Made by a program: the position numbers and the translations under genes. A stretch of DNA of 63,366 nucleotides, counting the filler, from Choristocarpus tenellus KU-1152 (Eukaryota; Protista; Phaeophyceae): NCBI GenBank assembly GCA_964200185.2. It is 11 parts of 11 records of this genome, joined end to end, with 100 filler letters (N's around TTAATTAATTAA, not from the genome) between each part and the next. Parts side by side here need not be neighbours in the genome. Positions count along the whole stretch, not along the records: positions 53,607 to 59,170 come from CAXNAD020010410.1; 10 more parts are not named here. One strand, written 5' to 3'. The notes beneath the pieces are model-generated. The model was not told where the DNA came from, ran no database searches, and was given only the letters and a program-made list of their open reading frames with translations. Shown piece after piece: positions 1 through 63,366 of the stretch (position 1 is its first letter; each line of letters begins with the position of its first letter).

Positions 1-168
1 GGGGGGGGGGGGGGGGGGTCTACACGAGGGTGTCCATTTAGGTCAAAATCAGGAAAAGTGTATTTACAGTATCCATCCGACGTATGCAACCAAATCACCA
101 AAAAATCGCGACATTAAAAAATTGCCCCCAAATGGACAGCTGCCACCCCCTCCCAGATACTTTGAGCC
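1..168 (+). mobile_element. MITE family A copy (5' end truncated by window)
   Basis: GGGGGTCTACACGAGGGTGTCCATTT...CCCTCCCAGATACTTTGAGCC; close to copies at 3080-3236 and 23868-24044. Confidence 0.8.
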
Positions 169-291
169 ATAAGAGAAGGAAGAGATTTCCCAACCTCATA
201 CATCGACTCCATGTTTTTCTTGGATAAATAAGAGTCTGTATCCCATTTTCCTTGCCCTAAATCCTACCACACCTATGCATCCTACTATGCT

Positions 292-2979
292 CTACCCTTG
301 CCTGACCAGGCTCTCCACAATCACCTCCACATCAAGTATCGAATAGATGAGACTGTTCCTCTCCTGTGCTTTCTCAGTTGAAAGTTTATTCTCCCCCCCT
401 TCACCCGCTAGGTCACACCCTTTCCTCAACCCAGAGGTCCTCTGCCTGTACCCCCTAAATTGGGACTGCACCACAGTGGCTGCCAGATCACGACCAAGTG
501 GGCTGGGCCCCCTAGCCCCGCTATCCCTCACCACTGCTGAGCTTGAATGACAGGCCTGAGAAAAAGCGTTGTCAAGGGTTCGTCTCCCACTACCATCCCC
601 TGTCCCATCCACTGCACCCACTCCTCCATCTTGGTCATGTCCATCAGTATCACCAACCCCTTCGAAGGTCACAGTGCAGGGCTCAGTACCTTCAACTCTA
701 GAGCGGATCGACTTTGGAGGGCCGGCAGGGCATGAGTCCAGAGAGATATGGGCTGCTGCAGCTTCAACCTGATTTGTTTATTGGCAGGACAGAATGTCAG
801 GACACCCATGTTGAGAGGTTGAGTTGTACGGAGATGGTTGTGGGATGGAAAGTGTAGGTCAAAGTTGGAGAACATGACCTGGGGTAATGGTTACATAGCA
901 AGTAGAGTAAAAAGTAGAACACGACCAGAAAGAGGAGAGGGTATACCTTGGTTGTGAGGATATGTTTTGCTTGTGCTTATGTTCATATCTAAAAGGTGCA
1001 ACGTGCAATGGATGCAGTGGGTTGAAAGAAACCTCTGCCTCAAAGTGCCTTGTGGTATTTTGTGTTGCTTTGAGCACCTCAAAGTAAATACTACTAGAAA
1101 CTCAGCACTCAATTCCAATCATGTTCTCCACAAAATATATCATACTTGTATTATCAGACAAGGGTTCCCATGTCTTCTGGCGAGAATGCCCTTCTACATA
1201 TTACACTACATTCCCCATGAAGTAGAGCTCTACTACATACATTAGAACAGAACAGTCGCTTCCTCTCCAAGGATGAGTTACTTCATATGTCGAATCACTA
1301 GGGATATCAGGAGCAAGATTATCATAGAAGGCAATCTCGACATTCCTCACCTTCGCAGAAGCAATCCTCTCAATCTCATTCACCCTCTCCCTGAAGGCCT
1401 TCTTCCTCTCATTCTCCTCCTCACCTTCTGCTGTCCGTAGTTTGACTTCCTCCTCCTCCCCCCCCAAACACTCCACTATCCTGCCAAGGTGACTAGAGTC
1501 TGATCTACCTTCGTTTAGGGTAGCACCTTGTCCCTTATGCATTTTTTCTCTAATATCCTCCACCCTGCCCCCCCCCCTCCGTGCATCTCCTACCGGCACA
1601 GCACACTCATTTTCCTCATCAACCAGTGTAAACCCTATATCCTGCAGGCCCTTTTTGAAGGTCAGCCGTGTCAACCGCCCTCGCTGCTCTGGGTCCAGCC
1701 GCCGGAAAGCTTCCCCCGGGAAACGACCACGTAGATTGGTATCACGGCACTTGACCCTCACCTTAGCCATAGCCCGCCGAGCTCCACTACCCCCACCATT
1801 CCCGCTACCACTACTAGGCAAGACACCCTTTTCAATATCTTCCCATCCTCCATCAGCAGCAAAGGCTGCAATTCGAGAGAGAGTCACTGGACCACCGCCA
1901 TCACCTTTTACATGGTTATATGCTGCTAACAGCTCCTCTGGGGAGGAATCTACGGCCTGAGATGATGTTAGAGCAGAAATGAAGACCTCCTCGGTTACAT
2001 GAGCCTCTAGATGCCCTGTACGGCCAACAGAAGGTGCAAAACATGTGGAAGGACTTTCGGAGTTGACAATTAAGTGAATGTAGAATGGGGTTTGGTTAAA
2101 TGGTTACGAGCTAGGAATGTGGGATAGGCTGATGGGGGGATTTATATTGGCATCAGAATAGAATAGAGATTATCTTGCCAAACCAGTAACACCATGCCAT
2201 TCATAAGCGCTTGGTTGAGAGAACCTACCTTCAATGCCAAGCACTGCTGCCAGGGTCTCTTCTGGTTGAAGGTTACTTGTCTCTAGGGTGAGAGCAAGAA
2301 ATTCTCTTGTCCGTTGCAGAGCAGCAAGAACTGCAGGTGGTGGATCGCACTGCCGGAGGAACTCAACATAGTTCACCTTTGCAAACATAGAAGGGTGGAT
2401 ACGCAGGGGTTGGCAAAGGGGACCCTGGTTGCTCGCTACTGTTGTTTGGATCTTGTCTTAGACGGGCAGGCAGATAGGGAGGAAAAGTAGGTGCAGAAAA
2501 TATGACAGATTGATCTGTGATCCAATCTTCTCTTGTGTGAGATTTAGAGCTTGGAGGAACAAAGCCCTTGGTGCTAGAATACGGTATCTGTTCATCCTAC
2601 TACTCACAATATTAGCACATTTGTCAAGGAGATGGTATTCACCAGTTAGATTCCACGGATGACGCCATGACCATGACAGAATGTGACTGCAATTCTTGAG
2701 GTTTTACCATTGTATTACTGCTATACTGCTACCCTTCGGAATCCACATTCATACCACTGAAATTTCTTGTGGAAGATTTTCCTCATCTCTTTTGCCTCCA
2801 CTTACGACCTTCTGCTGATTCCCAGGCCCTTCCTCATAGATAGAAACCATGCTCATCACAGTCCTTGAAATTGTTTCAGCTTTGACCGAGCGACCATCCC
2901 CTAACCCTAACTGCTCGCAACCCCCCCCCCCTACTACCTACCTGCCCGTCCTTTTCCGGAGAGAACCTGGTCATCAGCC
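292..2979 (-). CDS. Multi-EF-hand-like protein, partial; exons 2979-2942, 2376-2229, 2015-1351, 768-~292
   Basis: Phase-consistent GT-AG splicing gives LMTRFSPEKDGQ|VNYVEFLR (EF-hand loop), then EAFRRLDPEQRGRLTRLTFKKGL (degenerate EF-hand); 5' end lost at gap, 3' end uncertain. Confidence 0.7.
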
Positions 2980-3079
2980 NNNNNNNNNNNNNNNNNNNNN
3001 NNNNNNNNNNNNNNNNNNNNNNNTTAATTAATTAANNNNNNNNNNNNNNNNNNNNNNNNNNNNNNNNNNNNNNNNNNNN
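2980..3079. other. Artificial contig spacer N-TTAATTAATTAA-N (also ~7420, 13494, 19302, 22031, 27703, 35505, 45132, 53507, 59171)
   Basis: Identical ~100-nt spacer with a six-frame stop motif occurs 10 times. Confidence 0.97.
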
Positions 3080-3236
3080 GGGGTCTACACGAGGGTGTCC
3101 ATTTGGGTCATAACCAGGAAAAGTGCACTTACATTATCCATCCGACACATGCAACCAAATCACCCAAAAATCTCGACATAGAAAATATTGGTCCCAAATG
3201 GACAGCCGCCACCCCCCCCCCCAGATACGTTTGAGC
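3080..3236 (+). mobile_element. MITE family A copy (truncated at gap)
   Basis: Homologous to 1-168; ends CCCAGATACGTTTGAGCC. Confidence 0.8.
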
Positions 3237-4235
3237 CCAAATCATAATACACTCCATCGGTAGATCAAGTGGCAATGAGCAGAAACTCTCTTACAAACTC
3301 TGAAAAAACTAAATTACGAACCCTGAATGATCCAGAATAGTACTAGGGTAAGGGTGTAGAACTGAGCTACAGGTGCTTGAGAAATGAATGGACAATTGTG
3401 CGGGTCAAGGCGGTCAGTACTCACACCCCCTGATACCCCCACGGTTGGTTATTGGTCGATCCCACAACTAATTTCGTGGAATAAACTCAGGTAGGTACAA
3501 GCCCCATGACAACACAATAATCATTTCCACCATGTATACAATAGTTGTGCTGGTTGAGATATGCTTTCTTGCTCCTCCCCATCTACCGCACATTGATGGT
3601 GCTACTAAAGGGAAAAGGATAACTGTCTGCGTGCATGCTAATACATTTTGGAGCTAGGGTTGGGTTCAATTATCCGTTGTCGCTTTCTACACCAGTATCT
3701 GCAGTGTCATTGCCTGCTCCTACTTGTTGTGAGATAAACACTATCACCCAACACTATCACCCAATGCACCATTGCCTCCTCCTTCTGTGTTGCCGTTTGT
3801 CTGCATCCCCAACTGCAAGGGCGTCAACCCAACCAGCGTTGATTGGTGATGTATGTGAAAAAGAGTACCCCCTTTTTTATAGTGTTGTGCTACTAATTAT
3901 TGATTTGTCATTGTCGCCACCATAGTAGCACACAACACAACGCAACAACGGTGCAAATAAAACGAGGACAAAAAGTAGTCGTTAATGTTGAGCTGGATAG
4001 CAGTGATAACATTGATGTCATATTTGATAGCAGCTAGCTCCTAGATGGAACTGGTAGGCACAATAATGAAGTAGACCAGGCAGGTATTGATCTGGCATTC
4101 CTCTTTAAAATGATATATGCGACACTATATTAAGGTAGATTTTGGTGTAGGTATTACAAGGCTCCCTTTGCATTGGCCATAATACTTGGTGGGCGAAGAT
4201 AATTAATAGAACGGTTTAACTCGCTCCTTCATCAC

Positions 4236-4751
4236 CTTGCATTCGTTCTGAGCAATAGTCACCCAGTCGGGGATTCTCTCCTCATCATCATTTGGGCGTA
4301 GAAGGGAAGACTTCTTTAAAAATAACACAAACTCCTCCACTCCACCAATAGCCGTATTTTCGCCATCCACGAGTACAAGGTGTTTCGATGTATGCTGCCG
4401 AACGTTGCAGCAAGGGTGCGGTCGAGAGAACACCGAGTTGCGTCACATCAATTATCGTGGTGCGTTGAACAAAGGGAATAATGGCGAAACTTAGACCAAG
4501 ACTACATTTGCAAGCTTAACACATTCCTGCGAAGTTCCAGCTGGCCCAAGATTGACATAGATAAGTGAAGATACCTGAAATGCTTTTCCCCCTAGCTCCC
4601 TTTGTTTGTGGTTAAGGTATGCCTCCCACTGTGTCTCGAACATCAGAGTAGTTGTTACTTGAATCGACCCTGAAAGACTTGCGGCAACTGAACAACACCG
4701 ATGGAATTCGGGGTCTGAAACGCATCCTACGACTAACACGCTAGTTGTCAT
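4236..4751 (-). CDS. PPIL6/MDH1B-type N-terminal domain protein, 5' part; exons 4751-4575, 4394-4236
   Basis: VLVVGCVSDPEFHRC...ETQWEAYLNHKQRELGG...IGGVEEF resembles the PPIL6/MDH1B N-terminal domain; phase-0 GT-AG intron; downstream exons not found. Confidence 0.65.
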
Positions 4752-5212
4752 CTACGATGACAGATTGCTCTGCAACCTTATATTTGTATCCGAAAACTAA
4801 TACCCCGAGTAGAAGTTTTGTGATTCACGTTTGCTTTGATTCGGTTTCGTTTGGCCTCCCCACAATCTACAAAACTCCCAACTCGTATCAATACTCGTAT
4901 CATCGATCAGACAAAAACACCTTTAAAAAACTCATGGACAGCCTGGGTCCATGATGCAGTACATACAGACAATGATGTTAGTCGCAGCTACGAAGGTAGT
5001 AACTACGTTCTTCGTTTCGACGCTATCGTATGCCCTTCCCCCACCAAGACTTACTATCATACACATTTTCTACTTTTACGTACTTGGAACTTGAATAGAA
5101 GAAAGAAACCAATTCAATTTTCATCAGTTCCATTTCGCCTGGACACATTTTAGAAAACTTGAATACTCACATCATCAACCAGATAGTTCTCTGAAGTAAA
5201 ACACCAAAAAAA

Positions 5213-6217
5213 ATGACAGGCTCTTTCCATCGTGTAGTAGGCAAACTGGTGCTAGTAACCTCATGCTTTGTATCGAAGTTTACGAATGCCCTTCTTCCAC
5301 AATCAATAGGCCGACTGCCGCGAGGACAAAGATATGCAACATGTCTTCCAAGTCATATGGAACGCTATAGGTGTCAGAGATGGACAGTCGATTCTTCTCG
5401 ATGTAAATCTGACAGTGAAGATTTTAAGCGCCACGAGAATGAGAGGATTGGTCTTAGAGAGAAGCTAAGGAGATGGCTGAACCAAGATCTAGAGGCGACT
5501 TTCCAGATTTCCAACCGTCCTCAGCTCTACCGAGATGTCCTGGTGATATTTATAATGGCAATCGCCCAACAACTTGGTGCAACCCTGTTCGAGCCCAACT
5601 TCCCTGGATGGAGTGCCCCTCCAGACGCCCCACATCTTCTCGGAACTCTCAATAAGGGTAGGTAATGAACAGACTTTTCAATGTTATTGCGGGAGGGATA
5701 GACAGTCTTGAGACGGACACCTGGAACATGCCACATTTCTGCGCATCACATTGAAGTAAACAACAGTAGAGGTTAACGAGTCAGGTTGTACAGCATCAGT
5801 AGCTTTAAATTCTGAGACGGGTCATCATTTATCAAACAAGGTGTGTCACACATGGAAAACTTTAAATTGCACATCTTTCTGACTGTTCGACATGGATGTC
5901 CAATCCGAATTTCCTGCGCTTCACAACGCCACATTGGTGATCAAACCGATTGTCGTTGCTTCCCCCTTGTGTGAACAGGCTCTATCCTCTCAACCTGTTG
6001 GGTCGCCTCATCCATGTTAAACAACTCGTACAACAAAAATGAGAACGCAAGCACAAGCATGGCAACCACAGGGGCAACGTGGCTCTCTGCAAGCAATCTG
6101 TACCTTTTCACGACATTAATGGTCGCTGCAGCATTGCAACAACCAGTGCCAGTAACTGATCTTCTCGTGGACAGTTTACTGCTACTGATGGCAATATCGG
6201 CTTGCAGGGGACTGTGA
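5213..6217 (+). CDS. Putative plastid-targeted membrane protein (~227 aa); exons 5213-5657, 5979-6217
   Basis: Hydrophobic N-terminus ending TNA-LLP, then an R/S-rich transit-like segment; phase-1 intron joins LNK-G-SILSTCWV; several hydrophobic helices; stop at 6217. Confidence 0.65.
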
Positions 6218-7360
6218 AATACTTGATGTGCACACCAACAAAAGTAGGGGATATTGGTTGACAACATGGCTAGCCTGTGACTATGAGTGAATTGTGACCA
6301 CTGTGACTCAACATTGCTACAGCACGCTATCTACACTCCCCAAACACTCTTGTTGAGGAGGTGCTGTAGACAAGGACAAACATTCCTTACAGAAAATCAA
6401 TATTTCCTTTTTCAGCAGGAATGTGCTTGTAAGTGTACCTAACATGGATGTATGTGTATCTCTGTTCCTGCTTTATAATGTATAAAGGACTAGAGTGGCA
6501 GGGTTATACAGATGAAGATTATCCCTACTCTTGCTGTCTGCTATAGAAGATATAAAAATGTGTATTCATCAAAAATATGTAAACTGTTTGCCAGCGTAAA
6601 TAGCAAAGACCTATGCATACCAATTCCTTTCATGACCACAAGCTAAAGCATGTACAGCAGTTGTTGTTTCTATTCACCACCTCACACGAAAATGCCAGTC
6701 ACAAAAATCATTTGCATCTCCAGGTGCAAGATGTTATCAAAAGCATTTGAATATTTCTAGTATTGCACAACACTTTCTTCTGTCCAAGATGAAACCCATA
6801 GAAATGAAATCGTGGAGGACATCACCACAAGCACACGAACAGAGTGAATGGAAGATGAACAGGGATCTACGAAAATCTTGAGAATACACAACCTACACCT
6901 TAATCCACAAGCAAGACGGAAAAGAGTAGGACAATTCAGAGCAAGCTGCACCTCAACAATATAGTGCACACGATAGCAAATGCATCTTCAACGGGGGAGT
7001 GTCACTATCTACAGCACCTGTGGAGGACAATCACTAAATACTGGCAGGTGGTCAACCGTTGATGCGCTTGTCTTTGCCTCGACCAAGGCCCCGGGTTGAA
7101 GATCTAATCTTTGAGACCAAACGCTTATCCCCAGACGACACCACCTTTGTAGCCTTTATATTATGCGTGGGGAAGACATGAACATACTCGTTCCCAGCAA
7201 CCTGTTGATATAACGGCATAGAGAAAGAGACCCTCTCCAGGGTGTGATGATAAATAAATACATGGCAGAGTCGGAAAAACAAAACAGATTTAAGGATACA
7301 CTCTGCATCTAAAAATCATTACGCTAGTGGTAGATCCTTCACCGTATCCTCCTGTAAAAA

Positions 7361-7419
7361 GGCTCAAATTATCTGGGAGGGGGTGGTGGCTGTCCATTTG
7401 GAATCAATTTTTTCATGTC
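7361..7419 (-). mobile_element. MITE family A terminus (reverse orientation, truncated at gap)
   Basis: GGCTCAAATTATCTGGGAGGGGGTGGTGGCTGTCCATTTGG matches the reverse complement of the family end. Confidence 0.75.
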
Positions 7420-7959
7420 NNNNNNNNNNNNNNNNNNNNNNNNNNNNNNNNNNNNNNNNNNNNTTAATTAATTAANNNNNNNNNNNNNNNNNNNNNNNNN
7501 NNNNNNNNNNNNNNNNNNNGGGCGCCTGTAACACACAACCTGGTCAAGTTCACTTCAGCTACCAGCCTGGTGTCTCCAGATTGGAGAGCATGACGTACGT
7601 AGAAATTGCAACTTGTGCCATTGTAGACAAAATCTGTTGGGGTCATGCCTTCACCATGATTTTCTTGCAACCTTCCCCAACCAGCTCATCCAGAGTCCAA
7701 AGTAAACGAGAGGTACCCAGGTTTTGGTTTTGTATTCTAACCCATTTAGAAAACTTTTGCAATTTACCCATATTTCTATGGATGAAGAGGTAAGTTAGAC
7801 TTGAGAGGATTGATTTCTCTTTTATTTTGTTTGGAAGTTTCTACACGATTCAGAAAATATCCTATACCCATCGTACAACAAAAAAAGTATTCTGCACATA
7901 TTTGTTATTATCCTTGTATTACCTCTCATTCTACTTTGGGTCTATAGTGTTGGCAGCCG

Positions 7960-9402
7960 CCTCTAGGATCAGACTGGTCTTGATTTTTTTGAAAAGGTTG
8001 CCCAACGAGTTAAACAACAATCAGCATATCGGATGAAAGGTCTTGATCTAAGGTATGGATTTTTGGAAAGAAATTCTTTCGGAAAAATAATTTTGGTAAG
8101 GTTCAATATTAGCCGAATATTTTCGGTACAACCTTGAAAATGTTTCGGAATGAATTATCACGACCACAAATATTTTGTGGAAGTTTTTTTTGCGTAATTG
8201 ATAGCTTAGTTCAAGAGCTTTCATTTGATATGCTGATCGTTGATTAGCTCGTTAGGCAACCTTTTCAACAATATACACGTCAGAAACACTCCGACTCTAA
8301 TAGTCCGCCGAGAGTGGCTTAAACAGGATCAAGATCGGTAACCGCGAAAACGGTATGTGGGCGGACCTCGACTTGATCCTGTTTAAGCCACTCACAGGAC
8401 ACTGTGAGGCCCAATGAGCTCCGAGTTGTCACCTGATGACATTGACGTTGTGGTGCGGTCACTCCCTGATGGATTTGAGTTCGTCCGGAGCTGCCAGGAG
8501 ACCAGGCCCAAGAGATATCGGCTGAGGATTTCCGCTCGTCCACCAGGCAAGATGGGGGAGTATGTTGGACAAGTTATTAAGGGGACGAGACAGATTTTGC
8601 AAGAGAGAGGTTTGTTTATCCCGGGGATGACCAAGGACGGGGGCAAGGGCAGGAATAAGAGCATGAGCATGGCGTACGTTCTTGGGGAGCAGCTGGATTT
8701 CAAGGTGGTAGAACCGAGTCTTAAGATCCTGGTTGAGCGTCTTGGAGGACACTACTTCTTGATTCTTCCAAAGTACCACTATGAATTGAACCCGATAGAG
8801 ATGATCTGGGGACGGGTGAAGCACTATATATGAGGCCATTGTGACTACATGTTGCCTGGAATGAAAGCCAACATTCCTGTCAGTCTTAGGGAGGAATGGG
8901 GACTGTCCAGAGTAACTGTGGAGAGGTTCTTCAGGAGGATGAGTATTGCTTATCACCCTGATATACTCCAACGAGAAAGGCATGGAGTGCACCAAATTGG
9001 ACAGACAGGGTAGGGTGTACAAGACATTTAAGTTTCGTAGGAGGCCTGCATTTCAGAATACCTCATTTGACTTGGCATGGATTGTCTGGTTCAGAGACCG
9101 GACCCCCATGAATGAGCCTTAGCCAGCAGGTGACAACATCGCATAAACGGGAATTAATGGAAAGAGAATGGAGAGACAACAACGCCCATGTTCTCCGGTT
9201 GTTTGAAGATGACCTCTTTAGGTGTCAAAATCGTCGTAAAATGCGCGGTTCGCGCGCGGACTATTTGTTTTATGTATGTTTCTGTATTTCTCACGATTAC
9301 TGGAAGTTGACCAACGCAGATGCATCAAATAAGGTTGAGCATGCATGCTGATGCCATTACAACGAACGAATTTTCAAGAAAAAAAATGTTCTTGATCTAA
9401 AG
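7960..9402 (+). mobile_element. Decayed IS630/Tc1-mariner-superfamily DNA transposon
   Basis: Contains the transposase relic; ~64-bp inverted pair at ~7989-8053 and ~8205-8268; loosely complementary ends near 7960 and 9400. Confidence 0.55.
8340..9050 (+). pseudogene. DDE transposase pseudogene (IS630/Tc1-like)
   Basis: KGTRQILQERGL...LPKYHYELNPIEMIWGRVKHYI*GHCDY motif typical of the family; in-frame stops. Confidence 0.8.
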
Positions 9403-10155
9403 TTGTGGAGGACAGAAGTTGATGCAGGGACCCAACTGCAAACATATATACAGGAATTGCTCTGTCTTTGTGAGGAGGTGGTCCCACTTAATACAATGGC
9501 TCAAAAAGTTAAGAAGTTGGGGAACCTTTTCTTCATTCAATAATAGAATGCTCCCGACCATGTTGTGGATAAAGATAATAATCATCTCCTTCTCAGTACT
9601 TTTTGTCACGAAAACGAAGTTATTAACATTTTGTACTCCAAGGTAGTATTCATTTGTTGGGTTGTGGTTAAGGAGGTTTCTTGCTAGGGTAGGGGTATTG
9701 ATAGGTTGCATGGACATCTATTGTCCTCTATGTCAATTTGCTACAAGTAAACCAACCAACCTCCTAACTTCCTAGTTTTTGTTTGGCTAGAGTGAGGAAC
9801 AGGGAGGATTTACAGTGACCTCACTTGGAATCATACAGTGAACGAGTTTGCCCTTCGTGAGGAGACGCTCATCCATGCGTCTCCCTCAAGCAAACTTTGG
9901 TCGGGGAACACGTCCCACCTACAGCCAAAATGGAGGAGAGAAGATAGGGAACAAAAAGTGAGGCGTGGTCGTGATATGCCGGATAATCTATTGTGTTGTG
10001 TGTGGAAATAATATCTCAGTACTGCAGGGGAATAAATGTAAGGAGACACTATCAGCACAACACCTTCTCCCTGTCACCCTTACGTATTCTATGTGATTCT
10101 ATGTGTCAGTCAGAAAAGGGCATCTGCATGAGTTTAAGATTTTATCCTCCGCTTG

Positions 10156-10487
10156 TGACTCTCAATATCTCCCTCTGTAAAGGGACGGCACAATGGAGGA
10201 AAGAGGGGGCGGGCATCCGCTCTACAGTCAGTGGGGATCTTGGTGTTATTTCTTGGTAACTTTGTTTTGGTGATGATGCTATGCAGTTCAAAGGCGAGCA
10301 CAAAACCTAACTTGATCATGACTCACTCAGTATCTCCCTCTGTAAAGGGGCGAGCGACAGAATGGAGGAAAGAGGGGACGGATGTTCACTCTACAATCAG
10401 TGGGGATCTTGCTGTTGTTCTTTCTGGCTGGCTTTGTAATCGTGATGATGGTATTCAGTTCGACGGCAAGGACAAAACCTGGTTGGA
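10156..10487. repeat. Diverged tandem duplication, two units of ~165 bp
   Basis: TATCTCCCTCTGTAAAGGG...TGGAGGAAAGAGGGG...CAGTGGGGATCTTG...CAAAACCT present twice. Confidence 0.85.
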
Positions 10488-13400
10488 AGGCGCCGCATAG
10501 CGTAGAAGTCGCTCATAGTGGACCACAGACATCAGCAAACGGAGTCCCAGCCTGCCAGGCCGATGCTCTTGGGCTGACGTGGATGCTGGGAGGACCAAAT
10601 GACCCAGATGAGGTGTATGCCTCGGTTAGAGAGAAGGGGCCATGCGGATCAAGGGACCAGGCCATGTATCAAAGACGAACGGTGAGGACAAACCCTGTCT
10701 AGCAGGCCCACCAACCCCGAACCCCTCAACGCTCCTTGCCTGCAGACCTTTTCCTGTCATAAGCTGGTGTTAAGCACCTTCGAGACGGTGCCCACTTGCT
10801 GGGGCGCACTCCATATTTGTGCTTGATACTATGAAGCCGTCTGATCTTCCAGAGCCTATCAATTCCCTCCAAACTTAATTATAAGCCGTATATTCCCTCA
10901 GCCAGACGGTCCGTCGCTGATTCAAAGGTGAAGCCGTAAACCTTTTTGGTGGTCGAATGGTTACCACTCACATTGCTGTTGCTGTGAACTTCCAGAATTC
11001 CTGCAGTGTTGTAAGAAGATCTGTAGCTATACCACCACTTTCAGTTGTTCGGCAACCCCTATTTGATCTTGTGACTCCCCTCTGTTGTTCCTCTCCTCCT
11101 CAACACTGTCCTGGCTTCGACTCTTAACTAGCTCACTCTTTCCCCCCCTCCTGCGCCCTGACACTATTACCATGATTCCTTCAGGATTACCACTGGCTGG
11201 GGATTGGCATTCAGAAGGGGGGTACCACCACCCTGTTTGGACGGTTGTTTGGTCACCCTGCCTCATTCATGGGGGAAAAAGAGGTGCTTATCTCAGTCAT
11301 GCATGGTGGAGAGTGAGGAGGGTGGAAAAATGGCACAGGGATTGATCGACCAGTAAAATATGTTTTAACAGAAACAGTAGTACGGGCAGTGTGAATGCGA
11401 TTCTAGTTGTCCTGGCCAAGAGGCAAGGCAATGCGATCCACTTTTTTTTTCGTTGCCGAATTGCTGTGACTCAATCAAAAGGTGTCAAGATCGAGAAATA
11501 TTTTATTTGGTACAATAATCAAAATATTTCGGGGTTGAGAGCCGTTGATTTTGTACTAGCAACTGTAAAGTTTTTTTTTTAGCAGCAGCGGTGGCCACAC
11601 CTACATGGGCCCGTGCTCATCATGAGGTCCCAACAGTGTTCCACCCTTTTGCTTCAATTCTTCCACAAGTCTGATTATGGCCTCTGAAGCCCCCTAAAGA
11701 TTAATAGTCTCTTGTCTCAGGTAAGGCAGGAGATGGTGTACCAGGCAATGGGATAAAAAAATAAAATAATGAAATCACGTGCAAGGTGAGATTATCACTC
11801 CCTCCGGTGTGGGCCCTTGCCAGAAACTGGAGAGCCACTTTGTGCTCTGCGCGCGTGCTTTGATTCAATTGAATATATTTGATTTTTTTTGGGGGGAGTT
11901 CATTCGATACTTTAGTCTCATGTAGAGTTGTTTTTTTTGACGTATTTGTTTTGTATCCCTGAAATCAATTACTTGTCACTCAGGGCAGGGGGAAACAAGG
12001 GGACTTCTGTCGCCGATCCTCGGGCTCTGAGGGCTACCAATAGGCCCGGTGTATTTGAGAGAGAATAAATATGTAATGCGCTCGTGATTGGGTAGTGCAC
12101 TATCGAAGCCTCTCGTGATTGGGTAGTGCTTTTTTTTAATGCTTTCAGTGCCTCAAGTTGGTACTAAATTGTGTACTAGTAGGTGCGATCCTGTTGGAGG
12201 GCGTGTATAGAGGTGCGGCGAATTGTTTGCGAATTGAGAAGCTGCCATTATCATGAGAAGGCTTGCAACTTGAGTTATTATCACTCTCTTTGAGGTGGGT
12301 GGTTGGGCGGGGGTGGGTTGTGTGGAGAAGACCCTGCGCAATGCAGCATGTTGTTGTGGGCGGCATGTTTTTCCGACCCAAGGGGTAGGTATGTATGTGT
12401 GGTGTAGTAGATAATTTTGATCGAAAGAGAGAATAAGAGGGCATCTCAAGTAAAAACCCCCCTCCGCTTTCTTTCTCTTTTTGTAGGGTTAGGGCGTGGT
12501 GGCGATTTGGGAGGTGAAACTCACTTGGTGTGTAGTTGCATCAGGCGGAAAGCCTCTCTTCTGATGCCTGTCTGTATGACCTCTCCCTTGTGCGTAGGGG
12601 CACTTCAGTAACAACAAAAAAATATCGTTATTATAAGAAACGGTGTATATATAGATAATTGTCTTTTTTTTTCTTTTTTTTTCTTTCTTTCGAAGCTGTG
12701 CCATGGAAATGAATCGACTTGTGGAGAAAAGGCCTGATTGGGCATCTCTTCTTTCCCAAGACCATTTTTTAATTGTCAAAGTTCAGGAGGGGAGCATCGG
12801 GAGGTGGGGTAGGGGTGGGAATATGTTGCGCTATGTACGTGTTAGTTCCGATTAAGAAAAAACCCCGGAAAGCTAGGGTTTGTTATAGACGATGTGGTGT
12901 GACTTTTTGTGTTGTTGGGGGTCCCAGCTGTGCGTGGTTGGGTCGTGATCGAGGGCCTTCAGGCGTCATTGTGTTCATCCTACAGCCCCTTGAGATCAAG
13001 AAACGCCTGGAATATTTATTTTATTGGTCTTATCTTCTGCCCCATGTCCTTTGTCCATCCTGTGCGTCTGATTGTTTTCGCCCTGTCTCTGGACTTTGTT
13101 GCACTTGTGCTTGTGATTGGTCCTCTGCTCAAACCCCTTGTATTTGATTGGTTGGTTTTCGCCACTACTCTTGTTTGTGCGTATGAGTTCATGGACACCT
13201 TTGGGGGGGTGTAATTAAACTCGTTAATATTTTTTTGATATTTTTTGTGTGTTGTGACATGATGTTTTTTGCTTTTTAAACCCTTGAGCAGATGGGCTTC
13301 TTTTTAAGGGGTGAGCTGGACATGATGGACCCGGCTTCGGCCAGGAAGTTTTATGCTGAAGAGCATTGGTGGTACACGGAACAGGTTGATGTTGTGAGTA

Positions 13401-14414
13401 TAGATTGGAGACTGGGCAGTGAGGGAGTGGGGGGGGGGGGGGGGGCCCTGTTGATTATTCCCTAGATGGGAAGAGGGTGGGGGGGGGAAGGAGNNNNNNN
13501 NNNNNNNNNNNNNNNNNNNNNNNNNNNNNNNNNNNNNTTAATTAATTAANNNNNNNNNNNNNNNNNNNNNNNNNNNNNNNNNNNNNNNNNNNNCCAGTGA
13601 TTCTCTTCGCCACCCTTGCCTGAGTGAACCACGCCGCCACAGAATCACAATTGTGGCTTTTGATAACCAATGTCAAGGGCTTTCTGTCACCTAATGACGA
13701 AAGGTGGGTTTGGGACCCCTCAGACTAACACAATAAAAGTTATAGTAGTGGTGATGGTGATGATATAATGATAACAATATCAGTACGAATACTATACTAA
13801 TATGGTTAGGCCACGTTTCACCAGGGGCGGTCTGTGACCTGTTCTGACTGAAACACTGACGACGGCCCTGGTTCGGTTCCTTCATGTTTACCCAGTCCTG
13901 TACAAAGTTCTCTTTCAAATACTTCCAAATCTTTTGTTCCACGGAATAAGTGATAATAAACATATAAACTACTATTCCCAGTGAGTATTGCTAGCAATTG
14001 TACATTGTGGTGTGCAAGATGTGGGCTGAGAGATGTGCGTTTTGCTATTGCAATTCCTTGTAATGAGAAAGGCAGGTAGGGGAAAATGATGCAGCTGTCG
14101 CAAACTGCAGACTGGAAGTGCCAGACCATTAAGCGATTCGATAAACCTTTGTTAATATATCTTCACTAGGTCATCATCATGTATACATCCATCTTATACA
14201 CCTATAAAAATGATAGTTTCACACCAGAGCGAAAATTTTCCAACCAGGCAAGGACCGCCCTCTTTGTGGTAAGATGCGAACTGTGCACACTCCACGAAGT
14301 GCACGTTTAAATTGTCGAATTGTGATTGCATTATTCTGTAGTATTTGACACCATTCAGAGCAACTGTGATGATATTTACACATGTTGAAATTGTATTTCC
14401 CACTTGAAGAATTG

Positions 14415-15085
14415 GAGTGAGGGTGATCGCAATCGAGTTCCTCATGTAGAGTAGGCAGTGCTGGACATTTCAATACCAGCAATCCGCCAAGCACAAGTCT
14501 AGTCATGGTCCAAGTGGAGAGTCCCTTCCATGCAGTATTTGATATGAACCTTACCAAACAACCAAGCCACAATAGTTCATCACAGCAGGAAGGAGACACT
14601 ATGCGTGGCTACTGGGTGGGAGGGAAGTGGTCGTTGGAGGGGGATGCGTTTTAATCCCACTCATTTTGCCCAAAAGTTATGATGGGTGAAGAGTATCATC
14701 AATATGTTGTACGATACGATAGTATGAAGTATTTTATACTACATAGTAAATAGTATGTCGAAATAGTACACAAATAATACTGCAAGTACATAATATCACC
14801 TCCAAAAATTGTGCGATATTACAGCTGTGACTGTTGGCTTTTAACACCATTCAGATCAACAGTAACAACATACACACTTGCTCACAACACATTACCAACC
14901 GTAACGATGTGAACACTCACAAAAACAATATCTTCCACAGTTTGAATCAGAGTGCGGGGTGGTCAACAATGAGTTCCTCGTTAAGAGTAGACCCTGCTGA
15001 ACATTTCAATGCCAGCAATCTGTCTAGCACAATTCTAGTGTGGATCAAGAGGGAGAGATCTTCAATACGGTAGTAGATACATTCT
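14415..15085. repeat. Diverged direct duplication (~14415-14545 and ~14950-15085)
   Basis: GAGTTCCTC..AGAGTAG..TGCTG.ACATTTCAAT.CCAGCAATC...AGCACAA.TCTAGT shared. Confidence 0.7.
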
Positions 15086-18000
15086 GATCGGTGAAACACT
15101 AACGTTTTATAGGGGGTGTACACATCCTCACATTTGTTGAAAAAAGTTATTCGAGATATTTTTGGCGAACATGACAATCTGTCATACCCACTAAAGTGGT
15201 GAGTGTTTAGACCACCTTCTAATTTAGCGTCTGAGACAGACTGTTACGCCTACTTACCAGAAACGTGTTCTAAATGCACTGCTATGAAAACAAACCTAGA
15301 GAGGTTTGAAGCTGAAAAGAAAAACTAAAACTAGATTAGGCTTATCAGACACCAAGGTTACAGCACGACCCTCATCATGTTTGCTACTTTACCCTAACCC
15401 TAACCCTAATACAAAATGTAAAACACAAACAGATAAATTGCACAAAAGCAAATATATGGTGTAAGTTGGGTACCTCTGTAATCTGGGGTTCTGTAAACGT
15501 ATCCACCTGTGTCCCGATAAACCTCACAACAAATAAATTAGAAATAGGTCACAAATTGGAGTGGTGACTGCCTTTTCTACTAGGGTAAAAAACGAGCACA
15601 AAACAAAAACTTCTGTACTGCCAAGACACCGACCTCTGGCAATAATCCTGAGTAGACTATAACAAATAGGTGGGGTGACCCTCCCTTTGCATGGAAGCAA
15701 CGTGTTCGGATGGTGAGGAGGCAGTGAGCGCAGGCGGAAGAGGATATATTTCCGTGATTGGCAATGTGGTGCAGCAATAACTGTGAATACAAAATATATT
15801 GTTTTCAACTTCCTTCAGTGTTGGACTTGTTTATTGAATGGAACAACTCATGGTTGTTGAGTGATTGAGTGCAACGCCATTCAGAACGCGAAGTTAGTGA
15901 GTAGGCGTAAGAACCAGGGACTGACGATAATTTTCGATTTTCTAGGAATTCTAAAACAACACCATTTTTGCGAGTGTGAGGGGTAGGAATTCTTGATAAT
16001 ATTGGGTTGCAATCCTTAGCACATGTCAGGTGAGGTATGGTATCGTAGTAGAGGTTGAGTTTGAGAGAGGTGAGGCTCAAAGTATCTAGGGTCCTCACTC
16101 TGATTCATCCTGTTGTTGTAGGAGGATGTTTCAATATTTCTTTTGACTAAGAAAGTGTGTCCATAATTATCCTGGTAGTGTACTTTTTAGACAGAGCCAC
16201 CTGGCGTCATATTTGTCATGAATTGTGTTAAGTGAGTTGAAAACATGGTTAAACCATGTAGTAGGGTGGTTGTGTGTATTATCGAATTCTCTTTTGTTGT
16301 GTGGAGTATTCAATCATGTTGTTAGGGATGCTTTATATTAATTCTGTGTTGTGTTGTAGGATGGGTTCCCGCGCGGAGGAAGAGTTTGGCGCGTGTCGCG
16401 CGTTTGATCAAAACCTCTCTCCTTAGTTTTACTCTGTTATCGTCAAGGTTCACTTGCTTCACCTGATGAACGTAACGGGGTGGAAGTCGTCAAGGAGCCC
16501 GTGAGGGTTCCCCTAGGATCCATTAAATATACTATCACCTTTCTCTAGAGTAATTTTCGGGATAGCTGAATTTCGGCTTCATCCCGCCCTCGTGAAGGGG
16601 CGGGTGAGCCCATGAAGCTTGATGGAGGAGGAGCTCAGGGTACCTCTCCCATACAGAGTGACCCAGGAAAGAGAACGCAGGGAAACATTGAGAATAGGGA
16701 AGTGATTAGTGCCCTCCGTCCGTTTGTGTGTTCCTTTGCGAATGCCTGTCGTCAAGATGCTGTCGGAGGGTCAGGTTCGGCTGTCCCATCAACAGCACGA
16801 GCAGCAGTAGCATCACTTGTCAGGACGGCTGGTGCTCTTCTTGAGCATCTTTCGGCGCACCTTTCTCAGGTCAGCTTGTTGGATTTGATAAGAATCCTCC
16901 AGCAATGTAGTGTATCCAGTCGTCCATCACTCTGAGCTCCTAGTGCAACCTCGAAATACTGGAGTGGTTCGTCCTCAGTCTCTTATCTTACAGTTGTGCC
17001 GTAGGAAGAGACCACGAACTACCCCAAGGGATCTGGAAAAAGGAACTCTTGGATAATACAGTGGATAAAGGCTCCGTCTGTGCCAGGGAAGCTCTTTTGG
17101 CGTGCGGAGATGCGTGTGGTCGTTGCACATTGGTGCTGCGGTGCTAGCCCTATCTTGGCGTTCACCACACCTATTTTTTTTAGTTTGTTTGGTCAAGGTG
17201 TACGTACCAGTGCCATACTTTCCTACGTCGCTTCTAATTATACTATTCCTTCTATTCTCCTTTCTCTCTTTGATTGTCCTCCCAGAATTATATCCCACGA
17301 ATCCCTGGTTACTTTAGTTGCCCTCTGACGACAAGGGCCTCTCACGAGAAAGTGCTAACCTTGAGATATCTCCTCAAGTCTGTTTGCTATTTCCAGACTA
17401 ACATCCATCCCTGTACTCTTGTTCTGACCACTGGTGTCACCAGCACCGAGGAGAACGTCTGACGGACGCGCAGCGGGAGGGCTACTTGTGTGTTCTTGCC
17501 TTGGCGGACTATGTTGCAGAGGCTCTATGGGTGCGCTATATGAGCAATTTGTAACTTCATCGTGATCTCATTACCCAAATGGTTGTATTTTCATTTGCAC
17601 GTGTATATGTACATACAGATGTATGCATTTATGCATTCACTATGTAAGGTGTAGGCTCATACCAAGTGGGGTGAATACTGGAGTGTTTTTGTACCCTGTT
17701 CACTCAATAACAATTGTACTTTAGGTGTCACTAGCTGTGCATTTCTCATTTGTTTTAAACTTATTGGTTGGTTGAGACATGGGACAGTATAGTTTTGCGT
17801 ACAAGTAAGTGTATATGGTGAATGGTGATTATTGATGTCATTGTAATTAATCTAGCTGTATGCGCGAACGCTTGTGCATCTCTCCCTTATAGTGTTGAGT
17901 AATCAAGCTATGGGATATGTGACTTTTCCCTAAGAATGTGCATTGCGAGTGATAATAGTATGCCATCAGGTCGCCCTCTCACACTAGCATCCTGGGGTAA

Positions 18001-20509
18001 CTCCCACCATATATTACTGTCCACCCAACCACCTTCTCCCTGTAACTACTCTACCCTTCTTCCCAATTTGCATGTCTTCCTCTCCCTACCCTCAACATAT
18101 ATCCTTTCAAATACTGGGTCCAACTTTGCATTTGTTGGTTGTTTCCAGCCGAGTGGATCGTCCAGCAGTTACAAAAGCCCTGAGCACACATCTCGCCCTG
18201 GGCTGTGGCAAGATGTAACTCCTAGCAGTGCTGCAACGATAGGCAAGCAGGCCACAACTTATGCCATCAGGTATGAAGGTTATGTTCGGGGATCAGATGT
18301 GGGATTGAGGGAGCTGTTTGGGTTATGGGGAACTGTTGATGGGTCAGGTTGTGAACTATGTGCAGTGGGGTGATCTATGCTCATAGTGCAATACATGGTG
18401 AGGTCTTGAGTGTATTTGGTCCTTGTTGCTTGTGGCAAAAGGCCTCTTGGAACCCTGAATTGAGGAACACTGTGATGCATCTTACCTCAATGGAAGTATA
18501 ATTGCAAGAGTCAGGAGTGCCATCATGGTTTTTGTGTTCCAGACAATTTCTGCTTGCACTGATGGGGTGTGTTGGTAGCAAGTGCCTTTTAAGATATAAC
18601 GTAGCAGGTGCTTCTGTAGGTGCAATGGTTTCACCTGTGGATGTGTTTGTTCAAGAGATGATAGCATATTGTTGTAAGATTGAGGTGTGGAACGCGTGGT
18701 GACTCTTGATCGATTGCCCTGCCTTTTGAATAAAGAGATTGGAAAAATACCTCTTCTCCTACAACAAGTACCTTTCTGTTCATCCACAACTGTTCTAGGA
18801 ATTGTATTGTGGTAGTTTATTGGCAGTGATGGTTGCTGGGAGGAGTTGGTTCGGAGGAGCCTGGGGTGTGTGTGAGCTGTGTGATGTGGTTAGAACTTGC
18901 ACTTCTGACGAACATTTTCTCCAAGTAGAAATACAGTAAATTAATGTTGACACATTTATCTTTATTGCTATGTGGCCCAGCGCATATTTTGGATCTCTGT
19001 TAAGTTTTGGCCCAGCAATGCAGTGATGATCTGGTATGTTCGTATCTTAAACCCAGTTTTGGGGAAGTCCTGTCTATTTTTATCATTCTCGCATACCTTT
19101 TTTTTTCAAGATTTTTAATTTTGTATGAGACAAATTTGCTACCTATGGTGTATTTTCCATGGATGCACTCTATTATTTTCAAAATCTAATAGACATTGGA
19201 GTCTCTAGGCACACGTACTCTTTTGTCACCCCTGCAGTGCTTGTGTAGACCCCCCCCCTCCCCCCCCCCTGAAAAACAAAACAAAACAAAACGACTCGCA
19301 CNNNNNNNNNNNNNNNNNNNNNNNNNNNNNNNNNNNNNNNNNNNNTTAATTAATTAANNNNNNNNNNNNNNNNNNNNNNNNNNNNNNNNNNNNNNNNNNN
19401 NCACTCCCCCCCCCCCCCCCCCCCTGCCCAAAATTGCTGTGCCAGTGTGAAGGAATTTTTCCAGGTGCCAGGAAATATTAAGAAATATACCTTTATATAT
19501 GCAGATGTGTATTGTACAATAGTGCACCATGACACAAATATCATACAGAGTGGTAATCAAGGTTGGTAGTACTAACACCTATAATTCAGCATGCAATATT
19601 AGAGAGTGCAACAAAAAAAGTCTATGAGCTAACTTTTAGTTCTGAAATAAAATTGGCACTATGGAAGAAACCAAAAATAACATACTTTCTTGTTTCTAGA
19701 GCAAATTTTCCGCCTAGTTGCTCAATGCTGTGGGCTGGAAAACATTCATAAAAATCTCTGGGTTGTCTTCAAGGGCCCTCCCCAATGAAAACAATCCATT
19801 TTTAATTATTCCACACATCGCACAACAATGAGAGCAGAAAAAAATATAAAAAAGAACAAGGGATTGAGTTTCTTGCTTACATACTAGAGGTGACGATTTG
19901 TTGTGTTTGAAGGAGAAAGAAAGGCATTTGTCGTGCTTTTTGATTTCTCCAGGCCTTGGACAAAACACTTCTGACACCATCACAACAACTGGACGCCAGA
20001 GATAAAAGCTCCAACAGCTGTCCTTAAAATACAAGTAACAAACGTGAATCTCCACATAACACATAAAACATCATACCCCAGAGTAATATGATTATAATTG
20101 TAACATATGGAAGACCTGCCTGAGTTTGTTGGTGGTGCAGGACTCTGTCCAATCAACACACAAAACATACACACACAAGGCTGTCCAATCAACACGCTTG
20201 CAGGGAACACAGGGTAGGGGAGGGAGAGCACTCTCAGAACAAAAAGCACCCGTTCAAAATTTAGTGTCAACCATAAGGTCACATGTAATACATTAAAAAA
20301 AATATCTAGGTGGTCCAAGGAAAAAGTGTAGAATCTTACACAGAACAAAAAAAGCCCATCACAATTCTGCAGTAGTCCCAATGCAAACCTTATTTGGAGT
20401 CTAGTCAGTGTTGCAATACTTTTTTGGACACCTTTTGGACACCAACAATACCATCGAGTAGCTCACCACCACCCTCTAACGTACCTATACAGAGCTCTAC
20501 ATTCCTCAC

Positions 20510-21406
20510 CATAAAACGGGATCCCCAATAGGATTTTGGTCAGCATTCCCTGATCATCCCCTGCCAGAGTAAGGACAGCCTCCTTCACCCACTCAAAGGG
20601 GGCATTAGGAACACCCCTGCCATTCCCCACGTAAGCAGCATAGTCGTATGTCATGAGGGAGAACCGGTGAATCATACCTGCAGCCTTCTTGAATTGTGAA
20701 TTGCTTATCTGTGTACCAGGGCGGACTGCCTGAAGAGGTTCAAAATAAAGAAAAGGGCATTGGAGACAACGTCAGGGTGTTGAAGTAAAACTTGAAGTAC
20801 AACTTTGAAGCACAACTCAGGAACCTTCAAGACAGGCCAAGACACCACAGCTCCTAGTGAACTCTGTTCCAGATGCACCGGCTACGCATCCCAACTCCAG
20901 TTATACTACATTGTGGTGTGCACACTCTAGCTAAAACATAGGGGAGGGGAAAATTTGTTAATGTCAGTACAAGGAAGCACTAAAATATCGCTAAGACCAT
21001 CACATCCTTACACCCATGTATCATCTCAGCCAGAAACACACAAGAAAAATAAACTGTTACAATATATACATATATATATATTGCACTTCAACTTCAACAT
21101 CATGCAAAGAAATACTCTACGACAGAAACATTTGATTGTGCTATTTATCTAGTGGTTGATCTTCACATTTACAGAAAAGGAATTGTTCCTCTGGATTATT
21201 GCCAACAGAGACTGTTTGGACGGTAGAACAAGCAAACATTGAGGATTCCAACCAATCTCTCCTTCTGGGTGTCTTTGTTGAGAGGGGAAGGTTCTTGCTA
21301 AGAAATGACAACACCAAAAATTGTATGTAAAAAAAAATATTTCCTGACCCTCATTGGCCAGTTGTAATGTGTCAAAATCAGATCCATGCATTCACAAGGT
21401 ACCAAT

Positions 21407-21439
<33 letters not shown>

Positions 21440-21601
21440 ATCTAGGAATGTAACAACCCATACTGCCACTTAAGCAGTCCTTTCTATCTTGCCTGAATAA
21501 GAAGCAGTTCAATGCCTCTATCCTTGCTCATGGTGTGAATGGCCTGTAGGAAGGCGTCAATGCCATTTGATAGTGGTATATCAAGGACAAAACCGTGATA
21601 C
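20510..21601 (-). CDS. CHID1: Chitinase domain-containing protein 1-like (GH18), internal exons 21601-21493, 20729-20510
   Basis: YHGFVLD...FSLMTYDY...PNAPFEWVKE...KILLGIPFYG matches CHID1 motifs; joined by a phase-0 GC-AG intron. Confidence 0.85.
21408..21438. repeat. (TAC)n microsatellite
   Basis: Direct reading. Confidence 0.9.
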
Positions 21602-22130
21602 CTTGGGGGTGGTAGGCATAGGGGGAGGGGGAGGAAGAAGCAATGGAGGAAGCTGAGAAGAACCTTCTGAGAAGGCAAAGTTGTGATGATAACGGCCTAT
21701 TGCTAGATGAAGAACCTTCTGATCCCTAAGAGCAAAACAGTGAGCTGGACTGTCAATTGGGCACACCCTGTACAAAACAAAAATGTGTTCATGATAATTA
21801 CCGCAGTCAGTCCCTCATCGGCAGTACTTGTGCACATCCATTTTTCACCTTTCTTGCAAATCTCTCAATAACAAGGTTAGACACCACCGAGCACCTCCTG
21901 CAATTGAGTTTTCACATGCGACTATGTCATACGAGATCAAGCAAGAACACTCACTCAAACAGTGACCCCCCCCCCCCCCTGGATGACTTCACCCCAACAG
22001 ACACCGAGAGCATATTTGATGCACACTGCCNNNNNNNNNNNNNNNNNNNNNNNNNNNNNNNNNNNNNNNNNNNNTTAATTAATTAANNNNNNNNNNNNNN
22101 NNNNNNNNNNNNNNNNNNNNNNNNNNNNNN

Positions 22131-22180
22131 GATTTGAGTTGTACATCCTGGAAGGTGAGCATTGAGGGGCGCCTGTAACA
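22131..22180 (+). mobile_element. LTR-like terminus ending GGGGCGCCTGTAACA (also 7520-7532; reverse copy 27354-27410)
   Basis: Three homologous copies end at the same TGTAACA boundary. Confidence 0.5.
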
Positions 22181-22269
22181 GTAACACAGTCGAGTTTACC
22201 ACTCTCTCTGGATTGCGCCAAGGACACAGGCAGAACAACTGAAACCCGGATTGAAGTGATAAAAGGCAA

Positions 22270-23220
22270 GGAGGACTTACTGCAAGAGTGGAAACGTGTG
22301 TGGCAGACTGTGAGCCATCAGTGGTGAAGATGGGTCGGTTACAGTAGAATCGTCGCATAATCATCTATCATAGCATAGATCACCGCTTGGAGTGTGTGGT
22401 AAGTATAAAAGAGGACATGAAATCAGCCCTTGGTGGCATCTATTACATGTCTAGTCAGCGCAAGGAGCACTTAGAGGAGATGTGTATAATGTCGAGAATC
22501 GAGATCAAGAGAGTGGTGCAGGATGTACCAACTCATTGGTAGTACAAATATTTGGTGGTGGAGCGCTTCCTGTACCTTGGACCTGCCATCAGTCTTTGAG
22601 AAAACATTGATGTTCATCCACAAAGCATGTCAACATTCGAGTGGGAGGTAAGCACTTGTTATAGGAACATGAAACAGAAATTAAAACTTCTTATATAGGA
22701 GGCCTAAATGTAGAAGTCGCTTCTAACCTTTCAGAGTTTCCGCAAAAGTGTGAAGTAATAACCAATGAATGCCTTTCGGATTTAAATTCCGGCATCTATC
22801 ACAAACACCACGTTCCTTCTTTCAACTTTGGTCCCTGTTTTACATCTCCAATCTTCTCATCTTTGATGTTTCTTCCCCACCAAACATCCCGCCTCGCTTT
22901 TACTTGTTCTTTTGCTATACTCAGGTGAGGGGTCTGGGAAAAAGTTGCTGGGAACTCATCATGAAAGCACTGATGACGTTCGAGGGCTACACATATGTGA
23001 CGGTATCTGTAGTCATCCCCATTATATATGATGCAAGAGTGGAGCTGGAGGAAGCATTGCAAGCCTGCAGCACCTTCAAAGCCACCACCCCTAAACAGGT
23101 GAAAGTAATAACTACCATACGCCAGCGTGTGGGAGTAATGACTGATTTCGTGAACCGCTTTGGCGATACAGGCAGGAAAATTGTCCAGTACTATGAGGGT
23201 GAGAAAAGGCAGATGAGAGG
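22270..23220 (+). pseudogene. hAT transposase relic (intron ~22648-22924)
   Basis: IDHRLECVV...VVQDVPTHW*YKYLVVERFLYLGPAI and WELIMKALMTFEGYTYVTVSVVIPII resemble hAT CxxH, DVxTRWNS and later blocks; stops present. Confidence 0.75.
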
Positions 23221-23726
23221 GTATGTGGAAGCAGGTCCTTGCTGTTCAAAAATAGGCTACTTATTTGTTTTTCTTGATACGATACAGTACTACCAGTCAA
23301 TACTGACTGTTGATTGGTCCGTTACACACTGGTCGTTACTGTCACTGGTTCATCATCACCACATCAATTACTGTCAGAACACCACAGTACAGAACAGTCA
23401 CTCCGCATCCCGCACACAGGAATATTATGCCTTACTTGAGTTGCATCACATATTTATTCAAGCTTGTTTTTGTTGTGCCGTTTTTGTTCTCTTTCTCTTT
23501 CTTCTTCAAAGCAGCAGAAGACCACAACGTTAATTCTGATTATTTTTTATTTCTTGGTTGTCATTGCTCCCTCATATTGCACCAAGCTCGCTCTGCAATA
23601 AGTGTACCTGATGCACGCCTGGATGTTATATATTCGGAGATAAACCATACACGGAAACCCTTGTCCGCCAAGGTAACAACCTCTCCACAGAGCATGGACT
23701 TCTTTAGTTGAGTATCTCAAGAAAGA

Positions 23727-23801
23727 GACCGAAAGTATCTAGGGGGGGAGTCTACACCAGAGTGTCCGTTTCGACCAAAATCAGGAAAAGTGCATTTACA
23801 T
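23727..23801 (+). mobile_element. MITE family A partial copy
   Basis: GACCGAAAGTATCTAGGGGGGGAGTCTACACCAG...; ends at 10-N gap. Confidence 0.7.
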
Positions 23802-23867
23802 NNNNNNNNNNGAAGTAAAATATATAACATCTTAAAATTAGTGAAAGGAAATCCCTGCAAAAGGTCA

Positions 23868-24044
23868 GACCCAAAGTATCTGGGGGGGGGGGAGTCTACA
23901 CCAGAGTGTCCATTTCGACCAAAATCAGGAAAAATGTATTTACGTTATCCATCCGATGTATGCAACCAAATCACCCAAAAATCGCGATATGAGAAAATTG
24001 ACGTCAACTGGACAGCCGACACCCCCTCCCAGATACTTTGAGCC
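23868..24044 (+). mobile_element. MITE family A full-length copy (177 bp)
   Basis: TIRs GACCCAAAGTATCTGGG ... CCCAGATACTTTGAGCC; absent from the paralogous LTR. Confidence 0.85.
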
Positions 24045-24559
24045 ACAACTCTGAATTCACATCACATGATGATTCTTGACTGAGAGATCGATCACCTCAG
24101 TTACAACAGAATAAATACATCGGTGCTTTGCAGCACTATGACTTCCCTTCCCAACGCAGACCACGCATTTTACTCATCGGTGCTCTGCAGCGCTATGATT
24201 TCTCTTTGCAATGCAGACTACGCATTTTACTCAGAAGAACGTGTTAGATTAGACTCTTCCAACTCTATCGGACAGTTACGGTAAAATATGTATGGAGTAA
24301 GAGAATAATCATTAGTGGTTGAGTTATCAGAACCTTTTACTAGTGATTAGCTGTATGAGAAACGTTCTCATATAAACGGAAATGTTTCTGATTCTATGGG
24401 GTGCTGCATGCCCCACTTAACTTTACAATCACTCTACAGACATCAATCAATCTCGCTGGGTTTATCACTTTTATCCTCTTGGATGATTTGGGAGATACTT
24501 TAACACAATATATTGAAATTTTGGTTTCTAACCCATTAATTTATCATATCTACACAAGA

Positions 24560-26000
24560 AGATGCGATTCTACCTGTTCCTACTGAGGGCCCGTCTATTC
24601 AAGAATTGCGGGAACCTGTTCCTGCTGAGGGCCCATCTGTCCAAGAATTCCGACAACTTATGGCGACAGCAGTGGATCTGTCGAGAAACGTTGGCAATCT
24701 CATGTTGCAGTCTGATAGAGTCAGCAACGGAAATCATCCCGTCGTCTAGGCCGCTATGCCCAGCACACGGCCCCCGACTGGGCAAGTAACTGTCGAAGTG
24801 GGTCCTATGGAGCCCATGATGAGAGAGAATTTCCCAGAGAGGGGAAACAGTTCAAATACTGTGAGTGTCAGAAGTGGGGCGAGCCGAAAGTTCGGTTCTT
24901 CGGATAGCTTGGGGTCAGGCGCACATATTGTTCGCCCTAAGACAAAGAGATCAAGGACCCAACCACCGAAACTATTGGACAACTCGGACTACTGGGACTG
25001 GCGGAGGCGTCTCATCGTGCATTGCCGATATACCCACTGCTTTGGGTGCGTTGACAAGTGAAAGACCAGTCAATCAAGAACGCTCCTACGAGGAACTTCT
25101 CTTGGACGGCTTCAGTGCAAATGATATCTCGATGGCCGAAGAGGCTTACCATGCACTTACTGTTGGCCTCGTCGCACCCACCACCAGGGTGCTGTGCTAT
25201 ACGCACCAAAGCCCGAGCGAGCTTTTCTCAGCAATAGATGATTGGTTGGTTCATGTCTAATACAGTGGGTAATAGCCAACATTTCTTCCATGAGTTTTCA
25301 CTTCAAGGTGGAAAAGGGGGCGAATCTGAACCTGACCTTAAACCACTTGGAAGAGCTACAGGGGAGGATGCTATCGATGGACCTGGTCATCTCGGACAAG
25401 CTGCTGCTCCTACAGTTTATGAGTACTCTCGGATCATATTATGATACCAAGATACGCATGATGGCCTCTCAGAGAGGGTACTATGTCGAGCAGACTTAGA
25501 GAAAACTGCTAGAGAGCGATATGCTTCCCTTCATGAGGGGCAGGACTCAAGACACAAGAACAGCCACGCTTTGGTTCTTAGCAGCTCATCACAGGGGAAG
25601 AATCAGCCTCATCGTAACTGCCAAGGTCGTGGGGTCGTAAATTTCATGGTGGAAGAAAGAAAAATGGTTCTAATTCCACAACCCTAATAGTTCCTCGAAG
25701 ATTCCTTGTGAGAGGTGTGGCAAGAATGGACACGAGAAGGGAACTTCCTCAAACCGCATTTGCACCAAGTGCGGTGGACGTGCCGATGATTCTACAACAT
25801 CTACTTCGGTGTTCATGACTACGGTGGAGTCTGGAAAAGAAAAGAACGAGACTGAGGCGAAATCTTCTCACATTACTTTGGAAAGTGCGACCAGCTGCTG
25901 CGCCAACGAGCGGTATGCACTACTGGCCGCCACTGAGGACACTCCGAGCAGCAATGCTCCAGGCAAGTGCGGGGAAAACGAATGTTGGTGTCAAGTGCTG
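24560..26000 (+). pseudogene. Copia gag relic with zinc knuckle
   Basis: KLLDNSDYWDWRRR; HLEELQGRMLSMDLVISDKLLLLQFMSTLGSYYD (UBN2/gag-like); CERCGKNGH; frameshifts; no pol seen. Confidence 0.75.
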
Positions 26001-26008
26001 GGGATGGC

Positions 26009-26785
26009 TGTTAAAACATAGGCTACTCATCTGTTTGTTCCTTGATACGATACGATACAGTTCCACCAGTCAACATTGACTGTTGATTGGTCTGTTACGT
26101 TCTGGATGCTACTTTCACTAGTTCATCATTACCACATCAACTACAATCAGAACACCATAGTACAGAACAGTCGCTCTGCGTTCCACACAAATAGTATAGT
26201 ATAGTATAGTATACGTCACTTGAGTTGCATCACACATTGGTTTAAGTTTGTTTTCTTCCTCTCTTGTTTGTTTTTCTTTCACTCTTTCTTCTTATCAACA
26301 GAAGATCTATGACACTTGTACGTTGATTGTTGATTATTATTTCTTTCGTGACTGCCATTGATCCCTCAATTTGCACCTAACTCATTATGCAAACCGTGTA
26401 CCAAACACGCAAATAAATGGATGTAATATAATCAGAGTTAAAAAACCATACGCGGAAACCCTTGGAGGCCAAGATAACAAGCCTCTCCACAGAGCATGGA
26501 CTTCTTTCGTTGAGTATCTCATGAAAGAGCACTAATTTTACATCACATCATTCTGGATTGAGCAACCAAGAATACCGAATTCACATCGCATCATTCTTGA
26601 CTGAGAGATCAATGACCTCAGTTACGACAGAATAAATACATCGGTGCTTTGCGGCACAATCACATCCATCCATAAACATAGACTACCCATATTACTCATC
26701 GGTGCTTTGCAACACCATGGTTCCTCATCGCTCATAGTCTATGCATTTGCCTACATGTACGATGCACTCGATTCAGGTTTCAACA
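26009..26785 (+). mobile_element. Copia-type LTR copy 2
   Basis: TGTTAAAAC...GTTTCAACA inverted termini (8/9 match); homologous to copy 1. Confidence 0.8.
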
Positions 26786-26796
26786 GGTTATGAGCC
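26786..26796 (+). promoter_or_regulatory. Copia-type primer binding site GGTTATGAGCC
   Basis: Directly follows the LTR CA end; resembles the GGTTATGGGCCC PBS of copia (internal tRNA-iMet fragment primer). Confidence 0.7.
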
Positions 26797-28847
26797 TCAA
26801 CACTTGATCGCCACATACAACAACACATTTGCCCGACCTTATCTTGTACTTCCACCAACTACACACTAGACAAACCCACTGTACCGCCATGGAACACAAG
26901 CTAACACTTATTTCCCCTGGCCATGACTCCCCCTGAAAAGCGTTCGAACTGTGCTTCGTGAGTATCTGGAGCTGTGTGGACCCTTCGGGCCCAGCGAGTT
27001 TTGATCCAGCACACTTCTCATCTTTTCACCACTAATACTCCACCTACCATCCAATACGAAGGAGTTGTCGACCAGCTGTTACGCAGTCTCGTTGCTACCT
27101 GCCACGGACCTGCGCAAGACCTTCATAGACTCCAGCAGGGGGCAGTAATCCCGACCAGTGTCTCATGCACCTCCACAAGACTAAAAGCTGAGTCGGGAAC
27201 CCCTCAGCTTTAGTCCTACTGATCGAGCTCTCCACTGCACCTACTGTCACCAACCCGGACACCCCCCTTCACCATTTTCCAAACCTTCCTCCTGTCCCCA
27301 CCTGACCATCACCCGATGATCCCACCCCAACACATCACAGAACCTGCTCAAGACCTGTTACAGGCGCCCCCCGAAAGCTTACCTCCGCAGGATGTAGTAT
27401 AGCTCCAATCTACGGGCCTATAGATGATACTGATGTACGTATAGGACTCCTGATGCACAAGTTGTCAAGTATGCTGGATTTCTCACTTGGATTATCATCA
27501 ATATCATCGTATAAAAAGGAACTGGGTCTACATTGTCTTATCACAATCGGGGACCATAATGACCAAATAATAAAGATATAATCAAGAAGTACAAATATAT
27601 AAATCTAGAACTTCAATGTCGTAATGGTGTTTATGAAATCGCCATCAAGACATATCGCCTGTAACATGCCCCCCTAGCATGAAGCATAACTGCTTCAATG
27701 TGNNNNNNNNNNNNNNNNNNNNNNNNNNNNNNNNNNNNNNNNNNNNTTAATTAATTAANNNNNNNNNNNNNNNNNNNNNNNNNNNNNNNNNNNNNNNNNN
27801 NNCCTTACTCAACCCACACCAGTTACCACTCCACCCAACCCCACCCCCCTTGCCACTCCCCCACACCACTCAACACCACTCCACAATCATCCAAGAACAC
27901 CCCTTCACCATAAACTTCATACCGCGCCTTTGAACTAGAAGACATCTACCCCGCTCGAACTTGACCTGCCCTCCCTTTACCCAGCATTCCAATCGTTCGT
28001 GAGCAACCGACAGGGTGGGTGGGTGGGAAAGCTCAGAGTTTGTCTTGTTTCAGCCCCTCCTCGTCTTGTACCACCAGCCCTTGGTTTCCTTTACAAACTG
28101 ACCATTCCTTCCTACCTTGTGCCCCCACCTACCAACCACTTCTTCAAGTTATCTCCTGCCTCTTCTGCCTCCTAATCATTCAGTACTTAACTCTTCGTTC
28201 ACCCCTTGCCTACTTTTTCTTTTTCCTTCCTCACCTCTCCCTCCACTACCACATTACCACCAAAATTCTTCCGCCCACAAAACTCGGATTACTTCATAAA
28301 CTTTCCCTTTCTAACATGTCCAGAAAATATCCAAAACAATAACTACTATAGGTTTTTCGGTTCTATGTAAAATGGGAATGAGTGTGTTGTCGTATCTTTT
28401 TGATAACACAATGTTGTTTCACTTGCGTGGCTCTGGGCTGCCCAGAGCTCCTAAGCCTATAGTTGTTGATTGTTCGAACAACAATGGTATCAGTAATCAA
28501 TCTCTATTTCATCCTTTTAACAATAGTAGTTGTGTTGGTGTGATGACCACCTAAAACACCCTCCACTACCTCTAACCACTGCTTGTAGAATATAGTGTAA
28601 GTCCATCGACCATGAAGTTTTCCTTATGGTGCGTAGGGATCATATACATCTCTTCCTTTAATGCTAGCTCTTCAGTGCGAGCTCGGTGAGGATGTGAGAG
28701 AAACCTTTTTTGGTTGCTATAGGCTACTGCAAACTCCCATGATGTCGTTATGTGCATTTGTTGGAAGCTTCCAACAGGGATTATTCACCTCTTGTATTGC
28801 CTGAGTCATTACCGGTTCTGTATCGCGTCTTTATATATCAAACCAAA

Positions 28848-30032
28848 ATGGATCTCCTTGCGTGAGGCTTCAAGATGACACTAGTATCTAACTTCATACC
28901 CTTGACCATACCTGCCACCGTAGCTCGACGCTCGGTGACTTCAATGTAGATCAATCTCCTGGAAACGTTGGCGTCATCCACGACAACTTTGTCTCGAGTT
29001 GGGACGATGGAGAAGGGCGTTGGGATTGGTCGGGTGATCGCAGTGAGTCTCCTGAAACACAGAAGCGCATTGTCATTACTGGCGGTGCCGGACAGATCGC
29101 ATACGCACTTCTTCCACTCATTATACACGGGAATATCTTTGGGCCAGACTGCAAGGTGCCACCACTGCTTTCTTTCTAGTACAATAACGTTAACCCTATG
29201 GAAGCCATTTTCAGCAGTTTGTGCTGTATTGTATAGTTGTTTTAGGTGGAAGCAAGCTCTGATACGATAATTGTCAAACTATCGAGATTTGTCGACGGTC
29301 CAGCATTCATTGTCCATGTCTAGACCTCAGACTAGCAGGTGGATGCTGACCTCGTCATGGAACTGACATAAAACCATTTCCAGAAATGAAAGCACCTGGT
29401 AGAAGCGTTTTGCCAGAGGATTGGATATGGGGCAGGGGTTGAACCCGGCCCCCCACAAAGTCGCTTGGTTGCCAGTGTGACGGCGTAACAGCAAAAAATG
29501 TATAGAAGCATTGATGGCACATGTATATAGTATTATTCATAGTTTCCTGCATTGCTGCACTATCTGGTTGATCCCAGACCTCAACTGGCAAAAATTCTAA
29601 TGCCATTAAATATTAATGTTCAGAGTCTCCACTCTCTAAATCTCCTTGAGGATTCGATTCCATGCAGTCAACTAGTACTATTCCTCCCTATCCTTCCCTC
29701 TGACCACTCTACCCTACCTCATCTTTCATCCTCCCTCGACCCTACCCCGCTCTCTGCCATCACTCTGGTCCACTTCCTTACACCTGGATGCCTGGTGCCG
29801 CCAAGGTGAGCCTGCGCCTCCTGGACGTGGAGGCGTGTTCTACGGCCCTGGAAGGCGTGGCCATGGAGATACGTGACTGTGACTGTGACCTGGTGTGTCG
29901 GAATTGAGTGCTTACACACCCCATGCTTTTGGAGTGTATTTGTTGGTCACATTCACAAGCAATATTTGTACAGACTTGTCCACACTTTTTCTGTGTGACC
30001 TGGAGGTACAGAGAGAGAGAGAGAGAGAGAGG

Positions 30033-30077
<45 letters not shown>

Positions 30078-30645
30078 GGAGAGAGAGAGAGATACGTCTA
30101 GATGATCTTTCTCGATGCTGTTATGTCACCACTTGTGCTTGACAAACGGGACATACAATGCCACGAATCCCGCCCCCCGCCCCCCTCCCTCCCCCAACCT
30201 TTTTTAAATCCAAAGTGTATACACAGTCCACGATGTGTTTGCTCTCCCTCCTGACAATCACCCCTTATACAGTGTATGTACAATGGGAAATAACGCATTG
30301 CCAAGTTGATGTTATATTTGACATGCGGTCCTGGCGACCATGCTGACTATGGGCCAGTGATGGGGTTTGGCCTGTGATTGGGAAAGCCTGACCCGGAAAG
30401 CACTTCCAACTCGTTTGAACGGCTTCATGAAAAATAGAGTGCTAAAAAAAGATATATCAACCGGCTTTGTACTATCACCTTGCCAACAATGAGCATCGGT
30501 GCAACTAACCCTAACCTTAACCCTTGCTGCTGTGTTACCCTGTTGCTGATGCAAGGTGACGGATGTTGTGGCCACGACTGATGTCGATGCCGCCTTCGAA
30601 GGTGCAGATGTTGCTGTGCTATTAGGGGGGTTTCCTAGGCAACCG
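28848..30645 (+). CDS. MDH1: Malate dehydrogenase, cytosolic (MDH1) type, 5' part; exons 28848-28861, 28924-29155, 29806-29892, 30556-30645
   Basis: RIVITGGAGQIAYALLPLIIHGNIFGPD|VSLRLLDV...ALEGVAMEIRDC|...AFEGADVAVLLGGFPRQP; all phases consistent; missed by the ORF track. Confidence 0.9.
30010..30092. repeat. Compound (GA)n/(GATA)n microsatellite
   Basis: Direct reading. Confidence 0.9.
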
Positions 30646-30878
30646 GTGAGGCGTGTTTTGTGGTCTACTCTACGGTGTCGAGGGTGCTTGGGTGAAAGCC
30701 GGGTCTATTCCTGATACAGCGATTGACAAGATGATTGTGTGTATTGTATTGCCTGAAGTATTTTAAGGCAGATACTCTATTTTGTATTTTCAAACGTGAT
30801 CCTGAAATTTAGCTAGTACTAGTACTAGTACTGATACTGATGCTAATACCAACACTAGAACTAGGACTAATACTAATT

Positions 30879-30879
<1 letters not shown>

Positions 30880-30914
<35 letters not shown>

Positions 30915-30915
30915 T

Positions 30916-30952
<37 letters not shown>
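30880..30952. repeat. (TAC)n microsatellite
   Basis: Direct reading. Confidence 0.9.
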
Positions 30953-30953
<1 letters not shown>

Positions 30954-32499
30954 ATACGAATAATAACAATAGTACTTGAAATATTTAATATTAGTAAAGG
31001 TAAAGGTTAGGGCATCAGACTGTTCTTGAGGATTTAGGGTTAGATGTATGATGGCTGGGTATTTTGCATCTTTGTTAATTTTGTAGTCATTGTATGTCCC
31101 TTCTTGAAAGTGTTGTTGACACTTGGAGACAAGTGTGCTTCGCATTTTGTTAGCCACAGGGTACCGGAGGTAAGGGTTTGAGTTTTTTTTTACCAAGTTT
31201 TGTTTGTGAGGAGGGGGGGAGGAGGGGAAGATGCAGGACAAGAGCCCTTCGCCTTTGCTTGCTGGTATCTGAAATCAGGGCAAACTTCCACCCACTTTCA
31301 AAGCAGCACTTGCTTTTCATGAAAAAGTACAGCAACAGAGTTTGTAGGTTGTTCTGTGATGGTGTTGCCGGCAACTGCTTTGATGGAGTACGTTGATATG
31401 CCTTCCAACGAGAGTACTTTACTTCCGGGTGGCCCCGAGCAGGGGTTGCTTTACTTTGTGGTGTTGAGGTTGTGTGACCCTTCTATGTTCCCTGCTCTAG
31501 TGTACCACAAGGCAGACAAATGCAAATGCAAATGCAGATGCGGACACAGACAGAGACACAGGCATATATTGGTATTTGTTCCGGTGGATGCCAATGCGCT
31601 ACTCTGATGGTTTGGGAAGGAGGGTAGCAAGGGTGTCTTTGAAGTTTTTGAATACATGCATGCACGCACGCACATCCCGCAACAAAAAAAATGATTTGGT
31701 ATTTAAATATAGTTGTGTAATGTAACAAAAGTATAAATTCTTCACAGCACTTTTTTTTATGAGGACCCTATCTATCTGTTGGTGGGCGAAATCACTAGTT
31801 GTTTAAACTGTTGCTGGTGTTGGTGCTCTAGCACGTTACGCAAGCACCTATTATTTTTTTTATTACTATTGTTTTTATTGTTCCTATTACAGTCGGTGTA
31901 CCTACATAAGAGAGGGTAGGGGCAAGCAAAAATCCCCTCTCTTATATCCCGATCCTCTCCTATTGCATATACGCGTGCTTTTCTCTTAAACCGAGGGATC
32001 GTGATAAAATAAACCAATTTTATACCAAGAAAAGTGGTCGTTGGCACTTTATACTTGCCCCCACACGACAACAGAGCGATGCCCTTGATGTAGATATATG
32101 TATTGAACACTGCCCTCAGTGAGCCCATTTTGATGGAGCTGTGGTGGTGGAGCAAGCACCACATCTACACCACCCCTCCACAGTACACCAGTGTCATATG
32201 TATACTCTGTACTGTAACGTGGGTAACATTACACTCATTACGATGTATTCACTCATATGTATAGTACACTTTCCTAAGAAAAGCATCCCCAAGTGTTTGA
32301 TGACTGGAGAGACAACTTGCAGTTCAAATCAAATCAATGTTCAAAGTCAATCTTACTCCAATGCCCTGCCCTACGTATTCAATTGCACTCTACAAGAATA
32401 TTATACAGTACAGTATCAAAAACGCCACCATCGATCAAATGTAGCTGCACTGCCATGCACCTCCCACTGCATGCACTGAGTAAAACAACTTATTCGCTG

Positions 32500-33487
32500 A
32501 TAAGAAAATCATGACTGCCAAAAAAATCTCGAATGTCACTTGTTTGATTGCCCTTGTCCCGATTATGCGGAGCCAAGTCAGCTTTGCTTTCCGGAGATGA
32601 TACGAATCATCATTCATACTGCACTCTTCGACAGCTGTTTCTAAGCTTGCAAACTCGCCAGCTACTTGAGAGTACGGCGGTGGAGGAATCGAGAACACCA
32701 AAGAGGCTTCTCCTTTCTTCATGGCCCCCGATGCGCTGCCCCCTCCCATAAACCTATCGCCATCCTCGTCACCCAGTCTTTCATGTTCTCTAGTATTGCA
32801 TTGGCCACTTCATCGTTGTCTTTCACACCGATCCACGCTCTTGCTGCGTTGATGGAAGCCTGAGACGTATTTCTGCTGGGCTTAAGGTGCAGAGCGTCAA
32901 GATCATTAGAGAGATCCTCATTAATATATAGGGACACACCTTGTGGGACGTTACCTCTACGAGCAAAAGGACCATTCATGATACTGCAATACACAGTACA
33001 GACATTACAATACGACAGAAATGTGCGCAAAATTTCAAAAATTCAATCATGATCCTCATCAGCAGACAGTGCATAACGACAATTCAATCGCGATCACAAT
33101 CAACCTACTTTCAGAATTTCAATCCACATGCCGACGCACCTCGGTATGTTTATCACCCCTTGTAGGCTTGGCATCAGACTTTAGTGTCTGCGCTTTCTCC
33201 ATGATGCTTGTTGCCTCCTTCAACTTGTAGAGGGTGCTGCGATCGATTCCAAACTTTTGAGCAACCTCAGTTCCCGTCATGGTCTTCAGGAGTCTCAATG
33301 CTTCCAACTTCTCTGCAAAACTCAAACCTTTACTGTTGTTGGCACCGTGAGGCTTGTAGGGATAGACTTTCTCTGTAGATATATTTGGCAGCACTTTACC
33401 CTTGCCCTTGTTCTTGTTAGCGTGGTGCTTTGATGCCATGTTGTCACAGGCTGGAGGACTCAAAGCCTTGCGCTTGGTGGGGCTCAC
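32500..33487 (-). pseudogene. pogo/Tigger (CENP-B-like HTH) transposase relic, internally deleted
   Basis: LSFAEKLEALRLLKTMTGTEVAQKFGIDRSTLYKLK is an HTH_psq/CENP-B N-type motif; C-terminal fragment frameshifted; no DDE core seen. Confidence 0.7.
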
Positions 33488-34849
33488 GCACTATTTGAAC
33501 AAGCATTTCATTTTGCTGGAGACAAAATTTATACACGAAGTCGCAAATGCAATGAAGATAGTCACCACCAATATGACAATTGTGGGATGTATAGTGTGGT
33601 GGACCAGGAGTATTACCCTTTATGTTGCAACTGGATCCCGCTGCGTTGGGCATCGTTATATCGGTAGAATGTAGTAGTCTAAACTTGATGTGATACACTG
33701 TACGTACTGCACTGCACATTACTAAGAGGCAAAAGACTGCTATACTTTGTATTGCTGGTCTCGAGGAAGTTTTTGGGTTATTTTGTTATATTGTCTAACT
33801 TTATGCATGACGTTTTGGGAAATCCCTTGATCAAGTAGCGAAAAAAATGGAAGTTTGCTTGATACAAGAGAGAATTGATAGGAAAACGCAAAACCTCTCT
33901 TATAGCCTGAAAAGTGGTGATAAGCCAATATTCCCTCTCTTATATCCCATTTTCTCTTCTATCGACCTCTCTTATATACAAACATCAACTTTAATACTAA
34001 TATTACTATATATTACAGGTAGATGGGAAGCACAGGAAGGCAGTAGTAGTACAATATTGATAGTGGTGAAGTAACTGATAGATTAGTGTTTTTCACACTT
34101 GGTGTTTTATATTGTTTTTCAAATTTATTATATTTTATTTTTTTAGGGCTTATACTGACATATGCATAGTTTTCATTTGTTTTCCCCCTGACACATCTGG
34201 AAAATGTCAGAACGTGTGGAAGTGTCAAAGGTGCCCAGTTCTCTGCTCAAGGGGGCAATCACAATCACCGGATTGAACTCTTTCACCTCAGAGGGTGAGA
34301 CCGAGTTTCAAAAGGTCTTGGCTCAACTTCTCAGAACAGATGAGGAAATCCAGAACAGAAAAAAATGTTAAAACACAACAGATGTTCCCGAATGACTGAG
34401 CAATGTCACAGCAAAGAAATGGATCGGTCAGAATCGGAATGGTTCTTCATTCTGACAGTCCATTTTGGCTGTTTGGTCAAATCTGCATCTTATGGGTGTG
34501 GTTGGTTTATTGGACTTGTCGGTGTGGATGAGCTCAAATGATGTGATTGGTGCGCGCAATTTATATGACCGTGCGTCTTATGCACAAGTGTGTGTGTCGG
34601 AGATCCCAAAAAAGGAACCTGTCCTTGACAGAGGGCATAATAATATAATATAATAATTATTATTGCAGTTACTACTATCATCATTGTTATTACTATTACA
34701 GTGGGTTACCCGATTTTGTTCACCCATGGGCATGCCCGAAAAAAGAGGAACAAAATTGATATGGTACAAAATCCCATTTGTTCTACTTGGTACAAAACCG
34801 GGCATCCGACTATGTGCCAAGTGTTACAATATAGGGAGATTTTTTAAAG

Positions 34850-35202
34850 CAGGATTGTATACGTCTGACGACTACGACTAGTAATCGTGGGAATCGTAAT
34901 CGTTGAGCTAATCTTGGAGAGTTTCAAGAATTAGTTGTAGAATCGTCTAATAATTGTGGCATTCCTGGGAAATGAATTGTAGAATCGATTAAGTAATCAT
35001 GGCGAGCTGGGAAATCAATCATGGAATCGACTAATTAATCGTGGCGAGCTGGGAAATCAATCGTGGAATCGACTAATTAATCGTGGCAAGCTGGAAAATC
35101 AATCATGGAAGCAACTAACAATCGTCAGTTTATTTTTCGACACCCACGATCGTGATTAAATCGTTTTTACGATTAAATAATCGTCAGACATGTGCAGGGT
35201 TG
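34850..35202. mobile_element. Non-autonomous TIR element with an internal 42-bp tandem array
   Basis: Ends share inverted GTCTGACGA / TCGTCAGAC; ~5 units of AATCGTGGCGAGCTGGGAAATCAATCGTGGAATCGACTAATT. Confidence 0.6.
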
Positions 35203-35725
35203 TGAAAAGATGAAAGACCAAATCGACGCAAAGACACACTACAACATGATTGTAACTGTACGCCACATACTCCACGGGTCAGTGGATACCTCTCGTGTCC
35301 TTGCAAGCTTCATGGATAGGATGGAAACGATTACGAGTGCCTTTTTCTAATGATGTTTATATGTTAATGCGCATCTCCCGCCTTGCCCTACGGAAAGCGA
35401 ATACTGTATGTACCTTCTACCTCAGTCTCTTCAGTCCTTCTAAAACATATTGTCGCTGTCCTGGCGTAATCTTACTGTGACGCAACCCCAAGACGAAAGT
35501 ATATNNNNNNNNNNNNNNNNNNNNNNNNNNNNNNNNNNNNNNNNNNNNTTAATTAATTAANNNNNNNNNNNNNNNNNNNNNNNNNNNNNNNNNNNNNNNN
35601 NNNNTTTAAGACCACCTTTTTCTTTCCCAAGCTCCCCCCCCCCCCCCCCCCCCCATCCCAAGCCGTTCCTCAGCCGTCATTGTCCAGCAATATGCCACCA
35701 CAACTACTTGCATCACCCAACTCAC

Positions 35726-35962
35726 CTGCCCATCTCCATGCTTGTCAAATCTTTGAGCAAGGGTCTTGACCTCCCATCTCTCCAACTGCATTGGCAGGGC
35801 CTTCAGGGCAGCAGAAAATTCTTTCAAGCTCATTCGACCTCTGCCTGACGAGTCATGCTATTAATATTCAATTGTCCCAAGTATTATTGATGTAGCAGTG
35901 GTGGATCATATGCAGAGCACAAAGTCATTCATTGAAGGGCGTTGGTGTGTAGTGGTGCGCCA

Positions 35963-36015
<53 letters not shown>

Positions 36016-36609
36016 AAGGGGGTTTAAATCATATATACAAGAATATATGCAGGGAGTGAGTGTTCGGGAAGATTTTTATTGTTGATGCCAGCGTGCCTGA
36101 TATAGGCAGACGAGCAGATTGTGAGGGATCAGGTCTGGAAAGGGGTAGATAGGTAGAGTGAACATCACCAGAGGCTGGTTTCAATACATTCCAAATGTAT
36201 CATGATGTCAATGTGCAAGGGATAAGTAAACACTTGAAAGTATTTTCAATGACCTGAGTGCCATAACAACAAAAGGCTCAATACGTGACTCATTGCGCAC
36301 AACCAAGTGCTCACTCTCATCATTCTACGTGGGCTCCCTCCATCAGTCTTCTCGTATACTTCTCTCTGCATTGCACACCAAGATCAAAACCTCTTACTAT
36401 CGTTATTGTTATTACCATAACGCAACTCATGATCAGGTCTGTACTGGCCCATGGTCAATAGGTAATGCAATGTATCATTACCAATCTTCAATCCGGCAAC
36501 TAGTACCTGGTGGAAAAGGAATATTACCCCATGACACCCCTGATTGTGACTGGCCTTTCGCCACTTCTTCACTATCCGGTGACGGCTTAAAAGAGACCAC
36601 AGCAGCTTC
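35726..36609 (-). CDS. EF-hand protein exons (36609-36555 tentative; 35857-35726)
   Basis: HDSSGRGRMSLKEFSAAL...LAQRFDKHGDGQ bounded by TAG| and |GTGAGT; upstream exon KLLWSLLSRHRIVKKWRK needs a GC donor. Confidence 0.7.
35968..36012. repeat. (GT)n microsatellite
   Basis: Direct reading. Confidence 0.9.
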
Positions 36610-37422
36610 CTTTTTGGATTGCAGAGGATGGAGGTGGGTCAGACCATAATACACAGAAGTAATATCTTGTGGAGATAGCCTCTAAAGGAGAGGGATAGGC
36701 GCAGAGCTGGGTTGTCATCCGAGAACAGTCACAAGAAATGTGGGGGTTAGGGTTAGTGGAATAGATGGGGGAGGTAAGCGCCAGTAGGAGGGGGGTGGGG
36801 ATATAGGAAGGTGAAGGTGAAGGTGAAGGTGAAGGGAACTGCAATGTTTCCTTGGGAATAGAGTGGTACATGCAGTAGTAGGTAAGAATATATGCTACAT
36901 AGTATCTAGCATGTTCATCTCCCTTCCCATCCATCTCTCTTTTCTGAATTATCTAAACACAAGATGTACTACATTTACATCCCTTACTTGTGTAAACTAG
37001 TGTTGTTAGTCTTGTATGCAGGGCATTGTTACTGACAATGATCCACAAGGAAGGGTTGTGCACATGTTAACCAACCCCTACCCTAATAGGTGACACCAAC
37101 TGCATATGCTGTTTTTGCTAAAATTGACATTTACGTCTACTCCTACCCTGAAAATGATAACGAGCCCTTGATAAACTAAATAAAAGAGGTATAGAAGATA
37201 ATCATTGTATTGATCTACACCAAATTATACTCATACCCATCAGAGATACAAATATGTCGCTAGATTTACCAACCGTACTTCGGAGTGCATATTATACTTC
37301 AACGTAGTGTTCTACGAGTTAATGCGCTTTGAAGTCAGAATTGGTGGAGCTAGACGTCATATTTTTGATGCACCTGTACTCTCTTGATTCAATAAACTAC
37401 CAGAGTCGAAAGATCGATTAGA

Positions 37423-37424
<2 letters not shown>

Positions 37425-37477
<53 letters not shown>
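37425..37477. repeat. (AC)n microsatellite
   Basis: Direct reading. Confidence 0.9.
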
Positions 37478-37479
<2 letters not shown>

Positions 37480-37674
37480 AGAGGTCACCAGTCCAATACA
37501 AGGTTGATCGGTTCTTGACAAAGCACATCTTCACCACCCCAGTTCAAGTTCTGACCCCACCCAATCTACACAGTACCCCCACCGCTACTTCTTTCTCACC
37601 CCAAGTTACTCAACACTTCCGACTCTCACCCTTACTTTCCTGTCCCTGTTTCACGCATACATGCATACACACAG

Positions 37675-37758
37675 GTTGACTGTCGAGAATTCTGTGCCTT
37701 CATGACACTTGAGGATAAACTGTCCGTCACTACTACCACTACCAGCACTTCCGCTGTC

Positions 37759-37801
<43 letters not shown>

Positions 37802-38265
37802 TTCCATTAAGTCGGTGGCATAATAACACCTCTGCCAGTAACACTCCCTCACCACCAGGGAGACAACAATTGCAGTCTGATGCGGGCAGGGACCAGGATA
37901 ATGACCAAAGTACAGGTGTGAGGGAAAAGAGTGGAAAACACAGAGGCTCCCTGACACTGAACAAGGCGAGTCGGAAGTACAACAGTCACACAGGATTCCC
38001 CTTCCGCCCCCAACAAGGATGGGAAGCGGCGGGTGTTTTGCAGTGGGGTAGAAGTTTGAACAGGAGGGGCGAGAAAGCTGCCACAGTGGACTGGGTCGAA
38101 GTGGAACATGAGTTGGACCAGATGTTGATAGAGCAACACAAGATCGGTTTGTTTTTGAAGAGGGAATTGGAAAAATTGCCAGTCTCAGCAGGGCTTCCAG
38201 AGGAAGGCTCTCACAAAGCCCAGAACTCTTCGAAGAAGGGAAAGGATGAGAAGGTAGGAGGGTGA
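37675..38265 (+). CDS. Exon starting with the second half of an EF-hand (VDCREFCAFM), then poly-Ser and a low-complexity tail
   Basis: Pyrimidine tract plus CAG acceptor; open frame to a GT donor at 38254 or stop at 38265. Confidence 0.65.
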
Positions 38266-40745
38266 AGAGGACACGACCAACCACACTCTAAGCACAGTGA
38301 ACAAACTTATGTTGTTGGTACATATACACATACTATACATGCTGCAATCATTCTCAAGGGGGGGTGGGATGCAGGATGCCTTGGTGGCTCACAATAAGGC
38401 AGGAAAATAAGACACTCAGAAGGGGTATACCAGGGCTCAACGTCTTCTATGATCAAAAACAAGTCAATCGGTATCCCAGGTTCACCTTTGTCACAAGGTG
38501 GTTATTTCCTGAACACCCTCTCAACATACAGACTCGTATCGTGTACGATCAAGGCAAACAGAAGGTTAGGGATATTCGGATTAGTTGGTGGGTGGGGAGA
38601 TTGAGGAAAGTCCACCTTACTTACCCCAAAAGTGGGGGTAGCACTATTGGTCTAACTCGTTAAGATACTTCATGCATCCAGAATAAAAATAGTTGAAGTG
38701 TTGGTTGAGGAGGAATTGTTCCAATAAAACGACGACTTGTCAGAGGCACAGGAATAATATTCTACAAAAACGGAAATACTACATCCACTGATTGTCATCA
38801 ACGGCACGCTCCTCTCACACACACAACACTCACGCTATCGTATTATGTATAAATTAATAATGATTTATTGGACACACCATGTCCTATAAATCTACTCCAG
38901 TAAGGAATCCTGTGACAGTGCTTTGAAGTAGCATCTAGTATTATAGTATTAGTTTTCAAGAGGGTAACCACAAATAACTACAGTGGCAAGCACAACCACT
39001 AGAAGACACTGCCACTACTGTAAGGCATGCAAGTAAAGGTTGGATAGATCGCTTGTTAAAACAATAACAGTCTATCCGACTCAGGTTTCTCGTCCAACCC
39101 CACAGTCATCCATGGATCTATTTTGGCATCCTCAAGAACAACAGGACAAGGACACAACAAGAGACCACTGTTCAGTGTACTTTCAACCTCACAAGTAGAT
39201 CATATTTGAGGCTTCTTTGCCACTGACTGTTGGGCTTATTTGTGCTTATCATGTAGAGACAGACCGTGACACCTCTAAGCACTCCCGAGTGTTTTGGCAC
39301 AGGTCTAGTAGGATTTTCTCAGGGGAACATTCTAGATTCTAGAAAGAAGAGACTGCCTAATCGGAACAGTCACAGAATGAGAAGCCTGCTCATTGCTCAG
39401 TCCTTTGTCTTCATTGAAAAAAACATGTATCGCAAAATAGGTTAACAGATGTGTCCAACAGAGCTGAGTTGGCTATTTCCATGATGTGAGTACTAAGCAC
39501 TCACCAGCTAGAAGGCTCCTTTCATGTTTAACCCTGTAACCCTTCTGATTTAGCTAGATTGTTGCTATGACATAGTCGTCTTATCACATGCATACCGGGC
39601 ACTAGCACACAAAAAGGAGATTGATCCAACTCAGCATTTTGAGAGGTAGACCAGGAAAAACGCACTGGTCTTGCTCTTTTATACTCCTACTACATACTTC
39701 ACAGTACATTGTTCCGGCTTTAGCAAACAACGAACACATCAAACTCACAATATTGTAACACACACATTAAACAATAAATAAGCGCAAGATACTCCGTAGC
39801 ACTCCCGGGCGGTACAATAACAAAAAAATAGTGTATAGAAATACCTTCTGAATTCAGAGGAAGCAACAAGTGCCTCCAGATCTTTCTACAGCCCCAGTTG
39901 CATTTCAAACCATGAGTCTTGAAAGTAAAAAAGACAAGGAACAGCAGAACCCACTCAGTATGGTTTGACATCTTCCACAAACACCAAGCGAGGCTACAGT
40001 TCTTCAATAACACACACACACACAGAGAGAGAGATTAATTGCTTGGGAATCCCTCAACCCACAGCCCCATCTAACATCTAACCATCAGATGAAATAACGG
40101 AGAAGGCATGTAACATGTGAGAGAGCTGTAACCTCACACGTCATCCCCCCCTGGCCTCCACTACAAGTAGCACCCTTTATGTTAAAAAAAAGAGATAAAT
40201 TTGTTCATCAGGTGTCCTTTTTTGCCAGTCACACCTATATTGCCGCAAACAAATTTTCAAATTCGGAATCCTCCTCGTCTGCCTTCCTCTGTTCCTATCT
40301 CCACCAAAGATTCCCCCTCCTCCAATTAATCACAATTCACCGAGATGAATCTGTGCTCAAGACTCACTCAAACTCACTCAAACACGTCCTTGCAGGCCTG
40401 TCCCCCTAGTCAATCTCATCTCCTACTGCCAAACTGGTTACATCGAGTGCCGTCCCATATTGATTCTACACCATTGTGTCTAACCAGTGCACAATGCAAT
40501 GTGGACCCATCCCTCCTTCTATTTCCGCAATCAAAGGCATGGCAGTTACATATTCCGAAAAGTGTCAGCTCCCTCTGGCACCCACCCGTGTCCTCATTGT
40601 CTAGTGTTTTTGTGTGGGTGTGTGTTTAGGGTGGGGGGAGGGACAGGTCCCATCACAAAAAATGTTAGTACTTTGTGTCACTATCGGTTACTGTGTCACT
40701 ATCCATTCTCATTGCAAACGCATCTATCAAGCCCCCCTCCTCTTT

Positions 40746-42695
40746 TCACTGTATCTCTTTGTGTGCTGAGGCCTCAGACATGAGCCTGCAGAGCATCTCT
40801 ACTGGGAGGCCATACACACTGTCCACAGTCCCATCAATCCTCTCCACCAGAGGGGATAGCTCCGGTTCCTCAATTGCGAAGCCTCCCGCCTGCAGCACAT
40901 AACAATGAACATCATACAACACGCAACGCAAAAGCAACACAGTCAAAGGTTCGGGCTATAAAATAATAATAATAATTTGGTACAACAGGCAAAACAAGTT
41001 CAAATATTCAAATTCTCACTGTTGTTGGGGAATCCCTCAACACACCACTCTCTATGACCCACATCAGAGTATAATAGATAGAGATAGATACAGATAGTGG
41101 GTGGAGCTGACCTCTCCACGCAGAACCATACTACTAGCTCCATTAACTACAGAGGTGTTGTTCCAGGTATACTGTTTCTAGAAAGGTGTCTTGTATTGCA
41201 TGGCACAGTGGTAGGGGGGGGGGGGAAAGCACCCAATGGTGATTCTCCAATCTGTCCCCACCCCCCATTAGTACCAATAAAAACCGAGACTAAAGTAGAA
41301 ACAATAAAAAAATGTAAACCTGTCAAAAGGGCAAGAAAACTACCCACCCTCACACCCACCTACATTATATCTCACACCAGTCCACTTTCGGCCCATATAA
41401 AAAAATGCTGACTTTCACCAGCATTGGAGGAGTGGTGCCTAGGGGGATCCAACTTTCAAGGTAACAGCTCTCTATGCCACAACTACTCATCATTAGATCA
41501 TCACCTCTCAAGCCTTTCCACACTCCACACTTACACATCCACATTTATCTATTAAAATGAGATCAATCTAAAGCCTCTCTTCCAGGTCTTCACTCAAATC
41601 TTGTTGCTAGGCATTGCACTGCAGTTGTGACGACTTCCTCCCACCCACCCCGAAGCCCTAACCCTTCGAAGAAAGCCCTACTAATATCAAACAAAACCTT
41701 CTCTCGGCTATCCAACTACCGAGTACACTTTTATTAATTTCAAGACTTTTTTTTTTTCCCTTGTGCCTTTTGGACAGACAAAAACGGACGCCGTTCAGCA
41801 ACACGCCTCCCCACAATATAAACTGCAATTGAAAAATGAGCGGATTGCAATGAAGGACATAAAATATTAATAAAAAAAAGAAATGTTTTCAACAATCATG
41901 TACGCGCTGACTCTATTACACTAGTACACTACGAAAGAAATAAAAATGGTCACACACCCCTTTTTCCCTCCTTCTACCCACTCACCGAGGACATAACCGA
42001 CCCCCTTGCAACAACAATATCCACGGTATCGGGGTGAATCTCTCTCCAGCACACCCTTGCCCTTTCCAACCCCTCTGCCTGTACCCCTGTCTCTACATTG
42101 GTCACACACACTGCTGAGAGTGTGCTCACAGTGCTTCCAGAATAGCTCTGAAGAAAGAATCGTGCCTGAAAAGTGTGAGTGTGAGTGTGAGTTTGGAGGG
42201 AGGGGAGGGGGGGGGGGAGGGGCGTCTGTTTAGTAGCGCCCTGCTTCTATTTGTACCACTTGCCCTATAATCCAAACGCAAGAGCTCTTGGACATATAAT
42301 TACACAATGATTCTTGTTTTCAACATGTAATTAATTTAAATATTATTATTATTTAAAGTTAGATTCGATTAGGGTTAGGGTCATCCTCATTTCCCCCTAA
42401 AAATATGTACACCTGCAACCACATTCAAAGGCAAGTAAAAGAGAGAGGGAGAGAGAGAGAGAGAGAGAGGTGAATACAGAGGATACTACATCACCCCAAA
42501 CCTTCAAAGTGGAACGCAATCACAGTTACATAAAAATAAAAATATGTGCGTGTGTGAGTGTGTGTACATATCCGCACAAAACAACTTCCTCTCCCGACTC
42601 TCCATCCCATCTCTAGTCCCATTTGAAGGCCAGTTCATGGTCACCTCTTCTGCAGTCTTGGGCTTCTCTCGAACCACTCCTTCAAATACACAAAC
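40746..42695 (-). CDS. maf: Maf/Ham1-fold nucleoside triphosphate pyrophosphatase (Maf-like), 3' part; exons 42695-42645, 42165-41986, ~40889-40746
   Basis: VREKPKTAEE|ARFFLQSYSG...VMSS|AGGFAIE...IDGTVDSVYGLP* are Maf hallmarks; phase-0 introns. Confidence 0.88.
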
Positions 42696-45231
42696 CTTTC
42701 ATTGTACATCACACATCACACATCACACATCGCACAGGAAGAATTGGGGGCAACACGAGGGGTGGAGAAGGAAGGGATTTTACACAGAGGTCAAGCACAA
42801 GGCCAGGGAGGTTAAGGGCTGGGGCTAGCAATTTGCTAAGGGTTAGGGTTTTTGTCCATGAAGGTACAATTTTGCACCTCAAGCATAACATGTAACATCA
42901 CTCAACACTGTCTGGGACATAGGATAACTATTTTCTGGTTACTTGCGGGATGAAATCGTGACAGTTGCAATCGCGTTGAAAGGATTCCGTGAAGTCAGAC
43001 ACGTCTGCAAGATGCTGATCAGGATGGTTCGTGAACCTGTTGGCTCTAGTAAAGATGGAGACACGCCGTCACTATTACCTCTATTTGGTTCTCTATGTGG
43101 TTCGTGAACACTATGACAGTGCATACACTACCACTTTCAATAACACATAATATCCCAAAACCTCAACAGAAGGTAGACCACAACCTACAACATCGGCGGT
43201 TAACAAAATTGTCTTAGATTCTCACCACATCTAAGCACCTCTACAAACTGAAACAAGCACAAAACCCTAACCCTAACCTGTACTAGCCGGGTTGAGAATA
43301 CAAGGGACCACATTAAGAACAAAATTACTCATTTCTTCAAAAAAATGGACAACATAAGAGGGGGGGGGGGGTACACCCCCTCACTCAGATGCCAAAAAAA
43401 GGGAACGGTCTAAGAAGCAAAGACGAAAGGGAACAGCCCTCTTGTGTAACTGACTCTTGTGTAACTGACTCTTGTTATCTATCTACATGGAAGAACCGGG
43501 TCGGGTAAGGGTGTGCAACTGACAGATGCACAATAAGGTACCCAGTTACGATGTGAAACATTGGGGTATATACCTTATGTGTGTCGTCTACTCAGCTGGA
43601 CAGGTGTATCCTTTACGACCCAAGACCATATAGAGTACCCCTCAGGACCTATTTATGTGACATATTAGTGAAACACTGTTTATGTGAAATGTCAGAGAAA
43701 CACTATTTACATGACATGTTAGTGAAAACATCTAAGAGGGGGAATGATTCTTAGCCCATTGAGATTCAAGGCCGTTTTGAATGTTGAACAGTAGTCTACA
43801 TCATGCCAATGCATGGAATGGAGACAGCCCTTCTCAGGGGGGGGTGCAGGTGGAGAAATAAGATTACGTTTGAAGACATTATGAGCCAAGAGTGACCTTC
43901 ACAACACTAGATTTTTTTTTAGTAAATACACCAAAGGGATGTCACAGAAGCCCAGTAAAACTCAACAACAACATCCATCCCCATCTTAAACATCTTTTGT
44001 TATTGGTATTGCTCTTCACGTTGCGCAGAACCCTTCCCGCGACTTTCCAAGTTTGCTTCAATATCCATAGATGGACAGAGGATTTCAAGACCTGCAGTTG
44101 TGTCATATAGGGTTTATTATTATTATTATTACTATTACTATTATATCATTATTATCATTTCGCGCTGGAATGAGAGTCAAAGGATAGTGTTTAGTCTTCA
44201 GAGGATTCACCGCAAGAAGTAAAGAACCACTACAGTGACATCATTGTCCACGTATGGAATATATATATATATATTTCACTTGTCATCTTTATTTAAAATA
44301 ACTCAATTTAATCATTAGAAACAAAAAAAAGAAGAATTCACCCATAAAATATCACGCGTTTCTAAGAGCATATCAAATCCTCTTGAACCCAGAGCACCAT
44401 ACAGATATGTGTATTAACAGTAAACTAACTCAAGAATGGAGGTACTAACAGTGGGCTAGCAAAGGCCGGGCTGGGGGGGGGGAAGAAGGATTCCTCAGGG
44501 GCGTCAAAGAACATCTTCAAAAATATCATAATGCATGTAGTACACATACAATACTCTTGTCCAAAAGCGTCAGGGTATTTCCCCCTTTGAATCACTGCTC
44601 AAAGAAGAAACACGACAGAGGGTCATTCATTAAAATGCAAAAATAAATAAATAAATGATACCCATAGTAGATTTTCTTTTTTCTCCGTCAGGGGTAGCCG
44701 AAGAAACAATCACAGGCAGGCGTTTTTCACCAACACACAACAGATGGCGTTTTCCATCCCATACCAAAAAGAAGGGCGTAAATATGGAGCTGGTATATTT
44801 GTTACCACACCATGACTAAGGAAAGAAATCGACAAGGGGTATGTGACGTATCTAGCTTACATCTTCAGTGGTATACCCTCTATTGTCAAACCAACCCACC
44901 GACCCCCCAATAAATAGTCAGCAGAAATCCCTGGTTTTTTGGCACATCACATCGGAAGGATCATCTTGATTTTCTTGGTGGAATGCTCAGTCAGCCTTAG
45001 CTCATTGCTTAAAATGAACTGCAGCACTCGACTTATGCAGACCTGGCCTATTGGCCACATGCAACAGCACACTCTGTCCCCCCCCCCCTGCCCTGGACCA
45101 TGCACTAATATCAAACTGACTCAATGCAGGCNNNNNNNNNNNNNNNNNNNNNNNNNNNNNNNNNNNNNNNNNNNNTTAATTAATTAANNNNNNNNNNNNN
45201 NNNNNNNNNNNNNNNNNNNNNNNNNNNNNNN

Positions 45232-45254
45232 CCCCCCCCCAGATACTTGGAGCC
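45232..45254 (+). mobile_element. MITE family A right TIR at contig start
   Basis: CCCCCCAGATACTTGGAGCC. Confidence 0.6.
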
Positions 45255-45983
45255 TTAAGCCTCAGTTTTCACATCCCCTAGCAGGAGTTATACTTGCAAA
45301 ATATGCAGGACTGAATCTACACCTTGTGTGTGCCCTGGCAAAATTTGGTGCCTAAAGGCACCTCCATTGCCTTCTGGCAGAGGCGAGAAGCACCCTGCAA
45401 CTCTCTGTCCTGGCACGCCACGTAGTGCTACAGGCATTAAAATAGTTGGTGCCGTTGTCGTTGTCGGTCAATAGTTTGACACAGCTGGTGGATGCCGCTA
45501 TGGCAAATTCATTTTTTTTTTTCATAGAGCATTGAATCATTGGATATAATCCAAAAAACAGAGAAATAGTGCAAGATGGTGATCGAGATATCTGTTGGGA
45601 AGCTTTTCAATTTTGAACACAAAAGGTTTGATTTCTCCGCAACCAATGTGAGTCTGATTGTGAAAGAAAATGTCAACGGATTCCACTCTTCCGGACTAAT
45701 GAGCATGAGTCATTTGTTTCAAGCTATGGGATGTTCTCATCCAGCATTCGTACCTGAACAGTTGGTCTTTTCGAGGGATTAGCCCCCCGTATGCCCTGAC
45801 TTTGAACCCAATCACCAAATGATGATTACAAGTTACCCAGCAATCTAAGTTGCACTGAAGAGGTGTTGTGCTCAACATGATGTATACCACATGAAGTTGA
45901 TCATTCAAGGACAACACCATTTGCGGTTGAATCAAAACCCCCCCATATTCCCCTGCCGTCATTCTGGCTGGTTTGTGATTCAG

Positions 45984-47600
45984 GTGTCACTTCATGCAGA
46001 GTTTGCCCCACCTTTTGAGCGGGGACGCCCACCCCCTTACCAGAGTGCATTCCTGCAATTCCTCAAGGGTAGCGGCTTTGCCCCATTGGAGGTGGCCCTT
46101 TCAGAGTGCGAAAAACGCCGCCCCCCCCTCTTTGATGAGATGGCCTACATACTAGGGAGAATGGGGGACACAAGGCGTGCTCTCTCCATACTTCTGCAGG
46201 TTAGGCTAGTTTAGGTTGTTTAGAGTGCTTCAAATGGGTTTGGTATTGATTTTTCTTTTTTGTTCTGAGTGATGTTGTGTTGTGCTGTCGTCTTTTTGTG
46301 GAGCTTTTCTTTTACGGGGAGGGCTATTTGCTCAAAACTGCCCCAATTCAATTGGTGTTTTTATTGATCTTTTTTCCTTCGTTTGTGTCTCTTAAGGGCC
46401 AAAACTACTCTTTCAGGTTTGCCCCACTGTTTGGATTAGTGTTATCACTAACATATTGATCCTGATGTGGTTCATGGGGCCGTTCTGTGGTACCATGGAG
46501 CTATGGAGCTGATAAAATGCTGTATAACAGTCAGCAGCGTAGGGAAGGGTACTGTGAAGATCGAAGGTGTTGCATAGGGTACTAAGTTGTGTAGGGCACT
46601 AAGTTGTGTTACCATTTCTTGTTGAAGTGTCTGTACAAGGTTGTGCAGATGTTAGATCACCTCAACCCACTTACCCCTCTACCCTGTTCAGGAGGTGGGC
46701 AGTGTGCCTCGGGCAATTGAATTTGTCGAGGCTCATGACAAGGAGCTCTGGTATCAACTAGTGGACTACAGCCTCACGAACGAAGCATTTCTCTCAGGAC
46801 TGCTTGACCATGCTGGTGTCTATGATGTTGACTTAGCCAGGCTCATTGCGGAGGTGCCACATGGAATGCGCATACCGGGACTTAGAGACAAGGTTGTCAA
46901 GATCATCTCTGACTACCGTTTCCAGGTACAGGCACCAGCTGTTAAGCCTGGGTGGGATGCAGAGATTTTCTGTCGATCGAGATACTGCACCGAGCATCAA
47001 CTCCACATGTATGCATTATCATGGATTGCCTAGACCTTTCCTGGAGAAAGCACTACTTCAGTACTTCAATTCTCTTCATCACTGCGCTCTTATGCTAGCC
47101 TTTGGCACATATATTGTCAGCAAGCACACTATCTACTGTGTGTAACGATGTTGCCTGGTCCCCAAACCACCTACACCCCCACCACCACCTGTTCGTTTCT
47201 TTTATCATGTCAACAACAGGTGAACATGCACAAATCTTGCAGTGCCTCTGTCAAGTCAGACTTAATCCAACGCCAACGGCACCTTAACCAAAACCAGCGT
47301 CGTGCTGTGCGTGTTGAGACTGGTTCTCGCTGCTGCTATAGCATGTGTTTCATGCCCTTGGCAGGACCACCAGGCGGTATCGGACTAGGTTTAGGAACTA
47401 GCACTAACAGGGGAAACAAACAGGCAGGGGGGATATACGTGTTTCCATGTGGGCATCGGTTCCATGCCTTCTGCCTAAGCCTTTGCTCAGAGGGCTCCAG
47501 GGTTGAGGGTGGGCCTGACTCCTCAGAGCCAAGTAGGAAAGAGAGACATGTCAAATGTGCAATATGTTCCTGTCGGAGATCAAAGTTGGGCAGAAGGTAA
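45984..47600 (+). CDS. VPS41: Vacuolar protein sorting 41 (HOPS), 3' part; exons 45984-46199, 46692-46925, 47220-47600
   Basis: EMAYILGRMGDTRRAL...AIEFVEAHDKELW...IPGLRDKVVKIISDY (clathrin-repeat region) and C-terminal RING (FPCGHRFHAFC...CAIC). Confidence 0.9.
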
Positions 47601-49270
47601 ATGTTATCCTAGTCAACACGTGAACAGAGGGTCTTGAATTTTTTTCCTGTGCTTGTATAAAGTAGTGATACTTCTTGGTCACTTATCAACAATAATAATC
47701 GATAGTGATAGTGACCACTGCCACTACACGCTATTAAAGTTATCTCGATCTCCCAAGCTCTCTTCCAGAACAATAACAGAGTAACAGGAGGCATTCGTGA
47801 CATTTTTTAACCCTCTTAAAAGCAATGACATCGAGAAGAAATTAGGGAATCAAACAATACCTTGAGAATCTGAGCCTTGCTATTATAGTACCCCATATAG
47901 CAGTTGTCAGGTATAGGTATGCTTTCATACCAGCTGTCTTGTCACAGCGTCTAGTATTTGCTCCCTTGGGTGCAACTTATGCAGGGGTAGTTGACACAGG
48001 TTACATGTTTTCAGAAGCATGGTATGAATAGTAGTTGTATTGCCATGACATCACTGTCAACTGACACAAACTTTAATAAGGATCAGTGAGAGCACGTAAA
48101 TGACATGGACTTAAAACTATGCATAGGCATTTTTGAATGCAATATTACAAGAATTTATGGTAGAATGAGTTTTGTGACTGACGCCTCAAGAACGGAAAGA
48201 AAAAAGAAAAATCAAACCGTAGCTTTTTCCCATTACCTTAATCACTCTGCTTAGAATTATCATGAACCTTACTTACAAATTTCTTGCTGGATTTCTGTTC
48301 TCTTCCAAAACAAAGTTGATCCACCACTGGAGTTGACATGCTTTGTACACTTAACATTGAGAGTTTTAAACATCACAGCACTTAGAAACGCCAGCATCAA
48401 CGGAAATAAACTGTGGGGTTAATACATTTCCCACCAAAACATGTTCCAATTCAGATGCAATGAGATTACCATTGCCTTCTAAAAAGGCATATCAAAACCA
48501 AACACCCATCCACATATCACACTAGAGATAGACATCAAATGTACACCTACAGAGAAAATGCATGCACTTGACGCTTCCTACAAACTACACAATCGCCAAT
48601 ACAATTCCATACAAAAAACTTGACATACACTCATCACCCCAAGGGACAGCCAAGAGTCAGCATACTATCCTTACCTGACTGTTCAAATTATTGTCTTCAC
48701 ACACTTATATAAGGTACCCATCTCCAACACTGTTCCAATGACTTTCAGGGGGTAATTTGTAACAAAGGATGGACAGTATGTAGGAAAGAGTATCCTTTAA
48801 AATGAGTAGGGCATAAACAGCAAGAAAAACAAAATATTCGTGTTTCCTACGTGAGTATCCTTTCCTCTGGCCTCTTGTCCCTCATACCACCCTCCCCCAC
48901 ATTTCCACCTACAACACCACCCCCCTTTGTGTATCCTGCTTCATGTATTATCCCTTGTACAATTATTTCTCTAGCCAAACGGCCTCTCCGCGGAACAGGT
49001 AAATGAACTATTCATGTGTCCTTTTTCAGTGCCTCTCCCTCTAATACCTACATTTGTCCATATTCAATCGCACTCTCACACACAGCCATAAGAAATACAT
49101 CTTACAGTTTACATAAAATTCTCTCCCTTCCACCCAAGTTTTCACTTTTACGACTCTCTCTGTACAACTTCGTGGGTTGCGTTCCTCCCAGTCGATTCAC
49201 ATAATCTTCACTCCTCTTTCAACCCCAACAAGTTGCAGGCGATATTTCCCCTCTTAAGGCAGAAATTGTA

Positions 49271-50471
49271 TCAGCACACCCACCCACCAGCGCTGCTACA
49301 GTGAAACTGGTGGGTCTTGCTGGCCTCAGGAAACAACCAGGAGGCACCAATACCTGTCCTATCAGCTCGAGACCTCCCAGTCGAGCCAAAGAAAGGTGTT
49401 GGTCCGTCCCGTGGAATCCCATTAATTCCACACTCATTACAACCTCTGGGATCATCAGATCTCCCGGTTTCATTAGGTTCCTCATTAAAACGCTTCGTTG
49501 TCCACAGGCGCAGGAGTTGCTCTGCACTCAGACCACCATCCTTGCCACTGGCTGCTAGCATTTCTTTAATCTCCTCCTGCATGGGAACAAGGAGGTCATG
49601 GTGAGTACATCTGACTTTAGGGATTGACTGTGGTAAGAAATGAGGGGATCCAACAGAGTTCTTAACATAAACAAAAGGATCACCAAGATTAACCAATTGC
49701 ACTCTCTAGAACCAATTTGTGCCTATCAAAACTACTGAGTGTTGCAACATGACAAAAAATATTAGCCAGCAAATTTCAGTTCTCCTTTACCTGCTGCCCC
49801 CTCTCCCTCATTCCATTTCCAATCTAATCCCATCAAGGTATCAAAGATACCAAGGTGTCAAACAAGTACTTCACAACGTTGACCGAGATTTTGAAGGTTG
49901 GGGAGAATAGTACAGTTAGGATGAAAGTGTATTTTCTGTGCTGTCAAATAGCAACTGACTGCCCCGGATGTACATTAGTAACTCCAAATTTGACAGAAAC
50001 ACAAAAAAATTGAAGTGTCAATTCTCGCACATATTCAATCACACATCATGCAACTCATGAATACCAGGCAAGTCTTTAAGGACCTACCAGCAAGACTGGA
50101 TGAGCAGAGCTTGCACTATCTCGAGTCCTCTCCGCAGTAGAATCCTCAGTCCCAACATCTCCAACACATTCCTCCCATGTCATCCCTCCAGCAATACAAG
50201 CCTCGACACCTCCCTGCGGTCCCTTGAAGGAAGTACTACCACGGAAATCTGTACCACTCCAACTTTGCGTCCGCCCTTGGCTTTCCTTCTTCCAGGTGTT
50301 GGGCGCCCCAGCCCAGTCCTGTTCAAGTACCTTAGGGGATTGGCTCACCCCGCGCATACAGACATAGACTACTCCTCCACCCATAAAAGCACCAATGAGC
50401 AGACAGCAAAGCAGACGCGCCAACCACAGTCGAACTGATCGATGAGGGACGTAGAAGAGTAACAACGGCAT
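49271..50471 (-). CDS. Hypothetical single-pass membrane or secreted protein; exons 50471-50088, 49627-49271
   Basis: N-terminal hydrophobic helix LLCCLLIGAFMGGGVVYVCM; phase-0 GT-AG join; no recognised domain. Confidence 0.5.
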
Positions 50472-50827
50472 CGAAAGTGGGTGAACTCGGTGAGAAGGGA
50501 GAGGAGGAATATTTGACAATATGGGACCGTAACCGTAAACTTGTCGAGGAAAGGGGTTGTGGCTGACAACTTCTCATGTAGTGTTATCCACGGGAAAAGT
50601 ACTCACTTCTCAATTAGCGCTTTAGTAGAATAAAGGTGCTTCATGTGTAGGTTTCCTCGTTTTTCAATCGACTGTACTTTACGATTCACTATTTCCACAA
50701 GTGGAAATGTATAGGAAGTCTGAACAGATTTCCAATTGGTATCGATTATTCCCGAATATTCTGTAAATTTCTCCTTGACTTCACTCTCGACCTACCACCA
50801 CACTTGATCACAACAACATCCTCTCTT

Positions 50828-51460
50828 TTAACCTTGCCATATCCCACCTGGTGCTTGAGGCACATCGTCAGCCGCTTTAATAATTGCAGTCCAAGCCTGA
50901 ACCACTGACAACGCGACTTGCTTGAGAAATTTAGATGAATCACACTCAGTGCAGGTGCCTTCATCTGGCGCGACGTTAGCCACAGTAGCGCTTTCATCAT
51001 TGCGACCCTCACTATGAACGTCAGATGCTCGGAGCCATGAGGCATGGAATTCTGGGGCGATTGCCCCCTGCTGGTCTTTTTGGCCTTCGACCTGCTTAGT
51101 ATCCCTCTGACTCGTATCATCCCCCATAGGGTCAAAGAGGGGGTCACCAAATATTTCGGAAACTTCCATGTCATTATAATCTTCATTTACACAGAGAGGA
51201 GTCACCTCCCTGTTGGGCTCCTCTCCTTTCAGAGGGTGAAGAGTTGACTCCTGGTCGAAAGATCCAGACATTTCCTCACTCGCCCCTAGTGAGGCAGTGG
51301 CGGTCAGGTTGCAGGCAACATGGTCATCTTCAGCTTCAGACCCCGAGGACGCGAAGGATTCAGTCATATTGCTGACACCCATGAGTCGCCCAACTTTGAC
51401 GAAGCTTTGACTCCCAAACGAAGACGCTATCCCATCATTTGAAGTCGTGGAAAAATCCAT
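50828..51460 (-). CDS. Hypothetical acidic, low-complexity protein (210 aa, intronless)
   Basis: Long uninterrupted ORF from MDFSTT; D/E/S-rich with a C-terminal amphipathic helix. Confidence 0.5.
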   Translation of the reverse strand: MDFSTTSNDGIASSFGSQSFVKVGRLMGVSNMTESFASSGSEAEDDHVACNLTATASLGASEEMSGSFDQESTLHPLKGEEPNREVTPLCVNEDYNDMEVSEIFGDPLFDPMGDDTSQRDTKQVEGQKDQQGAIAPEFHASWLRASDVHSEGRNDESATVANVAPDEGTCTECDSSKFLKQVALSVVQAWTAIIKAADDVPQAPGGIWQG

Positions 51461-52137
51461 TAATTTGACTACTATACAATAAAAGCACACCGCAGTAATA
51501 TACCGAGTTAAAGGGTTTTGAATGATACAGGAGGGTGAGTTCAAGAGTCCAGAAGGATACTCCCCCACAACCTTGGACGTCAAGTTCTCCTTTTGATCAA
51601 CAATTGATGTCTGACAACTTACTCGAGTTCCAAGGAAAGAATGCACAATATATAAAAACGTCCAAGTTGAATCATGTGATCAAAAAAAATTTAATCTCGA
51701 TCGGATTGGACAATGAACCAACGTACGAGGTGACGAACTTGAAGTACATTACACATAATTTCACGTACAGACATGTGATATTTTTTTTGTTATGTTAGAA
51801 TAGGAAATATCAAATATAATCACATGTTGTACACACTAATCACAGTATAAATAATATTCTAGTAAAAAAAATACCTGCATAAAAGTAAAAGTTGACGTAA
51901 ATGTGAAAGATATCTCACCAAATCTATTTAATACACTTACCAATTATACTTGGCCACTCTCATAAAAGCTCGTAATTACAATGTGTACATTGCTATCCTC
52001 CAACCTAGCTTAGCCCTACACTACAGGTCGAGGACCTAGGGAAGCATCCCAAGAAACTGATAAGCCCCTCTTGCCCATCTTCCTGGTGTCTACAACTTAA
52101 AACGCATGACATATCTTGACAGAGCCACTTGTGTAGT

Positions 52138-52346
52138 GACAGACACTATCTAACAGCCAATTTCAAAAATTGAGGATGGAGCTTTTCATTGAGGATGGAT
52201 TGACTGGGAAAAAGTGTCGATATGTATTTTTTTTAATTACAATACAAAAAAAAACATATCGACACTTTATCCCAGTCAATTTTGGGTCAAGCCCATCCTC
52301 AATGAAAAGCTCCATCCTCAATTTTTGAAATCGGCTGTTATCTGTC
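52138..52346. mobile_element. Fold-back (palindromic) MITE-like element
   Basis: Arms AACAGCCAATTTCAAAAATTGAGGATGGAGCTTTTCATTGAGGATGG..TTGACTGGGA.AAAGTGTCGATATGT and their reverse complement. Confidence 0.8.
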
Positions 52347-53396
52347 AAAAAAAAACGGGATTTGACAGCTCCTTTCCTAACGTAACCTCCCACATACTTA
52401 CTACTCTGTTCGGAATTAAATGTGACAAATAATAATGCAGCTGTAACGAGGAAGTAAGATTATTTTTCGCATGTTTTGTGCAGATACTAAAAGATTGCAC
52501 ACCAAAATCTCAAGCAAAATGGGGCAGCCTACACTGATCTATGATTGCACCCTTGAAGACCTCCGAAATTCTATTCCAGCACGAAATTTTGGTGCATCGA
52601 TTGGGGTATTCAAGGGTAGCTTGCCTATGTTCTCAGTCATTTACTTCCTAACATGGGGGATTTTGAAGACACTTGTCACTTTTAGACCCCAGCACTTCGC
52701 CGTAGACTGAGAAGAGGCGTTCCAGATATGCTCTAGTGTCTCCAGGGGAGTACACATAGAACACCTCCATTGTGGCCTCCACCTGCTCATCTGTGTTGGT
52801 CACCCCCACATTTCCCTTCAGTTGCTGGATAGAATAAGAGAATCCCAGGTTGATATTGGGATCAGATGAGTTGGCTGGCTGGGTCTCCATGACAATGTCA
52901 TCCCCCGCCGCCTCCTCAACCGCCTCCATCGTCATCCCCTAGTGTGTAGCTCTACCCCGTCCTGCTACTGAAAGATGGTTTCTCCTTCCAGCCTAGGTAT
53001 GCAGACCTTAACTGTCGGAACATCCTCAATCTTGAGCTTCTTAATACCTCTCACCATCCACCGTGGCTCGCACAAGCATCTTGGTGCCCTTGGGGCGGTG
53101 CTTGCTGGAGTGTTGAGTGACCTTAGTGTCCACAATTCCAAACGGAGGAAGTTTTATTTTGTGCCCACTGCACACATTCATTTGGACTACAAATATCAAC
53201 ACAATATGGTATGCTTATGTCAATACCAAAGGTTGAGAATATTGTGAACAATCATGTAGTTCTCCATATAATGGTAGGCCGCTATAATGAGAACAGTCAG
53301 CTACCGAGTATCCTAAATCATCTTCATTTGGGGGATCCCATATCATTTGCCATCCTAAACATTATGCACAAAAAATGTAAACTGTGTCGCTCTTCG

Positions 53397-53506
53397 CTTC
53401 AAATAGTTGAATAAGGGTACCTGTACAATTTATACTCTACTTCAAATAGTTGAATAAGGGTACCTGTACAATTTATACTCTACTTCAAATAGTTGAATAA
53501 GGGTAC
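53397..53506. repeat. 43-bp perfect tandem repeat (2.5+ copies, truncated by gap)
   Basis: CTTCAAATAGTTGAATAAGGGTACCTGTACAATTTATACTCTA at 53397, 53440, 53483. Confidence 0.9.
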
Positions 53507-54364
53507 NNNNNNNNNNNNNNNNNNNNNNNNNNNNNNNNNNNNNNNNNNNNTTAATTAATTAANNNNNNNNNNNNNNNNNNNNNNNNNNNNNNNNNNNNNN
53601 NNNNNNTCTTGGGCCCCCCACCCACCTACAGGTGCCCCCTACCACCCCATCCTGCGCAACAAATGCACGAAGCACCCATTGACGCTGTTGCCCAAACTTC
53701 CCCTTAAGTCTAGGGTCAGATTTCAACAGAATCAAGGAAAGAAAGGCCAAGGAAAAAATATCTCTTCCTGTACTAGCTGATCAAACAAAACCCTCAACCA
53801 GACAGCAGCATGCCAAGCCAATCAGTGACACGAGCAGACCCTGATCGGAGCAGAACTCAGACCCTGACTATCAGTAATGATCGGATCAGAACTCAGTATA
53901 ACCCGTACCTCAGTTAGATCTCAAACTTAGGGTTAGGGATGCGTGCGGTAACCCAAAACCTAACATTACAACCATGGCAGAAATTTGACCCAGGGTGAGT
54001 CAACACGGCATACGGTTCTCCGTCAGATCCGGAACAGTAATCCCAATAACTCCAGCCAAGTCCACACTTTTGATCCACCTGACCAAACCAACCAACCAAT
54101 AACTTGGTGAGCACAACAACCACCCGACGCTCTCGTGCAGCTTCTGCTGTACTTCAAAAATAATAAAATGTAGGACTGCCAAAAATAATAAAACTCATTG
54201 AGGGAACCCCCCCCCCCCCCAGCGATCGAGATTGTAAAGACCGCTATCGATTGCTCCTGCAGAGTACTACCAACAGCTAATCTCCTGTACACAGAAAACC
54301 ATTACACCCCGCAGCACAACACCACTGCTGCACATTCGAAAGACAGAAGCAAGGCATTGCACAC

Positions 54365-57300
54365 CTCTTGGTCAGGTCGGTGGCCTTTCCTGCCCACGGG
54401 TCTTGGCCCTTGATCCACTCCATAAATACCTCCGCACAGTCTCCATCCCACAGCGTGCCGTCGGCGTCAAACACGGCGAGAGGAGCCCCTGCTCCGCCAT
54501 CAGCATCCGATAACTTTCCACTCACCAACCGATTCAAAGATCGGCGAACCTGTTGTGCGTATCACAGGCAGCACCCAGGCATGATCGCACGTAAGTGATC
54601 CAACCCATACAAGATGCCAGAAAAAGGGCAAATAAAAAAACCAGTATTTAGTAGTAGTAGTAGTAGCAGAGGATACCGACCACCCCCCTGGCCCATGTCT
54701 ACAATGGACTAACCCAATAAAAAAAAAGAAGCAGAGGAAGAAAGAATGCCTACAACGCACCGTGCAAAACTGTCATAGTGCACACTACTGGATTCTGTTT
54801 TAGCAGTGTGTTCCCTGGCTGCTTTGTATATACTCAGTCCAAGTACAAGGCTTTAGAACCTCGGTTCAAAATGTGAACAGAGTTGGAACCGCAAGCATTG
54901 AACTCTTGTTCGGCAACGGTTGATTCCATCTCGGACCTTACATCACTACGAAGGTGTAGTGTAGTCCTCCTCCATCAAAAGATGATACTTTTCCTGACAC
55001 CTTGAACTACACCTTGTATTTGAAAGACTCAGCATCTTCTCGGAGGGGGAAACTTGTACCTCTCTCAATTTTTTCAGCTAGAACCTTAGAGAAATGCCCC
55101 ACATACCTGGTGGATAGTGGTGTAGACCATATATAACTTGACTGTACCTCTCACCTCTGGTTCCCAGCGGTCACTCCACTGTACGCTCTGACTGCCATCT
55201 TCCTTGCATAAGCCCTCCCCATACGCCATGATCTCCTCAAGGTCAGCTGTTGTTTCTCCCAACGTGGGAGGGGGCTTGGCAAGCTCTTTCAGCGCAATAG
55301 GTGGTAGAACAAATGACGCCGAGTGAGCTTCTGGACTGTAGAACACAAGGTCATGCCTACACACGAGGAGCACATCACAGAGCAAGGGTCACTGTACAAG
55401 AGCAAGGAGCGACGATCAAAAGTTGGTGTCTTCTTTAGCTACGTTTGCAATTACTCAGGCCTGGTTTGGGACAACAGACTATTTAGTTCTTAAATATTCA
55501 CTCTTTTTTCTTTGCTAAGTAACATGTGCTTGCAAATTTTCACTGTCCAAGTGGTTGCCACAAGTAGAGAGTCCCTGAAATGCTTGGAGTGGTGGAGTTG
55601 GCGATGCATTTCCCGGAAGCAGCAAGGCAAGTGATCAAGGCATCGAGAACATCAGCACGAGAATATCCAGTCACCAGAAATAGAACAATGGCCTCGGGGC
55701 AGCGCATGGTAAGGCATCAAACAGGTACATGCAGCTCTAAGTAAGTTTGTGGAATTGTATGCTGGGTAGGTAGAATCGACCTGTACAGGGACACACCTTT
55801 TGCAGAGGTTACTTGCTTTGGCAGAATCAACATCAGAAGGATCATCACCCAGTGTGGCTATCTGGAGGTTCCACAACCCACCCGGGTACACTGCTGTGAA
55901 GCTGGGAAGTGGGGTAGAAAATAGGACAAATGATGAAGTGGATACACGTGGATGAGAAACAGTGGGCCCCTGAATAGGCACGTGGATAAACACCGCATAC
56001 GCTCAGGAAACATCAAACTAGGCAAAAATGGTACAACCACAACAACAGCGTAAAATAAGAAAGCAGAACCATATTAATAACAGGCAACAATCTGGAGTGG
56101 CATTCTGTTACAGAAAAAAGGACACTATATAGATAAACATCGAAACAAATATGGAACAGTGACTATGTTCCTCACACTCCGTGGTACTCTTACTACACTA
56201 CTGCCCACACCATTGACTCACCACTGAATGGGGACGACAACGGGGAAGGACTTCCGGAGCCCATGATAAACTGTTCGGAAAACCTTCGGCAGGTACCAGA
56301 ATGAACCTCCTTGGACAGCCACAGCCCCCTTAGGTCGAATTCGATGACGTAGTAAGGCGTAGAACTCATCACTGTAAAGTGCTGCACCTGGTCCAACAGG
56401 ATCACTGGCGTCAACCACAATCAAATCATAACCTTCACGACTCTCGTCTGCCAGAAAAGCAACGCCATCTTCCGCCCTAACGGTTAGCCGTGGGTCAGCG
56501 TCAAGCGGTATGTGATTGCCAGGCACCGAGTCTGGGTGCCTCCATATGCCTGGCATGTATTCTTTTGATGCTCGCATTACCTTTAAGGACAGAAGAAACA
56601 AGGACATCAGCTGCAGTGTCTTCCTTCCAATGATAAGTTTGGTCCACAAGTGTTTCATATTGTGGGTCTATTGCACCCTTTGACTGTTTGTCTCGTACAG
56701 AAAATGTGAGGTAAGATGAGGACGAGGGCTGCTATTGGAGTAGTAGAGGTTAGGAATAAGCCAGAGGAATGCATTGCCATTCACGCTAAGCAACAATACC
56801 ACATGAGGGAAATAATAGGTACCGCAATTGATACCATCAGAGAGAGGATCGGGTACCCCAACCAAAGAAAACAGCCTTGTCCTAGATGTGTCAATGTGGG
56901 GACTCCATCTTAGTTAAAAACATCTTATTCTCACGCTTCCTTCACCTCCGCATCGATATCGACGAGGTCGACGGTGGCAACATCTTGGTGGCGAAGAATC
57001 TCGCGGGCTGCCCCCCCATCTCCACCCCCAATGATGAGGGCCCTCTTTCCCTCACCATGGGCGACTCCACTCCTGCAGAGCGGCACATGCGTAATCATTT
57101 CGTGGTATCCTGCCTCATCGCGTTCGGCGCATTGCAGGGCATTATCGAGCACCAGCAAGCGTCCCATGGCAGAGGTCTCAAACACCTGAAATGAGTCATG
57201 TTGGTCGGAGGTAACCGAGGACATACATCTGGCGGACTATGTCACCACATTCTATTGGGCTTCAATCCAACAATCTTCCACTCAAAGTGGCACCTATGGA

Positions 57301-57721
57301 CTGACAGCTGAAACAATAAAGTCATCCAAAGTTAGTATTTGATAGGGTCAAGGGCACAACCAAGACGTCACAGGTTTAGTGAAGTTCGGAGGGTGCAGCA
57401 CCTCAAACTAGGACAATCGGGCCATACCTGTACATGCTGAAAGACGCTCCTGACGTCGTGAACGATCTCTCCGACGCTCACCGAGAAAAGTACGCCACGA
57501 TCCCATGGATCAGTAACCCACCTGCGGTCGGGGGAAAGACCCGACCGGGCTACAGCAACAGTTCCTGTAACTTCTCCTTGGACATTTTCGACGCTGAGAA
57601 CGTGTGGCTTTCGGCTGGGAAGATGTAGTAGAGTAGGTTGCACAGCAGCACTAATGAAGCACCAGATGGAATCAATGCTGCACAGAACTACAACGACAAA
57701 GAAGGGTCTCGTGTTGGTCAT
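54365..57721 (-). CDS. speE: Spermidine synthase-like aminopropyltransferase fused to a HAD-superfamily phosphatase domain; exons 57721-57428, 57185-56946, 56580-56222, 55901-55797, 55356-55155, 54549-54365 (3' end unresolved)
   Basis: LVLDNALQCAERDEAGYHEMITH, LIIGGGDGG, VDIDAEV, IVVDASDPVGPG, YPGGLW, YSPEAHSASFVLP; then AVFDADGTLWDGD (HAD motif I); five phase-consistent GT-AG introns. Confidence 0.88.
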
Positions 57722-58027
57722 GATACTAGGTATTGCACAGAATACACCACACCTCTCACATCGTCTTAAAACATCATAAACTATTGTTGTTTGAATTATT
57801 CGGCCCTGGGAGGAGCTCTGGGCCGTAACATGTGTCAATGTATGTTTGTGAACCACAAAAATTGGCTTTTGTCCAATAAGAAAAAGTAGACGATGTGAAA
57901 GATTTTTTATTGATCCACCCATCTACATAAAAGATTGGAGGGTGGAGTGTAGAGGTGTGGAGGTGTGGATGTGGGGCAATGCAACACCACCCCTCCTTCT
58001 TTGCACAACTTAATGTATTTACCGAAA

Positions 58028-58803
58028 ATGGGGAGAATGGGGGGCCGGAAGCATAATTACTACGCGTTAGCCGTGCTGACGGTCTTAAATGTGATCAACT
58101 TGTGGCACCGTTATTTGATCGTGAGTTGGACATCGGACAATCTCTTACACCGTTGCACCAGCTTCTTTCCTGTCCCGACCGTCCTCATGGTTTTGAAAGA
58201 GAACTAGAATGGTATCTAGATATTTGACCTCAATATCCTTTCTATTGGGCGGGGCATGTGTCAATGGATGCCGGTTGTACCCGAAACTTGGATTGTAGTT
58301 GAAACTCTTGGATTTGTGTCCACGACCAGAATGGAGGAAAACTGGGGAATAGTTCTGGCAATACTCCCTTATCCTGACCATTTCGTTCAAAATGCTGCAT
58401 CAATCCCAACCTCCTGTGCTGCAGTACAATCTTGCAGCCGTGTCAATCGACGAGTGCTCTGACCCATGCTCTGGCGTCTCGTTTCTCCCACTCTGCAATG
58501 CTGGCGAGGTGAAGTTGTGGTTCCATTACCAGGCCCACATCCCCCCTGTCTATATGTTGCCAAAACTTTGCGAGGGTTTGTTTCAACTATGTAGATTCCG
58601 AAGTCACCGCCACGCTTCTTTGGGCTACTGGTGTGTTATGTTCTTGTCCTAAGCTTTGCTATTGAGATTGTGTAAGAGGTTCTGCTTGTGGTTGTCATTT
58701 TCGGTTTATGCCTGGGCACTGATAAATTATAAGCAACGTTGGATATGTACTCTATTGCACAGGAATGTAGCACCCACGAATGCCAGCAATCAAGTGATGT
58801 TCG
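58028..58803 (+). CDS. MFS transporter (spinster-like), 5' part with a Cys-rich first loop; exons 58028-58120, 58425-58508, 58763-58803
   Basis: YYALAVLTVLNVINLWHRYLI resembles TM1 of spinster-type MFS; canonical splice sites; truncated by contig end. Confidence 0.55.
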
Positions 58804-58979
58804 GTGGGAAGTCTTCTTTGAAATTCGTTGCTGATACGATAGCAAGTGCGCCATGGCGCACTAGGTTGGTGTGGTAAATGACCAGTGCTTCAAATGCTTA
58901 CGCGTCAACTTTGAACTTGCCATATGAACCCTGTTGGACGTAATAATCAAGTGCATAAGTGTTGGAAAGTTATCCTCGA

Positions 58980-59132
58980 GGGTCAAAGTATCTGAGGGGG
59001 TGGGATGGTTTGTGAGGGGGCGTCCGTTTCGGTCAAACTCTTTTTTTTGCTGACATTTCAAATCCGACACGTGCGACCAAATCACACCAAAAAAGTTTAA
59101 AATCGAAAAAAGGGTGAAAACGGACGCCAACC

Positions 59133-59170
<38 letters not shown>
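58980..59170 (+). mobile_element. MITE family A-related subfamily copy
   Basis: Same TIR GGGTCAAAGTATCTG and internal ATCCGACAC.TGC.ACCAAATCAC; otherwise diverged; ends in a C tract at the gap. Confidence 0.65.
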
Positions 59171-59618
59171 NNNNNNNNNNNNNNNNNNNNNNNNNNNNNN
59201 NNNNNNNNNNNNNNTTAATTAATTAANNNNNNNNNNNNNNNNNNNNNNNNNNNNNNNNNNNNNNNNNNNNCCCCCCTTTCTCATATGTGCTGGTGATCTC
59301 TCATCACTACCCCACTTTTAACATGAACTCTAAAATGTGCATCAAGAAATTAGTTAAGTTCAACACACAGTTTACAGCACATCATCTTTAACTATTTGGA
59401 CGCAAAAGAACTCCTCTTACTCCTGTAACAAACATGACGGTGTCAAACATTGCTTCAACTGGCAGCATGACATGGGAGTATGGTACAATGACATGCAGTA
59501 TGGCACAGCACAGTCCAGGATAGTGCCATGTAGTGCAATAACTGCAGCAGCATACTCTTCATTCCAGTAAATTGCAGAGGATAGCAGTCCACTATCGTAT
59601 CACAATGTCAAGGGTACA

Positions 59619-59843
59619 CTAACCCTAACCTTAAGTGAAAGGTGCACGACTGTTAAGGGTTAGGGTTAGGGTTAACACAGAACACTAATGCACCACACCA
59701 AAAAAAGGTACCACCGTCATGCACAGCTTGTAAGGGTCTTGTGAGGTTAGGGTTAGGGCTATCATACCATGTGAAGCCTCTCAATTATGCAAACCCTCAA
59801 CCCTAACCCTTACCCTCACCCTAACCCTAACCCTAACCCTAAC
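59619..59843. repeat. Interstitial telomere-like (TTAGGG/CCCTAA)n tracts in both orientations
   Basis: Direct reading; intronic in Miro. Confidence 0.8.
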
Positions 59844-59849
59844 TCTTGC

Positions 59850-61104
59850 CTTAGTGTGGTCCTGGATAAGGGGCAGCCAGAAGGTGCACAGTCGATCGAA
59901 AGTCTCTGAACGCTCTGCGTCATAGACAAGGACGATTGAGTCCGCTTGCAACATCTTTTCGATGAGCTTGTCACGATTTCTGGGGTGTGCTACACTCATG
60001 GTGTTTAAACAGGGTGGGGGGGTCGGGAAATGGATTGTAAAGGGTAAGGCTGAGCTATTCTGGCAGTAGAGTAGGTGGTTTCAACCCAGCAGTATCTATT
60101 CCGATGTGTTGGAGTGTAGGTAGAGCAACATAGGAATTGGGCTACCGTCAGGGTTAGGGCAAGCATCAATGTTAGGATGGGAGAACATGCTCTTGCAGGC
60201 AAAATGTTAAAAAAAAATCAAAAAGAAGAAAGGGGAACTTAGCAGTGTTGCAACTTTGAGGTGGACAGGGTTAGCAGTCATAAGCAGGACTGGTAAGGGG
60301 GAGGGGGGGCACCTGATGAATCGCTAATGGTGCAATGGACGTTGTCGTCGCTCTCTTCTGGAGGGATGTGAACATCTGTCATCACCGAAGGAACCTTTGT
60401 GGGAAGTGAGAGGGGCAGGGTGGGGAAGCCAGACTACGTCGTTCATGCATCTGATCCTTCTTGGAGATGCAAGCTCTGGTGCTGGGGGTGTTGAGAGCAA
60501 ACCGTGCTTCTGAGGTCTCGAGACGAGTTCAATGAAATGCAGGAAACTAGGGATTGAATGGAAGGGGGCTAATTATTTCTGGGATTTACTCTCCAAGGAA
60601 CTAGCGACTGGGAAGATGGCACAACTTCGAGATGTGGATAAGGTGCCATATTCTCGGATAAGACTCTAACAAAGACCCAGCATTGAGGCTGTAACCAGTG
60701 AAGCTGGGGGAGCGATATATTCTCTTCCTGTTCATTCTAAGTAACATTCACATTAACGAAAAACCATGCAGTCATGTCCGACGACGGACTTTCTTATAGG
60801 GAGAAATCAGCGAGATGCGAACACGTTGTTTGGTGCTTTGGGGGTTGCAGGGCATATAACACCTCATATTCACCTGCTCCGAGAAATGACGCGCAACCAA
60901 AGTGCTAATGAGACTCGACTTCCCCACTTGCTCTGTGAGTGATAGGAGAAGGAAGCAAAGGAGAGTAGTAGAAGAGTAAACTGGTTTGTACTGGACATGG
61001 TTCTTCCTGGTGTGGACTTCATCAAACCTCTCGAAATTCAAAATTGATTACTTACCGTCTCCACAGACAAGGACATGCACGTGACCCTTCCTATTGGTAA
61101 CCAT
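59850..61104 (-). CDS. MIRO: Mitochondrial Rho GTPase (Miro), 5' part; exons 61104-61056, 60932-60874, 60394-60313, 59989-59850
   Basis: VLVCGDEQVGKSSLISTLVARHFSEQVPSV...TISDSS...ADSIVLVYD...TFDRLCTFWLPLI; phases consistent. Confidence 0.92.
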
Positions 61105-63304
61105 AATACGCTGCAGATTCGGCACGCAACCGGTGCCGCTTCCCTTGCTTATATAGCTTGCAAAGTCGTTGAGACTTAGGTGTTTGGTGAATGTGGGGGT
61201 GTTAGTTGTAGAACAATGTTGCATCATGTTGATGTAATTGTCAAAAATTATATATTATCGGCAAGTTATAACCCCCGATTTAATCAAAGATGAGAGGTAG
61301 CGATGGACGCACAAGTGTATATCTGTGAAATCTCTGTACGTTTACTTCAGTCAAATACACTATTTGATGCTGTTCACTCCATCCAAATATATCTACTCCA
61401 AAACAAGAGAATAACGTGACGAACCAACCTTATCGCTGCGACCTGTATGCATGACGGTCAGGAGGAACGTCAATATGAGTTAGGTTGGTGTGAAGCGAAA
61501 CGCATCGAAGATTCCGATATCCAAATTTCTGATATATCAGCATTCAGGTTAAGGTCGTTAAGGGAAAAGGTTTGTAGTGGGTAATCTCCATATATACTAT
61601 CTCTAGGTTTTTATTTAGTCTACAACATGTAACATCCTCTACCCGTACTAATCCACACCAAAAACATATGGCGCGTTGTACAACGCTATGTAAATGCTCA
61701 CAACACCCTAGCCCAAAACATCAACAGCATATGTCGCATTTGTTTTGCTCACGAATTCTGGATTATTATGATTTTATTCTATGTTTGCATTCCTCCCTAT
61801 TCCCTTTCCTCCCCACATTCTATCAACCCTTGTGACCAACCAGTGCCTCTTACTACAAAATATAATGCTGTGAAATTATGTTTTGCTGTATGTAATAGTT
61901 TGTGTTAATTATGGCGTGTGCACTAGCGTGGTTGGTTATCTGCATTATTTACAATATCAACGGAAGGAAACCATAGAACATCTGGATTTGCCGTCGCACA
62001 TGCCATCATCGCTATAAAACAATTGAAGCAGACACAAAGCACGCCAGGACAAAACACTTGATGCACTTCTGCCTGTCAAGTCTGCCGATACTAGTGTGAT
62101 ACGTCCTATTTCATTCTCCGTTATGACTGAAGAAACCAGCACAGAAACGTATGTTGGCTCCATGGATGTTGATGTCGCCCCAGAATGTTGAGATTCTGTT
62201 TGTCACTTCCACCATGAGTAGCATCTTGACCTCCGTCACACCAGTGGTTCTCACGACGCGTAGCAACAGGATTTTCTCATTGGCAATGCCTGACGTTATC
62301 AGCATAGCGACCGCTTCCTTTTAATCTCTTGATGGATTTGTGAAGTCCAAGGTGCTGGCAAAGAACGAGACCCATTCGACAATGTATGACTGGGGCGTGT
62401 AAGCTGATGTATCCGAAAGTGTGCAACCTCAGCTTTGTACCATTTTTTCGCTTCAGAAGAATGCAAGCAAGACGAAAGTTTCTAGGGACTACTTCATTAT
62501 GACTAAAAAGAGCAACAGTTCCCCTCTCCTGCCAAGAATCATCGCAGGGGAAAGCATGTTATCCACGGCCACAAGTCTGTGGTTCGGAAGGAGGTGTGAG
62601 TGAGTGGTGGGTGTGAAACCTCCCGAAATAATATCCTAACAATTGATTCAGTAATAAGAACAAGCCAGGTTCTAGAATACGCTATGCTGTATTTGAATTT
62701 TTTGGCGAGTGGTGCGCTACATATGTTGCCGTCCTAGAGTGTGACTTCTGCATTGCTGTGTAATTGGTGTCTCATAGAAGAGGACCTCAATGGATCAAGA
62801 TGAAACGGACTGAGACTGTGCTCCTTTGTTGCGGGGAGTACAATTTCATTCATTGAGAAGCTTGAGGAAGGGAGGCCAATCGGTGTCTGATTGCCGTAAA
62901 GACTAATAGAAGCTATGGGCTGTGCAAGGACTGTACATCGACAGTCCCTCAGAATAAACAAATTGAGTACTTCGATACACGTGAGTTTGATTCTGATGAA
63001 GAACATACTTGTCATTAATTCTGTGAGATTTAGAACCTACAAAAGTGTGTCAAGTGGATATACGTAACTTAGGGTTGCAGGTGGGACTGGCTTGCTTCAA
63101 CCATTTGATCAGTGGGGAAGCTCAATGATGAGGCAGTTCCTCCTTAGTCCTGGTTCAGAAAGAAACACACTTCACCCAGAGTACCAGGGTTTATACTGGT
63201 ATGTTCATCTGGTGCTCCTACACTGCGGTTGTTAACATTTGTAGTACAACAACAGTGGATCTCTTGTTGGGCACTCAGTGTAGCAGTAAAAATAATCAGT
63301 ATCT

Positions 63305-63366
63305 GACTCAAAATATCTGGAGGAGGGGGGGGGGTCTAGACCTGGGTGTCTATTTGGGTCAAAATC
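63305..63366 (+). mobile_element. MITE family A left end (truncated by window)
   Basis: GACTCAAAATATCTGGAGGAGGGG...TCTAGAC..GGGTGTCTATTTGGGTCAAAATC. Confidence 0.7.

What the first reader, a model, noticed from the sequence alone, without database searches (positions are those of the whole stretch)
54365..57721. Spermidine synthase spliced in frame to a HAD phosphatase domain
Seen: the aminopropyltransferase C-terminus (FYSPEAHSASFVLP) has no stop. It continues through a linker and a phase-0 GT-AG intron (55155/54549) into WEPE|VRRSLNRLV...AVFDADGTLWDGDCAEVF, a DxDGT HAD motif. Knowledge: this segment resembles the N-terminus of phosphorylcholine-phosphatase (PchP)/PSP-like HADs. Fusions I know of pair SpeE with AdoMet decarboxylase (bacteria, diatoms) or saccharopine dehydrogenase (basidiomycetes); I do not know of a HAD fusion. 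Inference: a bifunctional enzyme that could aminopropylate and dephosphorylate a phosphorylated amine acceptor (non-canonical polyamine chemistry) or couple to methylthioadenosine salvage.
Basis: partly seen in the sequence, partly recalled or inferred. Interest (0 to 1): 0.8.

Follow-up and report, generated by a model that had tools for sequence, protein, structure and literature searches.

The report
Brown algal polyamine synthase–phosphatase fusion
Brown seaweeds carry a real, spliced gene that joins a spermidine-synthase-type enzyme to a phosphatase in one protein, probably sent to the chloroplast; I found no paper describing this pairing, and what the phosphatase acts on is unknown.

Summary
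Observation confirmed. Six minus-strand exons (57721-54365) are stop-free. One contig from a public run lacks all five GT-AG introns, including the phase-0 55155/54549 junction, and runs 940 nt past the piece's last exon. The host is a brown alga, closest to Discosporangium. Full-length aminopropyltransferase+HAD orthologs occur in Ectocarpus, Scytosiphon, Hapterophycus, Discosporangium, Undaria and one unidentified intronless eukaryote, with HAD motifs I-IV intact. No other such fusion appeared in the top 150 of a 1.8-billion-protein search. The transferase keeps the dcSAM and diamine residues. The HAD fold is closest to phosphorylcholine phosphatase and three uncharacterised HADs (Z 22-25), not MtnX (14.7). 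Best reading: a plastid enzyme with two working but probably uncoupled sites, making a polyamine and dephosphorylating a small amino-alcohol-type phosphate. Aminopropylation of a phosphorylated acceptor is disfavoured because the pocket stays acidic, and MTA salvage is unlikely. The architecture already sits in databases as 'spermidine/spermine synthase'; I found no paper on it.

The parts
57428..57721 (-). Exon 1: ATG, leader, start of the spermidine-synthase tetramerisation domain (Trp28-like TDPW at 57514-57503; Gln49-like FQHVQ at 57442-57428)
57656..57721 (-). Predicted signal peptide (21 aa, hydrophobic core) followed by Phe at +1 (IWC|FISAA): ASAFAP-type plastid leader; judged by pattern only, no SignalP or ASAFind run
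   Evidence: criteria from PMC4329603
56946..57185 (-). Exon 2: aminopropyltransferase core (QCAE, YHE, GGGDGG at 57029-57012, VDIDAE)
56222..56580 (-). Exon 3: AEDG, catalytic/gate loop VDASDP (56415-56398), VQGGS
55797..55901 (-). Exon 4: VYPGG (Tyr241-like) motif
55155..55356 (-). Exon 5: transferase C-terminus and inter-domain linker, ending WEPE
54550..55154 (-). 605-nt phase-0 GT-AG intron joining the transferase and HAD parts; removed in the X3 contig; same position in two other genomic loci (L002, L003)
54365..54549 (-). Exon 6: start of the HAD-IB domain; motif I DADGT and acidic +9/+12 residues (FDADGTLWDGD at 54471-54439)
53607..54364 (-). Start of intron 6; the next exons (about 175 codons by the ortholog, with motifs II-IV) lie beyond the piece's edge
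   Evidence: no X3 cover below 54288; the loose end is absent from the piece; no tblastn match here

Best explanation
A nuclear brown algal gene for one plastid-targeted protein with two working enzymes that most likely act on separate substrates. Shown: splicing into one frame, conservation of the fusion, intact catalytic motifs. Inferred: the N-domain moves an aminopropyl group from decarboxylated SAM onto a short diamine (putrescine or similar), giving a spermidine-type triamine plus MTA. Inferred: the C-domain is a Mg2+-dependent HAD-IB phosphatase working through a phospho-Asp, most likely on a small amino-alcohol phosphate (phosphoethanolamine, phosphocholine, phosphoserine or histidinol-phosphate type), with glycerol-phosphate as an alternative. 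Inferred: the fusion arose once, before brown algae diversified, from two stand-alone genes, and now shares one leader and one promoter, like the basidiomycete spermidine synthase-saccharopine dehydrogenase chimera.
For: Spliced contig across all six exons. Orthologs with both domains in five named brown algal genera plus P0055 and P0063; they form one branch of the transferase tree, SH-aLRT 96, quick tree. Transferase residues match characterised spermidine synthases: Gln49, Gln70, Tyr79, GGGDGG, Asp173/Asp176 loop, Tyr241, Trp28-like lid. HAD motifs DxDGT, TAS, K and GNSxDD are invariant in the fusions. HAD model pLDDT 92.8; nearest folds PchP and three uncharacterised HADs at Z 22-25, then phosphoserine phosphatases at 16.6 or less. 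Asp at +9 is invariant in 22 of 22 rows, and Glu at +12 (PchP Glu43 by motif spacing) is in 18 of 22. Both halves occur alone: transferase in Chrysophaeum with a stop after the linker and no HAD within 6 kb, in choanoflagellates and in SpeD-SpeE fusions of myxobacteria-like bacteria; HAD in Fibrocapsa and Bdellovibrionota. No HAD of this family lies beside the three closest bacterial transferase loci.
Against: No assay exists. Sequence cannot fix the amine substrate of an aminopropyltransferase (PMC11107197). The fusion is kept in every full-length brown algal model seen and in a more distant eukaryote, which could mean coupling. The Glu208-like pocket residue is Gly or Ser, though about a quarter of ordinary SpeE hits also have Gly (rough pattern count). 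The plastid leader was judged by pattern only. A plastid source of dcSAM is not identified. The full-length model was too poor to show how the domains pack (pLDDT 58.7, pTM 0.42).
Confidence: 0.55

Rival explanations
1. Two consecutive steps of one undescribed pathway. Most plausible order: the HAD first releases an amino-alcohol (for example ethanolamine from phosphoethanolamine), and the transferase then aminopropylates it to a hydroxylated polyamine. The reader's order, with aminopropylation first on the phospho-amine, is less plausible.
For: Fusion retained across brown algae and P0063. HAD nearest to PchP, which hydrolyses phosphocholine and phosphoethanolamine. The transferase sits on a long, well supported branch (SH-aLRT 99) apart from the ordinary SpeE hits sampled, and none of the solved structures matched was close to it. 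Glu208-like position lost.
Against: The pocket keeps both gate-loop Asp residues and the Trp lid, with no basic residue gained in the segments checked. Unfused kin sit in ordinary polyamine contexts: fused to AdoMet decarboxylase, once beside a deoxyhypusine/homospermidine-synthase-like gene. The 14 of 82 HAD loci with speD-speE nearby are one clade (13 tested, 100/97), and the one tested SpeE belongs to a different subfamily.
Confidence: 0.22
2. One domain is mainly regulatory or has drifted in function; for example, the HAD senses a phospho-metabolite and tunes polyamine output, or only one activity matters.
For: The HAD half diverges faster than the transferase half (exon 6: 19 of 53 aligned codons change the residue; exon 3: 26 of 119). 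Motif IV reads GNS rather than GDS.
Against: All catalytic positions of both domains are invariant in nine fusion sequences. GNS or GNT is the norm in stand-alone kin and in 4ovy.
Confidence: 0.12
3. The HAD is an MtnX/MtnC-type methionine-salvage phosphatase that helps recycle the MTA made by the transferase.
For: MtnX is also a HAD-IB enzyme, and MTA is the transferase's by-product (established knowledge). MtnX 2fea appears among fold hits.
Against: TIGR01489 matches 3 of 25 homologs, best E 0.033. MtnX Z 14.7 with 11% identity and human enolase-phosphatase E1 Z 9.8, against 22-25 for the PchP group. No salvage gene among the common neighbour families of bacterial kin that I identified.
Confidence: 0.06
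4. Artefact: two separate genes, or read-through of exon 5 to the stop near 55086 is the main product.
For: X3 has low-depth contigs over intron 5 (mean 1.2-3.9 against about 80-143 on exons), and its library type is not on record.
Against: One contig spans the junction. An independent contig pair encodes the intact 644-aa fusion in a single ORF. An intronless genomic copy exists (L006). The intron position is shared in L002 and L003.
Confidence: 0.02

Closest known systems
Spermidine synthase / polyamine aminopropyltransferase (SpeE; PF01564+PF17284; B. subtilis 1iy9, Arabidopsis SPDS1 6o65, human 2o05)
   Same: Domains and catalytic residues; best PDB match E=2e-47; thermospermine synthase 6e-29 and spermine synthase 7e-08 score lower.
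   Different: Just under the NCBIfam equivalog cut-offs (247.9/260 and 216.6/249.55). Distinct clade with a W-x-H-P insertion and QGGSFW; N-terminal leader; C-terminal HAD.
Pseudomonas aeruginosa phosphorylcholine phosphatase PchP (4as2) and uncharacterised kin 3fvv, 4ovy, 4gxt; HAD-IB (TIGR01490/TIGR01488)
   Same: Fold (Z 25.0, rmsd 2.5 over 232 residues), DxDxT motif, Glu43-like acid.
   Different: 24% identity. No Glu42 equivalent, shorter cap, motif IV GNSxDD rather than GDTPDSD. Below the TIGR01490 cut-off (71/98.3), above TIGR01488 (48/45).
Basidiomycete spermidine synthase-saccharopine dehydrogenase chimera
   Same: Spermidine synthase with a second enzyme fused at its C-terminus; the two roles are described as disparate (PMC5620651; P0245).
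   Different: Different partner, different transferase clade, no plastid leader.
AdoMetDC-aminopropyltransferase (SpeD-SpeE) fusions of bacteria and diatoms
   Same: The nearest bacterial relatives of this transferase (52-56% identity; Haliangiales, Deltaproteobacteria MAGs) are SpeD-SpeE fusions.
   Different: Those fuse consecutive steps at the N-terminus; here AdoMetDC is absent and a phosphatase is at the C-terminus.
Ectocarpus siliculosus CBN76674.1 / UniRef D8LBG5 'spermidine/spermine synthase'
   Same: Ortholog with both domains.
   Different: The name ignores the HAD domain. The model lacks the leader seen in 690-691-aa Ectocarpus sp. models. No functional test found. It may be the Cu-repressed Esi0000_0445 of PMC4108028; I did not verify that identity.

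Membership tests
Aminopropyltransferase (class I, SpeE-like) | PF17284 + PF01564 domains | tested here: met
Aminopropyltransferase (class I, SpeE-like) | dcSAM motif hhhhGGG(D/E)G and acidic motif 3 | tested here: met
   ALIIGGGDGG and VDIDAE in exon 2
Aminopropyltransferase (class I, SpeE-like) | Catalytic Asp173, Tyr79, Tyr241 equivalents and gate loop | tested here: met
   VDASDP, GYHE, VYPGG; mapped through PDB alignments of plant, worm and Bacillus enzymes
Spermidine synthase (putrescine-specific) | Trp28-like lid closing the amine pocket | tested here: inconclusive
   TDPW aligns with the C. elegans Trp by sequence; that region had pLDDT under 50 in the model
Spermidine synthase (putrescine-specific) | NCBIfam equivalog cut-off | tested here: not met
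   247.9 < 260 and 216.6 < 249.55 for ortholog P0055
Spermidine synthase (putrescine-specific) | Putrescine-to-spermidine activity | not testable with these tools
   needs an assay; the motifs do not distinguish substrates
Thermospermine synthase (ACL5) | hhhhGGGEGA motif | tested here: not met
   GGGDGG here, although one Ectocarpus record is labelled ACL5; the paper notes exceptions
HAD-IB phosphatase | Motif I DxDxT | tested here: met
   exon 6
HAD-IB phosphatase | Motifs II (T/S), III (K), IV (G-x-S-x-D-D) | tested here: inconclusive
   invariant in nine orthologs, but outside the piece for this gene; only the first 11 further codons were readable
HAD-IB phosphatase | HAD core with helical cap; TIGR01488 cut-off | tested here: met
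   ortholog domain:
Phosphorylcholine phosphatase PchP | Glu42-Glu43 alkylammonium site | tested here: not met
   Glu43 equivalent kept, Glu42 equivalent is Ala/Gly, by motif spacing; the Tyr82-84 triad was not tested
MtnX / MtnC methionine-salvage phosphatase | Family HMM and nearest fold | tested here: not met
Histidinol-phosphatase (Pseudomonas type) / SerB / PgpC | Equivalog cut-offs | tested here: not met
   41.8/280 and 11.2/144; PgpC matches 4 of 25 weakly
Nucleus-encoded plastid protein (ASAFAP) | Signal peptide, Phe at +1, basic and hydroxylated transit peptide | tested here: inconclusive
   pattern seen in the window and in P0055, P0060, P0062, P0082; SignalP and ASAFind not available

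The most novel reading that the evidence does not exclude
The fusion is a two-step plastid enzyme for an undescribed brown algal metabolite: the PchP-like domain frees an amino-alcohol from its phosphate ester and the transferase aminopropylates it, giving a hydroxy-polyamine. This would be an aminopropyltransferase pathway with a phosphorylated precursor, which I do not know for this enzyme class.
Probability: 0.2. Interest if true: 0.8.

Novelty: new variant of a known kind. Interest (0 to 1): 0.47.

Why it matters
Brown algal polyamine metabolism has hardly been studied at the gene level. This gives a conserved, probably plastid-located aminopropyltransferase from a separate subfamily with myxobacteria-like, pelagophyte and choanoflagellate kin, tied to an orphan phosphatase. 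It is directly testable: expression in E. coli polyamine mutants, a phosphatase substrate screen, and an Ectocarpus knockout. If the sites are coupled it points to new polyamine chemistry. If not, it is one more enzyme fusion of the kind reported as common in early brown algal evolution (about 7% of genes affected by fusion or fission; bioRxiv 10.1101/2024.02.19.579948).

Tried and rejected
The mixed alignment A4 was discarded: HAD-only rows fell onto transferase columns. The full-length AlphaFold model was too poor to use. No viral relatives. No Rfam match and no notable repeats in the piece. Candidate downstream exons inside 54364-53607 (ORFs near 54292-53914) were rejected: no Pfam or tblastn support, no X3 cover below 54288. 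The Bdellovibrionota HAD/speD-speE neighbourhood was rejected as support for coupling, being a single clade. Whether the Phaeothamnion HAD is fused cannot be told: its contig has only about 500 bp upstream. Paper searches found no text joining aminopropyltransferase with haloacid dehalogenase and fusion, or with brown algae. The 2025 survey of eukaryotic spermine and thermospermine synthases does not mention Ectocarpus or brown algae, and the brown algal genomics supplements do not name the gene. Two older papers on such fusions were not held, so absence from the literature is not proven. The big protein search was used once, because the distribution claim rests on absence; it lists only the top 150.

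Full report
Scope and method. Only the piece 53607-59170 was used. Following the operators' note, the spliced model was examined exon by exon by reference and the joined step was left out; a natural full-length ortholog (P0055) was used wherever a whole protein was needed. 

1. The observation. The minus strand holds six exons: 57721-57428, 57185-56946, 56580-56222, 55901-55797, 55356-55155 and 54549-54365. They are stop-free in the running frame, bounded by AG and GT, and sum to 461.67 codons; the exon 5/6 junction is phase 0. Pfam finds the spermidine-synthase domains on exons 1-3 and a HAD match (E=6e-4) on exon 6. Three runs of one study hold the stretch. X1 and X2 lie on it without joints. 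X3 has a single 2319-nt contig that passes through all six exons and skips exactly the five introns, including the 605-nt one at 55154-54550. X3's library is not on record; exact removal of five GT-AG introns makes RNA the simple reading. The contig goes on for 940 nt with letters that are not in the piece. The first codons read R-Y-Y-E-L-L-D-Q-G-E-K, like the ortholog's RYYSLLNDGNK. The ortholog needs about 175 more codons (525 nt), and its own contig has about 400 nt after the stop, so 940 nt fits a complete HAD domain.

2. What it is. Exon 3 finds relatives at 72-80% identity, the named one from Ectocarpus. Exon by exon, the closest named protein is from Discosporangium, so the host is a brown alga near that lineage (inference). 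Full-length proteins with both domains occur in Ectocarpus (including CBN76674.1, named only 'spermidine/spermine synthase'), Scytosiphon, Hapterophycus, Discosporangium and Undaria, in a 644-aa single-ORF contig (P0055), and as an intronless gene in an unidentified eukaryote (P0063; neighbours include Gar1, SepSecS and ABC1). Two other genomic loci have the junction intron at the same place and three to four further HAD exons. An exhaustive search with P0055 showed, in its top 150, no other protein matching both halves. The transferase belongs to a distinct clade (SH-aLRT 99; quick tree, midpoint root) with SpeD-SpeE fusions of Haliangiales and Deltaproteobacteria MAGs, loricate choanoflagellate proteins and a stand-alone Chrysophaeum protein; the fusions form one branch (96), with P0063 sister to the brown algae. 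The HAD half has stand-alone kin in Fibrocapsa, other marine eukaryotes, Bdellovibrionota and Myxococcota; its deep branching is unresolved. No donor or direction of transfer is claimed.

3. Anatomy. Leader: the window and four orthologs begin with a hydrophobic stretch followed by a small residue and Phe (IWC|FI, TSG|FV, ATA|FI, SRC|FV, GTA|FV), then a stretch with few or no acidic residues. This is the ASAFAP plastid signature (PMC4329603). P0063 and Chrysophaeum have Leu at that place. No predictor was run. Transferase: equivalents of human Gln49, Gln70, Tyr79, Asp173, Tyr241 and Trp28 are present (PMC12812037; alignments), with GGGDGG rather than the thermospermine-type GGGEGA (PMC11107197). 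The second gate-loop Asp, which from my own knowledge binds the far amine of putrescine, is kept. The Glu208 position is Gly, as in roughly a quarter of ordinary SpeE hits. Phosphatase: DxDGT, TAS, Lys and GNSxDD are invariant in nine fusions. The domain model (pLDDT 92.8) is closest to PchP (Z 25.0), 3fvv (24.3), 4ovy (24.1) and 4gxt (22.2), then phosphoserine phosphatases (16.6 or less) and MtnX (14.7) (Foldseek gives the same top group). Asp at +9 from the nucleophile is invariant; from my own knowledge, the acid at that place binds the amino group of serine in phosphoserine phosphatase. Glu at +12 matches PchP Glu43 by spacing, while Glu42 is missing. No named HAD equivalog is reached.

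4. How it most likely works. Best reading (0.55): the protein is imported into the plastid. The N-domain makes a spermidine-type polyamine from dcSAM and a short diamine. The C-domain separately hydrolyses a small phosphomonoester, most likely of an amino-alcohol. Splicing, conservation and intact motifs are shown; location, substrates and independence are inferred. Independence rests on three points: the acceptor pocket is acidic and unchanged; each half exists alone; and bacterial kin give no repeated link between the two. The HAD's usual neighbour is glpD (76 of 82 loci, nearly all Bdellovibrionota, so largely inherited synteny). The 14 loci with speD-speE nearby are one clade, and the one tested carries a different SpeE subfamily. 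A fusion of spermidine synthase with an unrelated enzyme has a precedent in basidiomycetes. Rival (0.22): a coupled route, more plausibly phosphatase first and then aminopropylation of the freed amino-alcohol. Rival (0.12): one domain is regulatory. Rival (0.06): MTA salvage. Rival (0.02): artefact. Unexplained: where plastid dcSAM would come from, and why the fusion is retained.

5. Comparison and novelty. It works like a class I aminopropyltransferase and like a HAD-IB phosphatase, and meets the sequence tests for both broad families. It does not meet the tests for thermospermine synthase, PchP proper, MtnX, SerB or histidinol-phosphatase, and falls just short of the spermidine synthase equivalog cut-offs. 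The architecture is already present in public records but under a name that ignores the HAD domain. I found no paper on it; one study lists a Cu-repressed Ectocarpus 'spermine synthase' Esi0000_0445, which may be the ortholog (unverified). Some key older papers were not held.

6. Verdict. A real, conserved, apparently undescribed fusion of two known enzyme types: a new variant of a known kind. Interest 0.47. The most novel open reading, a coupled pathway to a hydroxy-polyamine, has probability about 0.2 and would merit 0.8.

Noticed in passing
window 58028-58120 and 58425-58508, + strand: A divergent, head-to-head spliced gene starts about 300 nt from the fusion's ATG. X3 shows the 304-nt GT-AG intron removed (contig depth about 1490) and continues outside the piece. 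Exon 1 recalls the N-terminus of Spinster-like MFS transporters (from memory); Pfam finds nothing on either short exon.
   Followed up: partly
window 57037: One X2 contig (depth 6.7) reads A>T, which would turn the Leu before IIGGGDGG into His: an allele or an error.
   Followed up: no
window 59133-59170: A long G run on the minus strand at the piece's end, probably a sequencing or assembly artefact.
   Followed up: no
P0024 (Undaria model, 1154 aa): GTP cyclohydrolase II and DHBP synthase are joined in front of the fusion; probably a merged gene model. No RibA/B match in L002, L003 or the piece.
   Followed up: partly
P0068 / L176:6001-8969 and L006:7446-8764: The Chrysophaeum model joins an ABC1 kinase to the transferase, with a leader-like Met between them (likely a merge). 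L006 also has an ABC1 gene beside its fusion, but only 22% identical.
   Followed up: partly
L002:13517-13972 and L003:5501-5938: A KDPG/KHG aldolase exon lies on the opposite strand downstream of the fusion in both loci: conserved synteny.
   Followed up: partly
L007:6951-9356: A deoxyhypusine-synthase-family gene sits directly upstream of the SpeD-SpeE fusion that is the nearest bacterial kin, suggesting homospermidine-based polyamine synthesis there; the 379-aa gene after it has no Pfam match.
   Followed up: partly
L015-L094: The stand-alone HAD kin in Bdellovibrionota lie divergent from glpD (76 of 82 loci) and often upstream of an aminopeptidase P gene; glycerol-phosphate is a possible substrate.
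   Followed up: partly
P0071, P0120: Loricate choanoflagellate members of the same transferase clade carry N-terminal hydrophobic segments; a link to silica-associated polyamines is a guess only.
   Followed up: no
P0062 and P0086: The Discosporangium model has an insertion of about 85 aa inside the HAD domain (likely a retained intron). The E. siliculosus model CBN76674.1 lacks the leader present in other Ectocarpus models.
   Followed up: no
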